In this document: one piece after another, positions 1-64,000 of the stretch
How positions within the stretch are numbered: position 1 is the stretch's first letter
How the letters are laid out: every line of letters begins with the position of its first letter
Assembly: GCF_030384885.1 (NCBI RefSeq)
Contig: NZ_CP128613.1
Reading direction: 5' to 3' (one strand)
Origin: Escherichia coli
GTDB lineage: Bacteria; Pseudomonadota; Gammaproteobacteria; Enterobacterales; Enterobacteriaceae
DNA length: 64,000 bases
The notes under the pieces: model-generated
Database searches by the model: none
What the model was told of the DNA's origin: nothing
The model's input: the letters and a program-made list of their open reading frames with translations, nothing else
Position numbers and translations under genes: made by a program

Positions 1-265
1 GTGCCACTTCAGCGCCGCTATCACTGACATTGTTCACGGGTAGCGCCAAATCAACTTCACCTTCAACCAGGCAGAATCCCAGCTGTTGCAAGGCATCCAG
101 CTCAACAGTATTTGATGCAGTAATTTTGGCCTGTACTCGTGACCACGGCGCTAAAGCGTCTGGCGTCAGGAGTGGCGCATCAGGAGTGAGATGCACGATA
201 GCGCTGTTAACGCCAAAGAAGGCATTTTCCCAGGCTAGTGGTTCAATACTGGCGCGGACGGGCAC
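1..265 (-). CDS. wecD: TDP-fucosamine acetyltransferase WecD/RffC, N-terminal part (gene runs off the window start)
   Basis: Reverse-strand translation from GTG at 265 reads [24 protein letters not shown]...; start overlaps the rffH stop; position matches ECA cluster order. Absent from ORF track because there is no in-window stop. Confidence 0.6.
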
Positions 266-1124
266 GGAGTAACTCCAGCAGATATTGGCCGTAGCCAGTT
301 TTCGCTAATGAACTGGCAGCACGCTTCACACCTTCGTCATCGAGCCAGCCGTTACGCCAGGCAATCTCTTCCAGGCAGGCAATCTTAAAGCCCTGGCGTT
401 TTTCCACCGTCTGTACAAAGGTACTGGCTTCAATCAGGCTGTCGTGTGTGCCGGTGTCCAGCCAGGCAAATCCGCGCCCGAGCAGTTCAACGGTCAGGTT
501 GCCTGCCTCAAGGTACATCTGGTTGATGGAGGTAATCTCCAGTTCACCACGCTCCGACGGCTTCACCTGCTTTGCGTACTCCACAACTTTACTGTCGTAG
601 AAATAAAGCCCGGTCACCGCCCAGTTTGATTTTGGCTGTTTTGGCTTTTCTTCCAGAGAGATAGCGCGGAAATTGTCGTCAAACTCCACGACGCCAAAGC
701 GTTCTGGATCCATTACCTGATAGCCAAATACCGTCGCCCCTTGCGTGCGCGCCGCAACATGACGCAGCTTCGGACTGAAGCCCTGACCGAAGAAGATGTT
801 ATCGCCCAGCACCAGACAAGATGGCTCACCATTAAGGAAGGTTTCACCGATGATAAATGCCTGCGCAAGACCGTCCGGGCTGGGCTGTTCGGCATATTCC
901 AGCTGGATACCGAACTCACTACCATCACCCAGCAGGCGCTGGAAATAACCTTTATCTTCCGGCGTGGTGATGATGAGAATTTCGCGGATACCGGCCAGCA
1001 TCAGCACCGACAGCGGATAGTAAATCATTGGCTTATCGTAAATCGGCAATAGTTGCTTCGATACGCCGCGCGTAATCGGATGCAATCGGGTGCCGGAACC
1101 GCCCGCCAGGATAATACCTTTCAT
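243..1124 (-). CDS. rffH: glucose-1-phosphate thymidylyltransferase (ECA pathway)
   Basis: 293-aa ORF; N-terminal [18 protein letters not shown] nucleotidyltransferase motif; position in ECA cluster. Confidence 0.9.
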
Positions 1125-1142
1125 GTTTGCCTCCGCTGAGAA

Positions 1143-2210
1143 TTAGCCGTTCAGACCTAAACGCTCACCCTGATAGCTGCCGTCCTGCACCTGCTTCCAC
1201 CAGCTTTCATTAGCCAGATACCACTGCACTGTTTTACGCATTCCACTTTCAAAGGTTTCCTGCGGCAGCCAGCCAAGTTCACGGGCAATTTTCGAAGCAT
1301 CAATGGCATAGCGTAGGTCATGCCCTGGACGGTCAGCGACAAAGGTAATCAGATCGCGATAGTGCGCCACACCGTGCGGTTTATTCGGGGCCAGTTCTTC
1401 CAGCAGCTCGCAGATGGTTTCCACAACCTCGAGATTCTTACGCTCGTTGTGACCACCAATATTATAGGTTTCACCGACTTTCCCGGTGGTTACCACGCAA
1501 TACAGCGCACGGGCATGATCTTCAACATATAACCAGTCACGGATTTGCTGCCCGTTGCCATATACCGGCAGCGGTTTACCCGCCAGCGCGTTGAGAATCA
1601 TCAGCGGGATCAGTTTTTCCGGAAAGTGGTAAGGACCGTAGTTATTAGAGCAGTTGGTGATTAACGTCGGCAGGCCGTAGGTCCGCAGCCAGGCGCGCAC
1701 CAGATGGTCGCTGCTTGCTTTTGAAGCAGAATAAGGGCTGCTCGGCGAATACGGCGTGGTTTCGGTGAAGAAATCATCTGTGGAATGCAGGTCACCGTAT
1801 ACTTCGTCGGTGGAGATATGATGAAAACGGAACGCCGATTTTTTGTCTTCTGCCAGCGCATTCCAGTAAGCCCGCGCCGCTTCAAGCAGTGTATAAGTCC
1901 CGACAATGTTGGTTTCGATAAACGCTGCTGGGCCGTCAATAGAACGGTCAACATGGCTTTCAGCTGCCAGATGCATGACGCAGTCTGGCTGATGTTCTGT
2001 GAAAATGCGCGCCAACTCTGCCCGATCGCAGATATCAACTTTCTCAAAGGCAAAGCGATCGCTTTGCGCGACTGGTGCCAACGACATCAGGTTTCCGGCG
2101 TAGGTCAGCTTATCGACCACCACCACCGCATCGTTCGTCTCGTTGATGATATAACGCACCAGCGCCGAGCCAATAAACCCGGCACCGCCTGTTATCAGAA
2201 TCTTTCTCAT
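1143..2210 (-). CDS. rffG: dTDP-glucose 4,6-dehydratase
   Basis: 355-aa ORF; N-terminal GGAGFIGS Rossmann motif and SDR-type YxxxK; cluster position. Confidence 0.9.
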
Positions 2211-3472
2211 TAGCGCCAGACTCCTTTGGCATCGACGACATACTGCTGATGGACGTTGTCGCCATTGATAACTTTGAACTGACTATGATCGACCAACATC
2301 ACCAGCACATCTGCCGTTGCCAGCGCCTCGTCAAGCTGCGCCAGAGTACAAAGCCCATTCAGTTTGTTCGGCAACTGGTGAATGTTAGGCTCAACAACCA
2401 GCGTTTCGCCGCTGTGCCACTGAGCGATCAATTCAGCGATTTCCATCGCCGGACTTTCGCGCAGGTCATCAATATTCGGTTTAAACGCCAGACCAAAACA
2501 GGCAATTTTCAGCTCACTGGCGCGTTTATCGGTAGCGGCCAGGCAGTCGGCAACCGCCGCTTTGACCTGATCAATCACCCAGAACGGTTTGTGATCGTTT
2601 ACTTCACGCGCGGTACGGATAAGCCGCGCCTGCTGCGGATTCTGTGCCACGATAAACCACGGATCAACAGCGATGCAGTGACCACCCACGCCAGGGCCAG
2701 GTTGAAGAATATTGACGCGAGGGTGACGATTCGCCAGGCGAATCAGTTCCCAGACGTTAATCCCCTGATCGGCGCAAATCAGCGACAGTTCGTTAGCAAA
2801 AGCGATATTCACATCGCGGAAGCTGTTCTCGGTGAGTTTACACATTTCCGCCGTCCGTGAGTTAGTGACGACACACTCACCTTCGAGGAAAATTTTGTAC
2901 AGTTCGCTGGCACGGGCCGAACAAACCGGCGTCATACCACCAATCACGCGATCGTTTTTAATCAGCTCGACCATAACCTGGCCCGGTAACACGCGTTCCG
3001 GGCAGTAAGCAATGTTGACGTCCGCCTGCTCGCCCACCTGCTGTGGGAAAGTCAGGTCCGGACGCATCTCTGCTAACCATTCTGCCATCTTCTCGGTTGA
3101 ACCCACCGGCGAGGTGGACTCAAGGATCACCAGCGCGCCTTTTTTCAGCACTGGCGCAATGGAGCGAGCAGCCGATTCAACGTAAGCCATATCAGGCTCA
3201 TGATCGCCTTTAAACGGCGTGGGTACAGCAATCAGCCAGGCATCCGCTTCAACCGGCGTCGTGCTCGCTCGTAAAAAACCGCCTTCTACGGCAGTTTTTA
3301 CTACGCTCGCCAAATCAGGCTCGACGATATGGATTTCGCCTCGATTGATGGTATCAACCGCGTGTTGGTTGATATCAACACCAATCACCTGTTTTTGCCG
3401 GGAGGCAAACGCTGCCGCCGTTGGCAGTCCAATGTAACCCAGTCCAATGACAGAAATGGTCGCAAAACTCAT
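2210..3472 (-). CDS. wecC: UDP-N-acetyl-D-mannosamine dehydrogenase
   Basis: 420-aa ORF with N-terminal [15 protein letters not shown]-binding motif; overlaps wecB stop (ATGA-type coupling). Confidence 0.9.
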
Positions 3473-4599
3473 AGTGATATCCGATTATTTTTTAACGCTT
3501 CCAGAATGCGAGAGCATGCCTGACCATCACCATACGGGTTATGGGCGCGGCTCATGGTTTGATATTCGTTTTCGTCTTTTAAAAGACGCGTCACTTCCTC
3601 GACGATTCGCTGCTTATCCGTGCCGACCAGACGCACCGTACCTGCCGTCACCGCTTCCGGACGCTCGGTGGTATCGCGCATCACCAGCACCGGTTTCCCC
3701 AGCGAAGGCGCTTCCTCCTGAATGCCGCCTGAGTCAGTCAAAATCAGCCAGGCGTGGTTCATCAGCCAGACAAACGGTAAATACTCCTGAGGATCGATCA
3801 GAATGACATTTTTCACGTGCCCCAGAATGCGATTGACCGGCTCTCTGACGTTCGGGTTGAGATGCACCGGATAGACAATCTGGATGTCCTGGTGCGTGGT
3901 GGCGATGTCTGCCAGTGCATGGCAGATTTCTTCAAAGCCACGACCAAAACTCTCACGTCTGTGACCGGTCACCAGAATCATCTTTTTATCGGGGTCGATA
4001 AACGGGTAATTTGCCGCCAGCTCTGAACGCAGCGTGTCGCTGCTCATCACCTGGTCACGCACCCATAACAGTGCATCAATGACTGTATTACCGGTAATGA
4101 AGATTCGGCTGTCAGCAACGTTTTCACGCAGCAAGTTTTGCCGGGACGTTTCGGTTGGAGAGAAGTGATACATCGCCAGATGCCCGGTCAATGTACGATT
4201 TGCCTCTTCCGGCCACGGCGAATAGAGATCGCCCGTGCGCAGACCAGCCTCAACGTGACCAACAGGAATACGCTGATAAAACGCTGCCAGGCTGGTTGCC
4301 AGCGTCGTCGTCGTATCACCGTGAACCAGCACGACGTCTGGTTTGAATTCGGCAAGAATTGGTTTTAGCCCTTCCAGAATCCGACAGGTTATCTCTGTCA
4401 GACCCTGTCCTGGCTGCATTATGTTGAGATCGTAGTCAGGTACAATGGAAAAGAGTTTCAGCACCTGATCGAGCATCTCCCGATGCTGCGCAGTGACGCA
4501 AACTTTAGCCTCAAAAAAAGGATCTTTTGCCAACGCATGCACCAACGGCGCCATCTTGATGGCTTCCGGGCGCGTACCAAATACAGTCAGTACTTTCAC
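3469..4599 (-). CDS. wecB: UDP-N-acetylglucosamine 2-epimerase
   Basis: ORF 3469..4641; recognised protein begins [19 protein letters not shown], so start placed at the in-frame GTG (4599) rather than the upstream ATG. Confidence 0.85.
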
Positions 4600-4654
4600 A
4601 TCGATTCTCTTCGAATAAGCGGCGAGCGCCTTTGCGCTCACCGCAGCAGTGTTG

Positions 4655-5704
4655 CTATTTCGAGCAACGGCGGGTTAATGCGACACCAGCCCCGATCAGC
4701 CCCCCGACAATGCCCCACATAATCATCAGGAAGGCACGACGTGGGCTATCGCGTTTTACCGGTTCTTCCGGCGTACGCAAATAGCGATAGGTCTGAAAAC
4801 GCGGATCCAGGGTTGGACCAACATTCAGGGTGTTTAACATGGCCCGATTCTGATCATAGTCGAGATCAAAGGCCGGACCGACGGCCTGTAAATTTTCCAG
4901 TCGCGCCTGGAGCATTGGACGCCCAAGCAGGAACATTTCTGAATCAGGTAGTTCCTCGGCAGGTACATCTGTCGCACTGCGCGAAATATTATGCTGCTCA
5001 GCAATTTTCAGCGCCTGTTCAATGCTGTTCATCCGGCGGTCGTAGATGGCTTTCGCCACTTCTTCCTGACGCTTCACCTGAGCTTTCATCTGGATGGTAC
5101 GCGCCGCCCATGCGCCTTTCAGCTCATCATTCAGATGGCTGGCTGCTCGTTGGCTGGCAAACGCAACATACTGACGTAACAGGTTATTAGCGTCAGGCGC
5201 GGTTTCGGCAATCAGCTTAACGCTATCATTGACCGCACGCGTGAAGTCACCGGGAATAAACACGATGTTGTTAATCATTTCATCCAGCAACGCCGCATCG
5301 GCTTTGCTGTTCCCGACCATCCGCTGTTTGTAATAGTCTGTCTGCAACCAGAAATCGCGGCGGGTATCCCACGAGGCCAGTTGCATAACAAACTCTTTAT
5401 AGGCTTCATCCATGACCGATGGTTGGTCGGCAGAAGCCATGTTCGAACGGACGTCCAGGTTACGCAAAAATTGCTGCTGCGAGTAGTATCCTCCCAGCAT
5501 ATTCACTGTTGGACGATCGGTAATCGCCGTCGAGCTCCACTCCTGACGAGCAAAAAAAGTATACGCCAGCGCGATTAACGCAAACGCCAGCCCCATGCCA
5601 ATAATCCACAGCTTCCCAGCCCACAAGGTACGAAACAACCCACGAATATCCAGTTCATTTTCAGCGGCTTCGGCCGGTTTCCCAGGCATTGGTTGTGTCA
5701 TCAC
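4655..5704 (-). CDS. wzzE: ECA polysaccharide chain-length modulation protein
   Basis: 349-aa [38 protein letters not shown]..., two TM segments at ends; cluster position. Confidence 0.85.
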
Positions 5705-5712
5705 ATCCTCAT

Positions 5713-6816
5713 TTATTTGGTTAAATTGGGGCTGCCACCACGATTTCTACGCAGTCTGCGTTTTACGCGCTTAATAAAGCGAGCAACTTTCCAGGCACGC
5801 TTAATGCAATATCCATAGAGGAAGAATGCTAGCAAAAAGAGCACCAGCATGACCCATTCCGGGACAAAATGAGAGTATTCTGCCAGCACGCCAATTGAGG
5901 CGAGCAGTGCTGCGGCAAGGGTAATCAGCACAAACGCCTGGCGGGAATTAAACCCGGCACGCATGATCAAATGGTGAATATGCTGACGGTCAGGAGAGAA
6001 TGGGCTCATGCCTTTACGCAGGCGACGGTACATAATTGCCACCATATCCATTAGCGGAATGGCGATAATCCATAATGCAGTAACCGGGCTTATTGGGTGC
6101 GTTTTTCCCTGAGTCGTTTCGAGCAGGATCCAGATAACGGTAAAACCAATCAGCGTACTGCCCGCATCACCCATAAAGACTTTGTAGCGGCGACCCAGGA
6201 TACCAAGGTTGAGCATGATATAGGGCAGGATGGCGGCGATCATCGCAAAGCACCAGATAGCGAGGCTGGTTTGCCCGTCGAACCACAAAATCATACCGAT
6301 TGCACCGAACGAGACGCAGGACAACCCGCCCAGCAAGCCATCAATGCCATCAACCATGTTGAACGCATTAATGGCCGCCCAGACGGCAAATAGCGTCAGG
6401 AAGTAACCAAACGGTCCGAGCACCATCTCCCAGGAGCCAAAGATATAACCCAGGCTACTGAGATAAAGGTTGCCGAACACCATCATAACAATGCCAACAG
6501 CGGCCTGTATGGTGGCACGGATTTTTACGCTGATATCAAAACGGTCATCCAGCGCACCGATGAACACAAGCACACCGGCACAAGCGAGATAGAGAGATGC
6601 ATGCGGAATATAATAATCGACAATTCCGAACGTGAAGCAAATCCCTGCGTAAACCGAAATACCCCCAACGAGAGGTATCAATCCCTGGTGACGTTTGCGG
6701 AAGTTAGGTTTATCCACTAAACCGACTTTTTTTGCTACCTTTCGGGCAAAAAACAGAAACAGTGTCGTGAATAAAAAAATACTGATGAGATCAGTACTCA
6801 CTGTCAGTAAGTTCAC
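5713..6816 (-). CDS. wecA: UDP-GlcNAc:undecaprenyl-phosphate GlcNAc-1-phosphate transferase
   Basis: 367-aa polytopic membrane ORF MNLLTVSTDLISIFLFTTLF...; sits downstream of rho as in E. coli. Confidence 0.9.
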   Translation of the reverse strand: MNLLTVSTDLISIFLFTTLFLFFARKVAKKVGLVDKPNFRKRHQGLIPLVGGISVYAGICFTFGIVDYYIPHASLYLACAGVLVFIGALDDRFDISVKIRATIQAAVGIVMMVFGNLYLSSLGYIFGSWEMVLGPFGYFLTLFAVWAAINAFNMVDGIDGLLGGLSCVSFGAIGMILWFDGQTSLAIWCFAMIAAILPYIMLNLGILGRRYKVFMGDAGSTLIGFTVIWILLETTQGKTHPISPVTALWIIAIPLMDMVAIMYRRLRKGMSPFSPDRQHIHHLIMRAGFNSRQAFVLITLAAALLASIGVLAEYSHFVPEWVMLVLFLLAFFLYGYCIKRAWKVARFIKRVKRRLRRNRGGSPNLTK

Positions 6817-6999
6817 AATGCATGCTCTCAGAGAAAATTATTAGCAGAAGTATAACCACGAAGACCTTTATTCAGAAGGGAAAGTCTGTTCCGAACCCAC
6901 CAGTCCTGTGCAAAAATTAATCATTCGATATGCAAATTGCATAACACACGAGCAAAACCCAGGAATTTTCCTAACATTGCCAGTGCGGCAATAAGATTA

Positions 7000-7041
7000 C
7001 AGATATAAAAGCAAAACGCCACGTAAACACGTGGCGTTTTT
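7000..7041 (-). terminator. intrinsic terminator downstream of rho
   Basis: 10-bp inverted repeat AACGCCACGT/ACGTGGCGTT (7015-7038) followed on the minus strand by a U-rich tract, 15 bp after the rho stop. Confidence 0.55.
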
Positions 7042-7055
7042 GGCATAAGACAAAT

Positions 7056-8315
7056 TTATGAGCGCTTCATCATTTCGAAGAAATCGTCATTGGTCTTGGT
7101 CATCGCCAGTTTATTAATGAGGAACTCCATGGCATCGATTTCGCCCATCGGGTGAATGATTTTGCGCAGGATCCACATTTTCTGCAGCTCTTCCTGAGTA
7201 GTGAGCAGCTCTTCTTTACGGGTACCGGAACGGTTGTAGTCGATTGCCGGGAAGACGCGTTTTTCAGCGATCTTACGAGAGAGGTGCAGTTCCATGTTGC
7301 CTGTACCTTTAAACTCTTCGTAGATAACTTCGTCCATCTTGGAACCGGTATCGATAAGCGCGGTAGCGATGATGGTCAGGCTGCCGCCCTCTTCCACATT
7401 ACGCGCCGCACCGAAGAAGCGTTTCGGGCGATGCAGGGCGTTGGCATCCACACCACCGGTCAGCACTTTACCTGACGCCGGAACAACGGTGTTGTAAGCA
7501 CGCGCCAAACGAGTGATGGAGTCGAGCAGAATGATAACGTCTTTCTTGTGCTCAACCAGGCGTTTCGCCTTCTCGATCACCATTTCCGCAACCTGAACGT
7601 GGCGAGATGCGGGTTCGTCAAAGGTGGAAGCAACAACTTCACCTTTTACCAGACGCTGCATCTCGGTGACTTCTTCCGGACGTTCGTCAATCAGCAGAAC
7701 CATCAGCACACAATCCGGGTGGTTGTAAGCAATGCTCTGAGCAATGTTCTGCAGCAGCATGGTTTTACCGGCTTTCGGCGGTGCCACAATCAGACCACGC
7801 TGACCACGACCGATAGGTGATGCCAGATCCAGTACGCGAGCGGTTAAATCTTCAGTAGAACCGTTACCACGTTCCATGCGCAGACGAGAGTTTGCGTGCA
7901 GCGGGGTTAAGTTCTCAAAGAGGATTTTGTTGCGGGCGTTTTCAGGTTTGTCGAAGTTAACTTCGTTAACTTTCAGCAGCGCAAAATAGCGTTCACCTTC
8001 TTTCGGCGGGCGAATCTTACCAGAGATGGTATCACCAGTGCGGAGGTTGAAACGGCGGATTTGGCTAGGAGAAACGTAGATGTCATCAGGACCGGCGAGG
8101 TAGGAGCTGTCTGCGGAACGGAGGAAACCAAATCCATCCTGCAATATCTCCAGTACGCCATCACCAAAGATATCTTCGCCACTCTTTGCGTGCTGCTTCA
8201 GGATGGCAAAAATAATGTCCTGCTTACGCATACGAGCCAGGTTTTCCAGCCCCATATTTTCGCCGAGAGTGATCAGCTCAGAAACCGGCGTATTCTTTAA
8301 TTCGGTAAGATTCAT
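7056..8315 (-). CDS. rho: transcription termination factor Rho
   Basis: ORF 7056..8387 contains the Rho sequence from [32 protein letters not shown]...; start set at that ATG (419 aa). Confidence 0.95.
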
Positions 8316-8399
8316 AGTGGTGTGAGTTCTTAAACTTGGGGTAAATCTCGAACTTAATGTTGTGAATGGTATGGCAGGATCATCCATGCCTGTTTACGG

Positions 8400-8501
8400 T
8401 CATCGACTCATGTCTTTTCGCTGCCTGGTCACAGGAGAGTACGCAGAACTGAAACGACAAGACGGATTGAGTGACGAGCCAGAAATCTGTTCACTTCGCA
8501 T
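8400..8501 (-). CDS. rhoL: rho operon leader peptide
   Basis: Reverse-strand 33-codon ORF MRSEQISGSSLNPSCRFSSAYSPVTRQRKDMSR between trxA and rho; too short for the ORF track. Confidence 0.8.
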   Translation of the reverse strand: MRSEQISGSSLNPSCRFSSAYSPVTRQRKDMSR

Positions 8502-8641
8502 TTAAGATAAAACGGGAAGCGTTGGAAATTACAAGATTCAAACTTAATAAGGTATGTTTAATACGAAGTCAACACTAAGTTAGCATGACTCACGCCGGGC
8601 GTCCAGTTTTTAGCGACAGGGCACCCGAACATGAAATTCCC

Positions 8642-8971
8642 TTACGCCAGGTTAGCGTCGAGGAACTCTTTCAACTGACCTTTAGACAGTGCGCCCACTT
8701 TGGTTGCCGCCACTTCACCGTTTTTGAACAGCAGCAGAGTCGGGATACCACGGATGCCATATTTCGGCGCAGTGCCAGGGTTTTGATCGATGTTCAGTTT
8801 TGCAACGGTCAGTTTGCCCTGATATTCGTCAGCGATTTCATCCAGAATCGGGGCGATCATTTTGCACGGACCGCACCACTCTGCCCAGAAATCAACGAGG
8901 ATCGCCCCGTCCGCTTTGAGTACATCCGTGTCAAAACTGTCGTCAGTCAGGTGAATAATTTTATCGCTCAT
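8642..8971 (-). CDS. trxA: thioredoxin 1
   Basis: ORF 8642..9076 contains [18 protein letters not shown]...WCGPCK...; start set at the MSDKII methionine (109 aa). Confidence 0.95.
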
Positions 8972-9101
8972 ATATAACTCCACAGGAATAAGCCTGGCGT
9001 GTTGGTTTCGTTGTTGGTGTAACATTAACCAACTAAAGGTTGACTTTATTTCACCGGATACGCTTTCGTAAAGCAATAGTAAGCTGATATTCTACCACAC
9101 T

Positions 9102-10367
9102 ATGAGCAAAACACATTTAACAGAACAGAAGTTTTCCGACTTCGCCCTGCATCCGAAGGTTGTAGAAGCCCTTGAAAAAAAAGGGTTTCATAACTGTACG
9201 CCCATTCAGGCACTGGCCCTTCCGCTGACGCTGGCGGGTCGTGACGTAGCCGGGCAGGCGCAAACCGGTACCGGGAAAACGATGGCGTTTCTTACGTCAA
9301 CGTTTCATTATCTTCTCTCTCATCCCGCGATTGCCGATCGCAAGGTGAATCAGCCGCGTGCCTTAATTATGGCACCGACGCGTGAACTTGCCGTGCAGAT
9401 CCACGCCGATGCGGAGCCACTGGCGCAAGCTACCGGCCTGAAGCTGGGTCTGGCTTACGGTGGTGATGGCTACGACAAACAGCTGAAAGTGCTGGAAAGC
9501 GGCGTTGACATACTGATTGGCACCACGGGTCGTTTAATTGACTACGCCAAGCAGAACCACATTAACCTCGGTGCCATTCAGGTGGTGGTACTGGACGAAG
9601 CCGATCGCATGTACGATCTGGGCTTTATTAAAGATATACGCTGGCTGTTCCGCCGTATGCCGCCTGCAAACCAGCGCCTCAACATGCTGTTCTCCGCCAC
9701 GCTTTCGTACCGGGTACGCGAACTGGCATTCGAGCAGATGAACAATGCCGAATATATTGAAGTGGAACCGGAACAGAAAACGGGCCACCGTATAAAAGAA
9801 GAGCTTTTCTACCCTTCTAACGAAGAAAAAATGCGTTTGCTGCAAACGCTGATTGAAGAAGAATGGCCAGACCGAGCGATTATTTTCGCCAACACCAAAC
9901 ATCGTTGTGAAGAGATCTGGGGCCACCTGGCGGCAGATGGTCATCGTGTCGGTTTGTTGACAGGCGATGTCGCGCAGAAAAAACGTCTGCGTATCCTTGA
10001 TGAATTTACCCGTGGCGATCTGGATATTCTGGTTGCCACCGACGTTGCTGCGCGTGGTTTGCACATCCCTGCGGTGACGCACGTCTTTAACTACGATTTA
10101 CCCGATGACTGTGAAGATTACGTTCACCGTATTGGTCGTACAGGTCGCGCAGGCGCAAGCGGTCATTCTATCAGCCTGGCCTGTGAAGAGTATGCATTGA
10201 ATTTGCCTGCTATTGAGACCTATATTGGTCACTCAATTCCGGTAAGCAAATACAATCCGGACGCATTGATGACCGATCTGCCAAAACCGCTGCGCCTCAC
10301 ACGCCCGCGTACAGGTAATGGTCCGCGTCGTACTGGTGCTCCGCGTAATCGTCGTCGTTCAGGTTAA
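9102..10367 (+). CDS. rhlB: ATP-dependent RNA helicase RhlB (DEAD-box)
   Basis: 421-aa ORF with GTGKT Walker A, DEAD box and Arg-rich C-terminus; divergent from trxA. Confidence 0.95.
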
Positions 10368-10502
10368 ATAAAAAATGTCATACTCAAAATCATTCAAACT
10401 GTATCAAGATGGCAAGAGAATTAATCCCAATGAGCTTACTGTAGTAAGTGATTCGGGTGAAAGAACGCAGCCAACGCAGAGACAGATTGAAGGATGAAGA
10501 GT

Positions 10503-11987
10503 ATGGGTTCCACCTCGTCATTATATGCAGCCATTGATCTCGGTTCGAATAGTTTTCATATGCTGGTTGTGCGCGAGGTGGCTGGAAGCATCCAGACGCT
10601 GACGCGAATTAAACGCAAAGTGCGTCTGGCTGCTGGCCTGAACAGCGAAAATGCCCTGTCTAATGAAGCAATGGAGCGCGGTTGGCAATGTTTGCGCCTG
10701 TTTGCTGAACGTCTGCAAGATATCCCTTCCTCGCAAATTCGCGTTGTCGCCACGGCGACATTACGCCTTGCCGTCAATGCCGGTGATTTTATTGCCAAAG
10801 CGCAGGAAATCCTCGGTTGTCCGGTACAAGTGATCAGCGGTGAAGAAGAAGCTCGCCTGATTTATCAGGGTGTTGCTCACACCACTGGCGGTGCCGATCA
10901 GCGCCTGGTGGTGGATATCGGCGGCGCCAGTACTGAACTGGTAACCGGCACGGGCGCACAAACCACCTCGTTGTTCAGCCTGTCGATGGGCTGCGTCACC
11001 TGGCTGGAACGCTATTTTGCCGATCGTAATCTGGGGCAGGAAAATTTTGATGCCGCAGAAAAAGCGGCACGCGAAGTGTTACGTCCGGTTGCCGATGAAT
11101 TGCGGTATCACGGCTGGAAAGTGTGCGTTGGTGCTTCCGGCACCGTGCAGGCCTTACAAGAAATCATGATGGCACAGGGGATGGATGAACGGATTACCCT
11201 GGAAAAGTTGCAGCAACTGAAACAACGCGCCATTCATTGTGGTCGACTGGAGGAACTGGAGATCGACGGACTGACGCTGGAACGTGCGTTAGTGTTCCCG
11301 AGTGGTCTGGCGATCCTGATAGCCATTTTTACCGAACTGAATATTCAGTGTATGACCCTGGCTGGTGGTGCACTGCGTGAAGGGCTGGTCTACGGCATGT
11401 TGCATCTGGTCGTCGAGCAGGATATTCGCAGCCGTACGCTGCGTAATATTCAACGCCGCTTTATGATCGATATTGATCAGGCTCAGCGAGTAGCCAAAGT
11501 TGCGGCTAATTTCTTCGATCAGGTGGAAAACGAATGGCATCTTGAAGCAATAAGCCGTGATTTGCTCATCAGCGCCTGTCAGCTTCATGAAATCGGTCTG
11601 AGCGTTGATTTCAAACAAGCGCCGCAACATGCTGCTTATCTGGTGCGTAATCTGGATCTTCCCGGTTTTACGCCTGCACAGAAAAAATTACTGGCGACGC
11701 TACTACTCAACCAGACGAACCCAATAGATCTCTCCTCGTTGCATCAACAAAATGCCGTACCGCCACGCGTCGCAGAACAACTCTGCCGTTTACTACGCCT
11801 GGCCATCATTTTTGCCAGCCGTCGCCGTGACGATCTCGTGCCAGAGATGACATTAAAGGCCAACCATGAACTGTTGACCTTGACGCTTCCGCAAGGTTGG
11901 CTAACCCAACATCCGCTGGGTAAAGAGATTATTGATCAGGAAAGCCAGTGGCAAAGCTATGTTCACTGGCCGTTGGAAGTACATTAA
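10503..11987 (+). CDS. gppA: guanosine pentaphosphate phosphohydrolase / exopolyphosphatase family
   Basis: ORF 10494..11987; recognised N-terminus [31 protein letters not shown] 9 nt before the second ATG. Confidence 0.9.
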
Positions 11988-11997
11988 AGAATAATAT

Positions 11998-12030
11998 GCC
12001 GGATGCGATGCTCGCGCATCTTACCCGGCC
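11998..12030. repeat. REP-like extragenic palindrome between convergent gppA and rep
   Basis: GCCGGATGCG...GCGCATC..CCGGCC imperfect palindrome resembling the REP consensus, in the 47-bp gap between two stop codons. Confidence 0.45.
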
Positions 12031-12034
12031 TTGA

Positions 12035-14056
12035 TTATTTCCCTCGTTTTGCTGCCATCATCGCCTTCAGATTTGCCAGATGGTTTTGGCCTTTCTGCAT
12101 TCGTTCTTCGGCGCTGACAACTTTGCGCTCCTGTTCCCATACCAAATCATCCTGCGGCAGCTCCAGCAGGAAGCGACTCGGCTCCGGGCGCACAAGTTCG
12201 CCGTACTGACGGCGTTCTTTACACAGCGTAAAGGTCAATTCCTTCTGGGCGCGGGTGATGCCAACATAGGCCAGCCGACGCTCCTCATCAATATTGTCTT
12301 CATCGATGCTGCTCTGGTGAGGCAAAAATCCTTCTTCCATACCGACCATGTAGACATAAGGAAACTCCAGCCCTTTTGACGCGTGCAGAGTCATCAGTTG
12401 TACCTGATCCAGCTCTTCCTCGCTCTCGCCGCGCTCCATCATGTCTCGCAGAGTAAAGCGCGTCACCACCTGAGTGAGCGTCATCGGCTCATCCAGTTCA
12501 CTGCCTTCCAGCATCTCCGTCATCCAGCTAAACAGTTGGTTGACGTTCTTCATGCGCATTTCGGCAGCTTTCGGGCTGGGCGATGTTTCATACAGCCAGG
12601 ATTCATAATCCATGCCGTGGATCAGATCGCGTACTGCGGCAATCGGCTCCCGCTCCGCCAGGCGCTGGATTTCCGCTAGCCAGTGAGTGAAGCGGGTCAA
12701 TGCTTCATAACCACGTCCACTAAGCGTCTGACTCAGGCCCATATCAAAACTGGCGGTAAACATACTTTTATTGCGCGTCATCGCCCACTCGCCCAGCTTT
12801 TTCAGCGTCGCCGGGCCAATCTCTCGTTTCGGCGTGTTAACGATACGCAGAAATGCGCTGTCATCGTCCGGGTTAGTCAGCACGCGCAGATAAGCCAGCA
12901 AATCTTTGATTTCTGGGCGAGAGAAAAACGACGTGCCACCGGAAATTTTGTACGGGATGCGGTTTTGCATCAGGAATTTTTCAAACACCCGCGACTGATG
13001 GTTACCGCGATAAAGAATGGCGTAATCTTTGTACTGCGTTTTATTGACGAAGTGATGGGCGATCAATTCACCGGTGACGCGCTCGGCCTCATGTTCCTCG
13101 TTATTCGCGCTTAAAACTTTTAGCTCTGTGCCGTAACCCAGTTCAGAAAAAAGACGCTTTTCAAAGACGTGCGGGTTATTGGCGATAAGGATGTTCGCCG
13201 CTTTCAGAATACGCCCGGAAGAGCGATAGTTCTGTTCGAGTTTAATCACCTTCAACGCAGGGAAATCCTGGCTCAACAGCACCAGGTTTTGCGGACGGGC
13301 ACCGCGCCAGGAGTAGATCGACTGGTCATCATCGCCTACCACGGTAAAACGTGCGCGGCTGCCCACCAGCAGTTTCACCAGCTCATACTGACTGGTGTTG
13401 GTGTCCTGATATTCATCCACCAGCAGGTAGCGAATTTTGTTCTGCCAGCGCTCGCGGACTTCTTCATTGCGTTGCAGCAGTAACGTCGGCAATAAAATCA
13501 GATCATCGAAGTCGAGAACGTTACAGGCTTTCAGGTGTGAATCATACAGCCCATAACAATGGGCAAAAATGCGATCCCGCTCGCCCTTTGCTTCTGCCGC
13601 CGCCTGCGCCGGTGTTTTGAGATCGTTCTTCCAGTTAGAGATGGTCGAAATCAGCTGTTGCAGAAGAACTTTGTCATCTTCAATCAGCCCCTCGGTCAGT
13701 TCTTTGAGCAACGCCAGTTGATCGGTATCGTCAAACAGTGAAAAGTTCGCTTTCATCCCAAGCGCCGCATACTCCCGTTTGATGATATCCAGCCCTAATG
13801 TATGGAAGGTGGAGATCATCAGCCCGCGCGCCTCTTTACGCCCCAGCGTCTGCCCGACACGCTCTTTCATCTCGCGCGCCGCCTTATTGGTAAAGGTCAC
13901 CGCCGCGATATGTCGCGCCTGATAACCGCAACCGCGGATCAGATGGGCGATTTTATTGGTGATAACACGAGTTTTACCGGAACCCGCGCCCGCCAGCACC
14001 AGGCAGGGGCCGGTAACGAATTCGACAGCTTGTTGTTGGCCGGGGTTTAGACGCAT
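12035..14056 (-). CDS. rep: ATP-dependent DNA helicase Rep
   Basis: ORF 12035..14107; recognised start [31 protein letters not shown] (673 aa); UvrD-family motifs. Confidence 0.9.
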
Positions 14057-14272
14057 AGGTGTATTGCTCAATCTTCGAACGGGGGGAGGATTGTAGCAGA
14101 ATCGCATTTGAATGTGACCGAGTGAAAACCGCTAACCGGATGGCTGCGGATGTTTAAATCAGAGAGGGAAGGCCGAAACCGGAGTTCATCATGAATCCAT
14201 TAGACTTAGAAAATATCGGGTCGTAACGTTGTGTTATTACTTTTTCAGAGTTTACTAAGGAGAGGTTTACTC

Positions 14273-14722
14273 GTGGCGATTAATTTCAGCCCCAAGGTTG
14301 GTGAAATACTGGAATGCAACTTTGGTAACTATCCCGTTAGCCAGAATGGACAGTTCAGCACGACGTATTACGATGGCCGCATTCCACCTGAGATGATAAA
14401 AAATAGGTTGGTTGTCGTGCTCAACGGAAAAATTAATGGCAACGCATGTATCGTCGTTCCATTATCAACCACTCGCGACCATGACAAGTTAAATCGTGGA
14501 ATGCATGTTGAAATAGCCAGTAATGTTATCAATGACCTGCAATTCTTTGATCCGCAGATACGTTGGGCTAAAGCCGACCTGGTACAACAAGTCAGTCGAA
14601 ACCGATTAAACAGAGCAAGGACTTATCGGGGGTATCTTAATCAATGTTTGCCACATGAGTTGGTTGCAGACATACAGAGGGCAGTCATCAAGTCAATCAA
14701 TGCCATATCGCTCATAAATTGA
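14273..14722 (+). CDS. yifN: MazF/PemK-like toxin-fold protein YifN
   Basis: ORF 14231..14722; AAGGAGA RBS 9 nt before GTG at 14273; PemK-like segments (KVGEIL..., RLVVVL, CIVVPLSTT); position between rep and ppiC. Confidence 0.65.
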   Translation: MAINFSPKVGEILECNFGNYPVSQNGQFSTTYYDGRIPPEMIKNRLVVVLNGKINGNACIVVPLSTTRDHDKLNRGMHVEIASNVINDLQFFDPQIRWAKADLVQQVSRNRLNRARTYRGYLNQCLPHELVADIQRAVIKSINAISLIN

Positions 14723-14797
14723 CAATAAAATCACCATCCCCGATAATGACTCTGTAGCCCATAGAGGCCCTAAGTTTTCTCCCCTTGAGGGACCTGC

Positions 14798-14822
14798 GAA
14801 GCCCGGATTTTCCGGGCTTTTG
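14798..14822 (+). terminator. hairpin downstream of yifN
   Basis: GAAGCCCGG-ATTT-CCGGGCTT stem-loop followed by a short T-run. Confidence 0.45.
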
Positions 14823-14849
14823 CCATATATGTCCCCCCTCCCTGACTGA

Positions 14850-15155
<306 letters not shown>

Positions 15156-15159
15156 CAGC

Positions 15160-15184
15160 AAGGCCTTCTCCGGGAGAAGGCCTT
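15160..15184. terminator. bidirectional hairpin between convergent ppiC and ilvC
   Basis: AAGGCCTTCTC-CGG-GAGAAGGCCTT perfect 11-bp inverted repeat lying between two stop codons. Confidence 0.6.
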
Positions 15185-15200
15185 GAACTCTGAATCGCAC

Positions 15201-16676
15201 TTAACCCGCAACTGCAATACGTTTCATATCCGTCATATAGCCGCGCAGTTTCTTACCTACCTGCTCAATCGCATGGCTGCGAATCGCTTCGTTCACATCA
15301 CGCAACTGCGCGTTATCTACCGCACCTTCCGGAATAGCTTTACCCAGGTCGCCCGGTTGCAGCTCTGCCATAAACGGTTTCAGCAACGGCACACAAGCGT
15401 AAGAGAACAGATAGTTACCGTACTCGGCGGTATCAGAGATAACCACGTTCATTTCGTACAGACGCTTACGGGCGATGGTATTGGCAATCAGCGGCAGTTC
15501 GTGCAGTGATTCATAGTAAGCAGACTCTTCGATGATGCCGGAATCAACCATGGTTTCGAATGCCAGCTCAACGCCCGCTTTCACCATCGCGATCATCAGT
15601 ACGCCTTTATCGAAGTACTCTTGCTCGCCGATTTTGCCTTCAAACTGCGGCGCAGTTTCGAACGCGGTTTTGCCGGTTTCTTCACGCCAGGTCAGCAGTT
15701 TCTTATCGTCGTTAGCCCAGTCCGCCATCATGCCGGAAGAGAATTCGCCAGAGATGATATCGTCCATATGTTTCTGGAACAGCGGTGCCATGATCTCTTT
15801 CAGTTGTTCAGAGAGCGCGTAAGCACGCAGTTTCGCCGGGTTAGAGAGACGGTCCATCATCAGGGTGATGCCGCCCTGCTTCAGGGCTTCGGTGATGGTT
15901 TCCCAACCGAACTGAATCAGTTTTTCTGCATATGCCGGGTCGGTGCCTTCTTCCACCAGCTTGTCGAAGCACAGCAGAGAGCCAGCCTGCAACATACCGC
16001 ACAGAATGGTTTGCTCGCCCATCAGGTCAGATTTCACTTCCGCAACAAAGGACGATTCCAGCACGCCAGCACGGTGACCACCAGTTGCTGCCGCCCATGC
16101 TTTAGCGATCGCCATGCCTTCGCCTTTCGGATCGTTTTCCGGGTGAACGGCAATCAGCGTCGGTACGCCAAACCCACGTTTGTACTCTTCACGCACTTCA
16201 GTGCCAGGGCATTTCGGCGCAACCATTACTACGGTGATGTCTTTACGGATCTGCTCGCCCACTTCGACGATGTTGAAACCATGTGAGTAACCCAGCGCCG
16301 CGCCGTCTTTCATCAGTGGCTGTACGGTGCGCACCACGTCGGAGTGCTGTTTGTCTGGCGTCAGGTTAACCACCAGATCTGCCTGCGGGATCAGCTCTTC
16401 GTAAGTACCCACTTTAAAACCGTTTTCGGTCGCTTTACGCCAGGATGCGCGCTTCTCAGCGATCGCTTCTTTACGCAGGGCATAAGAGATATCCAGACCA
16501 GAATCACGCATGTTCAGGCCCTGGTTCAGACCCTGCGCACCACAACCGACGATGACCACTTTTTTACCCTGAAGGTAGCTCGCGCCATCGGCGAATTCGT
16601 CGCGGCCCATAAAGCGACATTTGCCCAGCTGTGCCAGCTGCTGGCGCAGGTTCAGTGTATTGAAGTAGTTAGCCAT
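15201..16676 (-). CDS. ilvC: ketol-acid reductoisomerase
   Basis: ORF 15201..16826; recognised start [23 protein letters not shown] (491 aa). Confidence 0.95.
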
Positions 16677-16825
16677 GGTGATTCCTCGTGATGTTGTGCT
16701 TCTTATTGTTCGGTTCGCGTTTGCGAGATTGAATTCACTATATGACAGGAAATTTATTGCGGAAATTGATATATTCACAACGTCACATTGCAATTTTTGC
16801 AACGTCAACATTGAGGGCTGCGCCA
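16677..16825. promoter_or_regulatory. ilvY-ilvC divergent promoter/operator region
   Basis: 150-bp AT-rich spacer between divergent starts; contains TTGCAA-N5-TTGCAA dyad typical of LysR-type operators. Confidence 0.55.
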
Positions 16826-17716
16826 TTGGATTTACGCGATCTGAAAACCTTCCTGCATCTGGCGGAAAGCCGCCATTTTGGCCGCAGCGCGCGGGCGATG
16901 CACGTTAGTCCATCCACGCTTTCCCGACAGATTCAGCGCCTGGAAGAAGATCTCGGTCAGCAGCTGTTTGTGCGCGATAACCGTACGGTGACGCTGACCG
17001 AAGCGGGCGAAGAACTGCGCGTTTTCGCCCAGCAAACACTGTTGCAGTATCAGCAATTGCGCCACACCATCGACCAGCAAGGACCGTCGCTCTCTGGCGA
17101 ATTACATATCTTCTGCTCGGTGACCGCTGCCTACAGCCATCTGCCGCCGATTCTTGACAGATTCCGCGCGGAACACCCGTCAGTGGAGATCAAACTCACT
17201 ACCGGTGATGCGGCGGATGCGATGGAAAAAGTGGTGACGGGGGAAGCGGATCTGGCGATTGCCGGGAAGCCGGAGACGCTGCCCGGTGCAGTGGCGTTTT
17301 CGATGCTGGAGAATCTGGCAGTGGTGCTGATCGCGCCTGCCCTACCGTGCCCGGTGCGTAATCAGGTTTCGGTAGAGAAGCCGGACTGGTCTACAGTGCC
17401 GTTTATCATGGCAGATCAGGGGCCGGTGCGCCGCCGCATTGAGCTGTGGTTCCGACGCAATAAAATCAGTAACCCGATGATTTACGCCACGGTTGGCGGA
17501 CATGAAGCGATGGTTTCGATGGTGGCGCTCGGCTGCGGCGTGGCATTGTTGCCGGAAGTGGTGCTGGAAAACAGCCCGGAACCGGTGCGTAACCGCGTGA
17601 TGATTCTGGAGCGTAGCGATGAGAAAACGCCGTTTGAGCTGGGCGTTTGTGCACAAAAAAAGCGGCTGCATGAGCCGCTGATTGAGGCTTTCTGGAAGAT
17701 TTTACCGAATTACTAA
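16826..17716 (+). CDS. ilvY: LysR-family transcriptional activator of ilvC
   Basis: Protein reads (M)[44 protein letters not shown]...; the codon encoding the first residue is TTG at 16826, no in-frame ATG nearby. Confidence 0.85.
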
Positions 17717-17726
17717 GGACAATTTC

Positions 17727-18116
17727 ATGACAACAAGAAAGTGGATATTATTATTGGTTTTAGCGGTAAGTTGCATTGCGCAAGCCAAACCGAAAGGTAT
17801 CACCGTTCAGGATGTGAAGCATCTGGCGTTGAAAGAGTGTTTAACGTCCCATTATCGTGAGCGTACGCCCGCTGATGCCTTTTCGGCTCCTGCTCATGAC
17901 GTTTCATTTCTGCTTGAAAGGTATGCTTTAGATAATGCTGGAAAGTGGAATGCTTTTCAGAAATTTGTCGCCAAAGAGACGAAGGGATTTGGCACCCTCA
18001 CCCTTGCGCTACATCCCGATAGCGCAAAGGATGCGAATAACATAATGGAGCGGTGTATGAGCTTTTATGAGTCGGAAAAGCTTGATAATTACATTCGTAA
18101 TAAGATTATGAAGTAA
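17727..18116 (+). CDS. hypothetical small exported protein (predicted signal peptide; possible lipobox)
   Basis: ATG with AAGGA RBS 8 nt upstream, starting 10 nt after the ilvY stop; N-terminus MTTRKWILLLVLAVSCIAQA|KPKG has n/h/c signal regions and an AxA site; two Cys in the mature part. No family recognised. Confidence 0.6.
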   Translation: MTTRKWILLLVLAVSCIAQAKPKGITVQDVKHLALKECLTSHYRERTPADAFSAPAHDVSFLLERYALDNAGKWNAFQKFVAKETKGFGTLTLALHPDSAKDANNIMERCMSFYESEKLDNYIRNKIMK

Positions 18117-18134
18117 ATCGTGAGAAATAAATAC

Positions 18135-18725
18135 ATGGCAAAAAATAATAATCACTTACCATCGAATATCGATAATTTCTCTATCCATAAGAAATACACC
18201 CACATATTTGACATTGCCTTTGTAAAGTTTGGTGCCAGACTGGCAGATGTACAAATGACACTATTCAAAAACACATCGCCCTCAGTTTATACACTTCAAT
18301 GTATAAGTGACGATGAATTGTTCTTTATTGATATTTACGAAGATGAGCAAGCCGTGTTAGCAGAACACCGAATTATTGATAATGAAGAAAATATTGTTTT
18401 CATCCCACATTGTTTTACAAAAATGTTAATGACTGCTTGTCAGGAAGCTAAAAAACAACCTGCTTTATACACGGAAGATATACTAATGAGCAAAAGAGTG
18501 CGTCGCCAGCGACTATCACAGACTATGCCTGCTCTGGTGAGCCTACGTGACATCCATATCGATTTTAGGACCAGTTACGGACATGGCGAAGCCTCATACG
18601 AGATCAATTTTAGTCCATACGCTATCGAAAATGGTGACTGGATGAACGCTAAAAGGTGCAGAAATTTTTCTGTTATGTTCGATGAGAATATGAATTTTAT
18701 AGAAGTTCAATGGTATAGGGATTAA
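18135..18725 (+). CDS. hypothetical cytoplasmic protein (196 aa), AT-rich gene
   Basis: ORF 18120..18725; likely start is the ATG at 18135 (MAKNNNHLPSN...); no TM or signal peptide; visibly AT-rich codon usage; no recognisable motif. Confidence 0.55.
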   Translation: MAKNNNHLPSNIDNFSIHKKYTHIFDIAFVKFGARLADVQMTLFKNTSPSVYTLQCISDDELFFIDIYEDEQAVLAEHRIIDNEENIVFIPHCFTKMLMTACQEAKKQPALYTEDILMSKRVRRQRLSQTMPALVSLRDIHIDFRTSYGHGEASYEINFSPYAIENGDWMNAKRCRNFSVMFDENMNFIEVQWYRD

Positions 18726-18731
18726 AAAAAC

Positions 18732-19205
18732 TTAAACCGAAACACGATTTGGAAACATAACAACCTCCACTTCAATTTCTGTTAAATTACTTAAATTGAT
18801 TATCAGTTTTAACTCTGAATGTTCGTTAATTGCCATCAAAATATCATTGCTAACAGAAATAAAGCTTATTGGGTTAGTCTGGGTAAAAAAGAATCCCCAG
18901 ACAAAATTATTATCAGCATCTATATATACCAACGATCCCTCGTTTCCCATCGTTCCATCACCGCCGTAGATTTTCCCGCCTTTATACTCAGTAAATGTCC
19001 AGTAGTCGACGGGAACCCAGCAATCAGAATCGTATTTTTCAATACTGGAGAAGGATGTATCACACAAAGGAGTACACCAGGCTTTCTTCTCTTTCGTGTA
19101 ATTATCGAAAGACTCCCGCCAGTTTAAAAGGGTGACAGTCCCATTCGCAAAGGTCAGGCTATCGATTCCAGGTAACTCTTTTTTCTCTTCCCAGCGTTTA
19201 AACAT
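18732..19205 (-). CDS. hypothetical cytoplasmic protein (157 aa)
   Basis: ATG at 19205 with AAGGA RBS 9 nt upstream; stop lies 6 bp from the stop of the preceding plus-strand ORF (tail-to-tail); AT-rich; no recognisable motif. Confidence 0.55.
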   Translation of the reverse strand: MFKRWEEKKELPGIDSLTFANGTVTLLNWRESFDNYTKEKKAWCTPLCDTSFSSIEKYDSDCWVPVDYWTFTEYKGGKIYGGDGTMGNEGSLVYIDADNNFVWGFFFTQTNPISFISVSNDILMAINEHSELKLIINLSNLTEIEVEVVMFPNRVSV

Positions 19206-19240
19206 GACAATAAATCCTTTTATTTCATCACGTAGTATAA

Positions 19241-19268
19241 CTCCCTAATGAAGACGTTCATTAGGGAG
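19241..19268 (-). terminator. perfect 12-bp inverted repeat just downstream of the ilvA stop
   Basis: CTCCCTAATGAA-GACG-TTCATTAGGGAG; weak U-tract, so possibly a leaky terminator or processing site. Confidence 0.45.
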
Positions 19269-19276
19269 CCATGTGT

Positions 19277-20821
19277 TTAACCCGCCAAAAAGAACCTGAA
19301 CGCCGGGTTATGGGTTTCGTCGTGGCAATCGTAGCCCAGCTCATTTAGCCGGGTTTCGAAATCCGGTTCGTGGTCGCCAAGCTCGAACGCCGCCAGTACG
19401 CGCCCGTAGTCGGTACCGTGGCTGCGATAATGGAAAAGCGAAATGTTCCAGTGGGTACCTAGCGTGTTGAGGAAGCGCAGCAGCGCGCCCGGCGATTCCG
19501 GGAACTCGAAGCTGTAGAGGCGTTCCTGCAACGGATGCGATGGACGCCCACCAACCATATAGCGCACGTGTAGCTTCGCCATTTCGTCGTCGGAGAGATC
19601 AACCACGCTGTAGCCGCCATCGTTGAGCATCTGCAAAATTTCTTTACGCTCTTCGAGCCCTCGACTTAAGCGCACGCCGACAAAAATGCAGGCGTTTTTG
19701 GCATCGGCAAAGCGGTAGTTGAACTCGGTGACCGAGCGCCCGCCAAGCAGTTGGCAGAACTTCAGGAAGCTGCCCTTCTCTTCCGGGATAGTCACCGCCA
19801 GCAACGCTTCACGCTGTTCACCCAGTTCGCAGCGTTCCGAGACGTAGCGCAGGCCGTGGAAATTGACATTCGCCCCCGAAAGCACATGCGCCAGTCGTTC
19901 GCCGCGAATATTGTTCTGGGCGATGTATTTTTTCATTCCCGCCAGCGCCAGCGCGCCGGAAGGTTCCGCCACCGCGCGCACATCTTCGAATAAATCCTTC
20001 ATCGCCGCACAGATCGCATCACTATCGACGGTGATGATGTCGTCGAGATACTCCTGGCATAAACGGAATGTTTCGTCGCCAATGCGTTTTACCGCTACGC
20101 CTTCAGCAAATAGCCCCACGCGCGGCAGATCAACCGGATGACCCGCATCCAGCGCCGCTTTCAGGCAGGCGGAGTCTTCCGCTTCAACGGCAATCACTTT
20201 GATTTGCGGCATCAGTTGTTTGATCAGCACCGCCACACCCGCCGCCAGACCGCCGCCGCCGACCGGCACAAACACGCGGTCAAGATGGGCATCCTGCTGG
20301 AGCAGTTCCAGCGCCAGCGTGCCTTGCCCGGCGATCACCATCGGGTGGTCGAACGGCGGCACCCAGGTGAAGCCCTGCTGCTGTGACAGTTCGATCGCTT
20401 TCGCTTTTGCTTCGTCAAAGTTCGCGCCATGAAGCAACACTTCGCCGCCAAAGCCGCGTACCGCATCAACTTTGATATCGGCGGTGGCGGTTGGCATGAC
20501 GATCAGCGCCTTCACGCCTAACCGCGCGGAGGAAAACGCGACGCCCTGCGCGTGATTACCCGCCGAGGCAGTGATCACGCCATGCGCTTTTTGTTCTTCC
20601 GTCAGGCCCGCCATCATGGCGTATGCACCGCGCAGCTTAAAGCTGTGTACCGGCTGGCGATCTTCGCGCTTCACCAGAATCACGTTATCAAGACGCGACG
20701 AGAGCTTTTCCATTTTTTGTAGCGGCGTGACCTGCGCCGCCTCGTAAACCGGTGCACGTAGCACCGCTCTTAAATATTCGGCGCCTTCCGGAGCACCAGA
20801 CAGGGGTTGTGAGTCTGCCAT
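19277..20821 (-). CDS. ilvA: threonine deaminase (biosynthetic threonine dehydratase)
   Basis: ORF 19277..20824; recognised start MADSQPLSGAPEGAEYLRAVLRAPVYEAAQVTPLQKMEKLS (514 aa). Confidence 0.95.
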   Translation of the reverse strand: MADSQPLSGAPEGAEYLRAVLRAPVYEAAQVTPLQKMEKLSSRLDNVILVKREDRQPVHSFKLRGAYAMMAGLTEEQKAHGVITASAGNHAQGVAFSSARLGVKALIVMPTATADIKVDAVRGFGGEVLLHGANFDEAKAKAIELSQQQGFTWVPPFDHPMVIAGQGTLALELLQQDAHLDRVFVPVGGGGLAAGVAVLIKQLMPQIKVIAVEAEDSACLKAALDAGHPVDLPRVGLFAEGVAVKRIGDETFRLCQEYLDDIITVDSDAICAAMKDLFEDVRAVAEPSGALALAGMKKYIAQNNIRGERLAHVLSGANVNFHGLRYVSERCELGEQREALLAVTIPEEKGSFLKFCQLLGGRSVTEFNYRFADAKNACIFVGVRLSRGLEERKEILQMLNDGGYSVVDLSDDEMAKLHVRYMVGGRPSHPLQERLYSFEFPESPGALLRFLNTLGTHWNISLFHYRSHGTDYGRVLAAFELGDHEPDFETRLNELGYDCHDETHNPAFRFFLAG

Positions 20822-20823
20822 CA

Positions 20824-35722: not shown

Positions 35723-37150
35723 ATGAGCGATAAAAAGAAGCGCAGTATGGCGGGTTTGCCGTGGATCGCGGCGATGGCCTTCTTCATGCAGGCACTTGAT
35801 GCCACTATTCTGAATACCGCCTTACCCGCAATCGCTCATAGCCTTAATCGTTCTCCTCTCGCGATGCAATCAGCCATCATCAGTTACACGCTGACGGTGG
35901 CGATGCTTATTCCGGTAAGCGGATGGCTAGCCGATCGCTTCGGTACGCGTCGCATATTTACCCTTGCCGTGAGTCTGTTCACATTGGGTTCTCTGGCCTG
36001 CGCACTTTCTAACTCGCTACCACAGCTGGTTGTCTTCCGGGTTATTCAGGGGATAGGTGGCGCAATGATGATGCCTGTTGCTCGGCTGGCCTTACTGCGT
36101 GCTTATCCTCGTAATGAGCTTCTTCCTGTATTGAATTTTGTCGCCATGCCGGGTCTGGTGGGGCCAATTTTAGGCCCCGTACTTGGCGGCGTGCTGGTCA
36201 CCTGGGCAACCTGGCACTGGATATTTTTAATCAATATCCCCATAGGTATTGCCGGCCTTCTTTACGCGCGCAAACATATGCCCAATTTCACCACCGCACG
36301 ACGCAGATTCGATATCACTGGCTTTTTGCTGTTTGGCCTCAGCCTTGTTCTCTTCTCAAGCGGAATAGAGCTATTCGGTGAAAAGATTGTCGCCAGTTGG
36401 ATTGCCTTGACGGTAATTGTCACCAGCATCGGGTTACTGCTTCTCTATATTCTCCATGCACGACGCACGCTAAACCCATTAATTTCATTAGATTTATTTA
36501 AAACCCGCACTTTCTCGATCGGTATAGTAGGCAATATTGCAACCCGTCTGGGGACCGGCTGTGTACCGTTCCTTATGCCATTGATGTTACAGGTAGGATT
36601 TGGTTATCAGGCGTTTATTGCCGGCTGTATGATGGCACCGACAGCGTTAGGTTCCATTATTGCAAAATCGATGGTTACCCAAGTCTTACGTCGTCTGGGC
36701 TATCGCCATACGTTAGTGGGGATCACGGTAATTATTGGGCTAATGATCGCTCAGTTCTCTTTGCAATCACCAGCAATGGCGATATGGATGCTGATCTTGC
36801 CGTTGTTTATATTAGGGATGGCTATGTCGACGCAATTTACCGCGATGAATACCATCACACTTGCCGATCTGACCGATGACAACGCCAGCAGCGGTAACAG
36901 TGTTCTGGCGGTCACGCAGCAACTGTCTATCAGTTTAGGCGTTGCTGTAAGTGCGGCCGTCCTTCGCGTTTATGAAGGGATGGAAGGCACAACGACTGTC
37001 GAACAATTCCACTATACGTTTATCACAATGGGCATTATTACTGTTGCTTCAGCAGCAATGTTCATGCTTCTGAAAACAACCGATGGTAATAATTTGATCA
37101 AAAGACAGCGTAAATCTAAGCCGAACCGCGTTCCATCAGAATCGGAGTAA
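35723..37150 (+). CDS. hsrA: MFS-family efflux transporter HsrA/YieO
   Basis: 475-aa polytopic membrane ORF; 22 bp after yieP (operon). Confidence 0.85.
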
Positions 37151-38108
37151 GTTGTAATCGTTGTTGCTGAAGGGTCGGTTGGGTTATCCGATGGATGAGT
37201 ACATCAATCGCCAGCTCCCCCAGTTCATCTTTCGGTTGATGGATAGTGGTTAATGGTGGCGTCATAAAGCTTGCCAGTTCGATATCGTCATAGCCAATCA
37301 CCGCGATATCCTGCGGAACCTGTAACTCTGCCTGATATAGCGCCTGGTAAACGCCAACAGCCATAGCGTCATTTCCGGTAAAGACGGCCTGAGGACGCAG
37401 CGGATGTGATAACAGTTGGCGCATAGCGTCAAACCCGCCGTTAAATTCAAAATCACCAGTGACTTCATAGCCATCAGGAATGTTGAGACCCGCACGTTTC
37501 ATCGCCGCCCGATAACCTTCCAACCGCAGGCGCGCCGGAGTTTTATCCAGCGGGCCGGTAATACAGGCGATACGGGTATGACCTTTATCGATCAGATATT
37601 GCGTTGCTAAGTCTCCGCCCAGCAACGAGTTATCCTGAATAAGATCGCTGTCGCCATCGAACGGTGCCCAGTCCATCATCACGGTAGGCACTGTCGGATA
37701 ACGTTGCATGATTTCACGCGAAGGCTGATGCGTTTCGGTGCACAGTAACAGCAAGCCATCAACGCGTTTTTGCATCAGCGTTTCCAGATTGCGATTCATC
37801 CGCTGTTCATCGCCTTCGGTATTGCAAAGGACAAGACTATAACCGCGTTCGAAGCAGCTGCGTTCAACGCCACGCACCAGTTCAGAATAGAAAGGATTGG
37901 TACTGGCAGTGATCAACATGCCAATGGTATGTGTTTGATTGAGTTTGAGGCTACGCGCCAGAGCTGATGGCGCGTAATTGAGTTCTTTAATCGCCGCTTC
38001 AACTTTGGCGGTAATCGCTTCACTGACGAAGCGATCTTTATTGATAACGTGAGAAACTGTTGAGGTAGAAACGCCCGCCAGGCGGGCAACATCTTTCATT
38101 GTAGCCAA
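37116..38108 (-). CDS. rbsR: ribose operon repressor (LacI family)
   Basis: 330-aa [35 protein letters not shown]...; LacI HTH plus periplasmic-binding-protein-like domain. Confidence 0.95.
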
Positions 38109-38111
38109 GCG

Positions 38112-39041
38112 TCACCTCTGCCTGTCTAAAAATGCGTCGATCTCTTCACGCCACGGTACGGAAGGTTGTGCGCCTTTACGTGTTACGGCAATCGCAGCGG
38201 CGGCATGGGCAAAACGAATCGCCTCTGGCAAAGTTTTTTCTTCCAGCAACGCCGTGATTAACGCGCCGTTAAAGGTATCTCCGGCAGCAATGGTATCGAC
38301 AGCCTGCACCCGGAATCCAGGAACGCGCTGACCTTCACCATTCACGCTAGCCCATACACCACGACTTCCTAAAGTAATCAGTACAGTACGGATACCTTTT
38401 TCATGCAGTACCTGCGCCGCTTTCGCTGCATCTTCATCATTTTCAACGCGAATACCGGTGAGCTTTTCTGCTTCCGTTTCGTTTGGCGTAATAATGTCCA
38501 CCAGTGCCAGCAGTTCGTCAGGAAGTTCGCGAGCCGGAGCCGGGTTAAGCGCAACGATAGTCTTATTTTGATGGGCGATTTTCGCCGCTGCCATCACACT
38601 TTCGAGTGGTGATTCCAGCTGCATTAATAATGCCGATGCGTTAGCAATACGCTCACGTTGCGCCTCCACCAGCGCAGGGGAAAGGGCTGCGTTAGCGCCG
38701 GCATGAATACCAATGACATTCTCACCTTCGCCATTAACAAAAATCAGCGCCACACCTGTTGATTCGCCTTTGATCACGCTCACCGGAGAAATATCGATGT
38801 TATCAGTGGCGAGCTGCTGGCGAACGCTTTCACCAATGCTGTCATCACCCGTACAGGCAATAAACGCGATATTCGCACCGCTACGCCCTGCAGCCACAGC
38901 CTGATTCGCGCCTTTGCCGCCAAATGCAACCTGATAGTGGTTACCGGTTACGGTTTCGCCTGGAGTAGGAAAAGATTGAAGATTAAGAATGTGGTCAGCA
39001 TTAATGCTGCCAAGAACAACGAGGCTGCCTGCGTTTTGCAT
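38112..39041 (-). CDS. rbsK: ribokinase
   Basis: ORF 38112..39068; recognised start MQNAGSLVVLGSINADHILNL (309 aa); PfkB-family motifs. Confidence 0.9.
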   Translation of the reverse strand: MQNAGSLVVLGSINADHILNLQSFPTPGETVTGNHYQVAFGGKGANQAVAAGRSGANIAFIACTGDDSIGESVRQQLATDNIDISPVSVIKGESTGVALIFVNGEGENVIGIHAGANAALSPALVEAQRERIANASALLMQLESPLESVMAAAKIAHQNKTIVALNPAPARELPDELLALVDIITPNETEAEKLTGIRVENDEDAAKAAQVLHEKGIRTVLITLGSRGVWASVNGEGQRVPGFRVQAVDTIAAGDTFNGALITALLEEKTLPEAIRFAHAAAAIAVTRKGAQPSVPWREEIDAFLDRQR

Positions 39042-39166
39042 ATTCGGGATGTCCATAAAATGCGCCACCGTGTTAGGGTGGCGCGTGCCCTGCTTTTCTT
39101 TATTTTACACGTTCATCTGTCGATGACGTATTTATGTCACCATCAGGTCATACAACCTGATTAAAA

Positions 39167-40057
39167 CTACTGCTTAACAACCAGTTTCAGATCAACCGGA
39201 TACTTAGCCTGAACTTTCTCGCCTTTCAGCACTTTATCGGCGGTTTCGACGCCTTTCGCGCCAATCTGATCGGGTAGCTGAGCGATAGTCGCTGCTAGTT
39301 TGCCATCATTCACCGCTTTTTCGCCATCCGGTGTACCGTCAAATCCGACGACCATCACATCCGATTTACCAGCAGTTTGCAGCGCGCGCAGCGCGCCCAG
39401 CGCCATTTCATCATTCTGTGCGAACACAGCCTGAACATCCGGATGAGCGGTCAACAGGTTCTGCATTACGTTCAAACCTTTAGTGCGATCAAAATCGGCT
39501 GGCTGGCTGGCAAGAACATTAAACTTGTGAGCAGCAACGGCCTGCTGGAAACCTTCGCCACGCTCACGGGCTGCGGAGGTACCGGCAATGCCTTGCAGCT
39601 CGATAACTTTGGCACCTTCACCCGCTTTCTTCGCGATATAATCCCCCGCGATTTTGCCGCCCAGTACGTTATCAGAAGCAATATGGCTCACTACTTCACC
39701 TTTCGTGGCCTGGCGGTCAAGAGTGATAACCGGGATGTTCGCCTGGTTAGCCATCTTCACAGCATTACCCACTGCGTCGGAGTCGGTCGGGTTAATCAGC
39801 AGAATTTTGGTGCCGCGAACAGTTAAGTCCTGCACGTTCGCCAGCTCTTTCGCCGGATTGTTCTGGGAGTCCAGCACCACCAGGTTATAGCCGAGTTTAT
39901 CCGCCTCTTTCTGCGCGCCATCTTTCAGCGATACAAAGAACGGGTTATTAAGCGTGGAAACCACCAGCGCGATGGTGTCTTTTGCCATCGCATTCGCACT
40001 GACGGTGGCGCTTAGCGCAACAGCGGAAACCAGGGTAGCCAGTTTTTTCATGTTCAT
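39167..40057 (-). CDS. rbsB: ribose ABC transporter periplasmic binding protein
   Basis: ORF 39167..40063; recognised start [33 protein letters not shown] with signal peptide. Confidence 0.9.
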
Positions 40058-40081
40058 ATTCAAGATGTCCTGTAGTCGTTA

Positions 40082-41047
40082 TTACTGTTTTTTGTTGTCT
40101 ACCAGCACCGCCAGCAAAATCACCACCGCTTTGACGATCATCTGGTAATAGGAGGAAACACCTAACAAATTCAATCCATTATTAAGGAAGCCAAGAATTA
40201 ATGCGCCGATCAACGTCCCAACAATGCGACCTTTTCCGCCCGCCAGACTCGTACCGCCCAGAACCACCGCAGCAATAGCATCCAGCTCATAGCCAGTCCC
40301 CGCCGTGGGTTGTGCGGAGGAGAGACGCGCCACTTCAATGATCCCGGCCAGCGATGCCAGCAGACCACAAAGAGAATAGACGATGATTTTGATTTTATTG
40401 ACGTTGATACCAGAAAGACGCGTAGCCGCTTCGTTGCCGCCCAGCGCGTAGATGTAACGCCCCAGACGCGTGTGATGCAGCATGTACCAGGCCGCGAGGA
40501 AGACAATTCCCATGATCCAGACTGGCGTCGGTACGCCCAGCGGACGACCAATACCAAACCAACCAAACAGATCGGCGTTCTCAGTAAAGCCGGTATTCAC
40601 TGGGCTACCGTTGGTATAAACCATGGTCACGCCGCGCAGTAAAAGCATCATAACCAGCGTAGCGATAAACGCCTGGACGCGACCTTTCGCTACAATCACC
40701 CCGGTTACCGCACCAATTGCGGCACCTAACGCGAGAGCAGCAGCAACAGCCACCAGCGCATTGACTTCAATGCCGACGATAGATGCAGCAACTGCGCCGG
40801 TCAGCGCCAACAGAGAACCTACTGACAAGTCGATGCCCGACGTCAGGATCACCAGCGTCATCCCGACCGCCATAATGGCATTCACCGAGGTTTGCTGGAG
40901 AATATTGAATAAGTTATTGATGGTGAAAAAGTTCGGGCTTAACGTCGAGACAATCGCGATCAGCACCAGCAGAGCGATAAGCGATTTCTGCTCCATCAGC
41001 CACGCTTTCGTGAAATAACGGCGACCAGAGACAGTCTGGGTTGTCAT
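40082..41047 (-). CDS. rbsC: ribose ABC transporter permease
   Basis: 321-aa polytopic membrane ORF MTTQTVSGRRYFTKAWLMEQKSLIALLVLIAIV... Confidence 0.95.
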   Translation of the reverse strand: MTTQTVSGRRYFTKAWLMEQKSLIALLVLIAIVSTLSPNFFTINNLFNILQQTSVNAIMAVGMTLVILTSGIDLSVGSLLALTGAVAASIVGIEVNALVAVAAALALGAAIGAVTGVIVAKGRVQAFIATLVMMLLLRGVTMVYTNGSPVNTGFTENADLFGWFGIGRPLGVPTPVWIMGIVFLAAWYMLHHTRLGRYIYALGGNEAATRLSGINVNKIKIIVYSLCGLLASLAGIIEVARLSSAQPTAGTGYELDAIAAVVLGGTSLAGGKGRIVGTLIGALILGFLNNGLNLLGVSSYYQMIVKAVVILLAVLVDNKKQ

Positions 41048-41051
41048 TTTT

Positions 41052-42557
41052 TTACTCCTGATTCACGCGATTAAGCTTGCCCACAGCGGCAGCCATTAAC
41101 ACTTCCTGGGTGGCCTGCTCACGAGTAAATTCCCCGCTGAGATGCCCTTCATGCATGACGATGATGCGATCGCTCATGCCTAATACTTCTGGCATCTCCG
41201 ATGACACCAGAATGATGCTCAAGCCATCGGCTTTGAACTGGTTAATCAGTTGATAGATCTCTTTTTTCGCACCAACATCTACGCCACGGGTAGGTTCATC
41301 AAGAATCAACACTTTGGGGCGTGTCATCAGTCCACGGGCAATCGCCACTTTTTGCTGATTGCCACCGGAGAGCAAACCAATTGCCTGTTCCATCGACGGC
41401 GTTTTCACATTAAACAGACGAATAAAATCACTCACTGCCTGCTGTTCATCGGCATGCTTCAAACTGCCGCCAGTACGGCTAAAGTAACGCAGCGCAGTCA
41501 GCGACATATTCTCTTTGACTGACATACCCAGCACTAAACCGTCACGTTTGCGGTCTTCGGAGATATACACAATGCCGTTTGCCAGGCCATCCTGCGGTGA
41601 ACGGGTAACGACTTCATGCCCATCCAGAGTGACGTAACCGCTGGTACGCGGCAGTGCGCCGTAGAGCACTTTCATCAGTTCGGTACGCCCCGCGCCCATC
41701 AAACCAGAGACGCCAAGAATTTCACCTTTGCGTAAGGTAAATGAAACATCATTAACGCCAGGTCCGCAGAGATTATCGACTTTCAGGCGGATATCGCCCG
41801 GCGCTTTGTCCAGGTGTGGATATTGATCTTCCAGCTTGCGGCCCACCATCATCTCAATCAGCGAATCTTCGGTCAGTGATGCCACTTCGCGCTCAGCAAT
41901 AAATTGCCCGTCACGAAAAACAGTAACGTCATCGCAAATTTCGAAGATTTCTTTCATGCGGTGGGAGATATAGACAATACCGCGGCCTTGCGATTTCAGC
42001 TCGCGGATGACGCGGAACAAGGATTCGGTTTCGGTATCGGTCAGTGCATCGGTCGGTTCATCCATAATGATGACTTTCGACTCAAAGCTCAGCACTTTGG
42101 CAATTTCAACCATTTGCTGGTCACCGATGGAAAGATCGCCCACCAGCTTGTCACTTTTAAAACGCAGGTTAAGTTTAGCCAGCAATTTATCCGCTTCGGC
42201 ATACATGGTTTTCCAGTCAATTTTGCCAAAGCGATTAACAAACTCACGACCGAGGAAAATGTTTTCGGCAATGGTTAACTGCGGGATCAGGTTCAGTTCC
42301 TGATGGATGATTCCAATGCCGGCTTCCTGGGATGATTTCGGTCCGGTAAACGTCGTTTCTTTCCCCAGCCATAAAAGCGTACCGGCATCGCGAGTATAGA
42401 TACCAGTAAGCACTTTCATCATGGTGGATTTACCCGCGCCGTTTTCGCCCACCAGCGCCATCACGCGGCCAGGATAGACATTTAACGCTGCGCCCGAGAG
42501 GGCTTTTACGCCCGGGAAGGCTTTATCGATGCCTTTAAGCTGAAGTAATGCTTCCAT
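41052..42557 (-). CDS. rbsA: ribose ABC transporter ATP-binding protein (duplicated ABC domains)
   Basis: 501-aa ORF with two Walker A ([18 protein letters not shown]) and signature motifs. Confidence 0.95.
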
Positions 42558-42564
42558 GACGGCC

Positions 42565-42984
42565 TCAGAACGTCACGCCAGCATAGAGAATGATATTCGC
42601 ATACGGAGAACATTCTCCGCTGCGAATTACCGCCTGACTTTCTGCGGTTTGTTGTTTGAATTGTTCATGCGTGGTGTAACGAATTTCAATGGTATTTCCC
42701 TGGTGTTTTTGCAGCTGCTCAAGGTGAGTGAGCAACGTTTCGTGGAGTTGCGGATTATGTTGTTTGATCTCTTCCGCGATAATGGCAGCCTCGACCTGCA
42801 TTTCATTTGTGACGACGCCCAGCACCTGCATAAAAGAAGGTACCCCCTGGGTTAATGCCATATCGATACGCGTTGTACTTTTGGGGATGGGTAAACCAGC
42901 ATCACACACCACCAGCGTATCGGTATGTCCCAGACGGGAGATCACCGAAGAAATATCAGAATTAAGAACGGTGCCTTTTTTCAT
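42565..42984 (-). CDS. rbsD: D-ribose pyranase
   Basis: ORF 42565..42996; recognised start [34 protein letters not shown] with GGAG RBS 7 nt upstream (139 aa). Confidence 0.9.
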
Positions 42985-42996
42985 TTTTTTCTCCAT

Positions 42997-43014
42997 CAGC
43001 GAAACGTTTCGCTG
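42997..43014. promoter_or_regulatory. RbsR operator (perfect palindrome) in the rbsD leader
   Basis: CAGCGAAACGTTTCGCTG, an 18-bp perfect palindrome matching the LacI-family GCGAAACGTTTCGC consensus. Confidence 0.65.
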
Positions 43015-43150
43015 ACCCGCAGTTTAATCCTGACTGAGTTGGGAAAACCATCGTGACGTTACGGAAATGTGATCAACATCGAAACGTTTTACATGGTGAT
43101 TAACCATGAAAACAAAAACGCCCCCTTATGGAGAAAGGAGGCGTCTGGCG

Positions 43151-45019
43151 TTAAATTTCGACCTGAGTACCCAGTTCGATAACCCTGTTTGGCGGGATTT
43201 CAAATTGATCCGGTGCGCGCAGCGCATTACGTTGCAACAGCAAATACAGCTTGCCGCGCAAACGCAAATACCACGGACGTTTGCCGAGGATCAGTGATTC
43301 ATGCGACATAAAGAAGGAGGTTTCCATCATCCGGCAACTTAATCCTTCCAGACCACAGCGGTGGAAAACTTCTTCCACGTTTGGCGTTTCCCGCCATCCA
43401 TAACTTGCCACCACGCGCCAGAAAGTGGGCGACAGTTGTTCAATCTGTACCCGACGGACGTTATGGACATATGGCGCGTCTTCAGTGCGCAGAGTTAACA
43501 GAATCACCCGCTCATGCAACACCTTGTTATGTTTCAGGTTATGCATCAGTGCAAAGGGAATGACGTTGATTGCACGCGACATATACACCGCGGTCCCTGG
43601 CACGCGAACGGGCGGTGATTTCTCCAGCGAAGCAATCATCGCTTCCAGAGAGTTGCCATGTTCATGCATCCGCCGCAGCAAGCGGAAACGCTCGCTCTTC
43701 CAGGTAGTCATCACGATAAACATTACCGTACCGAGACTCAGTGGCAACCAGCCGCCTGATAGCAGTTTATCGAGGTTAGCGGTGAACAATGGAATATCAA
43801 CACAAAGGAAAGCAATCAGGATCAGCGCAACAAAATACTTATTCCAGTGCCAGTTCTGACGTGCCACGGTAGTTGAGAGAATAGACGTCAGTACCATGGT
43901 TCCGGTCACCGCAATCCCGTACGCCGCCGCCAGGTTGCTGGAGTGCTCAAAGCTGACGATCACAATCACGACCGCGACATAGAGCATCCAGTTCACAAAC
44001 GGAATATAGATTTGCCCAGACTCCATTTCGGAGGTGTGAATAATGCGCATCGGCGACAAATATCCCAGACGTACGGCCTGACGCGTCAATGAGAAGACGC
44101 CAGAGATAACTGCCTGCGAGGCAATTACCGTCGCCAGTGCGGCGATGATCAGCAGCGGGATCAGCGCCCAGTCCGGTGCCAACAGGAAGAACGGGTTCTT
44201 AATCGCTTCCGGGTTCTTTAACAACAGAGCGCCCTGGCCAAAGTAATTAAGAGTTAATGAAGGCAATACGACGGTGAACCACGCCAGGCGAATCGGGAAC
44301 TTACCAAAGTGCCCCATATCAGCGTACAGCGCCTCGACACCGGTAATCGACAGCACCACTGCCCCTAACGCAATAAACGAAACCGTTTTATATTCAAGGA
44401 AGAAATGCACCGCCCACATCGGATTCAGCGCATGCAGCACTTCCGGGTTAGCAATAATGCTACGTAACCCCAGTACTGCCAGAATCAAAAACCAGGTCAG
44501 CATGATCGGCGCAAACAGCTTACCGACCATAGCCGTGCCATGTTTTTGAATCATAAATAGTAAAGTGAGAACGATGATTGAGAGGGGAACTATCCAGGTA
44601 TCCAGCTGCGGGGCGACGATTTCCAGACCTTCAATGGCAGACATCACCGAAATAGCGGGTGTTATGACGACTTCACCATAGAAAAAGCTGCCGCCGATTA
44701 GCCCCATAATCACCAGCATTGATGTGGTTCGCGCTGACGTATTACGCCCGGCAAGCGACATCAACGTCAGGATCCCCCCCTCACCGGCGTTATCTGCCCG
44801 CATCACGAAGGTGAGATACTTAATGGAAACCACAAAGATTAGCAGCCAGAAGATCAGCGATAAAAAGCCAAACACGGCATCGCGTTCAACGCCAAAACCA
44901 AACTGGCCGGACAAACATTCACGAAGTGTATATAACGGGCTGGTACCAATATCGCCGTAGACAACTCCAATCGCCGCGAGGGTAATCGCGGGCAACGATT
45001 GCTTATTATCAGTGCTCAT
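43151..45019 (-). CDS. kup: low-affinity potassium uptake protein Kup/TrkD
   Basis: 622-aa [37 protein letters not shown]...; 12-TM KUP family. Confidence 0.95.
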
Positions 45020-45241
45020 AGACTAGTCTTTCGTTGAAATATGAAATGTGTGCTTAGTCCCTTGGCCCACAAAAAAGCGCACAGTATGCACGATTAACGA
45101 CAAAATCGTACTCCTAAATGCGGCCACATTAACCTGGCTCAAAGAAAAATAGACCTCTTTTGAGACTATTTTAGCCACCAGCAAGAAACGTCTATACTCG
45201 CAATTTACGCAGAACTTTTGACGAAAGGACGCCACTTCATT

Positions 45242-46738
45242 ATGGCTCACCCTCATTTATTAGCGGAAAGAATTTCCCGCCTGAGCAGTTCGTTGGAAAA
45301 GGGGCTTTATGAACGTAGCCACGCCATCCGCTTGTGTTTATTAGCGGCATTAAGTGGTGAAAGTGTGTTCCTCCTTGGCCCGCCAGGCATTGCCAAAAGT
45401 TTGATCGCCCGGCGCTTAAAATTCGCCTTTCAGAATGCCCGCGCGTTTGAATATCTGATGACCCGCTTCTCCACGCCGGAAGAAGTTTTTGGTCCCCTTT
45501 CTATTCAGGCGCTAAAAGATGAAGGGCGCTATGAACGTTTAACCAGCGGTTACCTGCCGGAAGCAGAAATCGTCTTTCTGGATGAGATCTGGAAAGCGGG
45601 CCCGGCAATTCTTAATACCTTGCTCACCGCCATTAACGAGCGCCAGTTCCGTAACGGTGCACACGTAGAAAAAATCCCGATGCGTCTGCTGGTGGCGGCC
45701 TCCAACGAGCTGCCGGAAGCAGACAGCAGTCTGGAAGCGTTATATGACCGCATGCTGATTCGTCTGTGGTTAGATAAAGTGCAGGATAAAGCGAATTTCC
45801 GCTCCATGCTGACCAGTCAACAGGATGAAAATGACAATCCGGTTCCTGCCTCCTTGCAGGTCACTGATGAAGAATATGAACGCTGGCAGAAAGAGATTGG
45901 TGAAATTACGCTGCCCGATCATGTATTTGAGCTGATTTTTATGCTGCGCCAGCAACTGGATAAATTACCGGATGCGCCTTATGTCTCGGATCGTCGCTGG
46001 AAAAAAGCGATCCGCTTATTGCAGGCCAGCGCCTTTTTTAGCGGTCGCAGTGCTGTTGCCCCGGTAGATCTCATTTTGCTGAAAGATTGCCTGTGGTATG
46101 ACGCGCAAAGCCTGAATTTGATACAACAACAAATTGATGTATTGATGACCGGTCATGCCTGGCAACAGCAAGGGATGTTGACCCGCCTGGGCGCGATTGT
46201 GCAACGTCACCTGCAACTACAGCAGCAACAAAGCGATAAAACAGCCTTAACGGTAATTCGTCTGGGCGGCATTTTCAGCCGTCGTCAGCAGTATCAACTC
46301 CCTGTTAACGTTACTGCTTCCACTCTGACTCTGCTGCTGCAAAAACCGTTAAAACTGCATGATATGGAAGTGGTTCATATCTCCTTTGAGCGTAGCGCGC
46401 TGGAACAGTGGCTGAGCAGAGGTGGTGAAATTCGCGGCAAACTGAACGGTATCGGCTTTGCCCAGAAACTGAATCTGGAAGTTGATAGCGCCCAACATCT
46501 TGTCGTACGCGATGTAAGTTTACAAGGCAGTACGCTGGCACTTCCCGGTTCATCGGCTGAAGGTCTGCCAGGTGAAATAAAACAACAACTGGAAGAGCTT
46601 GAAAGCGACTGGCGCAAGCAACACGCTTTATTCAGCGAACAGCAAAAATGTCTGTTTATCCCTGGCGACTGGTTAGGTCGCATTGAAGCCAGCCTACAGG
46701 ATGTCGGCACCCAGATTCGCCAGGCACAACAATGCTAA
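45242..46738 (+). CDS. ravA: MoxR-family AAA+ ATPase RavA
   Basis: ORF 45218..46738; recognised start [31 protein letters not shown]; Walker A GPPGIAKS. Confidence 0.9.
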
Positions 46739-48183
46739 CGCTGGATACGCTTAATGTGATGCTGGCCGTCAGCGAAGAGGGATTGATCGAAGAGATGATC
46801 ATCGCGCTGCTGGCCTCACCGCAGCTGGCAGTCTTCTTTGAAAAATTCCCACGACTGAAGGCGGCAATCACTGATGATGTTCCCCGCTGGCGTGAGGCGC
46901 TGCGCAGTCGGCTGAAAGATGCCCGAGTCCCGCCAGAACTCACCGAAGAGGTTATGTGCTATCAGCAAAGCCAGCTCCTCTCCACGCCGCAGTTTATTGT
47001 GCAGCTACCACAGATCCTGGACTTACTGCATCGTCTGAATTCTCCATGGGCTGAACAAGCCCGACAGTTGGTTGATGCTAACAGCACGATCACTTCAGCG
47101 TTACACACACTTTTTCTCCAGCGTTGGCGTTTAAGTCTGATCGTGCAAGCAACGACGTTAAATCAACAGCTATTAGAAGAAGAACGCGAACAACTGTTGA
47201 GTGAAGTTCAGGAACGCATGACGCTGAGCGGGCAACTTGAACCGATTCTCGCAGATAACAATACCGCAGCTGGTCGTCTGTGGGATATGAGCGCCGGTCA
47301 GCTTAAACGTGGCGACTATCAGTTGATTGTGAAATACGGTGAATTTCTTAACGAACAGCCGGAACTGAAACGCCTGGCAGAACAGTTGGGGCGTTCCCGG
47401 GAAGCCAAATCAATACCGCGCAACGATGCGCAGATGGAAACCTTCCGCACCATGGTGCGCGAACCGGCGACAGTTCCTGAGCAGGTTGATGGACTGCAAC
47501 AAAGTGATGATATTTTACGCCTTCTACCTCCGGAACTGGCGACGCTGGGGATAACAGAACTGGAATATGAGTTTTATCGTCGGCTGGTGGAAAAACAATT
47601 GCTCACCTATCGCCTGCACGGTGAGTCGTGGCGTGAAAAAGTGATCGAACGCCCGGTGGTGCATAAAGATTACGACGAACAGCCGCGCGGACCGTTTATT
47701 GTCTGCGTGGATACTTCCGGCTCAATGGGCGGCTTTAATGAACAGTGTGCGAAAGCGTTCTGCCTGGCCTTGATGCGCATTGCTCTCGCTGAAAACCGGC
47801 GCTGCTATATTATGCTATTTTCCACCGAGATCGTCCGTTATGAGCTTTCAGGCCCACAAGGTATTGAGCAAGCGATCCGCTTTTTAAGTCAGCAGTTTCG
47901 TGGCGGTACCGATCTTGCCAGTTGTTTCCGCGCCATTATGGAACGCTTGCAAAGTCGGGAGTGGTTTGACGCCGATGCGGTGGTGATTTCTGATTTTATC
48001 GCCCAGCGGTTGCCTGACGACGTGACGAGCAAAGTGAAAGAGTTGCAGCGGGTACATCAGCATCGCTTTCATGCCGTGGCGATGTCGGCACATGGCAAAC
48101 CCGGCATCATGCGCATTTTCGATCATATCTGGCGCTTTGATACCGGGATGCGAAGCCGCCTGCTCAGACGCTGGCGGCGATAA
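46732..48183 (+). CDS. viaA: von Willebrand factor A domain protein ViaA
   Basis: 483-aa ORF; 7-nt overlap with ravA; C-terminal VWA domain with DTSGSM MIDAS motif. Confidence 0.9.
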
Positions 48184-48187
48184 ACAA

Positions 48188-49180
48188 TTACAGCAGAGAA
48201 GGGACGCTCTCGCGAACAGCTGCCGGCCATACACCACACTGAACCTGGCCGATATGTGGCAGTTGCAGCAGCAGCATGGTCAAACGAGACTGCCCGATAC
48301 CGCCGCCGATGGTCTGCGGCATTTCACCGCGCAGCAGCGCCTGATGCCACTCCAGCTGCAGACGATCTTCATCACCGGTCAGCGCCAGCTGATGTTTCAA
48401 CGTATCGGCATCCACGCGGATCCCCATGGAAGAAAGCTCAAACGCATCTTCCAGTACCGGGTTCCATACCAGAATATCGCCGTTCAGACCCGCATGGCCC
48501 AGCTCTGACGGGGTGCTCCAGTCATCATAATCCGGTGCGCGCACGTCGTGACGATGACCATCACTCAACTTGCCGCCAATCCCGACGAGGAATACCGCGC
48601 CAAGATCTTTCGCAATCGCCCGCTCACGTCCTTTGGCATCGAGATCCGGATAACGAGCCAGTAACTCCTGGCTGTGTACGAAGTGGATCTGATCCGGCAG
48701 GAACGGTGCCAGGCCAAACTCTTCGCTAACCGCAGCTTCGGTTGCTTTAATTCCCGCCCAGATCGCCTCTACTGTGCTTTTCAGAGTCGAGAATTGACGC
48801 TCGCCGTCGCCCATTACGCGTTCCCAGTCCCACTGGTCAACATAGACCGAGTGCAACGGGGAAAGACGGTCTTCATCGGGGCGAAGGGCTTTCATGTGCG
48901 TGTACAGCCCTTCGCCCGCGCTGAAGTCGTGTTGCCCTAAGGTCTGACGTTTCCACTTCGCCAGTGAATGAACCACTTCGAACTGGGCATCAGGCAGAGC
49001 TTTCACTTTTACCTGCACCGCTTTTTCACAGCCCGACAAGTTATCCTGCGTGCCATCCCCCACACGGCTAAGAATCGGCGCCTGGACTTCAATCAGCCCC
49101 AGACGTTCTTCCAGTTGACGAGAAAAGTGAGATTTCACGAAGCTAATTTGACGTTGTTTGGCAATGTAAGCGGTTTTCAT
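48188..49180 (-). CDS. asnA: aspartate--ammonia ligase (asparagine synthetase A)
   Basis: 330-aa [46 protein letters not shown]... Confidence 0.95.
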
Positions 49181-49331
49181 TTTTTATACTCCTGCGTCCT
49201 GTTGCTTATGATTAAGCAACAAAAACCGACACACATGCAATAATCATTCAATAAAAAGCCTCACACACTTTTGATTCATTAAAAAAGAAGGCTAAAATAG
49301 AATGATTCTTCAATCTGCATAAGAAAATCCT

Positions 49332-64000: not shown

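What the first reader, a model, noticed from the sequence alone, without database searches (positions are those of the whole stretch)
11998..12030. REP-like palindromic element in the gppA-rep convergent gap
An imperfect GC-rich palindrome resembling REP sequences fills most of the 47-bp space between two stop codons. It may act as an mRNA stabiliser or terminator surrogate for both genes.
Basis: partly seen in the sequence, partly recalled or inferred. Interest (0 to 1): 0.15.

Follow-up and report, generated by a model that had tools for sequence, protein, structure and literature searches.

The report
Known REP hairpin between gppA and rep
The GC-rich palindrome between the converging gppA and rep genes is a real but ordinary REP element, the counterpart of the annotated REP286 of E. 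coli K-12, and it most likely forms the hairpin that marks and protects the 3' end of the gppA (and probably rep) mRNA.

Summary
Window 11998-12030 is a 70% G+C imperfect palindrome inside the 47-nt gap between the gppA stop (11985-11987) and the rep stop (12035-12037). It folds stably on both strands.

A profile built from 38 unrelated K-12 REP units finds it as the only significant hit in the 64-kb window (E=1.2e-4). A 44-nt query matches a median of 24 places per E. coli genome. The K-12 site at the same position is curated as REP286. In one strain the REP-specific IS1397 sits in its loop.

It is a single unit, oriented on the rep-sense strand. Its GTAG tetranucleotide has degenerated to CAAG, so it is probably no longer mobilisable.

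K-12 Term-seq places the main gpp mRNA 3' end 6 nt past the hairpin. An in-vitro Rho-binding peak overlaps it on the rep-sense strand. Function on the rep side remains inferred.

REP-type hairpins, or true terminators, occupy this gap in many Enterobacteriaceae, but about ten species have almost no gap.

Verdict: already known, low interest.

The parts
10494..11987 (+). gppA CDS (guanosine pentaphosphate phosphatase), stop TAA at 11985-11987
   Evidence: NF008260 978 bits against a cut-off of 624; annotated gppA in the identical record NZ_CP027579.1
12035..14056 (-). rep CDS (DNA helicase Rep), stop TAA = complement of 12035-12037
   Evidence: NF008172 1531.7 bits against a cut-off of 1168. 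The RefSeq CDS is 2022 nt. The mechanical ORF 12035-14107 starts 17 codons too early.
11988..12034 (.). 47-nt convergent intergenic gap
11997..12033 (-). Single REP / palindromic unit. In REP orientation it reads CAAGGCCGGGTAAGATGCGCGAGCATCGCATCCGGCA. It is the counterpart of K-12 REP286.
   Evidence: nhmmer with a profile of 22 distinct K-12 units: 18.6 bits, E=1.2e-4, minus strand 12031-11997, model positions 3-37 of 37. 33/37 identical to REP286 and 33/37 to the ycjW-ompG REP.
12030..12033 (-). Position of the family's GTAG tetranucleotide, here CAAG (CTTG on the + strand)
   Evidence: 39 of 41 K-12 units found with a GTAG-blind profile carry GTAG. GTAG is required by TnpA_REP (PMC3333891; PMC8266576).
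11998..12004 (.). 5' arm of the hairpin foot (GCCGGAT). It pairs with 12023-12029: 7 pairs in the rep-sense RNA, 5 pairs plus an interrupted extension in the gppA-sense RNA.
   Evidence: The five foot pairs are 100% paired, with compensatory changes at 3 of 5 pairs, across 28 sequences from this gap.
12023..12029 (.). 3' arm of the hairpin foot (ACCCGGC)
12007..12011 (.). 5' arm of the upper stem (GATGC). 12005-12006 opposite 12021-12022 is the family's two-base mismatch bubble.
   Evidence: the bubble is required for TnpA_REP binding
12012..12015 (.). Loop (TCGC). The corresponding K-12-type loop TGAC is the IS1397 insertion point in strain MEI003.
12016..12020 (.). 3' arm of the upper stem (GCATC)
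12035..12035 (+). Predicted steady-state 3' end of gppA mRNA (...CCGGCCUUGAU-3'), by homology to the K-12 Term-seq 3' end at NC_000913.3 3962698 (-)
   Evidence: Adams et al. 2021, PMC7815308, supplementary file 1, sheet LB 0.4: primary gpp 3' end, 25,474 reads. The sequence from the foot onward is identical in the window. This is inferred, not measured, for this strain.

Best explanation
The element is a single REP (palindromic unit), the allele in this divergent E. coli lineage of the curated K-12 element REP286. It descends from the REP population that the REP-associated transposase TnpA_REP spreads. Its GTAG recognition tetranucleotide has decayed to CAAG, so it is most likely a fixed, immobile relic (inferred).

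It is transcribed at the end of both converging genes, 10 nt after the gppA stop and 5 nt after the rep stop. It folds into a stable hairpin in either RNA. The hairpin sets the steady-state 3' end of the gppA transcript a few nucleotides past its foot. That end arises either by weak termination there or, more likely, by blocking 3'-exonucleases that trim transcripts terminated further downstream. Either way, stable gppA RNA does not extend antisense into rep.

The 3'-end position is shown for the K-12 counterpart. The same role for rep mRNA is inferred from symmetry, and Rho loading just after the hairpin from an in-vitro rut peak.
For: Identity:
- The REP profile hit is the only significant one in 64 kb (E=1.2e-4).
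- A 44-nt query hits a median of 24 places per genome in 5425 of 5426 E. coli genomes.
- The paralogue in the ycjW-ompG gap is 33/37 identical and has a canonical GTAG.
- The K-12 site 3962701-3962736 is listed as REP286, 'Convergent, rep/gpp'.
- IS1397, which inserts specifically into these units, sits in the loop of this element in strain MEI003 with a GAC duplication.
- The best Rfam match is the REP-derived naRNA4.

Structure:
- Fold energies are -16.8 and -20.0 kcal/mol, z -3.3 and -4.1.
- The foot pairs are kept by compensatory changes across genera.

Function:
- The primary gpp 3' end lies at 3962698 (-), 6 nt after the foot.
- Rho-dependent transcripts end just after such stem-loops, which protect against PNPase and RNase II, with rut sites just downstream (PMC6061677).
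- A rut peak at 3962712-3962817 on the rep-sense strand overlaps REP286.
- REPs between convergent genes correlate with higher expression of both genes, and about 30% of convergent gaps hold one.
- In Kosakonia and Franconibacter the same gap holds a classical, partly bidirectional, intrinsic terminator instead.
Against: - No 3' end for rep mRNA is listed at this site in the Term-seq tables.
- No bicyclomycin-sensitive transcript overlaps the rut peak in the table.
- All expression data are from K-12, not from this strain, whose loop and bubble differ at 4 of 37 positions.
- About ten Enterobacteriaceae species have a gap under 20 nt with no hairpin, so a hairpin here is not indispensable.
- Some E. 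coli strains carry stem-weakening substitutions (L088, L089).
- Genome-wide, terminal REPs were not associated with longer mRNA half-lives (section heading; Fig. 4G-H legend).
Confidence: 0.78

Rival explanations
1. The element works as a weak bidirectional intrinsic (Rho-independent) terminator. RNA polymerase itself stops a few nucleotides after the hairpin in both directions, and the mapped 3' end is a true termination point rather than a trimmed end.
For: Both tails are U-rich: CUUGAUUAUUUCCCU scores -2.77 and AUAUUAUUCUUUAAU scores -2.78 with the TransTermHP tail formula. Thirty-eight other K-12 REP units average -2.03, and only 5% (REP strand) and 0% (other strand) reach -2.5. The K-12 3' end lies 6 nt after the stem. 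True terminators occupy the same gap in other genera. The REP study says 78 REPs lie within predicted bidirectional terminators.
Against: The simple terminator scan finds nothing at the element. The U runs are interrupted, with at most 3 consecutive U. 11% of random 15-mers score as well. The stem has an internal bubble. The -2.5 cut-off is recalled from memory of Kingsford et al. 2007. I could not confirm whether REP286 is among the 78, because the supplement is truncated.
Confidence: 0.3
2. Its main effect is translational. Because the hairpin starts within 15 nt of both stop codons, terminating ribosomes stall, which triggers tmRNA rescue and lowers Rep and/or GppA output.
For: The hairpin starts 10 nt after the gppA stop and 5 nt after the rep stop. 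REPs fewer than 16 nt from a stop codon down-regulate translation (Liang, Rudd & Deutscher 2015, as cited in PMC12306157).
Against: The primary paper could not be read, so I do not know whether rep or gpp was among its cases. In several Citrobacter and Kluyvera species the rep stop codon lies inside the REP itself, so close spacing is tolerated. There are no data for this locus.
Confidence: 0.15
3. It is a neutral relic of a selfish element with no function for the host. The 3' end maps there only because any stable hairpin stops exonucleases.
For: GTAG is lost. Stem-weakening variants segregate in E. coli. The hairpin is absent in about ten species. An IS insertion that splits it is tolerated in MEI003.
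Against: A hairpin of some kind (REP-type, other GC-rich, or terminator) is present in 53 of the 71 species loci that contain both gene ends. The REP-type units with a clear profile match (at least about 9 bits) all lie in the same orientation. The foot shows compensatory changes. The tails are more U-rich than those of typical REPs.
Confidence: 0.25
4. It is a chance GC-rich palindrome unrelated to REPs.
For: None beyond its short length. Rfam has no family that reaches its threshold here.
Against: all point to REP identity.
Confidence: 0.01

Closest known systems
E. coli K-12 MG1655 REP286 (NC_000913.3 3962701-3962736, between rep and gpp)
   Same: Same position, same flanking genes, same orientation, same CAAG in place of GTAG, and identical foot and upper stem. 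It is 33/37 identical. The window copy is its allele.
   Different: Four substitutions: two in the loop (TCGC against TGAC on the gppA-sense strand) and two in the bubble (TTAC against TTTT). The gap is 47 nt against 46 nt. The exact window allele is rare: 3 of 5426 genomes at 100% over 44 nt.
Canonical E. coli REP / palindromic units, classes y, z1, z2 (Bachellier 1999; Ton-Hoang 2012, PMC3333891)
   Same: 37-nt imperfect GC-rich palindrome, extragenic, with the two-base mismatch bubble. It has a y-type foot (GCCGG) and z1-like length. It is 28/37 identical to z1 and 26/37 to y consensus sequences derived here from K-12 copies.
   Different: GTAG is replaced by CAAG. The upper stem is GATGC/GCATC rather than GGCG/CGCC or GACGC/GCGTC. 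It is a single unit, not part of a BIME pair.
REP in the ycjW-ompG gap (L090 1501-1536)
   Same: 33/37 identical, with the same unusual GATGC upper stem, which shows that a REP sub-family exists.
   Different: That copy keeps GTAG and is followed by a second, inverted unit (BIME-like).
REP325 in yjdM-yjdN (bioRxiv 10.64898/2026.03.23.713779) and its RNA naRNA4 (Rfam RF02564)
   Same: It is the experimental model of a REP acting as both a partly Rho-dependent terminator and an mRNA stabiliser in a 3' UTR. It is also the best Rfam hit (26.6 bits, E 0.012).
   Different: REP325 is a multi-unit cluster between tandem genes. The match here is far below the gathering score of 59.5.
Bidirectional intrinsic terminators at the same gap in Franconibacter and Kosakonia
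   Same: A GC-rich hairpin filling the gppA-rep gap, for example AAAAGCCTCCCGCAGGAGGCTTTTT in L079.
   Different: Those have perfect stems and uninterrupted A and T runs, and no REP profile match.

Membership tests
REP / palindromic unit of E. coli (group 2 REP) | 30-40 nt imperfect, GC-rich palindrome able to form a stem-loop | tested here: met
   37 nt; 70% G+C in the 33-nt core; -16.8 and -20.0 kcal/mol, z -3.25 and -4.07. Definition from PMC3333891.
REP / palindromic unit of E. coli (group 2 REP) | Extragenic, typically at gene 3' ends (tandem or convergent pairs) | tested here: met
   Lies wholly within the 47-nt convergent gap. About 60% of REPs lie between convergent genes.
REP / palindromic unit of E. 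coli (group 2 REP) | Many dispersed copies in the genome | tested here: met
   Median 24 places per genome at E<=10 in a 28-Gb search; 24 in the source genome. A 33/37 paralogue lies at ycjW-ompG.
REP / palindromic unit of E. coli (group 2 REP) | Significant match to a family profile built from independent members | tested here: met
   nhmmer 18.6 bits, E=1.2e-4; sole hit below E=1 in 64 kb. A GTAG-blind profile recovers K-12 REP286 at 22.1 bits.
REP / palindromic unit of E. coli (group 2 REP) | Conserved GTAG tetranucleotide 5' of the foot (needed for TnpA_REP binding and cleavage) | tested here: not met
   CAAG here and in all Escherichia loci examined except L009 and E. albertii, which also lack GTAG. 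39 of 41 K-12 units have GTAG. Curated REPs such as REP24 and REP298 also lack it. The element is therefore filed as a degenerate member by descent, not as an active transposase substrate.
REP / palindromic unit of E. coli (group 2 REP) | Two-base mismatch (bubble) in the stem | tested here: met
   AA opposite GC between foot and upper stem in the rep-sense strand fold. Requirement.
REP / palindromic unit of E. coli (group 2 REP) | Target of REP-specific insertion sequences (IS1397) | tested here: met
   IS1397 sits in the loop of the K-12-type allele in strain MEI003, flanked by a GAC duplication. Specificity.
REP / palindromic unit of E. coli (group 2 REP) | Bound and cleaved by TnpA_REP as single-stranded DNA | not testable with these tools
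   Predicted negative, because no GTAG mutation is tolerated by the E. coli enzyme.
BIME (bacterial interspersed mosaic element) | [quoted passage not shown] | tested here: not met
   Only one unit fits in the 47-nt gap, and the profile hits once. It is one of the minority of single REPs (84 of 584 in K-12).
Intrinsic (Rho-independent) terminator | GC-rich hairpin immediately followed by a 7-8 nt U tract | tested here: inconclusive
   The consensus scan is negative at the element. Tail scores are -2.77 and -2.78, more U-rich than typical REP tails but reached by 11% of random 15-mers.
Intrinsic (Rho-independent) terminator | Precise RNA 3' end a few nt after the stem in vivo | tested here: inconclusive
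   The K-12 gpp 3' end lies 6 nt after the foot. This is equally expected for exonuclease trimming. No such end is listed for rep.
Rfam RF02564 naRNA4 | Score at or above the gathering threshold (59.5 bits) | tested here: not met
   26.6 bits on the + strand and 18.6 bits on the - strand. The resemblance is only to the REP hairpin contained in that model.

The most novel reading that the evidence does not exclude
The REP at the gppA/rep junction may be one ancient insertion, kept at the same position and in the same orientation across Enterobacteriaceae genera. In that reading its sequence was repeatedly homogenised to each genus's own REP type. In Escherichia it then lost GTAG and gained U-richer tails, becoming a domesticated bidirectional 3'-end hairpin or terminator. 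In some Citrobacter and Kluyvera species the GTAG even supplies the rep stop codon.
Probability: 0.3. Interest if true: 0.3.

Novelty: already known. Interest (0 to 1): 0.08.

Why it matters
It matters little beyond correct annotation. The element is a textbook feature, and its K-12 counterpart already has a name (REP286). It is still a clean worked example of three points. A single REP between convergent genes coincides with a mapped mRNA 3' end. A REP can lose its transposase tag yet persist. REP hairpins and classical terminators replace one another at one gene junction across genera.

Tried and rejected
- A fixed-spacing REP pattern with the wrong spacer length gave 0 hits. This was my error, not evidence.
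- A fuzzy-regex scan timed out.
- Exact REP seed words found no other REP in the window; all other hits lie in coding sequence.
- The repeat finder missed the hairpin because its arms are two 5-nt blocks.
- The held copy of NC_000913.3 shows no repeat_region features. The yaaX-yaaA gap, which I recall as holding REP1 and where the profile does find a canonical unit, is also unannotated. Absence of annotation there therefore means nothing.
- Liang et al. 2015 and Liang & Deutscher 2016 are not held. The stop-codon rule is cited second-hand.
- The Dar & Sorek supplement is not held.
- The REP preprint's supplement is truncated, so membership of REP286 in its list of bidirectional terminators is unknown.
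- I first thought the low identity to most E. coli at gppA-rep (about 92.8%) marked a local recombination tract. Sliding identity to K-12 is 92-97% over most of the window, so the whole strain is divergent. atpA is simply conserved.
- Pfam and PADLOC found nothing for the three extra ORFs between ilvY and ilvA.

Full report
**Observation.** The window holds gppA at 10494-11987 (+) and rep at 12035-14056 (-). Both reach the NCBIfam equivalog cut-offs, and both are annotated that way in the 100% identical record E. coli 2013C-4282. The stops are 47 nt apart (11988-12034).

Positions 11998-12030 read GCCGGATGCGATGCTCGCGCATCTTACCCGGCC, 70% G+C. As RNA the 33-mer folds at -16.8 kcal/mol on the gppA-sense strand (z -3.25) and at -20.0 kcal/mol on the rep-sense strand (z -4.07; 0 of 200 shuffles as good). 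The hairpin has four parts:
- a foot, 11998-12004 paired with 12023-12029;
- a two-base bubble;
- an upper stem, 12007-12011 paired with 12016-12020;
- a 4-nt loop, 12012-15.

**What it is.** I collected 38 palindromic units (22 distinct sequences) from about 146 kb of E. coli K-12 unrelated to this locus. They reproduce the three classical classes y, z1 and z2. A profile HMM built from them finds window 12031-11997, minus strand, at 18.6 bits and E=1.2e-4. This is the only hit below E=1 in the 64 kb.

Five further results agree:
- A 44-nt query matches a median of 24 places per genome in 5425 of 5426 complete E. coli genomes.
- One paralogue, in the ycjW-ompG gap, is 33/37 identical, shares the unusual GATGC/GCATC upper stem, and carries the canonical GTAG.
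- The K-12 counterpart, NC_000913.3 3962701-3962736, is listed as REP286, 'Convergent, rep/gpp', in the supplement of a 2026 REP study. It is 33/37 identical to the window copy.
- In strain MEI003 an IS1397 lies in the loop of this element, flanked by a GAC duplication. IS1397 is known to insert specifically into these units.
- The best Rfam hit is naRNA4, a REP-derived RNA, although it is far below threshold.

**Anatomy and departure from the family.** The REP strand is the rep-sense strand. The element is a single unit, not a BIME pair. Only 84 of 584 K-12 REPs are single. The bubble that TnpA_REP needs is present.

The GTAG tetranucleotide is replaced by CAAG. A GTAG-blind profile finds 41 units in the K-12 sample: 39 have GTAG, one has GTTG, and the one with CAAG is REP286 itself. 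The E. coli enzyme tolerates no GTAG mutation, so this copy is predicted to be immobile. That is inference. Curated REPs such as REP24 and REP298 also lack GTAG. I therefore file the element as a degenerate member by descent, not as an active substrate.

**How it most likely works.**
- *Shown for K-12.* Term-seq (Adams et al. 2021) lists a primary gpp 3' end at 3962698 (-), with 25,474 reads in LB at OD 0.4. That position is 6 nt past the hairpin foot and coincides with the last base of the rep CDS. It corresponds to window 12035.
- *Framework from the literature.* Dar & Sorek found that Rho-dependent transcripts end just after stable stem-loops, which block PNPase and RNase II, and that rut sites lie just downstream. 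The REP study finds REPs in about 30% of convergent gaps, associated with higher expression of both genes.
- *On the rep-sense strand.* An in-vitro Rho-utilisation peak (3962712-3962817) overlaps REP286, but no bicyclomycin-sensitive transcript is recorded with it. No rep 3' end is listed by Term-seq.
- *Termination or trimming.* Both tails after the hairpin are U-richer than those of typical REPs (-2.77 and -2.78 against a mean of -2.03). The simple terminator scan is nonetheless negative at the element. Termination versus trimming is therefore unresolved.
- *Distance to the stop codons.* The hairpin starts 10 nt after the gppA stop and 5 nt after the rep stop. That is inside the 15-nt range reported to cause ribosome stalling (cited second-hand). 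This possibility is untested here.

**Comparison across strains and species.** Essentially every E. coli genome has the element (5417 of 5426 with at least 80% of a 76-nt query). Differences between alleles fall mainly in the loop and the bubble. Two stem-weakening variants were seen: a foot C-to-T change in L088 and two upper-stem changes in L089.

I then examined 71 species-representative Enterobacteriaceae loci that contain both gene ends:

| Content of the gppA-rep gap | Loci |
|---|---|
| REP-type palindrome with CTAC | 16 |
| REP-type palindrome with a degenerate tetranucleotide | about 16 |
| Other GC-rich hairpin | 15 |
| Hairpin plus T-run (classical terminator) | 6 |
| Gap under 20 nt | 10 |
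| Extra DNA between the genes | 5 |
| No 5-bp GC-rich inverted repeat | 3 |

The REP-type units with a clear profile match lie in the same orientation as here. The CTAC group includes Citrobacter, Enterobacter and Lelliottia. The terminator group includes Kosakonia and Franconibacter. In nine further loci rep was not reached; most show an inserted gene.

The five foot pairs are 100% paired in 28 sequences, with compensatory changes at three pairs. I chose those sequences because they looked like REPs, and the changes track genus-specific REP types. They therefore argue for the hairpin as a family trait rather than for local selection.

**Novelty.** The element is already known (REP286). The species-specific character of REPs at shared positions is, from my memory of Gilson et al. 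1987, also an old observation. The interest is low.

**Caveats.**
- All expression evidence is from K-12.
- The rep-side function is inferred.
- The TransTermHP cut-off is recalled from memory.
- The classification is a crude regular-expression scheme with a few visible misassignments, for example L075.

Noticed in passing
window 17700-19250: About 1.5 kb between ilvY and ilvA has no K-12 counterpart. RefSeq annotates three hypothetical proteins there (WP_000213253.1, WP_001107527.1, WP_000476904.1). None has a Pfam or PADLOC hit.
   Followed up: partly
whole window: The window is 100% identical to E. coli 2013C-4282 but only 92-97% identical to K-12 in most 500-nt bins. Only about 15 of 5426 genomes are at least 99% identical at gppA-rep. 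It comes from a divergent E. coli lineage, possibly a cryptic clade.
   Followed up: partly
window 14231-14722 (+): An intact PemK/MazF-family toxin ORF lies next to rep. The K-12 counterpart yifN is annotated as a pseudogene.
   Followed up: no
L012, L016, L026, L027, L028 (gap just downstream of gppA): In several Citrobacter and Kluyvera species the rep stop codon TAG is the last three bases of the REP's GTAG (or ATAG). The Rep reading frame therefore runs right up to the hairpin foot.
   Followed up: partly
L005 4288-5769 (E. coli MEI003): IS1397 (IS3 family) is inserted in the loop of the rep/gppA REP with a 3-bp GAC duplication. Seven of 5424 genomes lack a contiguous match at this site.
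   Followed up: partly
L039, L043, L047, L060, L068, L076, L081, L085: In the Klebsiella loci (L039, L043, L047, L060, L068) and in Pseudenterobacter (L076), Kluyvera georgiana (L081) and Phytobacter massiliensis (L085), an extra gene starting MREELDFKSLRFF... follows gppA (MRDELDIKSLRFF... in L081). I suspect a LysR-type regulator but did not test it. The convergent gppA-rep junction is not universal.
   Followed up: no
L082 3989-4090 (Enterobacter sp. kpr-6): Here the gap holds a long, about 100-nt, very stable palindrome (-75 kcal/mol) of a different repeat type (CCCTCTCCC...GGGAGAGGG), not a REP.
   Followed up: no
L087 21887-21917 (K-12 lacA-lacY gap): This is the only other unit in the K-12 sample with an altered tetranucleotide (GTTG instead of GTAG).
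   Followed up: no

What the first reader, a model, noticed from the sequence alone, without database searches (positions are those of the whole stretch)
14180..14722. MazF/PemK-like toxin-fold gene (yifN) with no obvious antitoxin partner; 11-codon mini-ORF upstream
The 150-aa product carries PemK/MazF-like segments (KVGEIL, RLVVVL, CIVVPLSTT) plus a C-terminal extension of about 40 aa. Type II toxins normally sit just downstream of a small antitoxin gene. Here the upstream neighbour is the end of rep on the other strand, and the only upstream ORF is an 11-codon reading frame (14191-14226, MNPLDLENIGS) with a GGAG RBS. Either the gene is a domesticated or solitary toxin homologue, or an unconventional partner (small RNA, tiny peptide, or a trans-acting antitoxin) exists.
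Basis: partly seen in the sequence, partly recalled or inferred. Interest (0 to 1): 0.45.

Follow-up and report, generated by a model that had tools for sequence, protein, structure and literature searches.

The report
MazF-like toxin paired with sRNA
The E. coli gene yifN encodes an apparently active MazF-type RNA-cutting toxin that has no protein antidote gene but is always accompanied by a small structured RNA gene, which is probably its antidote and would make this an unrecognised kind of toxin-antitoxin pair.

Summary
Window 14273-14722 (+) is an intact 149-aa yifN. It is a PemK/MazF protein by Pfam (42 bits, cut-off 23) and by predicted fold. The MazF catalytic positions are invariant (E40/R45/S65 = EcMazF E24/R29/T52), and dN/dS is 0.03-0.08. 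No protein antitoxin is adjacent or conserved.

Two details are wrong. There is no 40-aa C-terminal extension; the extra length is internal insertions. The neighbouring end of rep is its 5' start, not its end.

The 11-codon mini-ORF is real but not conserved beyond a close relative, and its SD is lost there.

A ~75-80 nt sRNA gene sits 31 nt after the stop codon (about 14753-14825). It has a near-consensus promoter (14719-14747) and three covariation-supported hairpins. A covariance model finds it beside every YifN-clade gene examined: 59 loci, more than 20 genera, chromosomes and plasmids, in three gene arrangements. It is absent from the empty site.

The RNA was seen by northern blot in K-12 (ecr3777) but is not annotated, not in Rfam, and was never linked to yifN. 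It shows no complementarity to yifN mRNA.

Best reading: an RNA antitoxin that binds the protein (type III-like) in a new architecture. The genetic linkage is shown; toxicity and neutralisation are inferred.

The parts
14057..14272 (.). rep-yifN divergent intergenic region. It contains yifN's unmapped promoter and 5'UTR. The left edge of the ~750-bp yifN islet is at about 14088.
   Evidence: rep start lies at window 14056 by RefSeq annotation. The occupied site was aligned against the empty site of strain HH45. The consensus scan found no strong + strand promoter here.
14191..14226 (+). 11-codon mini-ORF MNPLDLENIGS, with GGAG at 14181-14184. Probably not functional.
   Evidence: Sequence. The start codon is ATG here, GTG in K-12 and TTG in Superficieibacter, where the SD is lost and 7 of 10 residues differ. 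DNA identity is 69%, lower than the CDS. There is no counterpart in other genera.
14231..14233 (+). In-frame upstream GTG, a possible alternative start giving a 163-aa isoform.
   Evidence: ORF list. Ribo-RET reported both an annotated and an upstream in-frame initiation site for yifN (10.1101/520783). Assigning that site to this codon is my inference.
14257..14265 (+). Shine-Dalgarno sequence AAGGAGAGG of yifN.
   Evidence: Sequence. Conserved in Superficieibacter and K-12.
14273..14722 (+). yifN CDS: 149 aa, PemK/MazF-family putative endoribonuclease toxin, intact in this strain.
   Evidence: Pfam PF02452, 42.4 bits. AF2 model pLDDT 78.8. Foldseek top 40 or so PDB hits are all MazF, TM up to 0.80. 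RefSeq annotation. dN/dS 0.03-0.08.
14390..14392 (+). Codon E40, equivalent to E24 of E. coli MazF.
   Evidence: hhalign alignment. Invariant in 22 family members.
14405..14407 (+). Codon R45, equivalent to catalytic R29 of E. coli MazF.
   Evidence: hhalign alignment. Invariant.
14465..14467 (+). Codon S65, equivalent to catalytic T52 of E. coli MazF and T48 of B. subtilis MazF.
   Evidence: hhalign alignments. Invariant.
14482..14482 (+). Base T in codon H70 that is deleted in K-12, making the K-12 yifN a frameshifted pseudogene.
   Evidence: Alignment of window against K-12. 'Frameshifted' / pseudogene annotation.
14719..14747 (+). Promoter of the sRNA: TTGACA-17 nt-GATAAT, matching 11 of 12 consensus positions. 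The -35 hexamer overlaps the yifN stop codon TGA.
   Evidence: Promoter scan. A promoter at the same position occurs upstream of the sRNA in 33 loci: 55% reach at least 10/12 against 1% of shuffles.
14753..14825 (+). YifN-associated small RNA (= ecr3777(d+) of Romero et al. 2014), about 75-80 nt. RNA-seq places the 3' end near 14832.
   Evidence: Supplementary Table S5 of PMC4681348 gives 3957925-3958004 (79 nt), northern-positive. Mapped onto the window through the NC_000913.3 annotation; the +1977 bp offset between U00096.2 and U00096.3 is from my own knowledge. CM hit at 14752-14824, 82.6 bits. Identity to Superficieibacter is 95.9%, against 79% for the CDS. Not in Rfam, not a tRNA, not annotated.
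14757..14768 (+). sRNA hairpin 1: GCC / CAUAGA loop / GGC.
   Evidence: Alifold consensus. 100% of cells paired, with one compensatory C-G to G-C change.
14781..14791 (+). sRNA hairpin 2: CCC / CUUGA loop / GGG. It is preceded by an A/U-rich single-stranded linker (14769-14780).
   Evidence: 100% paired. Two of three pairs show compensatory changes (C-G to U-A or G-C). The rival long-range helix is not supported.
14796..14823 (+). sRNA 3' stem-loop / intrinsic terminator: GCGAAGCCCGG - AUUUU - CCGGGCUUUUGC.
   Evidence: 8 of 12 pairs have compensatory changes, including a G-C/A-U swap inside the U-tract.
14826..14873 (.). Right edge of the islet (about 14838) and the ppiC promoter region. ppiC starts at 14874.
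   Evidence: This window lacks 46 bp that K-12 has between two CTGACAATT repeats.

Best explanation
yifN and the small RNA gene immediately downstream form a two-part toxin-antitoxin-like module.

YifN is a MazF/PemK-fold endoribonuclease with its catalytic residues intact. It has no protein antitoxin. Instead, a ~75-80 nt RNA is transcribed constitutively from its own near-consensus sigma-70 promoter. It has three short hairpins and conserved single-stranded segments: a 5' GUAGCC, an A/U-rich linker and ACCUGCRAAG.

I propose that this RNA binds the YifN dimer directly and blocks its RNA-binding and active-site groove. It would work like a type III RNA antitoxin, but it is a single-copy, non-repeat RNA encoded after the toxin gene, and the toxin is a bona fide PemK-family member.

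When transcription of the RNA stops, for example after loss of the plasmid or islet or after phage-induced shut-off, the RNA decays. YifN is then freed and cleaves cellular RNA, arresting growth. This would provide plasmid addiction or abortive infection.

Shown here: gene, fold and catalytic-residue conservation; purifying selection; the sRNA's existence, promoter and structure; strict genetic linkage; absence of any conserved protein partner; absence of antisense complementarity.

Inferred: toxicity of YifN, physical RNA-protein binding, neutralisation, RNA lability, and the biological role.
For: (1) YifN is a MazF-family protein. Pfam gives 42 bits. The AF2 model matches MazF structures with TM up to 0.80, and more weakly the type III toxin CptN, E=0.03. 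E40/R45/S65 align to EcMazF E24/R29/T52 and are invariant. dN/dS is 0.03-0.08.

(2) There is no conserved protein neighbour. Flanking genes differ completely between E. coli, Serratia, Photorhabdus and Pseudomonas plasmids. Clustering all ORFs within 900 nt in 32 loci gives only artefact ORFs lying over the sRNA DNA.

(3) Covariance models find the sRNA next to the YifN-clade gene in all 59 loci examined. These span more than 20 genera of Gamma- and Betaproteobacteria, chromosomes and plasmids including pCAR1, pFS39 and IncX/F plasmids. The models find nothing at the empty site.

(4) Linkage survives rearrangement. The sRNA is same-strand downstream in most loci, convergent in Shewanella and Limnohabitans, and divergent about 800 nt upstream in Massilia and Herbaspirillum, the latter with two copies. 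It therefore acts in trans and is not merely a 3'UTR or terminator.

(5) It is an RNA, not a coding sequence. 98.7% of cells are paired, 11 of 18 pairs show compensatory changes, and 0 of 500 shuffles reach the observed values. Several loci have stops in all six frames. Its own promoter is conserved in position. It is northern-positive in K-12.

(6) There is a TA-like asymmetry. No YifN-clade gene in any examined locus lacks the sRNA, including frameshifted or truncated copies. The sRNA does occur beside dead yifN in K-12 and alone on two plasmids.

(7) The sRNA is the most conserved part of the islet: 95.9% against 79% for the CDS and 45-61% for the flanks.

(8) There is no cognate-specific complementarity to the yifN mRNA. 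This favours protein binding over antisense action.
Against: - No experiment shows YifN is toxic or that the RNA neutralises it.
- RNA-protein binding could not be tested with these tools.
- The two 3-bp hairpins are weak for a free RNA.
- Known type III antitoxins are tandem repeats processed by their toxin. This RNA is single-copy, and no tandem repeat exists in the window.
- Co-occurrence is equally expected if YifN is a dedicated processing or chaperone protein for the sRNA.
- Short imperfect seed pairing with yifN mRNA cannot be excluded by my helix scans.
- PADLOC does not know the protein as a defence gene.
- About a quarter of E. coli genomes lack the islet and K-12 carries a dead copy, so any cellular role is dispensable.
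Confidence: 0.5

Rival explanations
1. RNA-processing or chaperone pair, not a toxin-antitoxin. YifN would be a dedicated RNA-binding protein or RNase that matures, stabilises or delivers the sRNA. The sRNA would be the effector, regulating host or plasmid targets.
For: The strict co-occurrence and trans arrangement fit this equally well. The sRNA is expressed and retained in K-12 without functional YifN, and it occurs alone on two plasmids, so it may have its own function. It carries conserved single-stranded segments that could be seeds.
Against: The catalytic triad of a toxin-type RNase is invariant. The family lies inside PemK/MazF, whose characterised members are toxins (established knowledge). 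The asymmetry, with no yifN-clade gene lacking the sRNA while the sRNA does occur without functional yifN, is the signature of dependence of the protein on the RNA, not the reverse. The module is enriched on plasmids, including 6-15 kb resistance plasmids.
Confidence: 0.2
2. Type I-like control. The sRNA would base-pair with yifN mRNA and block its translation or trigger its decay, as IstR-1 does for tisB or SymR for symE.
For: The sRNA has a C/U-rich stretch (UCUCCCCUU) partly complementary to the SD AAGGAGAG. The SD region was the best helix partner in 6 of 28 loci. There is a precedent for a type II-derived protein under antisense control (SymE/SymR, from established knowledge).
Against: Cognate duplex energies equal non-cognate and shuffled ones: -39.5, -38.6 and -37.7 kcal/mol. 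The best helices are no better than shuffles and fall at inconsistent positions in both partners. CDS-wide helix counts are 2.63 observed against 2.64 shuffled. The CCC of the C-rich stretch covaries with GGG as a hairpin stem (C-G to U-A or G-C), so it is conserved for structure and not as an anti-SD.
Confidence: 0.12
3. Solitary or domesticated toxin homologue with no dedicated partner. The sRNA would be an unrelated neighbour. YifN would be kept harmless by low expression or by a trans-acting protein antitoxin such as MazE, ChpS or PemI encoded elsewhere.
For: No strong promoter was found upstream of yifN. Solo toxins are common, and cross-neutralisation in trans has been proposed (PMC2701414).
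Against: Linkage to the sRNA in 59 of 59 loci, across unrelated contexts and hosts, cannot be coincidence. Hosts as different as Pasteurellaceae, Pseudomonas and Burkholderiales would all need a compatible trans antitoxin. Purifying selection and invariant catalytic residues argue for an active enzyme.
Confidence: 0.1
4. The 11-codon mini-ORF upstream (14191-14226) encodes a peptide antitoxin or a leader peptide that controls yifN.
For: The frame, length and stop are preserved between E. coli and Superficieibacter despite 31% nucleotide divergence. All three start codons seen (ATG, GTG, TTG) are usable. GGAG lies 6 nt upstream in this window.
Against: The SD is lost in Superficieibacter and 7 of 10 residues differ. 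An 11-codon open frame is expected by chance. The region is less conserved than the CDS and far less than the sRNA. Upstream regions in all other genera are non-homologous, with no recurrent small ORF.
Confidence: 0.03

Closest known systems
Type II MazEF / PemIK (Kid-Kis) / ChpBIK toxin-antitoxin systems
   Same: The toxin belongs to the same Pfam family (PF02452). It has the same fold and the equivalent catalytic Arg and Thr/Ser plus Glu. It occurs on plasmids and as a chromosomal islet of variable presence.
   Different: There is no MazE/PemI-type protein antitoxin gene and no two-gene operon. The protein is about 38 aa longer, through a long b1-b2 loop and an internal insert. The conserved partner is an RNA gene downstream.
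Type III toxin-antitoxin systems (ToxIN, CptIN, TenpIN, AbiQ/antiQ)
   Same: Proposed working principle: an endoribonuclease of the Kid/MazF-like fold held inactive by a dedicated, abundantly transcribed small RNA encoded next to it. The model also matches CptN weakly (E=0.03). Herbaspirillum carries two tandem copies of the RNA.
   Different: The toxin is not in the ToxN/CptN/AbiQ sequence families. The RNA is a single ~75-nt unit with three hairpins, not an array of 34-45-nt direct repeats. It lies downstream with its own promoter rather than upstream and separated by a terminator. Processing by the toxin and formation of a complex are untested.
Type I systems with trans-encoded or atypical partners (tisB/IstR-1, symE/SymR)
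   Same: A small RNA gene with its own promoter sits next to a toxin gene on the E. coli chromosome. SymE shows that type II-derived folds can come under RNA control (established knowledge).
   Different: No complementarity to the toxin mRNA was found. The toxin is a 149-aa soluble RNase fold, not a small membrane peptide.
ecr3777(d+), an uncharacterised E. coli K-12 sRNA (Romero et al. 2014; also listed from Conway et al. 2014)
   Same: It is the same RNA. The 5' end maps to window 14753, length 79 nt, northern-positive, with abundance dependent on medium.
   Different: It was previously only a transcript in a list. No structure, no family, no conservation and no link to yifN were reported. 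It is absent from Rfam 15 and from RefSeq annotation.

Membership tests
PemK/MazF toxin family (Pfam PF02452) | Profile match above the curated gathering score | tested here: met
   42.4 bits against a cut-off of 23.1, E=8.7e-11, residues 37-141 on profile positions 14-108 of 109.
PemK/MazF toxin family (Pfam PF02452) | MazF/Kid/CcdB-type SH3-like barrel fold with a C-terminal helix | tested here: met
   AF2 pLDDT 78.8, pTM 0.73. The top 40 or so Foldseek PDB hits are all MazF, TMt 0.65-0.80, E down to 2e-5.
PemK/MazF toxin family (Pfam PF02452) | Catalytic Arg and Thr/Ser (EcMazF R29, T52) plus E24 | tested here: met
   R45, S65 and E40 align to them and are invariant in 22 diverse members. 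The single-sequence hhalign scores are weak, so the equivalence rests on local motif alignment.
PemK/MazF toxin family (Pfam PF02452) | Sequence-specific endoribonuclease activity and growth inhibition | not testable with these tools
   No experiment on YifN was found in the searchable literature.
Type II toxin-antitoxin system | Adjacent, co-transcribed gene for a protein antitoxin | tested here: not met
   There is no such ORF in the window. Neighbours are unrelated between genera. ORF clustering finds no conserved partner. Only Massilia and Herbaspirillum have an upstream HTH_36/DnaD_N gene.
Type III toxin-antitoxin system | Antitoxin is an array of short tandem direct repeats upstream of the toxin gene, with an intervening terminator | tested here: not met
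   TRF finds no tandem repeat in 13950-14950. The RNA is a single unit downstream with its own promoter.
Type III toxin-antitoxin system | Toxin of the ToxN/AbiQ/CptN/TenpN families | tested here: not met
   Pfam assigns PemK_toxin only. There is only a weak structural match to CptN 4rmo, E=0.03.
Type III toxin-antitoxin system | The RNA binds and inhibits the toxin protein; the toxin processes the RNA | not testable with these tools
   Inferred from strict linkage and the lack of antisense complementarity.
Type I toxin-antitoxin system | Antitoxin RNA is complementary to the toxin mRNA | tested here: not met
   Cognate, non-cognate and shuffled duplex energies are alike. Best helices are no better than shuffles and fall at inconsistent sites. 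In the CDS, 2.63 helices observed against 2.64 shuffled.
Any Rfam 15 RNA family | Covariance-model match at the gathering score | tested here: not met
   The best match over the sRNA is rnk_pseudo at 19.9 bits against a gathering score of 55, E=1.3. ARAGORN finds no tRNA or tmRNA.
Known anti-phage defence systems (PADLOC-DB v2) | Match to a defence-protein model | tested here: not met
   0 families at E up to 10.

The most novel reading that the evidence does not exclude
A previously unrecognised class of toxin-antitoxin or abortive-infection module. A canonical MazF/PemK-family endoribonuclease would be neutralised not by a protein but by a single-copy, structured ~75-nt sRNA encoded beside it. 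The module is spread on plasmids and chromosomal islets across Gamma- and Betaproteobacteria and present in about 74% of E. coli genomes, including O157:H7. A sister clade in Alphaproteobacteria and Planctomycetes possibly uses a different RNA. K-12 would carry the relic: a dead toxin with a live antitoxin RNA.
Probability: 0.45. Interest if true: 0.85.

Novelty: new variant of a known kind. Interest (0 to 1): 0.74.

Why it matters
MazF toxins are the textbook type II toxins, and "solo" MazF/PemK genes are usually dismissed as orphans or annotation gaps.

Here the orphan has a strictly linked RNA partner. This links type II toxins to RNA antitoxins and explains how an intact MazF-like gene can sit without an antitoxin in most E. 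coli, including O157:H7. It also assigns a likely function to an unannotated E. coli sRNA.

It points to a stability or defence module on resistance and catabolic plasmids such as pFS39 (blaROB-1), pHB0503, pCAR1 and pig-associated IncX/F plasmids.

The hypothesis is directly testable with simple genetics in E. coli. It also suggests that other solitary toxins should be re-examined for flanking structured RNAs.

Tried and rejected
- NCBIfam, PADLOC and a PDB sequence search on YifN gave nothing useful.
- An Rfam scan of 13900-15000 gave only sub-threshold chance hits.
- Long-window RNAduplex between sRNA and mRNA gave spurious, non-specific duplexes, with cognate, non-cognate and shuffled energies alike. 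It was replaced by contiguous-helix scans, which were also negative.
- The MFE fold of the E. coli RNA alone suggests a long-range helix, GGCCCU/AGGGACC. It was rejected because covariation does not support it: 84.8% paired against 83.8% shuffled.
- A 46-aa minus-strand ORF (14712-14852) appears conserved in four genera. It was rejected as a by-product of sRNA DNA conservation, because other loci have stops in all frames.
- A scan of viral contigs for the sRNA core gave 69 matches, none a true sRNA by CM. YifN is also essentially absent from phage genomes.
- Eight literature searches (yifN, yifO, ecr3777, PemK + RNA antitoxin, pCAR1 + small RNA, type III + MazF) found no paper linking yifN to the sRNA. 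Pit174 of P. putida is unrelated.
- The mini-ORF was rejected as a partner.
Full report
**1. What is at the coordinates**

The window is an E. coli chromosome segment with the gene order gppA-rep-yifN-ppiC-ilvC-ilvY.

It is open from 14231 to 14722. The best start is GTG 14273, behind AAGGAGAGG (14257-14265). This gives 149 aa and is identical in extent to the RefSeq CDS "type II toxin-antitoxin system PemK/MazF family toxin".

The mini-ORF (ATG 14191 to TAA 14226, with GGAG at 14181-14184) is also present.

rep lies on the other strand, but the end next to yifN is its 5' start (14056). The two genes are therefore divergent.

**2. Is it a MazF/PemK protein, and is it likely active?**

- Pfam PF02452 matches at 42.4 bits (cut-off 23.1) over residues 37-141, which is profile positions 14-108 of 109.
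- An AlphaFold2 model built on 22 homologues (pLDDT 78.8) has the MazF topology. Its first 40 or so Foldseek hits in the PDB are all MazF toxins (TM up to 0.80). CcdB and the type III toxin CptN follow further down.
- Profile-sequence alignments place YifN E40, R45 and S65 on E. coli MazF E24, R29 and T52 (B. subtilis T48). All three are invariant in a family alignment that goes down to 45% identity.
- The extra length relative to the ~111-aa MazF is a long b1-b2 loop (residues 17-38), an insert near residues 82-96 and a long terminal helix.
- dN/dS is 0.03-0.08 within E. coli and against Superficieibacter.
- The family is small and distinct: 30 clusters at 50% identity with E<=1e-30 among 1.84 billion representatives.

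**3. Population picture**

- The ~750-bp islet (about 14088-14838) is present in 4017 of 5426 complete E. coli genomes. In the rest, rep and ppiC are about 120 bp apart.
- yifN is intact in this window, in O157:H7, in O111:H8 and in several other strains sampled.
- It is frameshifted in K-12 and in 22F46. K-12 has lost the T at window position 14482, in codon 70.
- Judging by match length, about 6 of the 19 rows sampled have the one-base-shorter, K-12-like allele.
- Homologues sit on at least 118 plasmids, half of them conjugative. Examples are pCAR1, pND6-1, p1448A-A, pig-associated IncX/F plasmids, and the small Pasteurellaceae resistance plasmids pFS39 and pHB0503.
- Phage genomes essentially lack it.

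**4. No protein partner**

- Flanking genes are unrelated between genera. They are rep/ppiC in Escherichia and Superficieibacter, a MetQ-like lipoprotein and a MerR/TipAS regulator in Serratia, and an unknown gene and mutS in Photorhabdus. On Pseudomonas plasmids they are strings of small unknown genes.
- I clustered all ORFs of at least 30 aa within 900 nt of yifN in 32 loci. The only cross-genus "families" were ORFs that lie on the conserved sRNA DNA.
- The mini-ORF keeps its frame in Superficieibacter, but it changes start codon (ATG/GTG/TTG), loses its SD and changes 7 of 10 residues. It has no counterpart elsewhere. Its DNA is less conserved (69%) than the CDS (79%).

**5. The conserved partner is an RNA gene**

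*Promoter and transcript.*
- The yifN stop codon lies inside the -35 hexamer of a near-consensus promoter, TTGACA-17-GATAAT at 14719-14747, matching 11 of 12 positions.
- From about 14753 a ~75-80 nt transcript runs to a stem-loop terminator at 14796-14823.
- This is the K-12 transcript ecr3777(d+) of Romero et al. 2014. It is 79 nt, at U00096.2 coordinates 3957925-3958004, northern-positive, with abundance dependent on medium, and is also listed from Conway 2014.
- Through the NC_000913.3 annotation and the +1977 bp offset between genome versions (my own knowledge), its 5' end falls at window 14753. That is 31 nt after the stop codon and 6 nt after the -10 box.
- It is not annotated in MG1655, nor in any RefSeq E. 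coli genome row I saw. It matches no Rfam family and is not a tRNA or tmRNA.

*Conservation beside yifN.*
- The same element lies after yifN homologues in Serratia, Photorhabdus and Pseudomonas, although everything else differs.
- I built a covariance model from 13 sequences and a second from 35.
- Together they find the RNA next to the YifN-clade gene in every one of the 59 loci examined, spanning more than 20 genera of Gamma- and Betaproteobacteria, on chromosomes and plasmids.
- They find nothing at the empty site, and nothing elsewhere in the 64-kb window apart from a weak reverse-strand match (12.7 bits) to the palindromic terminator stem of the sRNA itself.

*Arrangement.*
- Usually the sRNA is on the same strand, 30-90 nt downstream.
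- It is convergent in Shewanella and Limnohabitans.
- It is divergent and about 800 nt upstream in Massilia and Herbaspirillum, the latter with two copies.

*Promoter conservation.* A sigma-70 promoter is conserved in position. 55% of loci reach at least 10/12 matches, against 1% of shuffles.

*Structure.*
- The model is hairpin 1 (GCC/GGC), an A/U-rich linker, hairpin 2 (CCC/GGG), the segment ACCUGCRAAG, then a 12-bp terminal stem.
- 98.7% of cells are paired, 11 of 18 pairs have compensatory changes, and 0 of 500 shuffles reach the observed values.
- The alignment is model-fitted, which inflates these numbers somewhat. The slid-partner controls nevertheless collapse.
- A rival long-range helix predicted for the E. 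coli sequence alone is not supported.
- Several loci carry stops in all six frames across the element, so it is not coding.
- Between E. coli and Superficieibacter it is the best conserved part of the islet, at 95.9%.

**6. How the pair most likely works**

- Antisense control is not supported. Cognate sRNA-mRNA duplex energies equal non-cognate and shuffled ones. The best contiguous helices are no better than shuffles and fall at inconsistent places. The CDS holds no excess of complementary helices. The C-rich stretch that resembles an anti-SD covaries as a hairpin stem.
- What remains is a trans-acting RNA whose presence is obligatory wherever a YifN-clade gene is found. The reverse does not hold. 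K-12 keeps and expresses the RNA beside a dead gene. A Yersinia ruckeri plasmid and a P. aeruginosa megaplasmid carry the RNA alone.
- That asymmetry, the strong constitutive promoter, the plasmid enrichment and the retained catalytic residues fit an RNA antitoxin that binds and blocks the nuclease. This is the working principle of type III systems, whose toxins share this fold.
- The membership tests for type III fail, however. There is no repeat array, the gene order is different, and the toxin family is different.
- I therefore describe it as working like type III without being a member.
- Toxicity, binding, neutralisation and RNA lability are inferences.
- The main rival is that YifN is a dedicated processing or chaperone protein for an effector sRNA.

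**7. Novelty**

yifN is an annotated gene and a COG ("YifN, PemK superfamily"). The RNA has been seen as a transcript. The following were not found in Rfam, in RefSeq annotation, or in eight full-text literature searches: the conserved structure, the family-wide strict linkage, and the reading as a PemK-family toxin with an RNA antitoxin. Papers outside the searchable library cannot be excluded.

**8. Verdict**

The mini-ORF and the C-terminal extension are not supported.

| Claim | Confidence |
|---|---|
| yifN and the sRNA form a functional module | about 0.85 |
| The RNA is the antitoxin, acting by direct binding | about 0.5 |

Noticed in passing
L053, L054, L056, L057, L061, L063 (about 10-150 nt after the gene at ~2500-2920): A sister clade of shorter (~137-146 aa) PemK-like proteins occurs in Alphaproteobacteria, a Planctomycete and a gammaproteobacterial MAG. 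It has a short b1-b2 loop and no obvious protein antitoxin. A different conserved structured element follows it directly: hairpin, then YUNUAAGAC, then a second hairpin, a longer stem and a terminator. The YifN sRNA model gives only marginal hits there (17 bits).
   Followed up: partly
L066 2501-2580 (Yersinia ruckeri plasmid) and L067 2501-2577 (P. aeruginosa p3860P): Orphan copies of the sRNA with no yifN detectable by tblastn. One sits next to a plasmid replication-initiator gene. The other has its own TTGACA...TAGAGT promoter. They could be anti-addiction copies or a sign of an independent function.
   Followed up: partly
L045 1482-1562 and 1639-1721 (- strand); L042 1636-1716 (- strand); ORFs L045 1959-2489 and L042 1906-2481: In Herbaspirillum and Massilia the sRNA is divergent and about 800 nt upstream, in two tandem copies in Herbaspirillum. 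An HTH_36/DnaD_N winged-helix gene directly precedes a longer YifN (214-227 aa) with a low-complexity tail.
   Followed up: partly
L003 ~2552-2600 (E. coli HH45, empty rep-ppiC site): In a strain lacking the yifN islet, the rep-ppiC spacer carries a homopolymer of about 33 C. It is flanked by G-runs, exactly where the islet sits in other strains.
   Followed up: no
window 14826-14860 versus L002 ~2300-2360: K-12 has 46 bp between two CTGAC(T)GACAATT / CTGACAATT direct repeats, downstream of the sRNA, that this window lacks. It looks like a repeat-mediated deletion or a target duplication at the right edge of the islet.
   Followed up: no
window 14273-14722: Synonymous divergence between this window's yifN allele and the common E. 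coli allele is high (dS 0.17-0.19). The 841-bp query that includes the islet is >=99% identical in only 539 genomes and 95-99% identical in 3477. This suggests two old allele classes or recombination from outside.
   Followed up: partly
window 14231-14275: Ribo-RET (Meydan et al. preprint) reports both the annotated start and an upstream in-frame start for yifN. GTG 14231 is the obvious candidate and would add 14 residues.
   Followed up: no
L144 1501-1944 (pFS39) and L145 156-599 (pHB0503): In 7.5-15 kb Pasteurellaceae resistance plasmids carrying blaROB-1, with ermT on pFS39 and sul2 on pHB0503, the yifN homologue starts 2 nt after the primase/replication gene and is followed by the sRNA. 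It is the only candidate stability module seen in the ~3.4 kb of pFS39 examined.
   Followed up: partly
window 14712-14852 (- strand): A 46-aa ORF antisense to the sRNA appears conserved in Escherichia, Superficieibacter, Pantoea and a Legionellaceae MAG. This is an artefact of the conserved RNA DNA and could mislead gene callers.
   Followed up: yes
window 14747-14829: The weak full-length Rfam alignment to the Pseudomonas rnk leader (RF01772, 19.9 bits against a gathering score of 55) coincides exactly with the sRNA. It is probably terminator-driven chance.
   Followed up: no

Follow-up and report, generated by a model that had tools for sequence, protein, structure and literature searches.

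Whether translation begins at AUG, GUG, or UUG, the same initiator tRNA is used, and methionine occupies position 1 of the protein. TTG starts about 3% of Escherichia coli genes, and in a systematic study GUG and UUG worked at 10 to 100% of the efficiency of AUG (bioRxiv 10.1101/063800), whereas another account puts both codons 8- to 12-fold below AUG (PMC11445065). Conserved non-ATG starts have been described in the regulators lacI, cra, and mlc, and the weak start of lacI has been demonstrated to tune the level of the regulator (PMC11445065). The closest described locus is ilvY of E. coli K-12 (b3773; WP_000365791.1), which is transcribed divergently from ilvC. Wek and Hatfield, as summarized in a phylogenetic-footprinting paper (PMC5002191), centered the operator O1 (ACgTTGCAAaaaTTGCAAtGT) at +17 of the ilvY transcription start. 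As that paper presents the system, a second operator, O2, overlaps the ilvY −10 and −35 hexamers, and IlvY represses transcription of ilvY independently of inducer (PMC5002191). No statement on the ilvY initiation codon was found in the searchable literature, and no ilvY proteomic or initiation-profiling data were found in the searchable texts.

The window analyzed here, a stretch of 64,000 nucleotides of E. coli DNA (NZ_CP128613.1), shares with K-12 the gene, its divergence from ilvC, the operators, the start position, and the Shine-Dalgarno motif. It differs in having TTG rather than GTG as the start codon, A rather than T at −1, and the spacer GCGCCA rather than GTCCCT. The ilvY coding sequence lies at 16826 to 17716 on the plus strand (296 codons and a stop), as defined by the open reading frame and its Pfam domains, and is about 93% identical to that of K-12. 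Its target gene, ilvC, occupies 15201 to 16676 on the minus strand (open reading frame and RefSeq annotation), and the two start codons are 149 bp apart, a spacing identical to that of K-12. Both domains of a LysR-type regulator are present in the product: an N-terminal helix-turn-helix (HTH_1, residues 3 to 62; E = 7.8e-23) and a C-terminal substrate-binding domain (LysR_substrate, residues 89 to 293; E = 4.3e-37). RefSeq names the protein IlvY, and it is orthologous to K-12 IlvY, from which it differs at four aligned positions, comprising the start-codon position, Q46 (P in K-12), and the C-terminal end. This close match bears out the sequence-only reading, which had recognized an IlvY N terminus in this frame.

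That reading had also proposed that ilvY initiates at a TTG codon within 16820 to 16830. A TTG was found at 16826 to 16828 on the plus strand, and the site reads, in order, CATTGAGGGCTGCGCCA, TTG, and then in frame GAT TTA CGC GAT CTG AAA ACC TTC, encoding DLRDLKTF. The suggested comparison with annotated ilvY starts in reference genomes gave the same codon position in 15/15 E. coli genomes, with start calls that all come from one pipeline (RefSeq/PGAP), which is partly homology-driven, and that are not independent of one another. These genomes are E. coli 2013C-4282 (NZ_CP027579.1), K-12, and 13 others picked across the similarity range. The first of them is 100% identical to the window over the 1.2 kb around the site, and its RefSeq ilvY coding sequence starts at locus position 3227, which corresponds to window position 16826. 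The ilvY frame in the open reading frame list stays open up to the stop codon at 17714 to 17716, and the first start-type codon to follow a stop in this frame is an ATG at 16742. As had been stated, this sole in-frame ATG lies 84 nt upstream of the TTG (16826 minus 16742), with no in-frame ATG or GTG between them. Three more in-frame TTG codons, which went unmentioned in the earlier reading, lie upstream at 16811 (−15), 16766 (−60), and 16757 (−69). The choice among these candidates was answered by comparison with other genomes, and chance was not at issue.

The TTG at 16826 has the initiation signal that a near-cognate start codon (ATG, GTG, or TTG with a Shine-Dalgarno motif 5 to 10 nt upstream) is expected to have. 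A GAGG motif lies at 16814 to 16817 on the plus strand (GAGGG to 16818), and a spacer of 8 nt separates it from the start codon. The leader differs from that of K-12 at five places. Three of these (16821, 16822, and 16825) fall in the variable spacer that separates the Shine-Dalgarno motif from the start codon (16818 to 16825, plus strand), and the others are 16812 and the start codon itself. When 87 nt of leader and early coding region were folded, neither allele was more structured than shuffled sequence (z = +0.76 and +0.78), which indicates an accessible start site. For the same reason, the idea that the spacer differences act in regulation through structure was dropped. The A at −1 also creates an ATT at 16825 to 16827, which was rejected as a start because it is outside the IlvY frame.

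The upstream codons were evaluated against the regulatory DNA between ilvC and ilvY, in which both published operator sequences were located in tandem. O1 (ACATTGCAATTTTTGCAACGT; 16785 to 16805, plus strand) matches published O1 when read from the opposite strand, and O2 (TTATTGCGGAAATTGATATAT; 16754 to 16774, plus strand), which overlaps the ilvY promoter hexamers, is the reverse complement of published O2 (PMC5002191). Since the center of O1 is at 16795 in the window and at +17 in the published summary, ilvY transcription would start near 16779 on the plus strand, leaving a leader of about 47 nt; the offset is taken from this secondary source (PMC5002191). A scan of 16600 to 16900 for sigma-70 promoter and terminator consensus sequences returned no match, and the promoter position therefore rests on the literature. 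With a transcription start near 16779, the ATG at 16742 and the TTG codons at 16757 and 16766 would all lie upstream of the transcript.

Translation from the ATG at 16742 to 16744 (plus strand) would yield a protein 28 residues longer. In its favor, this codon heads an open frame as the sole in-frame ATG, and a minority of the other species likewise have an ATG at −84. However, it lies about 37 nt upstream of the transcription start deduced from the published O1 offset (PMC5002191) and adjoins O2 in the promoter region. It also has no Shine-Dalgarno motif upstream, and it is used by none of the RefSeq annotations examined. The interspecies comparison described next bears on this codon as well, and with it initiation at 16742 becomes extremely improbable.

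A single scan of species-representative genomes yielded 80 Enterobacteriaceae loci. The codon preceding DLRDLK was a start codon in 80/80 species (GTG in 66, ATG in 13, and TTG in 1, E. albertii), and no synonymous GTN or CTN variants were seen in this column. By comparison, Val27, an ordinary valine codon of ilvY, varies among GTC (69), GTT (8), and GTG (4). All 80 species have a motif of the GGAG/GAGG type 5 to 11 nt ahead of the start, most commonly GGAG at 8 nt (43/80). An in-frame stop is present 6 to 21 nt upstream of the start, and thus of the DLRDLK codons, in 51/80 species, so that no other start is possible there. In addition, the spacing between the start and the last TGCAA-like (operator) motif differs by numbers not divisible by 3 (22, 23, and others), which shows that the leader is noncoding. 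Most of the 80 species either lack an ATG corresponding to 16742 or have it cut off by in-frame stops. The ilvY genes of the window and K-12 differ by 66 substitutions, of which 59 occupy third codon positions, a periodicity that begins at the TTG codon.

The in-frame TTG at 16811 to 16813 (plus strand) is an allowed start codon and falls within the inferred transcript; its use, in whole or in part, would add the five residues M-R-A-A-P. A TTG at −15 also occurs in loci L012, L015, and L016. Nevertheless, the sequence upstream of it (TTTGCAACGTCAACA) contains no purine-rich Shine-Dalgarno motif, and the codon overlaps the Shine-Dalgarno motif used by 16826. Most species either have no TTG at −15 or have stops before it, and the codon at 16811 is TCG in K-12, O157:H7, and O104:H4, one of these genomes carrying the TTG start allele. 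Even as a minor start on the transcript of the TTG allele, this codon is very unlikely to be used.

Initiation could also be placed downstream, at codon 25, the Met in ARAMHVS. This is the first ATG of the coding frame, and it is ATG in 79/81 sequences. A start there would, however, remove residues 3 to 24 of the HTH_1 DNA-binding domain, and the profile alignment begins at residue 3 of the TTG-defined protein. Moreover, codons 2 to 24 are almost invariant at the protein level across the 80 species (amino acid conservation of 0.97 to 1.00), which indicates that they are translated. We consider the probability of a start at codon 25 to be negligible.

The best explanation is, with high confidence, that ilvY starts at the TTG at 16826 to 16828, positioned by GAGG, and this codon is one of two common E. 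coli alleles within a family-wide norm of non-ATG initiation. Placement of the start at 16826 is supported by four independent lines of evidence: the public annotation, the start-codon column of the 80 species, the probable position of the transcription start, and the alignment of HTH_1 from residue 3.

The beginning of the coding sequence also stands out at the nucleotide level. Across the 80 species, ilvY codons 2 to 21 have roughly half the synonymous entropy of the remaining codons (0.5 to 0.6 versus about 1.1 bits), and the rare leucine codon TTA is used at codon 3 in all 80 sequences with leucine there. The window does not differ from K-12 over 161 nt of regulatory DNA (16651 to 16811) or over the first 27 ilvY codons (16827 to 16908), whereas third positions elsewhere in ilvY differ by about 20%. 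This pattern points to nucleotide-level constraint just after the ilvY start. Within the same set of species, two loci match the window in their ilvC-ilvY DNA as closely as other Escherichia species do: L015, a metagenome-assembled genome labeled Pseudocitrobacter (93.8% identity), and L014, Pseudocitrobacter faecalis (90.6%). The L015 leader is of the Escherichia type (CATTGAGGGCTGCGCCTGTG). This closeness could reflect misbinning or gene transfer.

The frequencies of the two start codons within E. coli were determined with 57-mers that span the Shine-Dalgarno motif through codon 15, matched at ≥99% identity. The TTG-containing 57-mer of the window matched 3307/5420 E. coli records (61%), and the GTG-containing 57-mer of K-12 matched 1862/5419 (34%). 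The other approximately 250 records (about 5%) carry minor haplotypes; of four sequences sampled from this class or resembling it, LR-46 and EA2 have GTG, and ZYB39 and A287 have TTG. TTG is therefore the majority ilvY allele in E. coli. O157:H7 and K-12 carry GTG, whereas O104:H4, ST131, and UTI89 carry TTG. The TTG allele of mainstream E. coli, the last three included, and of E. albertii is identical to the window throughout the 57-nt stretch that begins with the Shine-Dalgarno motif and ends with codon 15, CCATTG included, and RefSeq places the start of this allele at the TTG. The rest of ilvY in the window nonetheless differs by about 6 to 7% from most mainstream TTG-allele genomes. The earlier description of TTG starts as rare is accurate for E. 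coli genes overall, at about 3%, but does not hold at this gene, where TTG is carried by 61% of records. The ilvY TTG start is thus correct, yet ordinary, being both already annotated publicly and the commoner of two natural variants.

The start codon is coupled to the base that precedes it. In every Escherichia sequence examined, A precedes TTG (CCATTG) and T precedes GTG (CCTGTG) at the position corresponding to window 16825 to 16826, and no intermediates between CCATTG and CCTGTG were seen among these sequences. CCA-TTG and CCT-GTG are thus separated by a tandem TG-to-AT change. Some of the weakness of TTG as a start might be made up for by the A at −1. Because GTG predominates across the Enterobacteriaceae, GTG is most likely ancestral and TTG a derived Escherichia allele.

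One reading of the polymorphism is that GTG (about 35 to 39%) and TTG (61%), together with the coupled −1 base, form a maintained expression variant that sets different levels of IlvY. This reading is analogous to lacI, for which fitness effects of the start codon have been shown. If it were true, the alleles would differ in ilvC inducibility and in branched-chain amino acid or pantothenate flux. We regard it as unlikely. ilvY resembles lacI and other regulators in having a predominantly non-ATG start codon across the Enterobacteriaceae (PMC11445065). It differs from them in that the E. coli alleles are two weak codons, GTG and TTG, whereas the lacI-type comparison is between ATG and non-ATG, and in that tuning by the weak start was demonstrated for lacI (PMC11445065) and would be a prediction for ilvY.

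IlvY ends in KILPNY in the window (296 amino acids; 17705 to 17716) and in KILPNHK in K-12 (297 amino acids), a difference that results from an insertion immediately downstream; across species, 296-amino-acid forms are the commonest (60/81 sequences). The inserted islet (17717 to 19276; 1.56 kb) lies between the convergent genes ilvY and ilvA, separated by 51 bp in K-12, and has a GC content of 38.7%, compared with 54 to 58% for the flanking genes. It was found in only 2/5426 complete E. coli genomes, and its leftmost 200 nt or so are 83% identical to E. albertii. The islet contains three hypothetical open reading frames, at 17727 to 18116 and 18135 to 18725 on the plus strand and at 18732 to 19205 on the minus strand. 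The first of these has a subthreshold Pfam match to Tai4, a type VI secretion system amidase immunity protein (E = 0.005; 17.9 bits against a cutoff of 27.1).

Two stretches of the window, rep/gppA (11800 to 13000) and ilvC, ilvY, and ilvA (15196 to 20715), are each about 93 to 94% identical to K-12 and to nearly all E. coli. Each has a match at ≥99% in only 7 to 13 of 5426 complete genomes, and 2013C-4282 is identical. This distribution points to a rare, divergent lineage or else to a long recombinant haplotype. RefSeq annotates an intact gene for a toxin of the PemK/MazF family at 14273 to 14722, flanked by rep and ppiC and a short distance upstream of the ilv genes. Seven ilvY matches were found on E. 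coli records labeled as plasmids, such as NZ_CP081793.1 (57.9 kb). One plasmid-labeled match shares only 84.8% identity with the window, suggesting that it comes from another genus or that its contig is mislabeled.

Taken together, the sequence features of the locus suggest how ilvY would be expressed. The mRNA would begin about 47 nt upstream of the TTG, near 16779, as calculated from the offset given in the footprinting paper (PMC5002191). The GAGG 8 nt before the TTG would position the ribosome, and the initiator tRNA would read TTG as formyl-methionine, giving a protein that begins M-D-L-R-D-L-K. The non-ATG start probably keeps translation of the autorepressed IlvY low. Weaker translation would in turn be partly offset by derepression, so that negative autoregulation could buffer the difference between GTG and TTG, and the polymorphism may for this reason be nearly neutral. 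The start is non-ATG in 67/80 species, which suggests that weak initiation of ilvY is tolerated or favored and makes it plausible, as had been proposed, that a weak start suits a low-abundance, autoregulated IlvY.

The TTG start itself is already known, in that public annotation gives the same start, and it matters little beyond correct annotation. The K-12 reference, which carries GTG, is not representative of E. coli at the ilvY start codon. At the level of the family, ilvY joins the regulators with a predominantly non-ATG start across the Enterobacteriaceae, and it could serve to test the buffering of start-codon strength by negative autoregulation.

What the first reader, a model, noticed from the sequence alone, without database searches (positions are those of the whole stretch)
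17727..18116. Islet gene 1: small exported (possibly lipo-) protein translationally close-coupled to ilvY
The 129-aa product has a textbook Sec signal (MTTRKWILLLVLAVSCIAQA, AxA cleavage site). The Cys at position 16 in an LAVSC context could alternatively be a weak lipobox. The mature part is lysine/glutamate-rich and probably helical, with two Cys (possible disulfide). Small periplasmic proteins of this kind are typical of immunity proteins against periplasm-acting effectors and of enzyme inhibitors, but no family motif is recognisable. Its ATG lies only 10 nt after the ilvY stop, with the RBS overlapping the ilvY 3' end, so expression may be tied to ilvY transcription.
Basis: partly seen in the sequence, partly recalled or inferred. 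Interest (0 to 1): 0.55.

Follow-up and report, generated by a model that had tools for sequence, protein, structure and literature searches.

The report
Orphan Tai4-like immunity gene after ilvY
This small gene tucked behind the ilvY regulator encodes an exported protein with the fold of Tai4/Rap, the proteins that protect bacteria from cell-wall-cutting toxins injected by rivals, but no toxin gene sits beside it, so it is most likely a stand-alone shield against other bacteria's weapons.

Summary
Window 17727-18116 (+) is a real 129-aa gene, RefSeq WP_000213253.1, annotated "hypothetical protein". It has a Sec-type signal peptide, two invariant Cys and an ATG 10 nt after the ilvY stop.

Its family can now be named: it is a divergent member of the Tai4/Rap family of periplasmic T6SS amidase-immunity proteins.
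- Pfam Tai4 scores E=0.015 on the gene itself and down to 7.5e-6 on relatives.
- A family HMM finds Rap1b, Rap2a and Tai4 as its top four PDB hits.
- hhalign gives 89.5% probability.
- Two distant relatives lie directly downstream of confirmed Tae4 effector genes, one beside vgrG.

The orthologue group is always effector-less. It always sits in the ilvY-ilvA gap, in about ten enterobacterial genera, usually 7-12 nt after the ilvY stop. It is under purifying selection (dN/dS about 0.13).

In E. coli it belongs to a 1,560-nt, 39% GC islet found in 2 of 5,426 complete genomes.

The best reading is an orphan immunity protein against Tae4-like peptidoglycan amidases, expressed from the ilvY transcript. 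This is a new member of a known kind, and its function is untested.

The parts
16826..17716 (+). ilvY (LysR-type activator of ilvC). It is the upstream gene whose transcript most likely carries g1.
   Evidence: RefSeq annotation. IlvY is 91-99% identical across all loci that hold a g1 orthologue. No terminator-like site was found on the + strand between ilvY and g1.
17714..17719 (+). TAAGGA: the ilvY stop codon overlapping the Shine-Dalgarno sequence of g1, 7 nt before the ATG.
   Evidence: Read directly from the sequence. Equivalent TAAGGAG or TGAtAAGGA junctions occur in Salmonella, Phytobacter, Kosakonia, Superficieibacter, 'K. oxytoca' NBRC 105695 and UBA MAGs.
17727..18116 (+). g1: a 129-aa precursor of a Tai4/Rap-fold periplasmic protein (the finding).
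17727..17786 (+). Signal peptide, residues 1-20 (MTTRKWILLLVLAVSCIAQA). The predicted signal peptidase I site is after A20.
   Evidence: n/h/c-region features are conserved in 29 of 29 relatives. (A/V)-Q-A|K is invariant in the orthologues. Solved Tai4/Rap chains align only from about residue 23-30 onward. Tai4 has a cleaved periplasmic leader (PMC3695027).
17787..18113 (+). Mature all-alpha domain (109 aa) with six helices.
17838..17840 (+). Codon of Cys38, the first Cys of the conserved pair (motif ALKxCL).
   Evidence: Invariant in 29 of 29 relatives. It aligns with the first Cys of Rap1b, Rap2a and Tai4. In Tai4, Cys48-Cys108 form a disulfide linking helices b and e (PMC3695027).
17979..18041 (+). 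Long loop, residues 85-105 (TKGFGTLTLALHPDSAKDANN), before the second-Cys helix. It occupies the position of the Tai4 d-e 'inhibition loop'.
   Evidence: The model shows no regular secondary structure here and its lowest pLDDT, about 70. The loop is about 8-10 residues longer than in Tai4/Rap and cannot be aligned reliably. The role of the d-e loop in Tai4 comes from PMC3695027. The equivalence is inferred.
18054..18056 (+). Codon of Cys110, the second Cys of the pair (motif CMxFYES).
   Evidence: Invariant in 29 of 29 relatives. It aligns with the second Cys of Rap1b, Rap2a and Tai4.
17717..19276 (.). The 1,560-nt, low-GC islet (g1, g2, g3), inserted exactly between the ilvY and ilvA stop codons. 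In ordinary E. coli these two stop codons overlap.
   Evidence: Junction comparison with the empty site in strain RMDEC465. GC is 38.7% against 57-58% in the flanks. The islet is present in 2 of 5,426 complete E. coli genomes, even in blastn 'distant' mode.
18135..18725 (+). g2: a 196-aa hypothetical protein, 18 nt downstream of g1 on the same strand. It is context only, with no shown functional link.
   Evidence: There are no family matches. Homologues occur only in Escherichia. It is absent from most loci that carry g1.
18732..19205 (-). g3: a 157-aa hypothetical protein, 71 nt downstream of ilvA on the same strand. It is context only.
   Evidence: There are no family matches. Homologues occur in Paenibacillus, Flavobacterium and Synergistaceae. 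It is also present in the E. albertii and Superficieibacter electus loci.

Best explanation
g1 encodes a divergent, previously unannotated member of the Tai4/Rap family of periplasmic immunity proteins. It acts as an 'orphan' immunity gene, meaning it has no partner toxin beside it.

Proposed mechanism:
1. The gene is transcribed as the 3' extension of the constitutively expressed, autoregulated ilvY mRNA. It is translated from a Shine-Dalgarno sequence that overlaps the ilvY stop.
2. The precursor is exported by Sec and cut after A20.
3. The 109-residue all-helical domain is locked by a Cys38-Cys110 disulfide and probably dimerises, as Tai4 and Rap proteins do.
4. In the periplasm it binds incoming Tae4-type peptidoglycan amidases (NlpC/P60-like effectors delivered by rivals' type VI secretion systems). 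It blocks their active-site cleft with the long loop preceding the second-Cys helix, protecting the cell wall.

Shown here: the gene is real and under purifying selection. It has signal-peptide features, the Tai4/Rap fold and an aligned Cys pair. It is homologous to proteins encoded next to Tae4 genes. No effector is adjacent in any of the 14 orthologue loci whose ilvY-g1 junction was examined. The ilvY junction is conserved.

Inferred: export itself, the disulfide, dimerisation, effector binding, which effector it targets, the absence of a cognate effector elsewhere in the genome, and co-transcription with ilvY.
For: Family assignment:
- Pfam Tai4 (PF16695) is the best hit, covering model positions 4-90 of 92 at E=0.015.
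- 13 of 20 orthologues and 19 of 29 family members match it at E<=0.1. Six of 29 match at E<=1e-3, the best at 7.5e-6.
- The family HMM (A2) against 177,635 PDB sequences gives Rap1b 1.4e-4, Rap2a 6.6e-4, and Tai4 0.023 and 0.026 as its top four hits, with both Cys aligned.
- hhalign of the orthologue-only alignment against Tai4/Rap1b/Rap2a gives 89.5% probability, E=2e-6.

Effector link:
- P0034 (phmmer E=2.3e-6 against 1.84 billion proteins; BLASTP 6e-16) overlaps by 4 nt the 3' end of a gene that matches Pfam Tae4 (PF14113).
- P0045 (E=7e-4) overlaps by 1 nt the 3' end of a second such gene, and that locus also holds vgrG and TsiV genes.
- The two Tae4 matches score E=1.3e-23 and 3.4e-25 over the full model.

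Orphan status: there is no effector or T6SS gene in the ilvY-ilvA gap of any orthologue locus.

Expression: the gap to ilvY is 7-12 nt, or a 4-nt overlap, in 11 of 14 loci. No + strand terminator was found.

Selection: dN/dS is 0.09-0.24. dN is 5-20 times that of ilvY, the fast protein evolution expected for immunity proteins.

Acquisition: the islet has 38.7% GC and occurs in 2 of 5,426 E. coli genomes.

Precedent: an orphan Tai4-like gene, t0730, lies in the S. Typhi SAIDI-1 immunity islet (PMC7400221). The Tai4 leader, disulfide, dimer and d-e loop mechanism are described in PMC3695027.
Against: - No cognate effector close to g1 is known. The nearest Tae4-linked relatives are only about 28% identical. 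The closer relatives checked (P0027, P0028, P0031, P0032) are all effector-less.
- The orthologue group has stayed at one fixed core-genome position through saturated synonymous divergence. That is unlike the usual fast-turnover orphan-immunity islands and could mean a different, domesticated role.
- The Ser that Tai4 uses to contact the effector's catalytic His is not conserved in the g1 loop: Ser99 in the Escherichia and Salmonella alleles, His in the Phytobacter group.
- The single-sequence Pfam score (16.3 bits, E=0.015) is sub-threshold on its own, and Foldseek E-values are weak at 0.4-1.2.
- The rest of the genome was not searched for Tae4 or T6SS genes.
- No dedicated signal-peptide predictor and no experiment were available.
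Confidence: 0.58

Rival explanations
1. Domesticated Tai4-fold protein with a housekeeping role. The ilvY-linked clade may no longer serve against foreign effectors. It could instead act as a periplasmic binder or inhibitor of an endogenous enzyme, for example one of the cell's own NlpC/P60-type peptidoglycan hydrolases, kept at a constant low level by riding on the ilvY transcript.
For: The position and translational coupling to ilvY are fixed in about ten genera, with saturated dS and purifying selection. In Phytobacter, Kosakonia and Superficieibacter the gap has near-native GC of about 50% and holds only g1 plus a DUF2461 gene. In 'K. oxytoca' NBRC 105695, g1 is the only gene in the gap. 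All closer relatives checked are solitary genes among housekeeping genes.
Against: The gene is dispensable and patchy: 2 of 5,426 E. coli genomes, only some Salmonella serovars, and 12 loci among 100,044 species genomes. Protein evolution is fast relative to the flanks, which fits an arms race better than a housekeeping partner. No endogenous target is indicated by any result.
Confidence: 0.17
2. Cognate, not orphan, immunity. The host strains carry an unlinked Tae4-like effector elsewhere in the chromosome, and g1 protects against self and sibling intoxication.
For: The fold, family and Tae4-linked relatives are the same as for the main explanation. The rest of the genome was not examined.
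Against: T6SS effector-immunity pairs are almost always adjacent (PMC7400221). In the two linked relatives the genes overlap by 1-4 nt. In all 14 orthologue loci no effector is adjacent. A conserved separation across about ten genera would be unusual.
Confidence: 0.1
3. Outer- or inner-membrane lipoprotein. Cys16 in L-A-V-S-C would be lipid-modified, and the protein would act anchored to a membrane rather than as a soluble periplasmic protein.
For: A-V-S-C fits the permissive PROSITE-style lipobox. Three Phytobacter-type alleles have a better I-A-A-C box one residue earlier.
Against: A lipobox-like Cys is present in only 7 of 29 relatives, at two different positions. It is replaced by Tyr, Phe or no Cys at all in close orthologues such as P0009, P0010 and P0028. 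In contrast, (A/V)-Q-A|K is invariant. Position -3 is Ala, not Leu, Val or Ile. Tai4 has a cleaved periplasmic leader, which suggests a soluble periplasmic protein (PMC3695027).
Confidence: 0.08
4. Non-functional passenger. On this view the ORF is a decaying remnant carried along with the islet and makes no useful protein.
For: It is rare in E. coli and annotated only as hypothetical.
Against: It is intact and of constant length, 127-130 aa, in all 14 loci. dN/dS is about 0.13. The Cys pair and motifs are invariant. The ribosome-binding site is conserved. The fold prediction is confident.
Confidence: 0.03

Closest known systems
Tai4 of Salmonella Typhimurium (STM0278; PDB 4HFF, 4J30, 4J32) and Enterobacter cloacae (4HFK), the immunity proteins to the T6SS amidase Tae4
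   Different: Identity is only 10-15%. The Cys-Cys spacing is 72 rather than 60 residues, with a loop about 8-10 residues longer. The inhibitory Ser is not conserved. No tae4 gene lies upstream. It sits in the ilv locus, not in a T6SS cluster (SPI-6). Pfam and NCBIfam do not call it at their thresholds.
Rap1a/Rap1b/Rap2a/Rap2b of Serratia marcescens (PDB 4AX2, 3ZIB, 4B6I), resistance proteins to the Tae4-family effectors Ssp1 and Ssp2
   Different: The Rap genes lie inside the Serratia T6SS cluster, beside the ssp effector genes. g1 is isolated in a housekeeping locus. Identity is 9-18%.
Orphan Tai4-like gene t0730 in the Salmonella Typhi SAIDI-1 'acquired interbacterial defense' islet (PMC7400221)
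   Same: The concept is the same: a Tai4 homologue without an effector, in a small horizontally acquired islet of an enteric bacterium, proposed to protect against competitors' T6SS.
   Different: SAIDI-1 is a multi-gene array of immunity genes at the yegQ locus. Here only g1 can be assigned to an immunity family. It is anchored to the ilvY 3' end across genera and is apparently expressed from the ilvY transcript. Sequence relatedness to t0730 was not tested.
   Same: They belong to the same sequence family, found directly by phmmer with g1. They share length, signal peptide, Cys pair and the CMxFY(H/E)S motif.
   Different: They are 28-29% identical to g1. They are encoded overlapping the 3' end of a Tae4 gene, one next to vgrG, and are therefore presumably cognate immunity proteins.

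Membership tests
Tai4/Rap T6SS amidase-immunity family (Pfam PF16695) | Significant sequence similarity to the family profile or to solved members | tested here: met
   g1 alone is sub-threshold: Pfam E=0.015, 16.3 bits, though it spans model positions 4-90 of 92. Profile methods reach significance. The family HMM against PDB gives Rap1b 1.4e-4, Rap2a 6.6e-4 and Tai4 0.023 as the top four of 177,635 sequences. hhalign of orthologues against Tai4/Rap gives 89.5%, E=2e-6. Six of 29 relatives match PF16695 at E<=1e-3.
Tai4/Rap T6SS amidase-immunity family (Pfam PF16695) | All-alpha fold superposable on the Tai4/Rap crystal structures | tested here: met
Tai4/Rap T6SS amidase-immunity family (Pfam PF16695) | N-terminal cleavable leader giving periplasmic location | tested here: met
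   Heuristic only. A basic n-region, a hydrophobic core and an A-x-A site are found in g1 and in 29 of 29 relatives. No SignalP or LipoP was available and there was no experiment.
Tai4/Rap T6SS amidase-immunity family (Pfam PF16695) | Conserved Cys pair forming the disulfide between helix b and helix e | tested here: met
   C38 and C110 are invariant in 29 of 29 and align with the Cys pair of Tai4, Rap1b and Rap2a. The feature is defined in PMC3695027. The bond itself could not be tested.
Tai4/Rap T6SS amidase-immunity family (Pfam PF16695) | Encoded immediately downstream of a Tae4-family effector gene | tested here: not met
   No effector lies in the ilvY-ilvA gap in the window or in any other orthologue locus. 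The feature is met by two distant family members, P0034 and P0045. g1 is therefore filed as an orphan homologue, not as one half of a pair.
Tai4/Rap T6SS amidase-immunity family (Pfam PF16695) | Inhibitory d-e loop carrying a conserved Ser/Thr that contacts the effector's catalytic His | tested here: inconclusive
   A loop is present at the right place (residues 85-105) but is 8-10 residues longer and cannot be aligned reliably. Ser99 is in the Escherichia and Salmonella alleles but is His in the Phytobacter group.
Tai4/Rap T6SS amidase-immunity family (Pfam PF16695) | Homodimer that binds and neutralises a Tae4 amidase | not testable with these tools
Orphan immunity gene / acquired interbacterial defence islet | Homologue of a cognate immunity protein with no adjacent effector | tested here: met
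   Searches show homology. Searches show the absence of a neighbouring effector.
Orphan immunity gene / acquired interbacterial defence islet | No cognate effector anywhere in the same genome | not tested
   Only the 64-kb window and 7.8-kb loci were read.
Orphan immunity gene / acquired interbacterial defence islet | Lies in a strain-variable, horizontally acquired segment | tested here: met
   In E. coli the islet has 38.7% GC against 57-58% in the flanks, has precise insertion boundaries and occurs in 2 of 5,426 genomes. In other genera the gene looks long-resident, with gap GC about 50%.
Orphan immunity gene / acquired interbacterial defence islet | Array of several different immunity genes and/or a mobility gene (as in SAIDI-1 or Bacteroidales AID clusters) | tested here: not met
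   g2 and g3 match no immunity, defence or other family. The islet holds no integrase or transposase.
Bacterial lipoprotein | Conserved lipobox [LVI][ASTVI][GAS]C at the end of the signal peptide | tested here: not met
   g1 has A-V-S-C, with a non-consensus residue at -3. The Cys is absent or out of context in 22 of 29 relatives.

The most novel reading that the evidence does not exclude
The ilvY-linked clade is not a defensive orphan. It would instead be a Tai4-fold periplasmic inhibitor recruited for a housekeeping job: it would be hard-wired to the 3' end of the ilvY mRNA in a set of enterobacterial genera and would restrain an endogenous NlpC/P60-type peptidoglycan hydrolase. That would be the first case of a T6SS immunity fold domesticated into cell-wall homeostasis and coupled to a branched-chain amino-acid regulator.
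Probability: 0.08. Interest if true: 0.7.

Novelty: new member of a known kind. Interest (0 to 1): 0.4.

Why it matters
It gives a family, fold and testable function to a protein annotated only as "hypothetical" in E. coli, E. albertii, E. fergusonii, Salmonella, Phytobacter and others.

It adds a divergent branch to the Tai4/Rap immunity family that current Pfam and NCBIfam thresholds miss.

It also shows an unusual way of keeping an effector-less immunity gene expressed: splicing it onto the end of a constitutive housekeeping regulator's transcript, at a junction conserved across genera.

If the protein does neutralise Tae4-type amidases, which Salmonella Typhimurium, Enterobacter cloacae and Serratia marcescens encode (PMC3695027), its patchy distribution could help explain strain-level differences in survival during gut competition. 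None of this changes the general picture of T6SS immunity.

Tried and rejected
- Single-sequence searches gave nothing usable. NCBIfam returned only a 12-bit LoiP match at E=0.1. PDB phmmer returned an unrelated E=0.9 hit. PADLOC returned nothing.
- The first AF2 model included the signal peptide and used only close orthologues. It was mediocre (pLDDT 78.5), and Foldseek gave only E=1.1-3 hits, though the top three were already Rap2a and Tai4. It was replaced by a mature-domain model built on a deeper alignment.
- P0029 (2,149 aa) and P0039 (513 aa) matched in several stretches. P0039 proved to be a low-complexity tandem-repeat protein and was discarded as spurious. P0029 was set aside on the same pattern without its sequence being read.
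A metagenome scan with A7 found no relative. The fraction of the wider family that is Tae4-linked therefore rests on the eight contexts read by hand.
- The context of a Paenibacillus homologue of g3 was uninformative.
- Plasmid search (tblastn) found nothing. The three 'phage' collection hits are Salmonella-type chromosomal DNA, not phage genes.
- Literature searches for ilvY with hotspot, with T6SS immunity, or for the protein accession returned no papers.
- The longer TTG-initiated 144-aa ORF (17682-18116) was rejected. It overlaps ilvY, and all orthologues start at the ATG behind the Shine-Dalgarno sequence.
Full report
**1. Where we are**

The window is the ilv region of Escherichia coli strain 2013C-4282 (NZ_CP027579.1, 100% identity). 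The gene order is rep, a PemK/MazF-family toxin gene, ppiC, ilvC(-), ilvY(+), three 'hypothetical' genes, then ilvA(-), ilvD(-) and onward.

The finding is the first of the three, here called g1, at 17727-18116 on the + strand. RefSeq calls the same coordinates WP_000213253.1, hypothetical protein.

**2. The observation**

- The ilvY stop TAA is at 17714-17716 and the g1 ATG is at 17727. The 10-nt spacer is GGACAATTTC.
- TAAGGA (17714-17719) supplies a Shine-Dalgarno sequence overlapping the stop codon.
- The product is 129 aa. Residues 1-20 (MTTRKWILLLVLAVSCIAQA) have two basic and no acidic residues, a strongly hydrophobic core and A-Q-A before K21.
- The same tripartite pattern is present in all 29 relatives collected, although the sequence there is free to vary. 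In the 20 close orthologues, Q19-A20-K21 is invariant.
- Cys16 sits in A-V-S-C, which is off-consensus at position -3. A lipobox-like Cys occurs in only 7 of 29 relatives, at two different positions. Close orthologues have Tyr, Phe or no Cys there. Signal peptidase I processing is therefore more likely than lipidation. No dedicated predictor was available.
- The mature part has exactly two Cys, C38 and C110, both invariant.
- The gene is real. A 129-codon open frame is unlikely by chance (about 4e-4). Orthologues of 127-130 aa exist in about ten genera. Pairwise dN/dS is 0.09-0.24, median 0.13.

**3. What the protein is**

Single-sequence searches were nearly silent. NCBIfam, PDB phmmer and PADLOC gave nothing. 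Pfam gave one sub-threshold but end-to-end match to Tai4 (PF16695), 'T6SS amidase immunity protein': E=0.015, model positions 4-90 of 92. I treated this as a lead and tested it four ways.

(a) *Consistency across relatives.* 13 of 20 orthologues match Tai4 at E<=0.1. An exhaustive phmmer search of 1.84 billion representatives added more distant relatives: small secreted proteins sharing the motifs ALxxCL, D-x-S, F-V-x-x-x-T and N-x-I-F-x-x-C-M-x-F-Y-x-S. With these included, 19 of 29 match at E<=0.1 and 6 of 29 at E<=1e-3, the best at 7.5e-6.

(b) *Family HMM against PDB.* A profile of this 29-member family was searched against all PDB sequences. Its top four hits were Rap1b (4AX2, 1.4e-4), Rap2a (3ZIB, 6.6e-4) and Salmonella Tai4 (4HFF_B 0.023; 4J30_B 0.026). 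All covered the whole mature domain with both Cys aligned.

(c) *Profile-profile comparison.* hhalign of the orthologue-only alignment against an alignment of Tai4, Rap1b and Rap2a gave 89.5% probability, E=2e-6.

(d) *Fold.* An AlphaFold2 model of the mature domain on the deeper alignment is confident (pLDDT 92.1, pTM 0.85, six helices).
- Foldseek was weak (E=0.42 and 1.2) but also ranked Rap1b and Rap2a first.

According to Benz et al. 2013 (PMC3695027), Tai4 is a purely alpha-helical periplasmic protein with a cleaved leader and forms a homodimer.
- It has a Cys48-Cys108 disulfide tying helix b to helix e. That Cys pair is conserved in all Tai4 proteins and in Rap1b and Rap2b.
- Its d-e loop is inserted into the Tae4 active site, where Ser98 contacts the catalytic His.
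- g1 shares the leader, the helical fold and the aligned Cys pair.
- g1 has a loop at the corresponding place (residues 85-105, the least confident part of the model). That loop is 8-10 residues longer and cannot be aligned reliably.
- Ser99 is not conserved among orthologues.

I conclude that g1 is a divergent member of the Tai4/Rap superfamily. Its effector-contact surface has diverged, so its specificity cannot be read from Tai4.

**4. Link to amidase effectors**

Of the eight distant relatives whose contigs I could read, two qualify.
- P0034 (E=2.3e-6 to g1 in the 1.84-billion library; BLASTP 6e-16, 28% identity over the full length) overlaps by 4 nt the end of a 216-aa gene.
- P0045 (E=7e-4) overlaps by 1 nt the end of a 239-aa gene. 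Its locus also has vgrG and a TsiV-family gene.
- Both upstream genes match Pfam Tae4 (PF14113) over the whole model, at E=1.3e-23 and 3.4e-25.

The family that contains g1 therefore does include proteins in the classic Tae4-Tai4 gene arrangement. The other relatives checked are solitary:
- P0027 lies among proB- and phr-like genes.
- P0031 lies between an MFS transporter gene and a PLD-family gene.
- P0032 lies beside a lysyl-endopeptidase-like gene.
- P0037 lies after a ParE toxin gene on a short contig.
- P0044 is on a 1-kb contig.
- P0028 is described below.

**5. Genomic context of the orthologue group**

This was the most unexpected result. Every orthologue lies in the gap between ilvY and ilvA. 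The loci are:
- E. coli (two strains).
- E. albertii.
- Salmonella (serovars Gatineau and Infantis).
- Phytobacter (three species).
- Kosakonia sp. S29.
- Superficieibacter (two genomes).
- Pseudocitrobacter vendiensis.
- 'K. oxytoca' NBRC 105695.
- Two Enterobacteriaceae MAGs.

Even the 42%-identical P0028 overlaps by 4 nt the stop of a gene 95.6% identical to E. coli IlvY.

A pattern scan of one genome for each of 100,044 species found only 12 loci, all Enterobacteriaceae apart from one 3-kb contig labelled as an Actinomycetes MAG, which looks mis-binned.

In 11 of 14 loci the distance from the ilvY stop to the g1 start is 7-12 nt, or -4, with TAAGGAG or TGAtAAGGA at the junction. In E. albertii, Pseudocitrobacter and one short contig, other genes have been inserted between the two, 925-1,186 nt in all. 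In E. albertii these are a Gp49/HTH_37 toxin-antitoxin pair.

The other cargo in the gap varies:
- A DUF2461 gene in Phytobacter, Kosakonia, Superficieibacter, Salmonella and UBA5654, with a remnant in E. albertii.
- Nothing besides g1 in 'K. oxytoca' NBRC 105695.
- g2 and g3 in E. coli.

g1 is therefore the constant element and is not functionally tied to g2 or g3.

Selection and divergence:
- The flanking proteins are 91-100% identical while g1 is 58-87% identical.
- g1 has dN 5-20 times higher than ilvY.
- dS is similar in the closer pairs: 0.76 against 0.66 for E. coli and E. albertii, and 0.41 against 0.34 for E. coli and 'Pseudocitrobacter'.

This pattern suggests long co-residence with the flanks together with fast protein evolution.

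**6. The E. coli islet**

Comparison with an ordinary E. coli (strain RMDEC465) helps define the edges. There the ilvY and ilvA stop codons overlap (annotated CDS ends 1617 and 1614). The islet is 1,560 nt (17717-19276), placed exactly between the two stops. The last ilvY codons change from N-H-stop to N-Y-stop.

GC values:

| Segment | GC |
|---|---|
| Whole islet | 38.7% |
| g1 | 43% |
| g2 | 37% |
| g3 | 39% |
| ilvY and ilvA | 57-58% |

Only 2 of 5,426 complete E. coli genomes carry any of it, even at blastn 'distant' sensitivity. It is not on PLSDB plasmids. The same junction holds a RelE/HTH toxin-antitoxin pair in E. coli AR_0077, so it is a recurrent insertion point.

**7. Expression (inferred)**

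No terminator-like site lies between ilvY and g1 on the + strand. The hairpin with a T-run inside the ilvY 3' end (17661-17679) is on the - strand and looks like the original terminator of the convergent ilvGMEDA operon.

With the conserved junction, the simplest model is that g1, and in E. coli also g2 18 nt further on, is the distal part of the ilvY transcript. Textbook knowledge, not tested here, is that ilvY is expressed constitutively at a low level and is negatively autoregulated. A constant low supply suits an immunity protein.

The arrangement is mirrored on the other side. g3 sits 71 nt downstream of ilvA on the same strand, after a 12-bp-stem hairpin without a T-run (19241-19268).

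**8. Best explanation and rivals**

- *Orphan Tai4/Rap-type immunity* protein that neutralises Tae4-like peptidoglycan amidases in the periplasm, about 0.58.
  - Precedent: the orphan Tai4-like t0730 of the S. Typhi SAIDI-1 islet (PMC7400221).
  - Main weakness: no close cognate pair is known.
  - Second weakness: the clade has been effector-less at a fixed core position for a long time, which is atypical for orphan immunity genes.
- *Domesticated housekeeping role*, about 0.17. The fixed position motivates this rival. Against it, the gene is dispensable and patchy.
- *Cognate immunity to an unlinked effector*, about 0.10.
- *Lipoprotein variant*, about 0.08. This concerns localisation only.
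- *Non-functional remnant*, about 0.03. The selection data contradict it.

**9. Novelty and score**

The kind is known: Tai4/Rap immunity proteins, and orphan immunity genes in enteric islets. New here are the family assignment of an unannotated protein group, a divergent long-loop branch of the family, and its conserved, translationally close-coupled attachment to ilvY across genera.

I rate it a new member of a known kind, interest about 0.4. It is a clean and testable annotation with one curious feature, not a surprise to a T6SS specialist.

Noticed in passing
window 18135-18725 (+): g2, a 196-aa protein 18 nt downstream of g1. It has no signal peptide and no Pfam, NCBIfam or PADLOC match. 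Homologues (77-99% identity) were found only in Escherichia (E. fergusonii and E. coli). It is essentially a genus-restricted ORFan riding in the same apparent operon.
   Followed up: partly
window 18732-19205 (-): g3, a 157-aa cytoplasmic-looking protein with no domain match. It has 35-52% identical homologues in Paenibacillus, Flavobacterium and Synergistaceae, and 54-92% identical copies at the same ilv position in Superficieibacter electus and E. albertii. A cross-phylum spread like this is common for polymorphic-toxin immunity proteins. However, the one Paenibacillus neighbourhood read showed no toxin.
   Followed up: partly
window 19241-19268 and 17661-17679: A perfect 12-bp-stem hairpin (CTCCCTAATGAA/GACG/TTCATTAGGGAG) lies between the ilvA stop and the g3 start. 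A hairpin plus T-run on the - strand lies inside the ilvY 3' coding end and looks like the original ilvGMEDA terminator. The islet now separates it from ilvA by 1.56 kb, so ilvGMEDA read-through may run through g3 and antisense to g2 and g1.
   Followed up: no
ilvY/ilvA junction: window 17714-19279; L029, L003, L017, L006, L007: The convergent ilvY-ilvA junction overlaps in ordinary E. coli. It is a recurrent insertion site with different cargo in different hosts. E. coli AR_0077 has a RelE/HTH toxin-antitoxin pair and E. albertii a Gp49/HTH_37 pair. Pseudocitrobacter has a 332-aa gene. Salmonella, Phytobacter, Kosakonia and Superficieibacter have a DUF2461 gene.
   Followed up: partly
window 14231-14722 (+): A PemK/MazF-family toxin gene (RefSeq WP_000996697.1) lies between rep and ppiC. 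No antitoxin is annotated in the stretch shown.
   Followed up: no
L017 (NZ_CALSBS010000050.1) and L016 (JAEWCA010000422.1): A 14.5-kb contig labelled Pseudocitrobacter vendiensis encodes an IlvA 100% identical at the protein level to the E. coli window. A 3-kb contig labelled 'Actinomycetes MAG' encodes an IlvY fragment 100% identical to E. coli and carries the whole g1-g2-g3 islet. Both look like Escherichia DNA, through contamination, mis-binning or recent transfer.
   Followed up: no
L040 (OR845309.1), OR851046.1, L041 (AFYI01000004.1): Two 3-kb UNVERIFIED 'phage' records from wastewater carry the Salmonella-type g1 allele (65% identity) and are probably packaged or contaminating host DNA. 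In Salmonella Infantis SARB27 the arrangement is ilvY-g1-hypothetical-hypothetical-ilvA. There g1 has no LT2 locus-tag cross-reference, which suggests serovar-variable presence.
   Followed up: partly
L033 478-1128 and L037 4282-5001: The Tae4 effectors paired with the g1 relatives are 216-239 aa, and their Pfam Tae4 match starts only at about residue 59. One has a Lys/Pro-rich N-terminal repeat (KPTKPVKPVKPAKPKPP). They may form a Tae4 subclass matched to this long-loop immunity branch.
   Followed up: no

What the first reader, a model, noticed from the sequence alone, without database searches (positions are those of the whole stretch)
18135..19205. Islet genes 2 and 3 are tail-to-tail with only 6 bp between their stop codons
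The plus-strand 196-aa ORF stops at 18725 and the minus-strand 157-aa ORF stops at 18732. There is no room for a terminator on either strand, so the two transcripts must overlap at their 3' ends unless termination occurs inside the partner gene. Both genes are AT-rich and lack signal peptides or TM segments. Such an arrangement allows mutual antisense interference and is unusual for housekeeping genes.
Basis: seen in the sequence. Interest (0 to 1): 0.6.

Follow-up and report, generated by a model that had tools for sequence, protein, structure and literature searches.

The report
Ordinary tail-to-tail junction, orphan-immunity islet
Two real genes do end 6 bp apart, but such tight tail-to-tail pairs are routine in E. 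coli; the two genes are unrelated passengers of a small foreign islet, and one of them most likely protects against a toxin injected by rival bacteria.

Summary
A 196-aa plus-strand ORF (g2, 18135-18725) and a 157-aa minus-strand ORF (g3, 18732-19205) are separated by 6 bp, with no terminator between them. Both are AT-rich and lack a signal peptide or TM segment.

In 150 kb of this genome, 7 of 19 other convergent gene pairs are 6 bp or less apart or overlap. The islet sits exactly between ilvY and ilvA, which overlap by 4 bp in ordinary E. coli and are a classic case of convergent overlapping transcription.

g2 and g3 are not a coupled pair:
- g2 is an Escherichia-only ORFan under weak constraint, and only a frameshifted remnant survives in E. 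albertii.
- g3 stays intact there and has relatives in over 100 species, none with a g2-like neighbour.

In Chitinophaga and Flavobacterium, g3 homologues lie directly downstream of an Rhs toxin tip. In one Paenibacillus, a homologue sits in a long immunity-gene array. g3 is therefore most likely an orphan immunity gene. g1 weakly resembles the Tai4/Rap T6SS immunity proteins.

Verdict: an ordinary junction inside a small orphan-immunity islet at a recombination hotspot. Low interest.

The parts
16826..17716 (+). ilvY (LysR-type activator), the native left flank of the islet
   Evidence: PGAP annotation of the identical record. In islet-free E. coli its stop codon overlaps the ilvA stop by 4 bp.
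17661..17679 (-). Intrinsic terminator (AGCGGCTCATGCAGCCGCT followed by T7) inside the 3' end of ilvY. It is the native ilvGMEDA-side terminator, now about 1 kb beyond the g3 stop codon.
   Evidence: Terminator scan. The identical site lies 34 nt past the ilvA stop in islet-free E. coli L004.
17717..19276 (.). AT-rich islet (38.7% GC) inserted exactly between the ilvY and ilvA stop codons
   Evidence: Composition. Present in 2 of 5,426 complete E. coli genomes. Boundaries come from comparison with L004. The same slot holds other cargo in other strains and genera.
17727..18116 (+). g1: 129-aa secreted protein (signal peptide ending AQA|KPK), a distant Tai4/Rap-like candidate periplasmic T6SS amidase-immunity protein
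   Evidence: Hydropathy. Pfam Tai4 E = 0.015, with 13 of 20 family members at E <= 0.1 and a best value of 6.5e-4. The top PDB hit for the family profile is Serratia Rap1b 4ax2, E = 0.18, full length and including both Cys motifs. The gene is anchored next to ilvY in Escherichia, Pseudocitrobacter, Salmonella and Superficieibacter.
18135..18725 (+). g2: 196-aa cytoplasmic ORFan restricted to Escherichia, function unknown, weakly constrained
   Evidence: No hit in Pfam, NCBIfam, PADLOC or PHROGs. An exhaustive phmmer search of 1.84 billion representatives finds only its own cluster. dN/dS is 0.48-0.72, with an in-frame 18-nt indel. AF2 pLDDT is 51. Only a frameshifted remnant survives in E. albertii.
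18726..18731 (.). 6-bp spacer AAAAAC between the two stop codons (5 bp in E. fergusonii and E. albertii)
   Evidence: Sequence. Junction alignment of the window with L002, L005, L007 and L008 and with the E. albertii sequence.
18732..19205 (-). g3: 157-aa member of an uncatalogued family with a three-blade partial beta-propeller fold, most likely an orphan polymorphic-toxin (Rhs-tip) immunity protein
19241..19268 (.). Conserved 12-bp-stem palindromic hairpin between the ilvA stop and the g3 start, part of the islet, with no proper U-tract on the minus strand
   Evidence: Scan. Folding z = -3.4 on the minus strand and -4.65 on the plus strand. Conserved in E. fergusonii and E. albertii.
19277..20821 (-). 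ilvA (threonine deaminase), the native right flank. g3 lies 71 nt downstream of it on the same strand.
   Evidence: Annotation.

Best explanation
The 6-bp tail-to-tail junction is the meeting point of two independently evolving cargo genes. They belong to a 1.56-kb AT-rich islet that sits exactly between the convergent ilvY and ilvA genes, which overlap in islet-free strains. The islet is typical of E. fergusonii and rare in E. coli.

Gene identities:
- g3 is most likely an orphan immunity gene. Its relatives sit directly behind an Rhs toxin tip in Bacteroidota and inside a long immunity-gene array in one Paenibacillus genome.
- g1 is probably an orphan Tai4/Rap-like periplasmic immunity protein.
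- g2 is a dispensable, weakly constrained, Escherichia-only ORFan of unknown function.

Shown here: the geometry, the absence of a terminator at the junction, the independence of g2 and g3, the toxin-linked contexts of g3 relatives, and how common such junctions are.

Inferred: plus-strand transcripts come from the ilvY/g1/g2 side, and minus-strand transcripts come from ilvGMEDA read-through or a g3 promoter. Each runs past its stop codon into the partner gene. They overlap at their 3' ends, as at most convergent E. coli operons. They probably end through Rho acting on the untranslated, C-rich and G-poor antisense RNA, or at the distal structures (the minus-strand terminator at 17679-17661 and the hairpin at 19241-19268). 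Any antisense interference is a by-product of compact packing and not a dedicated regulatory device.
For: Geometry and lack of structure at the junction.

Baseline for tight junctions: 7 of 19 other convergent CDS pairs are 6 bp or less apart or overlap. Native ilvY/ilvA overlap by 4 bp, with the terminator inside ilvY. Literature: 75% of convergent E. coli operons overlap at their 3' ends, and ilvA/ilvY is a classic case (PMC4161252). Convergent genes lacking a terminator are a recognised class of overlapping transcription (PMC7154746).

Independence of g2 and g3:
- g2 is found only in Escherichia.
- E. albertii keeps g3 at 92% identity next to a frameshifted g2 remnant and unrelated genes.
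- In Superficieibacter, the g3 homologue converges on a different 110-aa gene with a 15-bp overlap.
- None of the 80 g3 loci from other species has a g2-like sequence, apart from an E. fergusonii-like contig and the E. albertii remnant.

Immunity role of g3:
- An Rhs protein is confirmed by NCBIfam and Pfam.
- The shared tip lies immediately upstream of a g3 homologue five times in four species.
- A displaced-orphan layout occurs in L097.
- The Paenibacillus array lies behind a VgrG-like Endonuclease_NS_2 protein.
- Foldseek gives a full-length match to an Imm21-annotated protein.

g1.

Rut-like composition past each stop codon: C16/G6 and C17/G5 in the first 80 nt.

Orphan Tai4 genes and orphan immunity arrays are documented in Pantoea (PMC9796082).
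Against: No transcript data, so the 3' overlap and Rho termination are inferred.

The toxin tip lies next to a g3 homologue in only 4 of 80 loci, all Bacteroidota. In Flavobacterium johnsoniae and F. limi, and in several Paenibacillus genomes, the homologue is a stable stand-alone gene among housekeeping genes. That would also fit a non-immunity role.

No g3 family member reaches the Pfam Imm21 or DUF1851 models, and no solved structure matches over the full length.

The g1-Tai4 link is below significance (best E = 6.5e-4; PDB profile hit E = 0.18).

No enterobacterial toxin carrying the cognate tip was found or could be searched for.

The junction plus about 80 nt of the g2 3' end is retained in E. 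albertii. That could mean the sequence matters for g3.
Confidence: 0.7

Rival explanations
1. g2 and g3 form a functional two-gene module (toxin-antitoxin, effector-immunity or a defence pair) whose convergent, terminator-less layout gives reciprocal antisense control.
For: The junction is conserved at 5-6 bp in E. coli, E. fergusonii and E. albertii. Both genes are foreign, AT-rich and unannotated. Loss of g2 with retention of g3 in E. albertii resembles the pattern in which a toxin is lost and its immunity gene is kept.
Against: g3 relatives in over 100 species never have a g2-like neighbour. g2 has no relatives outside Escherichia. g2 has no similarity to the tip that pairs with g3 homologues (BLASTP E = 7; hhalign probability 0.07%). 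There are no PADLOC hits. In Superficieibacter, g3 converges on an unrelated gene. Toxin-immunity and type II TA pairs are normally co-directional operons, based on established knowledge of those families.
Confidence: 0.06
2. g2 is not a functional gene. It is a decaying or chance ORF, so the locus holds one real gene (g3) next to non-coding or pseudogenic DNA.
For: dN/dS is 0.48-0.72, and below 1 at p = 0.25, 0.016 and 0.052 in three comparisons. Differences by codon position are 12/12/16 against L005. The chance of the ORF staying open under random substitutions is 0.06-0.17. The AF2 model is poor, at pLDDT 51. The Shine-Dalgarno sequence is weak. Only a frameshifted remnant survives in E. 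albertii. It has no homologues anywhere else.
Against: A 196-202-codon ORF is intact in four alleles in 37%-GC DNA, with an in-frame 18-nt indel. Against L007, differences are enriched at the third codon position (18/17/32), with p = 0.016. No competing ORF lies on the other strand. PGAP calls it a CDS.
Confidence: 0.2
3. The junction is a selected, excludon-type switch. Transcription from the ilvY side and from the ilvGMEDA side reciprocally repress g3 and g1/g2 through long overlapping 3' UTRs.
For: No terminator lies between the genes. The nearest terminator-like structures are about 0.5 kb and 1 kb into the partner genes. About 80 nt of the g2 3' end stays attached to g3 in E. albertii. 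Convergent genes without a terminator are a recognised excludon layout (PMC7154746).
Against: The same layout is the default for a third of convergent pairs in this genome and for native ilvY/ilvA. The junction has no conserved structure. The partner of g3 differs between genera.
Confidence: 0.1
4. g3 is not an immunity protein. It is a small oligomerising beta-propeller protein with a cellular function of its own, and the Rhs and array contexts are incidental.
For: Stable synteny (panB, g3 homologue, pseudouridine synthase) in Flavobacterium, and stand-alone copies in several Paenibacillus genomes. Strongly invariant motifs that look like a binding or catalytic site. No Pfam Imm family hit.
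Against: Five adjacencies immediately downstream of the same toxin tip, including two stand-alone tip cassettes and a displaced-orphan layout. Placement in a roughly 30-gene immunity array. Patchy cross-phylum distribution, in 112 of about 100,000 species. AT-rich islet context in Escherichia.
Confidence: 0.2

Closest known systems
Convergent, overlapping ilvA/ilvY transcription units of E. coli K-12 (Sameshima, Wek and Hatfield 1989, as cited in PMC4161252), and the general class of convergent operons with overlapping 3' ends
   Same: Same chromosomal site. Convergent genes with no intergenic terminator, and termination signals located inside the partner gene.
   Different: Here the pair is two horizontally acquired genes inserted between ilvY and ilvA. 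The native minus-strand terminator now lies about 1 kb beyond the g3 stop codon. No transcript mapping exists for this strain.
Excludon, the class formed by convergent genes lacking a terminator (Sesto et al. 2013; Toledo-Arana and Lasa 2020, PMC7154746)
   Same: The layout permits long complementary 3' UTRs.
   Different: An excludon is defined by demonstrated reciprocal repression, which is untested here. The partner of g3 varies between genera, which argues against a selected pairing.
Orphan immunity genes and arrays of polymorphic toxin and T6SS systems (for example the Pantoea hcp, vgrG and paar islands, PMC9796082; Rhs orphan modules)
   Same: g3 homologues follow Rhs tips, follow stand-alone tip cassettes, occur as displaced orphans, and sit in a long immunity array. 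g1 resembles Tai4, which occurs as an orphan in Pantoea.
   Different: The Escherichia islet is not inside a T6SS or rhs locus. It lies between two amino-acid biosynthesis genes. No cognate toxin was identified in Enterobacteriaceae, and the g3 family and its tip are absent from Pfam and NCBIfam.
Tai4/Rap family of periplasmic T6SS amidase immunity proteins (Pfam PF16695; Serratia Rap1b, PDB 4ax2), relevant to g1
   Same: About 130 aa, with a signal peptide. A full-length weak alignment includes the two conserved Cys-containing motifs.
   Different: Scores are below significance, there is no adjacent Tae4 effector, and there is no structural test.
Imm21 and DUF1851 (the domain in the Tdi1 and Tdi2 immunity proteins, PMC4096383), relevant to g3
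   Same: Foldseek gives full-length matches to AFDB proteins carrying these annotations (E = 7e-11 with TM 0.72; 35% identity with TM 0.85).
   Different: 0 of 44 g3 family members match either Pfam model. The link rests on predicted structures and third-party annotation only.

Membership tests
Convergent genes with overlapping 3' transcription (excludon layout) | Convergent orientation with no terminator between the stop codons | tested here: met
   6-bp spacer. No terminator-like site at the junction and no significant fold there.
Convergent genes with overlapping 3' transcription (excludon layout) | Complementary transcripts observed, with reciprocal repression | not testable with these tools
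   No RNA data. Needs strand-specific RNA-seq or Term-seq and promoter or terminator perturbation.
Type II toxin-antitoxin module (g2 + g3) | Two co-occurring genes, normally a co-directional operon, with recognisable toxin or antitoxin domains | tested here: not met
   The genes are convergent. No Pfam, NCBIfam or PADLOC domains. g3 occurs without g2 in over 100 species, and g2 is an ORFan.
Known anti-phage defence systems (PADLOC) | Match to a defence-system protein model | tested here: not met
   0 families for g1, g2 and g3 at E <= 0.1. No PHROGs family either.
Polymorphic-toxin immunity protein (g3) | Encoded immediately downstream of a toxin C-terminal tip, on the same strand | tested here: met
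   Five adjacencies in four species: Rhs-tip proteins in L088 (two copies) and L103, and stand-alone tip cassettes in L086 and L098. This holds for homologues, not for the E. coli copy, which is an orphan.
Polymorphic-toxin immunity protein (g3) | Occurs in arrays of immunity genes or as a displaced orphan behind a different tip | tested here: met
   Paenibacillus sp. Root52 array with SUKH, YezG, Imm48 and DUF6630 genes behind a VgrG-like Endonuclease_NS_2 protein. L097 has an Rhs protein with a different tip and its own small ORF, followed by the g3 homologue.
Polymorphic-toxin immunity protein (g3) | Binds and neutralises the cognate toxin | not testable with these tools
   Needs co-expression rescue or complex modelling.
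Pfam Imm21 / DUF1851 (g3) | Sequence match to the family HMM | tested here: not met
   0 of 44 family members match. There is only Foldseek similarity to AFDB entries carrying those labels.
Tai4/Rap T6SS amidase immunity family (g1) | Significant match to PF16695 or to a solved Tai4/Rap protein | tested here: inconclusive
   E = 0.015 for g1. 13 of 20 relatives reach E <= 0.1, with a best value of 6.5e-4. Rap1b 4ax2 is the top PDB hit at E = 0.18, aligned over residues 30-126.
Tai4/Rap T6SS amidase immunity family (g1) | Periplasmic location (signal peptide) | tested here: met
   N-terminal hydrophobic segment ending AQA|KPK, with a Kyte-Doolittle maximum of 1.63 at residue 7.
Tai4/Rap T6SS amidase immunity family (g1) | Adjacent Tae4 effector gene | tested here: not met
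   No effector lies in the islet in any genus examined. If g1 is a Tai4, it is an orphan.

The most novel reading that the evidence does not exclude
The g2/g3 junction could be a selected antisense module. On this reading, g3, an immunity gene riding on ilvGMEDA read-through, and g1/g2, riding on ilvY-side transcription, would tune each other through long complementary 3' UTRs. The about 80 nt of the g2 3' end that E. albertii keeps attached to g3 after destroying g2 would be retained because it serves as the 3' UTR of g3. Immunity-gene expression would then be coupled to branched-chain amino-acid regulation.
Probability: 0.06. Interest if true: 0.5.

Novelty: new member of a known kind. Interest (0 to 1): 0.2.

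Why it matters
As stated, the finding does not matter much. Tight or overlapping tail-to-tail genes are the norm in E. coli, and this pair is not functionally coupled.

The by-products have modest value:
1. The ilvY/ilvA junction is a recurrent cargo slot across Enterobacteriaceae.
2. g3 defines an uncatalogued family with a partial beta-propeller fold and no solved structure. Genomic context points to immunity against an equally uncatalogued Rhs toxin tip.
3. A commensal or pathogenic E. coli lineage may carry orphan immunity genes outside any T6SS or rhs locus, which is relevant to interbacterial competition in the gut.

Tried and rejected
- Family searches of g1, g2 and g3 against Pfam, NCBIfam, PADLOC and PHROGs gave nothing significant.
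- The exhaustive HMMER search with g2 found only its own cluster. The g2 AF2 model (pLDDT 51) was too poor to fold-search. The g2 profile against PDB gave only a borderline hit, 3o60 Lin0861 at E = 0.074, which I did not interpret.
- I tested whether g2 could be the toxin that g3 neutralises. It has no similarity to the tip by BLASTP or hhalign.
- I tested whether g3 is an Imm21 or DUF1851 member by sequence. It is not. There is no full-length match among solved structures, only generic propeller blades.
- Identifying the tip failed: no Pfam or NCBIfam family, and only a weak ParB arginine-box resemblance (E = 0.31), kept as a lead.
- I looked for a hidden bidirectional terminator at the junction and found none.
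Full report
**Observation**

The window is the E. coli ilv region. Its gene order is rep, a PemK/MazF-annotated ORF, ppiC, ilvC, ilvY, the islet, then ilvA, ilvD, ilvE, ilvM and ilvG. It is 100% identical over the 1,751-bp query spanning the islet to strain 2013C-4282, accession CP027579.

The plus-strand ORF runs from ATG 18135 to TAA 18723-18725 (196 aa). The minus-strand ORF is 18732-19205 (157 aa). The spacer between them is AAAAAC. PGAP calls the same CDSs and names all three islet genes hypothetical.

| Feature | g2 | g3 | Comparison |
|---|---|---|---|
| GC content | 36.7% | 38.6% | window 51%, ilvY and ilvA 57-58% |
| Max hydropathy (19-residue window) | 0.94 | 1.14 | g1 has a signal peptide |

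Neither g2 nor g3 has a TM segment or signal peptide. No terminator-like site lies at the junction. The 100 nt around it fold no better than shuffled sequence, with z = -1.0 and -0.6.

**Is the arrangement unusual?**

No. I tabulated every adjacent convergent pair of intact CDSs in 150 kb of the same genome. The finding itself, pseudogenes and RNA genes were left out. That gave 19 pairs with these gaps:

| Region | Gaps between stop codons (bp; negative = overlap) |
|---|---|
| Window, first 50 kb | 47, 45, 24, -35, 4 |
| Record 500,001-550,000 | 107, 603, -12, -4, 43, 39, 33 |
| Record 2,000,001-2,050,000 | 121, 0, 9, 3, -4, 121, 79 |

Seven of the 19 (37%) are 6 bp or less apart or overlap. 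Two of these lie in the window itself: mdtD/rbsR overlap by 35 bp and viaA/asnA are 4 bp apart.

In islet-free E. coli, ilvY and ilvA overlap by 4 bp. The minus-strand intrinsic terminator that follows ilvA lies inside the ilvY coding sequence, 34 nt past the ilvA stop.

Conway et al. 2014 (PMC4161252) found that 276 of 370 convergent operons in E. coli K-12 have complementary 3' ends, overlapping by 286 nt on average. [quoted passage not shown] The islet therefore sits in a textbook site of convergent overlapping transcription, and its internal junction repeats the native solution.

**Are both ORFs real?**

g3 clearly is.
- It has 47 homologue clusters across Paenibacillus, Bacteroidota, Synergistaceae and others.
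- The motifs PLCDT, GDGxMGNEG and NPI are invariant.
- dN/dS is 0.14-0.41.
- The AF2 model is confident, at pLDDT 89.

g2 is probably real but weakly constrained.
- Four alleles (77-99% identity) keep a 196-202-codon ORF open in 37%-GC DNA, including an in-frame 18-nt indel.
- dN/dS is 0.48-0.72. It is below 1 at p = 0.016 in one comparison and at p = 0.25 and 0.052 in the other two.
- The chance of the ORF staying open under random substitutions is 0.06-0.17.
- An exhaustive HMMER search of 1.84 billion representative proteins finds only its own cluster.

**Are g2 and g3 a pair?**

No.

1. E. albertii carries g3 at 92% identity in the same place next to ilvA. Of g2 it keeps only the last 40 or so codons, broken by a 16-nt deletion, attached to the same junction (TAA, AAAAC, TCA). 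Upstream of that remnant lie two unrelated ORFs of 185 and 219 aa whose N-termini looked flavodoxin-like to me (the 219-aa one has only a weak EFR1 ferredoxin hit), then a 293-bp gap that contains the remnant. The junction is therefore ancestral, g2 was lost, and g3 survived.
2. In Superficieibacter electus the order is ilvY (93% identical), a g1 homologue (60%), a 110-aa ORF, then a g3 homologue (54%) converging on that ORF with a 15-bp overlap. The 110-aa ORF is homologous to the Salmonella 124-aa islet gene, not to g2.
3. A scan of about 100,000 species-representative genomes found 112 g3 relatives. In the 80 loci retrieved, profile and tblastn searches found g2 only in one fergusonii-like contig and in the E. 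albertii remnant.
4. The downstream neighbour of g3 homologues is co-directional in 46 loci and convergent in 24. This rests on my crude gene calls.

**What the islet is**

The ilvY/ilvA junction is a variable cargo slot.

| Genome | Cargo between ilvY and ilvA |
|---|---|
| Most E. coli | none (the genes overlap by 4 bp) |
| E. coli AR_0077 | HTH protein + RelE/ParE toxin |
| E. fergusonii | optional PLDc_2 gene, g1, g2, g3 |
| E. albertii | HTH_37 + Gp49 toxin-antitoxin pair, g1, 185-aa and 219-aa ORFs, g2 remnant, g3 |
| Salmonella Gatineau | g1, 124-aa ORF, DUF2461 |
| Pseudocitrobacter | g1, YceK/YidQ-like lipoprotein |

Only 2 of 5,426 complete E. coli genomes carry the g1-g2-g3 islet.

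**Function of g3**

In Chitinophaga filiformis (two copies) and C. rupis, the gene immediately upstream of the g3 homologue, on the same strand, is a 1,354-1,370-aa Rhs protein.
- Its YD repeats score 134.9 bits.
- Its Rhs-associated core scores 63.7 bits, above the curated cut-off, and ends at residue 1229.
- Pfam RHS matches as well.
- The core is followed by a variable tip of about 125 aa containing LNFSQGYV...SLDNRRLxAAQ.

In Flavobacterium sp. H122 and F. davisii, the same tip is a stand-alone 128-aa ORF directly upstream of the g3 homologue. In Chitinophaga sp. GbtcB8, an Rhs protein with a different tip and its own small ORF precedes the g3 homologue. That is the classic displaced-orphan layout.

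In Paenibacillus sp. Root52, the homologue lies in a same-strand array of about 30 genes. The array contains SUKH/SMI1_KNR4, YezG-like, DUF6630 and Imm48 genes and sits behind a 963-aa VgrG-like protein with an Endonuclease_NS_2 domain.

Against this, no family member reaches either Pfam model. Many homologues are also stand-alone genes with stable synteny. I rate the orphan-immunity assignment at about 0.65-0.7.

The tip itself has no Pfam or NCBIfam family. Its best PDB profile hit is ParB (E = 0.31), aligned at the GERRxRAA box. That is a lead only.

**g1 and g2**

g1 has a signal peptide. It also shows weak but recurrent similarity to Tai4:
- Pfam E = 0.015 for g1 itself.
- 13 of 20 relatives reach E <= 0.1, with a best value of 6.5e-4.
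- Serratia Rap1b is the top PDB hit for the family profile, aligned over the full length through both Cys motifs.

Orphan Tai4 genes are documented in Pantoea (PMC9796082).

The function of g2 remains unknown. It does not resemble the tip.

**Likely mechanics of the junction (inferred)**

*Plus strand.* ilvY, g1 and g2 are separated by only 10 and 18 bp. Past the g2 stop there is nothing terminator-like until the hairpin at 19241-19268, which has a weak T-tail.

*Minus strand.* g3 lies 71 nt downstream of ilvA, behind a conserved hairpin that lacks a U-tract. Read-through from ilvGMEDA is therefore plausible. Past the g3 stop, the next convincing terminator is the native one at 17679-17661, inside ilvY.

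The first 80 nt beyond each stop codon are C-rich and G-poor, at C16/G6 and C17/G5. That composition is compatible with Rho loading on untranslated RNA. I therefore expect 3' overlap limited by Rho, as at other convergent E. coli operons, with any antisense effect being incidental.

**Verdict**

The junction is ordinary, and the two genes are independent passengers of a small islet that probably holds orphan immunity genes. This is a new member of a known kind. Interest is low, with a modest by-product in the uncatalogued g3 and tip families.

Noticed in passing
window 14273-14722 (+): A 149-aa ORF between rep and ppiC is annotated by PGAP as a PemK/MazF-family toxin. No antitoxin is called beside it, and the stretch is relatively AT-rich (45.6% GC for 14001-15000). 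NCBIfam and PADLOC scans here gave no family. E. fergusonii has a DUF7822 gene in the same slot, so this may be a second variable slot.
   Followed up: partly
window 17717-19276; loci L003, L005, L014, L017, L018, L058: The ilvY/ilvA junction is a recurrent cargo slot across Enterobacteriaceae. Cargo includes RelE/ParE or Gp49 with an HTH protein (toxin-antitoxin pairs), a PLDc_2 protein with weak DrmC/DpdK/NucT similarity, DUF2461, a pair of 185-aa and 219-aa ORFs in E. albertii whose N-termini looked flavodoxin-like, a YceK/YidQ-like lipoprotein, and the g1/g2/g3 genes. g1 is the most widely shared anchor next to ilvY.
   Followed up: partly
window 19241-19268: A strong, conserved 12-bp-stem palindromic hairpin (z = -3.4 and -4.65) lies between the ilvA stop and the g3 start. 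It belongs to the islet. It lacks a U-tract on the ilvA strand, and its role is unknown (terminator, RNA-stability element or recombination scar).
   Followed up: partly
window 18135-19205 compared with L002 (AP027764): Between the two E. coli carriers, g1 and g2 are 99.5-99.8% identical in nucleotide sequence, but g3 (94.7%), ilvA (96.3%) and ilvY (94.7%) are not. That implies recombination breakpoints near the g2/g3 junction and at the ilvY/g1 border. The ilvY of E. fergusonii L007 is E. coli-like (99.2%), while its ilvA is not (96.0%).
   Followed up: no
L014/L015 7170-7290 (E. albertii): After losing the rest of g2, E. albertii still keeps about 80-110 nt of the g2 3' end, with a 16-nt deletion, directly attached to the g3 stop codon. 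This could be a chance breakpoint, or a hint that the sequence serves as the 3' UTR of g3.
   Followed up: partly
L025 (JAEWCA010000422.1, labelled 'MAG: Actinomycetes bacterium'): This 3.2-kb contig carries g1 (92%), g2 (87%) and g3 (94%) in the E. fergusonii arrangement. It is almost certainly Escherichia sequence mis-binned into an actinomycete MAG.
   Followed up: no
L081-L094 (Aquimarina, Flexithrix), L096 (Hyphomonas): Here the g3-like domain is the C-terminal half of proteins of about 270-340 aa, with a conserved N-terminal domain of about 165 aa. AFDB labels one such protein DUF1963. In 14 loci a conserved 232-aa ORF precedes it by 2-4 bp. The function of this fused form and its partner is unknown.
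   Followed up: no
L086 4573-4956; L088 4571-4954 (Rhs tip): The toxin tip paired with g3 homologues has no Pfam or NCBIfam family. Its invariant SLDNRRLxAAQ..VPI segment aligns weakly (E = 0.31) with the GERRxRAA arginine box of ParB, suggesting a ParB/Srx-like toxin domain.
   Followed up: partly
window 37116-37150 and 48184-48187: mdtD and rbsR overlap tail-to-tail by 35 bp, and viaA and asnA end 4 bp apart. Both are tighter than or equal to the reported junction, and both involve core genes.
   Followed up: yes

What the first reader, a model, noticed from the sequence alone, without database searches (positions are those of the whole stretch)
19241..19268. Perfect 12-bp inverted repeat at the ilvA-proximal edge of the islet
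CTCCCTAATGAA-GACG-TTCATTAGGGAG lies 9 bp after the ilvA stop and about 35 bp before the start of the minus-strand islet gene. It has only a weak U-tract, so it may be a leaky ilvGMEDA terminator that lets some read-through into the islet gene, an RNA-processing or stability element, or a structural remnant marking the insertion boundary.
Basis: seen in the sequence. Interest (0 to 1): 0.3.

Follow-up and report, generated by a model that had tools for sequence, protein, structure and literature searches.

The report
Conserved RNA hairpin after ilvA
A real, conserved 28-base hairpin sits just after the ilvA gene at the edge of a small accessory-gene island shared with Escherichia albertii; it most likely forms in the ilv operon's mRNA as a weak stop signal or stabiliser, which is an ordinary kind of element.

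Summary
The perfect 12-bp inverted repeat with a 4-nt loop is at 19241-19268 and is not chance (0.02 such hairpins expected per window, 3 found).

The ilv operon and the adjacent islet gene P3 both lie on the minus strand. The hairpin is 8 nt after the ilvA stop and 35 nt before the P3 start.

It is not the native ilvA terminator:
- About 43% of complete E. coli genomes have ilvA and ilvY overlapping by 4 bp.
- About 53% carry a 51-bp REP-like spacer.
- Only 2 of 5,426 carry the islet and the hairpin.

A canonical terminator for ilvA-sense transcripts lies inside the ilvY 3' end (17679..17661). The islet has moved it 1.6 kb away from ilvA.

The hairpin and P3 are native to E. albertii. Across six haplotypes the hairpin varies at 1 of 28 positions, against 24% of third-codon positions. 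The two changes in and beside the stem keep pairing only on the ilvA-sense RNA, where the stem extends to 16 bp.

The U-tract is poor, so termination is borderline at best. Best reading: a sense-strand RNA stem-loop acting as a leaky terminator and 3'-end stabiliser, which lets P3 ride on ilvGMEDA transcription.

It is not a boundary scar, REP, attC site or known Rfam family. Interest is low.

The parts
19241..19268 (-). Core hairpin: perfect 12-bp stem with a 4-nt loop. Sense RNA is CUCCCUAAUGAA-CGUC-UUCAUUAGGGAG.
   Evidence: It varies at 1 of 28 columns across 8 sequences (6 haplotypes).
19237..19272 (-). Extended 16-bp stem-loop. AUGG (19272..19269) pairs with UUAU (19240..19237) as A-U, U-A, G.U and G.U. 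This extension forms only on the ilvA-sense RNA.
   Evidence: sense -21.9 kcal/mol with 16 bp, antisense -18.5 kcal/mol with 12 bp; 100% of cells paired on sense, 87.5% on antisense.
19269..19276 (-). 8-nt spacer between the ilvA stop codon and the core stem; also the outermost islet-specific bases.
   Evidence: 3 of 8 columns vary.
19277..20821 (-). ilvA (threonine ammonia-lyase), last gene of ilvGMEDA.
   Evidence: RefSeq annotation of the identical record NZ_CP027579.1.
19206..19240 (-). 35-nt leader between the hairpin and the P3 ATG. It holds a conserved TATACT (19239..19234, a possible -10 box) and the Shine-Dalgarno sequence AAGGA (19219..19215).
   Evidence: for conservation. No promoter reaches the scan threshold.
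18732..19205 (-). P3: 157-aa hypothetical protein, co-directional with ilvA. All-beta fold resembling a beta-propeller fragment.
18135..18725 (+). P2: 196-aa hypothetical protein, convergent with P3 with 6 nt between the stop codons. No family match.
17727..18116 (+). P1: 129-aa protein with an N-terminal hydrophobic segment that looks like a signal peptide (read from the sequence; not run through a predictor). Weak, sub-threshold match to Tai4, the T6SS amidase immunity family. Conserved next to ilvY in E. albertii (70% aa identity).
17710..19276 (.). The islet: 1,567 bp of AT-rich DNA between the ilvY and ilvA stop codons. It replaces 3 bp of the no-spacer allele.
17654..17679 (-). Canonical intrinsic terminator for ilvA-sense transcripts, inside the ilvY 3' coding region: AGCGGCU-CAUGC-AGCCGCU followed by six U (tail UUUUUUGUGC; terminator score T=5.24). 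Probably the native ilvGMEDA terminator, now 1.6 kb from ilvA.
   Evidence: d about +32. Present in K-12-type sequence. The title of Sameshima et al. 1989, seen, is consistent with this.

Best explanation
The palindrome acts as an RNA stem-loop on the ilvA-sense (minus-strand) transcript. It has 12 perfect pairs and extends to 16. It starts 8 nt after the ilvA stop codon (4 nt for the extended stem) and ends 35 nt before the start of the co-directional accessory gene P3.

It belongs to a small island between ilvA and ilvY. That island is native to Escherichia albertii and rare in E. coli. The island moved the strong native ilvGMEDA terminator, which lies inside the ilvY 3' end, 1.6 kb downstream.

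Proposed mechanism:
1. RNA polymerase leaving ilvA transcribes the hairpin.
2. The tail (UUAUACUA) is U-poor, so only a minority of complexes terminate there.
3. The remainder continue into P3, so P3 is expressed as a sixth cistron under ilv-operon control.
4. The stable stem also blocks 3'->5' exonucleases. This gives the ilvGMEDA mRNA a defined, protected 3' end after downstream decay. A REP-like palindrome occupies the same position in K-12-type strains and would do the same job.

Shown here:
- The hairpin exists and is non-random.
- It is carried by the island.
- It is conserved.
- Its pairing is asymmetric between the strands.
- Its terminator score is borderline.
- A strong terminator sits beyond the island.

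Inferred, not shown:
- Partial termination at the hairpin.
- Read-through into P3.
- Stabilisation of the mRNA 3' end.
For: Existence and non-randomness:
- The perfect stem is real and far from chance.

Absent where the islet is absent:
- Of 5,426 complete E. coli genomes, about 2,342 have the no-spacer allele, in which ilvA and ilvY overlap by TTAA. About 2,888 have a 51-bp REP-like spacer. Only 2 have the islet.
- There is no other copy of the hairpin in those genomes.

Always in one context:
- Every related occurrence found lies between ilvA and P3, in E. coli, E. albertii and metagenome contigs.

Conservation:
- 1 of 28 hairpin columns varies, against 10 of 44 for the rest of the spacer (Fisher p=0.04) and 75 of 308 third-codon positions (p=0.009).

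Strand asymmetry:
- The sense RNA forms 16 bp at -21.9 kcal/mol; the antisense RNA forms 12 bp at -18.5.
- Only two substitutions occur in or beside the stem. On the sense strand they give G.U->A-U and U-A->U.G. On the antisense strand the second gives a C.A mismatch.

Terminator strength:
- A d'Aubenton-Carafa-type score gives about +2 for the sense strand (borderline) and -23 for the antisense strand. The terminator inside ilvY scores about +32.

No independent promoter for P3:
- No sigma-70-like promoter reaches threshold between ilvA and P3, or in the ilvA 3' end.
- P3 is co-directional with ilvA, 71-72 nt downstream, and has its own Shine-Dalgarno sequence.

Precedent:
- Overlapping ilvA/ilvY transcription in K-12 is in the literature, by title only (Sameshima, Wek and Hatfield 1989, cited in PMC4161252).
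- That paper also reports that most convergent E. coli operons terminate inefficiently.
Against: - No transcript data exist for these strains, so termination, read-through and stabilisation are all untested.
- There is no truly compensatory (two-sided) change. The two one-sided changes are linked in one lineage, so they may be one or two events. The shuffle control in the count of structure pairs cannot discriminate with three distinct stem haplotypes.
- The conservation signal is modest (p=0.009 to 0.04) and would equally fit a DNA-level protein-binding palindrome.
- The consensus scan flags the hairpin as terminator-like only on the + strand (tail CCATGTGTTT), not on the ilvA-sense strand.
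- When the 16-bp extended stem forms, it uses up the first four tail bases (UUAU). Only ACUACGUG then follows the stem, and the score falls to about -27. This argues against termination and for a pure stability or processing role.
- A conserved TATACT lies 2 nt after the stem and could be a P3 promoter -10 box.
- The scoring formula was recalled from memory and was used with modern energy parameters.
Confidence: 0.45

Rival explanations
1. DNA-level palindrome: an operator or other binding site for a dimeric protein that overlaps a weak P3 promoter. The candidate promoter is ATGAAC, a 16-nt spacer, then TATACT, with the -10 box 2 nt after the stem. Binding would control P3 independently of ilvGMEDA.
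For: - A perfect 12-4-12 dyad is typical operator geometry.
- TATACT and the following leader are conserved in all six haplotypes.
- The conservation of the 28-mer fits a DNA site as well as an RNA stem.
Against: - The -35 candidate matches only 3 of 6 positions, and the pair falls below the scan threshold.
- No DNA-binding domain was found in P1, P2 or P3, or in the E. albertii island proteins that were scanned (the 219/220-aa FMN_red-like protein, the 193-aa protein and the P1 homolog). The island's middle genes differ between lineages while the hairpin stays constant.
- The arm sequence occurs nowhere else in the window above chance or elsewhere in E. coli genomes, so no regulon is visible.
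- The one arm substitution breaks the dyad symmetry but keeps RNA pairing.
Confidence: 0.15
2. Translation-termination modulator of ilvA. A stable stem beginning 4-8 nt after the stop codon would sit at the entrance of the terminating ribosome. It could slow release or trigger ribosome-rescue pathways and so lower IlvA output. From my own knowledge, this has been reported for REP elements lying within about 15 nt of stop codons (Liang, Rudd and Deutscher 2015); I could not retrieve that paper here.
For: - The distance from the stop codon is 8 nt for the core stem and 4 nt for the extended stem.
- The pairing is sense-strand specific.
- In K-12-type strains the same spot holds a REP-like palindrome.
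Against: - There is no direct evidence.
- About 43% of complete E. coli genomes have no structure at all at this position, so ilvA does not need such control.
- The literature search did not retrieve the REP paper.
Confidence: 0.1
3. Structural scar or recombination site at the island boundary, such as a mobile-element end, attC-like site or Xer-type site, with no present function in gene expression.
For: - It lies only 8 nt from the island/core junction.
- The island is AT-rich and variable in content.
Against: - There is no matching direct or inverted repeat at the ilvY-side boundary.
- No integrase, transposase or recombinase lies in the island in E. coli.
- The hairpin is single-copy. The 18 other metagenome matches to the core palindrome are unrelated AT-rich hairpins.
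- The ilvA-hairpin-P3 segment aligns continuously with E. albertii at 92.5%, about the divergence of ilvA itself. The junction is therefore old, and the variable part is the island's middle, not this edge.
- The hairpin is more conserved than near-neutral sites.
- Read directly from the sequence, it does not fit attC (R'/R'' boxes, extrahelical bases) or dif (11-6-11) geometry.
Confidence: 0.05
4. A neutral palindrome with no function, conserved only because the sampled lineages are closely related.
For: - Only six haplotypes, spanning about 8% divergence, were available.
- There are no two-sided compensatory changes.
- P3 itself is decaying in some E. albertii, through a frameshift in an A-run.
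Against: - A perfect 12-bp stem is about 100 times rarer than observed under a composition-matched null.
- Variation is 1 of 28 columns against 24% at third-codon positions (p=0.009).
- Both changes in and beside the stem preserve sense-strand pairing.
Confidence: 0.2

Closest known systems
Rho-independent (intrinsic) transcription terminators
   Same: - A stable stem-loop (12-16 bp, 4-nt loop) lies immediately downstream of the last gene of an operon, on the transcribed strand.
- It scores borderline-positive on a hairpin-plus-tail measure.
   Different: - The tail is U-poor: UUAUACUA has 4 U in 8, or 1-2 U once the stem extension forms.
- The stem is AT-rich (5 of 12 G-C pairs).
- It does not reach the scan's threshold on the sense strand.
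- A much better terminator lies 1.6 kb further on, inside ilvY (d about +32).
REP/BIME palindromes acting as mRNA 3'-end stabilisers (for example the REP-like element in the K-12 ilvA-ilvY spacer)
   Same: - Same genomic position: directly after the ilvA stop codon, between convergent or adjacent genes.
- A stable palindrome without a proper U-tract.
- The plausible role is the same: a barrier to 3' exonucleases and a partial transcription block.
   Different: - It is single-copy and not a dispersed family.
- Its sequence is unrelated to the K-12 element GCCTGATAAGCGAAGCGCTATCAGGC.
- It is a perfect rather than an imperfect palindrome.
- It has no conserved GTAG head.
Overlapping convergent transcription and termination of ilvA and ilvY in E. 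coli K-12 (Sameshima, Wek and Hatfield 1989, J Biol Chem 264:1224; title seen)
   Same: The locus and the problem are the same: ilvGMEDA transcripts end beyond ilvA, within the convergent ilvY region. The canonical hairpin with a U-run on the ilvA-sense strand inside ilvY is present both here and in K-12.
   Different: Here a 1.57-kb island separates ilvA from that terminator. An island-borne hairpin and a co-directional gene (P3) now come first. The paper could not be read, so its mapped 3' ends are not compared.
Intercistronic stem-loops that set differential expression within operons (for example malE-malF REP or pap-type processing and stability hairpins; from general knowledge)
   Same: A stable hairpin between an upstream, highly expressed cistron and a downstream cistron. 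The expected effect is more stable upstream mRNA and less downstream expression.
   Different: No processing or half-life data exist here. The downstream gene is a horizontally variable accessory gene, not an original operon member.

Membership tests
Intrinsic (Rho-independent) terminator | Stable stem-loop with a short loop just downstream of a gene on the transcribed strand | tested here: met
   12-bp perfect stem with a 4-nt loop, -16.5 kcal/mol; the 16-bp form is -21.9 kcal/mol. It lies 8 nt after the ilvA stop codon.
Intrinsic (Rho-independent) terminator | U-rich tract immediately 3' of the stem (the scan requires at least 5 T in 8) | tested here: not met
   The sense tail TTATACTA has 4 T in 8, and the scan does not call the hairpin on the minus strand. 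The tail score is T=3.43 and d is about +2.3, which is borderline; the ilvY-internal terminator scores T=5.24 and d of about +32.
Intrinsic (Rho-independent) terminator | Transcript 3' ends mapped at the tail, or termination shown in vitro | not testable with these tools
   No transcriptome data are available for 2013C-4282 or E. albertii. The literature searches found nothing on this island.
REP / BIME element | Member of a dispersed multi-copy repeat family in the genome | tested here: not met
   Unique in the window with up to 3 mismatches. It occurs only at this locus, in 2 of 5,426 E. coli genomes. The other metagenome matches are unrelated.
REP / BIME element | Imperfect palindrome with a conserved GTAG-type head | tested here: not met
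   The palindrome is perfect. GTAG lies 5 nt from the stem on the + strand in the window haplotype only; the other haplotypes have ATAG there.
Bidirectional terminator between convergent genes | Stem flanked by an A-tract on one side and a T-tract on the other | tested here: not met
   The flanks are ATAA|stem|CCAT. Compare 7013-7040, AAAACGCCACG...CGTGGCGTTTT, in the same window.
Mobile-element end or site-specific recombination site (IS end, attC, dif-like) | Partner repeat at the other boundary and a recombinase or transposase nearby | tested here: not met
   No repeat of the arms occurs at the ilvY-side boundary. The three island proteins have no recombinase domains, and RefSeq annotates them as hypothetical proteins.
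Operator for a transcription factor | Dyad overlapping a promoter, plus a cognate DNA-binding protein | tested here: inconclusive
   The dyad geometry fits, and a conserved TATACT follows the stem. However, no promoter reaches threshold, and no DNA-binding domain was found in the island proteins scanned. Binding cannot be tested here.
Described RNA families (Rfam 15) | Match to a curated covariance model | tested here: not met
   Only two chance-level hits (E=1 and E=6.5) were found elsewhere in 17400-19600, and none at the hairpin.

The most novel reading that the evidence does not exclude
The hairpin is not a terminator. It is instead a selected wiring element: a specific recognition or processing site, for an RNase or an RNA- or DNA-binding protein, that sets the ilvA:P3 expression ratio. 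Through it an accessory gene of unknown function (P3, a stand-alone beta-propeller-fragment protein) has been captured as a sixth cistron of ilvGMEDA. P3 would then be controlled by branched-chain amino-acid attenuation in E. albertii and in a few E. coli.
Probability: 0.15. Interest if true: 0.3.

Novelty: new member of a known kind. Interest (0 to 1): 0.15.

Why it matters
This matters little beyond the locus.
- It corrects the picture of the 3' end of a textbook operon. In E. coli the ilvA-ilvY junction has three forms: a 4-bp gene overlap, a REP-like spacer, or an accessory island. The strong ilvGMEDA terminator lies inside ilvY.
- In island carriers and in E. albertii, a conserved but U-poor hairpin and an extra co-directional gene come first.
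- If read-through is real, an accessory gene is expressed under amino-acid attenuation control. That would be a small, testable example of an operon capturing a horizontally variable gene.

Tried and rejected
- **Native ilvA terminator.** Rejected: the hairpin is absent from all islet-less E. coli.
- **Dispersed repeat or REP.** Rejected: it is single-copy. The metagenome scan with CCTAATGAANNNNTTCATTAGG gave 19 loci. One was identical to the window; the other 18 were unrelated AT-rich hairpins from marine and freshwater samples.
- **Plasmid origin of the islet.** No match in PLSDB, even in distant mode.
- **Known RNA family.** No Rfam match.
- **Boundary scar, attC or dif.** No partner repeat or recombinase was found, and the geometry does not fit.
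- **LysR (IlvY)-type T-N11-A box.** The dyad has even length, so it cannot be T-N11-A, and no similar sequence occurs at ilvY-ilvC. This rests on reasoning from the sequence.
- **Second small hairpin around the P3 Shine-Dalgarno sequence and AUG, predicted.** It is not conserved among haplotypes, so it was dropped.
- **P3 as a polymorphic-toxin immunity gene.** Its distant homologs in Paenibacillus and Flavobacterium are solitary genes between housekeeping genes, with no toxin neighbour. There are no Pfam, NCBIfam, PADLOC or PHROG hits. This remains unsupported.
- **Literature.** Nothing was found on this island. The key 1989 ilvA/ilvY paper is not held, and the REP/stop-codon paper was not retrieved.

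Full report
**1. The observation**

The sequence CTCCCTAATGAA-GACG-TTCATTAGGGAG lies at window 19241-19268. It is a perfect 12-bp inverted repeat with a 4-nt loop.

Perfect stems of at least 12 bp with a 3-8 nt loop occur three times in the 64-kb window, at 7013, 15159 and 19241. Composition-matched simulations give 0.02 per window. The 28-mer is unique in the window even with 3 mismatches allowed.

The window is 100% identical to E. coli 2013C-4282 (NZ_CP027579.1). Its annotation places these genes:
- ilvA at 19277-20821 (minus strand)
- ilvY at 16826-17716 (plus strand)
- three hypothetical genes between them: P1 17727-18116 (+), P2 18135-18725 (+) and P3 18732-19205 (-)

It lies 35 nt before the ATG of P3, which is co-directional with ilvA. 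The islet has 32-43% G+C, against 55-60% in the flanks.

**2. It is not the native ilvA terminator**

In 5,426 complete E. coli genomes the ilvA-ilvY junction takes three forms.

| Form | Junction | Genomes |
|---|---|---|
| a | No spacer. The convergent stop codons share TTAA (…ccgaaccaTTAAcccgcc…). Includes the window's closest relatives, with 99-99.5% identical flanks. | about 2,342 |
| b | The K-12-type 51-bp spacer with a REP-like palindrome, GCCTGATAAGCGAAGCGCTATCAGGC. | about 2,888 |
| c | The islet. | 2 (2013C-4282 and 2017-02-2CC) |

The 71-nt ilvA-P3 spacer matches nowhere else in those genomes. The islet has no plasmid match. Islet-specific DNA is 17710-19276, which replaces the 'cca' of form (a).

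That condition is not met.

**3. Where the native terminator is**

A canonical intrinsic terminator lies on the ilvA-sense strand inside the ilvY 3' coding region, at 17679..17661. It reads AGCGGCUCAUGCAGCCGCU followed by six U (tail UUUUUUGUGC). K-12-type sequence also has it.

I scored hairpins with a d'Aubenton-Carafa-type hairpin-plus-tail measure. The formula was recalled from memory and used ViennaRNA energies, so the values are only indicative.

| Element | Score d |
|---|---|
| Terminator inside ilvY, ilvA-sense strand | about +32 |
| Islet hairpin, sense strand, 12-bp stem (tail UUAUACUA) | about +2.3 |
| Islet hairpin, sense strand, 16-bp stem | about -27 |
| Islet hairpin, antisense strand | about -23 |

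[quoted passage not shown] I saw that title in the reference list of PMC4161252. The paper itself is not held. PMC4161252 also reports that 276 of 370 convergent E. coli operons terminate inefficiently.

In islet carriers the strong terminator is 1.6 kb from ilvA. The islet hairpin and P3 come first.

**4. Origin and distribution**

P3 belongs to a 107-member protein cluster that is mostly E. albertii.

The E. albertii island reads ilvA, hairpin, P3, a 219-aa FMN-reductase-like protein, a 185-aa protein, DUF2461, a P1 homolog (70% identity) and ilvY.

The window aligns continuously with E. albertii from ilvA through the hairpin and P3 into the first 87 nt of the P2 3' end, at 92.5% identity. 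P1 plus ilvY align at 86%. The island's two edges are therefore old and shared, and its middle is variable. Some E. coli and metagenome variants add a PLD/DrmC-like gene.

Every related copy of the hairpin lies between ilvA and P3. The metagenome scan for the core palindrome returned 18 other hairpins, all unrelated. There is no Rfam match.

**5. Evidence on mechanism**

Eight sequences give six spacer haplotypes.
- The hairpin varies at 1 of 28 columns.
- The rest of the spacer varies at 10 of 44 columns (Fisher p=0.04).
- Third-codon positions of ilvA and P3 vary at 75 of 308 (p=0.009).

On the ilvA-sense RNA the stem extends by A-U, U-A, G.U and G.U to 16 bp, at -21.9 kcal/mol. The antisense RNA forms only the 12-bp core, at -18.5 kcal/mol.

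The only two substitutions in or next to the stem are linked in one lineage. On the sense strand they give G.U->A-U and U-A->U.G, so 100% of cells remain paired. On the antisense strand the second gives a C.A mismatch, and 87.5% of cells are paired.

This favours an RNA-level role on the ilvA/P3 transcript, but only weakly. There are no two-sided compensatory changes, and there may have been only one or two events.

No sigma-70-like promoter reaches threshold between the ilvA 3' end and P3. A conserved TATACT does lie 2 nt after the stem, with a poor -35 box (ATGAAC, 16-nt spacer). P3 has a Shine-Dalgarno sequence, AAGGA, 9 nt before its AUG. No terminator separates P3 from the convergent P2.

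**6. Best explanation (confidence about 0.45)**

The palindrome is an island-borne, sense-strand RNA stem-loop in the ilvA-P3 intercistronic spacer. It most likely acts as a leaky terminator and as a barrier to 3' exonucleases for ilvGMEDA mRNA. The REP-like palindrome in K-12-type strains plausibly plays the same role. The remaining transcription continues into P3, which thereby behaves as a sixth cistron.

Rivals:

| Rival | Confidence |
|---|---|
| Operator palindrome over a weak P3 promoter | 0.15 |
| REP-like modulator of ilvA translation termination | 0.10 |
| Boundary or recombination scar | 0.05 |
| No function | 0.20 |

The scar reading is disfavoured for four reasons. No partner repeat or recombinase was found. 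The junction is old and shared with E. albertii. The variable part of the island is its middle, not this edge. And the hairpin is more conserved than near-neutral sites.

**7. Comparison with known elements, and verdict**

The hairpin works like a weak intrinsic terminator or a REP-type intercistronic stabiliser. It fails the U-tract criterion for a terminator. It also fails the multi-copy criterion for REP. It is an undescribed but ordinary element, so I class it as a new member of a known kind. Interest is low (0.15).

The more useful by-products are the three-form ilvA-ilvY junction, the displaced terminator inside ilvY, and the E. albertii origin of the island.

Noticed in passing
window 17654-17679 (minus strand), inside the ilvY 3' coding region: A canonical intrinsic terminator for ilvA-sense transcripts: AGCGGCT-CATGC-AGCCGCT followed by a T-run, with d of about +32. 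It is also present in K-12-type sequence. It is probably the true ilvGMEDA terminator, and it fits the 1989 report (title only) of overlapping ilvA/ilvY transcription.
   Followed up: partly
ilvA-ilvY junction: window 17705-19279; L002 505-520; L004 505-575: The junction takes three forms in E. coli. About 2,342 of 5,426 complete genomes have ilvA and ilvY overlapping by 4 bp (TTAA), about 2,888 have a 51-bp REP-like spacer, and 2 have the islet. About 190 genomes fit none of these at 80% coverage or better and were not examined.
   Followed up: partly
window 17500-17716 and 19277-19500 (flanks of the islet): The ilvY and ilvA ends flanking the islet are only 92-95% identical to most E. coli. 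They are at least 99% identical to only 7 records, and about 92.5% identical to E. albertii. This suggests a divergent, possibly recombined, ilvA-ilvY haplotype.
   Followed up: no
[not shown]
   Followed up: partly
window 19179-19184 (T6 on the + strand, A6 in the P3 sense strand); L044-L046 about 1384-1390: In several E. albertii strains P3 is frameshifted by loss of one A in this A-run (A6 to A5). This produces the 111-aa truncated gene calls P0050, P0052 and P0055. The hairpin is intact in these strains.
   Followed up: partly
window 17727-18116 (P1): P1 has an N-terminal hydrophobic segment that looks like a signal peptide (read from the sequence; not run through a predictor). It has a sub-threshold but near full-length match to Pfam Tai4, the T6SS amidase immunity family (E=0.005, 17.9 bits against a cutoff of 27.1). 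It is conserved next to ilvY in E. albertii (70% identity). It may be an orphan immunity gene.
   Followed up: partly
L039 3235-4233; L027 1746-2744: Some islet variants carry an extra 332-aa PLD-family gene between P1 and ilvY (PLDc_2 E=1e-11; weak PADLOC DrmC and DpdK hits). The ilvA-ilvY gap therefore behaves as a small hotspot for variable genes.
   Followed up: partly
window 22704-22731 (ilvE-ilvD spacer): An 11-12 bp perfect hairpin, AAATGGGACGG...CCGTCCCATTT. Its T-tract lies on the + strand, antisense to the ilv operon (d of about +28 on +, -31 on the operon strand). It looks like a terminator against antisense transcription, or an intra-operon stability element.
   Followed up: no
window 7013-7040 and 15159-15185: These are the two other perfect 12-bp hairpins in the window. 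The one at 7013 has A4/T4 flanks, which is the bidirectional-terminator type. The one at 15159 lies just downstream of ilvC.
   Followed up: no
window 19272..19261 (minus strand): A 3-codon mini-ORF, AUG GCU CCC UAA (AUG ACU CCC UAA in one lineage), starts 4 nt after the ilvA stop codon and lies within the 5' arm of the hairpin. It is probably fortuitous, but a re-initiating ribosome there would melt the stem.
   Followed up: no
window about 14273-14722 (+): RefSeq annotates a type II toxin-antitoxin PemK/MazF-family toxin gene just upstream of ppiC in this strain. It was not examined.
   Followed up: no

Follow-up and report, generated by a model that had tools for sequence, protein, structure and literature searches.

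Convergent hsrA and rbsR genes of Escherichia coli share a 35-nt 3' coding overlap that probably arose by C-terminal extension of HsrA

The convergent genes hsrA and rbsR of Escherichia coli have 35 nt of coding sequence in common at their 3' ends, and we put at roughly 85% the probability that this overlap is a small evolutionary accident, an extension of HsrA into the antisense of rbsR, that was then kept. The overlap is real and ordinary, and it is already known: it stands in the standard annotation of E. coli, and the pair is listed in a published catalogue of convergent transcript overlaps. The additions made here are small, and consist of the range of junction states among related species, the origin of the HsrA tail, and a signature at the synonymous sites of rbsR.

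The window analysed is a 64,000-nt stretch of an E. coli genome (NCBI RefSeq assembly GCF_030384885.1, contig NZ_CP128613.1), and the coordinates of the junction features are collected in Table 1. As read from the open reading frame (ORF) listing and from the raw sequence, the 475-codon hsrA frame closes with TAA at 37148–37150, and the 330-codon rbsR frame on the opposite strand closes with TAG (CTA on the plus strand) at 37116–37118. For each of the two genes, the segment common to both holds ten sense codons, the stop codon and two further bases. The codon positions 1, 2 and 3 of hsrA lie opposite positions 1, 3 and 2 of rbsR, respectively (overlap length equal to 2 modulo 3). This register is termed phase 1, following bioRxiv 10.1101/2025.11.07.687268, and accounts for nearly half of the natural convergent overlaps, those of 4 nt excluded (bioRxiv 10.1101/2025.11.07.687268). 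Because of the register, a synonymous third-position change in either gene falls on a second codon position of the other.

Table 1. Features at the junction of hsrA and rbsR (positions within the window)
Feature	Position	Strand	Evidence
hsrA (yieO; RefSeq 'mdtD') CDS, 475 aa, DHA2-type MFS transporter	35723..37150	+	ORF, RefSeq CDS, Pfam, NCBIfam
rbsR CDS, 330 aa, LacI-family ribose operon repressor	37116..38108	-	ORF, RefSeq CDS, NF007743, Peripla_BP_3
Dual-coding overlap, 35 nt	37116..37150	.	Read from sequence
Lineage-specific HsrA extension, K466–E475 plus TAA	37118..37150	+	Missing in 41 of 80 species; beyond the NF007799 profile
Junction indel hot spot	37100..37118	+	Junction listing, 82 loci
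Region past the rbsR stop, inside the hsrA CDS, no intrinsic terminator	36996..37115	-	RNAalifold, terminator scan
Putative hsrA 3' UTR, opposite the 3' third of rbsR, up to a Rho-dependent region	37151..37412	+	PMC7815308

The ends of both genes are the same in other E. coli strains. RefSeq places them identically in 2013C-4282 and K-12 ('mdtD' at 2024..3451 and rbsR at 3417..4409, in locus coordinates), and over a 901-nt query around the overlap these strains are 100% and 98.8% identical to the window, respectively. Of 5426 complete E. coli genomes, 5413 matched a 95-nt query spanning the junction, and both genes are annotated where it matches. The sequence-only reading had described a 35-bp 3' overlap of convergent hsrA and rbsR, and had named over-extension of one of the two ORFs as the way in which it could be wrong. 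The overlap is borne out by the ORFs, the raw sequence, the RefSeq ends and the genome matches; both stops are genuine in the Escherichia clade, and neither ORF is over-extended in E. coli. Comparison with orthologues from many other genera gives a different end for one of the proteins, in that HsrA there is about ten codons shorter and terminates at the rbsR stop or immediately before it.

Each member of the overlap belongs to a recognised family. HsrA scores above the curated cut-offs for MFS_1 and for a DHA2 subfamily model; the Pfam MFS_1 match spans residues 17–406, and that of NCBIfam NF007799 spans residues 13–465 only. RbsR is covered over residues 1–330 of 330 by the equivalog model NF007743, and Pfam Peripla_BP_3 extends to residue 329. 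Since NF007799 ends at residue 465 and the RbsR models reach the last or next-to-last residue, the overlap is best described as an extension of HsrA over the folded C-terminus of RbsR. In the gene order, hsrA lies downstream of yieP (35008–35700) and rbsR is the last gene of rbsDACBKR. The gene names first proposed from the sequence were right for both members. We take the gene beside yieP and rbsR in E. coli to be hsrA (yieO), not the mdtD of the mdtABCD operon. RefSeq nevertheless names the plus-strand gene 'mdtD: multidrug transporter subunit MdtD' because the NF007799 cut-off is passed (457 against 426 bits), and the ambiguity between mdtD and hsrA propagates across thousands of genomes.

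Two further observations concern gene starts on the rbs strand. The annotated start of rbsR is a TTG located 3 nt past the rbsK stop (TGA cgc TTG GCT ACA ATG; 38097–38112, minus strand), and an in-frame ATG follows three codons past the TTG, so that either may be the true start. For rbsK, the mechanically called ORF (GTG at 39068, 318 aa) is nine codons longer than the RefSeq coding sequence (38112–39041, 309 aa).

The junction was surveyed with one genome scanned per species, giving 80 loci from Escherichia, Salmonella, Citrobacter, Enterobacter, Leclercia, Lelliottia, Kosakonia, Kluyvera and others; Klebsiella, Serratia and Yersinia were not among the 80 loci returned. The two genes are convergent neighbours in all 80, never with more than 3 nt between them, and the junction itself takes a small number of discrete states. 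An overlap of 35 nt is found in 34 species (Escherichia, Salmonella, Citrobacter, Intestinirhabdus, Enterobacter and Leclercia) and one of 53 nt in five species of the Lelliottia/Huaxiibacter group. Overlaps of 4 nt, in which the two stops share bases (TTAA, CTAA or CTAG), occur in many genera, including Siccibacter, Franconibacter and Buttiauxella, which form the deepest branches of the gene tree. Kosakonia carries overlaps of 9 or 24 nt, and a gap of 2–3 nt separates the genes in Kluyvera, Phytobacter and Atlantibacter. Three overlap values, 124, 124 and 40 nt (loci L054, L082 and L079), were rejected because the tblastn alignments had overrun the true stop; by eye from the junction listing, they were corrected to 4, –2 and 4 nt, respectively.

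RbsR is close to 330 residues everywhere and ends in LTP(V/E/I)L(M/V/I)xRGS(A/V), and its tail is conserved in all species groups. What differs is HsrA, which lacks the tail in 41 of the 80 species, its gene running no further than the rbsR stop; the C-terminus of the minimal-overlap species is DGRNLIKERHK(x). The spacing from the conserved hsrA codons for NLIKERHK to the rbsR stop varies among genera, and fixes the frame in which hsrA enters rbsR; in Citrobacter, for example, this distance is 4 nt shorter than in the 4-nt-overlap species. The Lelliottia/Huaxiibacter group departs from this pattern on the rbsR side as well. In these species (loci L031, L032, L035, L036 and L043) a TAG-to-TCG change has also abolished the rbsR stop, and RbsR gains six residues (RGSVSAGGDL) before a new TAA that lies antisense to the conserved Leu-Ile-Lys codons of hsrA; both genes are extended, and the overlap reaches 53 nt.

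The tail of E. coli HsrA is the antisense reading of RbsR residues 320–330, and its TAA stop is complementary to the Leu320–Thr321 codons CTT ACT. Among the variants are KPTPAPSKQE in Citrobacter and KPTHAPSKPE in Salmonella, with the consensus K-P-x-x-x-P-S-x-x-E. Read in the frame of hsrA, the antisense of rbsR contains 25 stops in 331 codons, with open runs of 1–67 codons and a median of about 8. The open run used by the HsrA tail is 12 codons, a typical length for this antisense frame, and because 3' extension at random until a stop is met would give such a run, the overlap is no longer than chance predicts. In a neighbour-joining (NJ) gene tree, the deepest branches carry the minimal-overlap state, from which we infer that this state is ancestral. 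One minimal-overlap clade sits between two overlap clades in the same tree, and the 35-nt state may have arisen once and been reversed, or may have arisen twice. The junction lengths tentatively favour a single origin that would have been followed by a 6-nt in-frame insertion in Enterobacter, Leclercia having the junction length of Citrobacter.

Taken in order, the proposed events would be as follows. In the ancestor of the sampled genera, hsrA and rbsR presumably abutted without a spacer, their stops either sharing bases in a 4-nt overlap of the TTAA, CTAA or CTAG type or lying 2–3 nt apart. An indel just upstream of the junction may then have put hsrA one base out of its former frame with respect to rbsR, in the lineage or lineages leading toward Escherichia, Salmonella, Citrobacter and Intestinirhabdus, and toward Enterobacter, Leclercia and Lelliottia. 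With the old hsrA stop skipped, HsrA would read the antisense of the last ten codons of RbsR up to the first in-frame stop, TAA. The outcome would be a ten-residue cytoplasmic tail on the transporter, with a sequence mostly dictated by the conserved folded C-terminus of RbsR, and this tail would in turn place an extra constraint on the synonymous sites of rbsR.

Such a constraint was sought by taking the four-fold codons of rbsR and counting Fitch parsimony steps at their synonymous third positions; the tree was computed from the remainder of the gene. In the 35-nt-overlap group of 35 sequences (34 species and the strain of the window), the last ten rbsR codons took 3.0 steps against 6.85 gene-wide (P = 0.0003 by random draws), and only 1% of contiguous rbsR windows are as low. 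The 40 species with a minimal overlap or none gave 7.33 steps in the last ten codons against 9.38 elsewhere (P = 0.08). Synonymous change in the overlap is thus about 2.3-fold below the average of the gene, solely in overlap-bearing species, in a test that covers 9–10 codons in related species and in which parsimony on a tree and the control group lessen the problem of kinship. An entropy version of the synonymous-site test agrees with the Fitch counts.

The HsrA frame was compared with a 'virtual tail', the same frame read where it is non-coding. The per-site amino-acid entropy is 0.74 for the real tail and 1.46 for the virtual one, a comparison to be read with the somewhat lower overall divergence of the overlap clades (RbsR tail entropy of 0.31 against 0.55). 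All 40 of the 40 overlap species have a stop at codon 11 of the tail frame, against 19 of the 41 virtual tails. Tail positions 3, 4, 8 and 9 vary freely and track the synonymous drift of rbsR: when Arg-Gly-Ser of RbsR is written CGC GGT TCG the tail reads Asn-Arg, and when it is written CGG GGG TCG the tail reads Thr-Pro. We consider with moderate confidence, from these sequence comparisons, that both frames are under purifying selection within the overlap. The HsrA tail appears to be translated and partly selected, and to feed back on the silent sites of rbsR. The earlier proposal that the overlap constrains both C-termini gains support here, from a synonymous depletion limited to the overlap species and from an HsrA tail that is half as variable as its virtual counterpart.

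These results bear directly on the possibility that the overlap is an artefact of annotation. According to this explanation, the true end of HsrA lies about ten codons earlier, as in Kluyvera, Kosakonia and Pluralibacter, the E. coli tail is untranslated or functionless, and positions 37116–37150 encode one protein. It draws on the 41 of 80 species in which HsrA ends ERHK(x), at or before the rbsR stop, on the position of the tail beyond the NF007799 profile, and on a tail length equal to the chance expectation. However, the hsrA frame of E. coli stays open up to 37148, and any ribosome that translates the gene therefore has to pass through the tail codons. The position of the stop is also kept in every overlap species, and the synonymous depletion of rbsR is confined to those same species. 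We therefore regard an artefact as very improbable. The notion of a functionless tail possibly applies to the freely varying positions 3, 4, 8 and 9.

The extension of HsrA into rbsR leaves the question of where the two transcripts end. Consensus scans found no terminator-like site on either strand between 36756 and 37915, and the G+C-rich hairpin with flanking A/T tracts at both stops that would make a bidirectional intrinsic terminator is absent from the junction. The region downstream of hsrA folds no better than shuffled sequence (z = –0.2), and that past the rbsR stop has no conserved structure (consensus of –0.16 kcal/mol by RNAalifold, 40 species). An imperfect hairpin about 40–75 nt past the rbsR stop, present in E. 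coli only, was rejected as a terminator because it has no U tract and is not conserved. The published Term-seq data of Adams et al. (2021, PMC7815308) assign no 3' end to hsrA and place none where rbsR ends; a literature search on rbsR and Term-seq returned nothing relevant. With neither intergenic DNA nor an intrinsic terminator, each transcription unit must end inside the other gene.

For the hsrA strand, such an end has a published counterpart. Supplementary file 2 of PMC7815308 reports a Rho termination region labelled 'antisense rbsR' at K-12 coordinate 3938923 on the minus strand, which maps to about 37412 on the plus strand, some 260 nt past the hsrA stop, when two supplement sequences are anchored in the window. 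The upstream and downstream reads are given there as 102 and 32 in untreated cells and 164 and 143 with bicyclomycin (Rho score 2.78, p = 7.6e-6; PMC7815308), a low-resolution call, made in 800-nt windows on the few reads of one bicyclomycin experiment. Rho would thus terminate the hsrA-strand transcript after a few hundred bases of antisense rbsR, giving mRNAs with complementary 3' ends. In addition, rbsR-hsrA is one of 165 convergent excludons called by ExcludonFinder in at least 50% of 58 MG1655 transcriptomes (PMC12288877, Table 1). The overlapping 3' UTRs that had been predicted for the pair are backed by both of these published data sets.

Several other signals lie on either side of the junction. 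A strong intrinsic terminator is present between rbsB and rbsK (39062–39084, minus strand), consisting of GCGCCACC-loop-GGTGGCGC followed by ATTTTAT, with the 3' end near 39057. The Term-seq tables report a very abundant 3' end after rbsB (84,576 and 28,585 reads in two excerpts; Adams et al. 2021, PMC7815308), and the coincidence of the two makes this terminator an attenuator within the rbs operon, upstream of rbsK-rbsR. The 5' part of rbsR contains a perfect 8-bp palindromic hairpin, ATCGCTTC...GAAGCGAT, at 38014–38035 (both strands). On the rbsR strand, the same tables place a 3' end about 4 nt after this hairpin (near 38010; PMC7815308); on the hsrA strand, a T-rich run comes after the hairpin, which scores there as terminator-like and could cap read-through from hsrA. 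Further Rho termination regions are listed in that source within rbsR (near 37948, minus strand) and within hsrA (near 36054, plus strand) (PMC7815308). The only hits of an Rfam E-value scan of 34000–40500 were to 16S rRNA and, below threshold, to Ysr197 (Yersinia sRNA 197), both far from the junction. The Ysr197 match (34650–34900, minus strand; 84 bits against a gathering threshold of 167, E = 3e-19, full model length) lies immediately upstream of the 16S rRNA gene (34000–34528, minus strand), and this 'sRNA' family is probably an rRNA operon leader.

By the published data, hsrA and rbsR form an excludon in the descriptive sense that their transcripts overlap. A stronger claim would make the overlap a selected regulatory device, in which expression of rbsR and of yieP-hsrA is mutually exclusive through convergent transcription and an RNA duplex, and in which the lack of a spacer is kept for that purpose. 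If so, induction of rbs would send rbsR transcription antisense into hsrA, and the reverse, and the partner would be lowered by polymerase collision or by RNase III cleavage of the 3' duplex. The junctions speak for this to the extent that the genes abut or overlap in 80 of 80 species, with at most 3 nt and no terminator between them; tight convergent packing with 4-nt stop overlaps is, however, common and is explained without regulation. The listing of the pair in the published MG1655 'excludome' (PMC12288877) likewise carries a qualification, since ExcludonFinder classes pairs by RNA-seq coverage alone, and overlapping coding sequences tend to qualify whenever both have reads. The reported action of Rho in limiting read-through from the hsrA strand into antisense rbsR fits with a regulatory device, but the locus is thinly covered, by about 100 reads per 800 nt (both from PMC7815308), and the strong intrinsic terminator after rbsB limits transcription into rbsR. 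Nor is there a conserved RNA structure among the 40 species aligned with RNAalifold, and a literature search found no report that tests for an effect of either gene on the expression of the other.

We accordingly hold a selected regulatory device to be improbable, and give equally little credence to a putative functional excludon that would couple ribose catabolism to YieP-HsrA efflux, with a conserved HsrA tail having a function of its own. Strong transcriptional interference between rbsR and hsrA, which had been raised as a potential consequence of the overlap, is unlikely given the low read counts and the rbsB terminator that limits transcription to rbsK-rbsR. Both genes are weakly expressed, so any effect of transcript overlap on their expression is probably slight.

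An accidental extension of HsrA that was then kept, the reading we prefer, has close parallels among known systems. In the accepted, unified model of convergent overlaps, the 3' end of a gene is lengthened until the following stop is reached (Kingsford, Delcher and Salzberg 2007, as cited in PMC3887535). Like the pairs described by that model, hsrA and rbsR have a short 3'-3' overlap, and their orthologues show both the 4-nt shared-stop state and longer states in other frames; the hsrA extension ends at the first in-frame stop, and the register is phase 1, predominant among convergent overlaps longer than 4 nt. Relatives retain a shorter hsrA, the tail is of a length typical for its frame, and it falls outside the family profile. 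In the defining features that sequence can test, the pair conforms to an ordinary convergent overlap of prokaryotic genes produced by 3' extension. Nothing essential sets it apart from the model; it adds only a measurable signature of selection on the tail, which a neutral version does not require.

With the convergent excludons of E. coli (PMC12288877), in which the pair is itself catalogued, hsrA and rbsR share a convergent arrangement and overlapping transcripts. The mscL-arfA pair also has overlapping 3' ends, and its antisense overlap is described as having a regulatory role (PMC10070815); in hsrA and rbsR the coding regions themselves overlap, and not just the UTRs. The bicyclomycin-sensitive termination in antisense rbsR, where no intrinsic terminator is present, resembles other Rho-terminated 3' UTRs and antisense transcripts of E. 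coli (Adams et al. 2021, PMC7815308), although the hsrA-strand site is only a low-resolution genome-wide call.

The locus provides a clean illustration of how convergent overlaps originate, with states of 4, 9, 24, 35 and 53 nt present in one family of genomes. It also has a practical side for strain construction. Deletion of rbs in the genome-reduced strain DGF-298 truncates hsrA at Val413 (PMC10652928). Deletions or recoding of the 3' end of rbsR also change HsrA.
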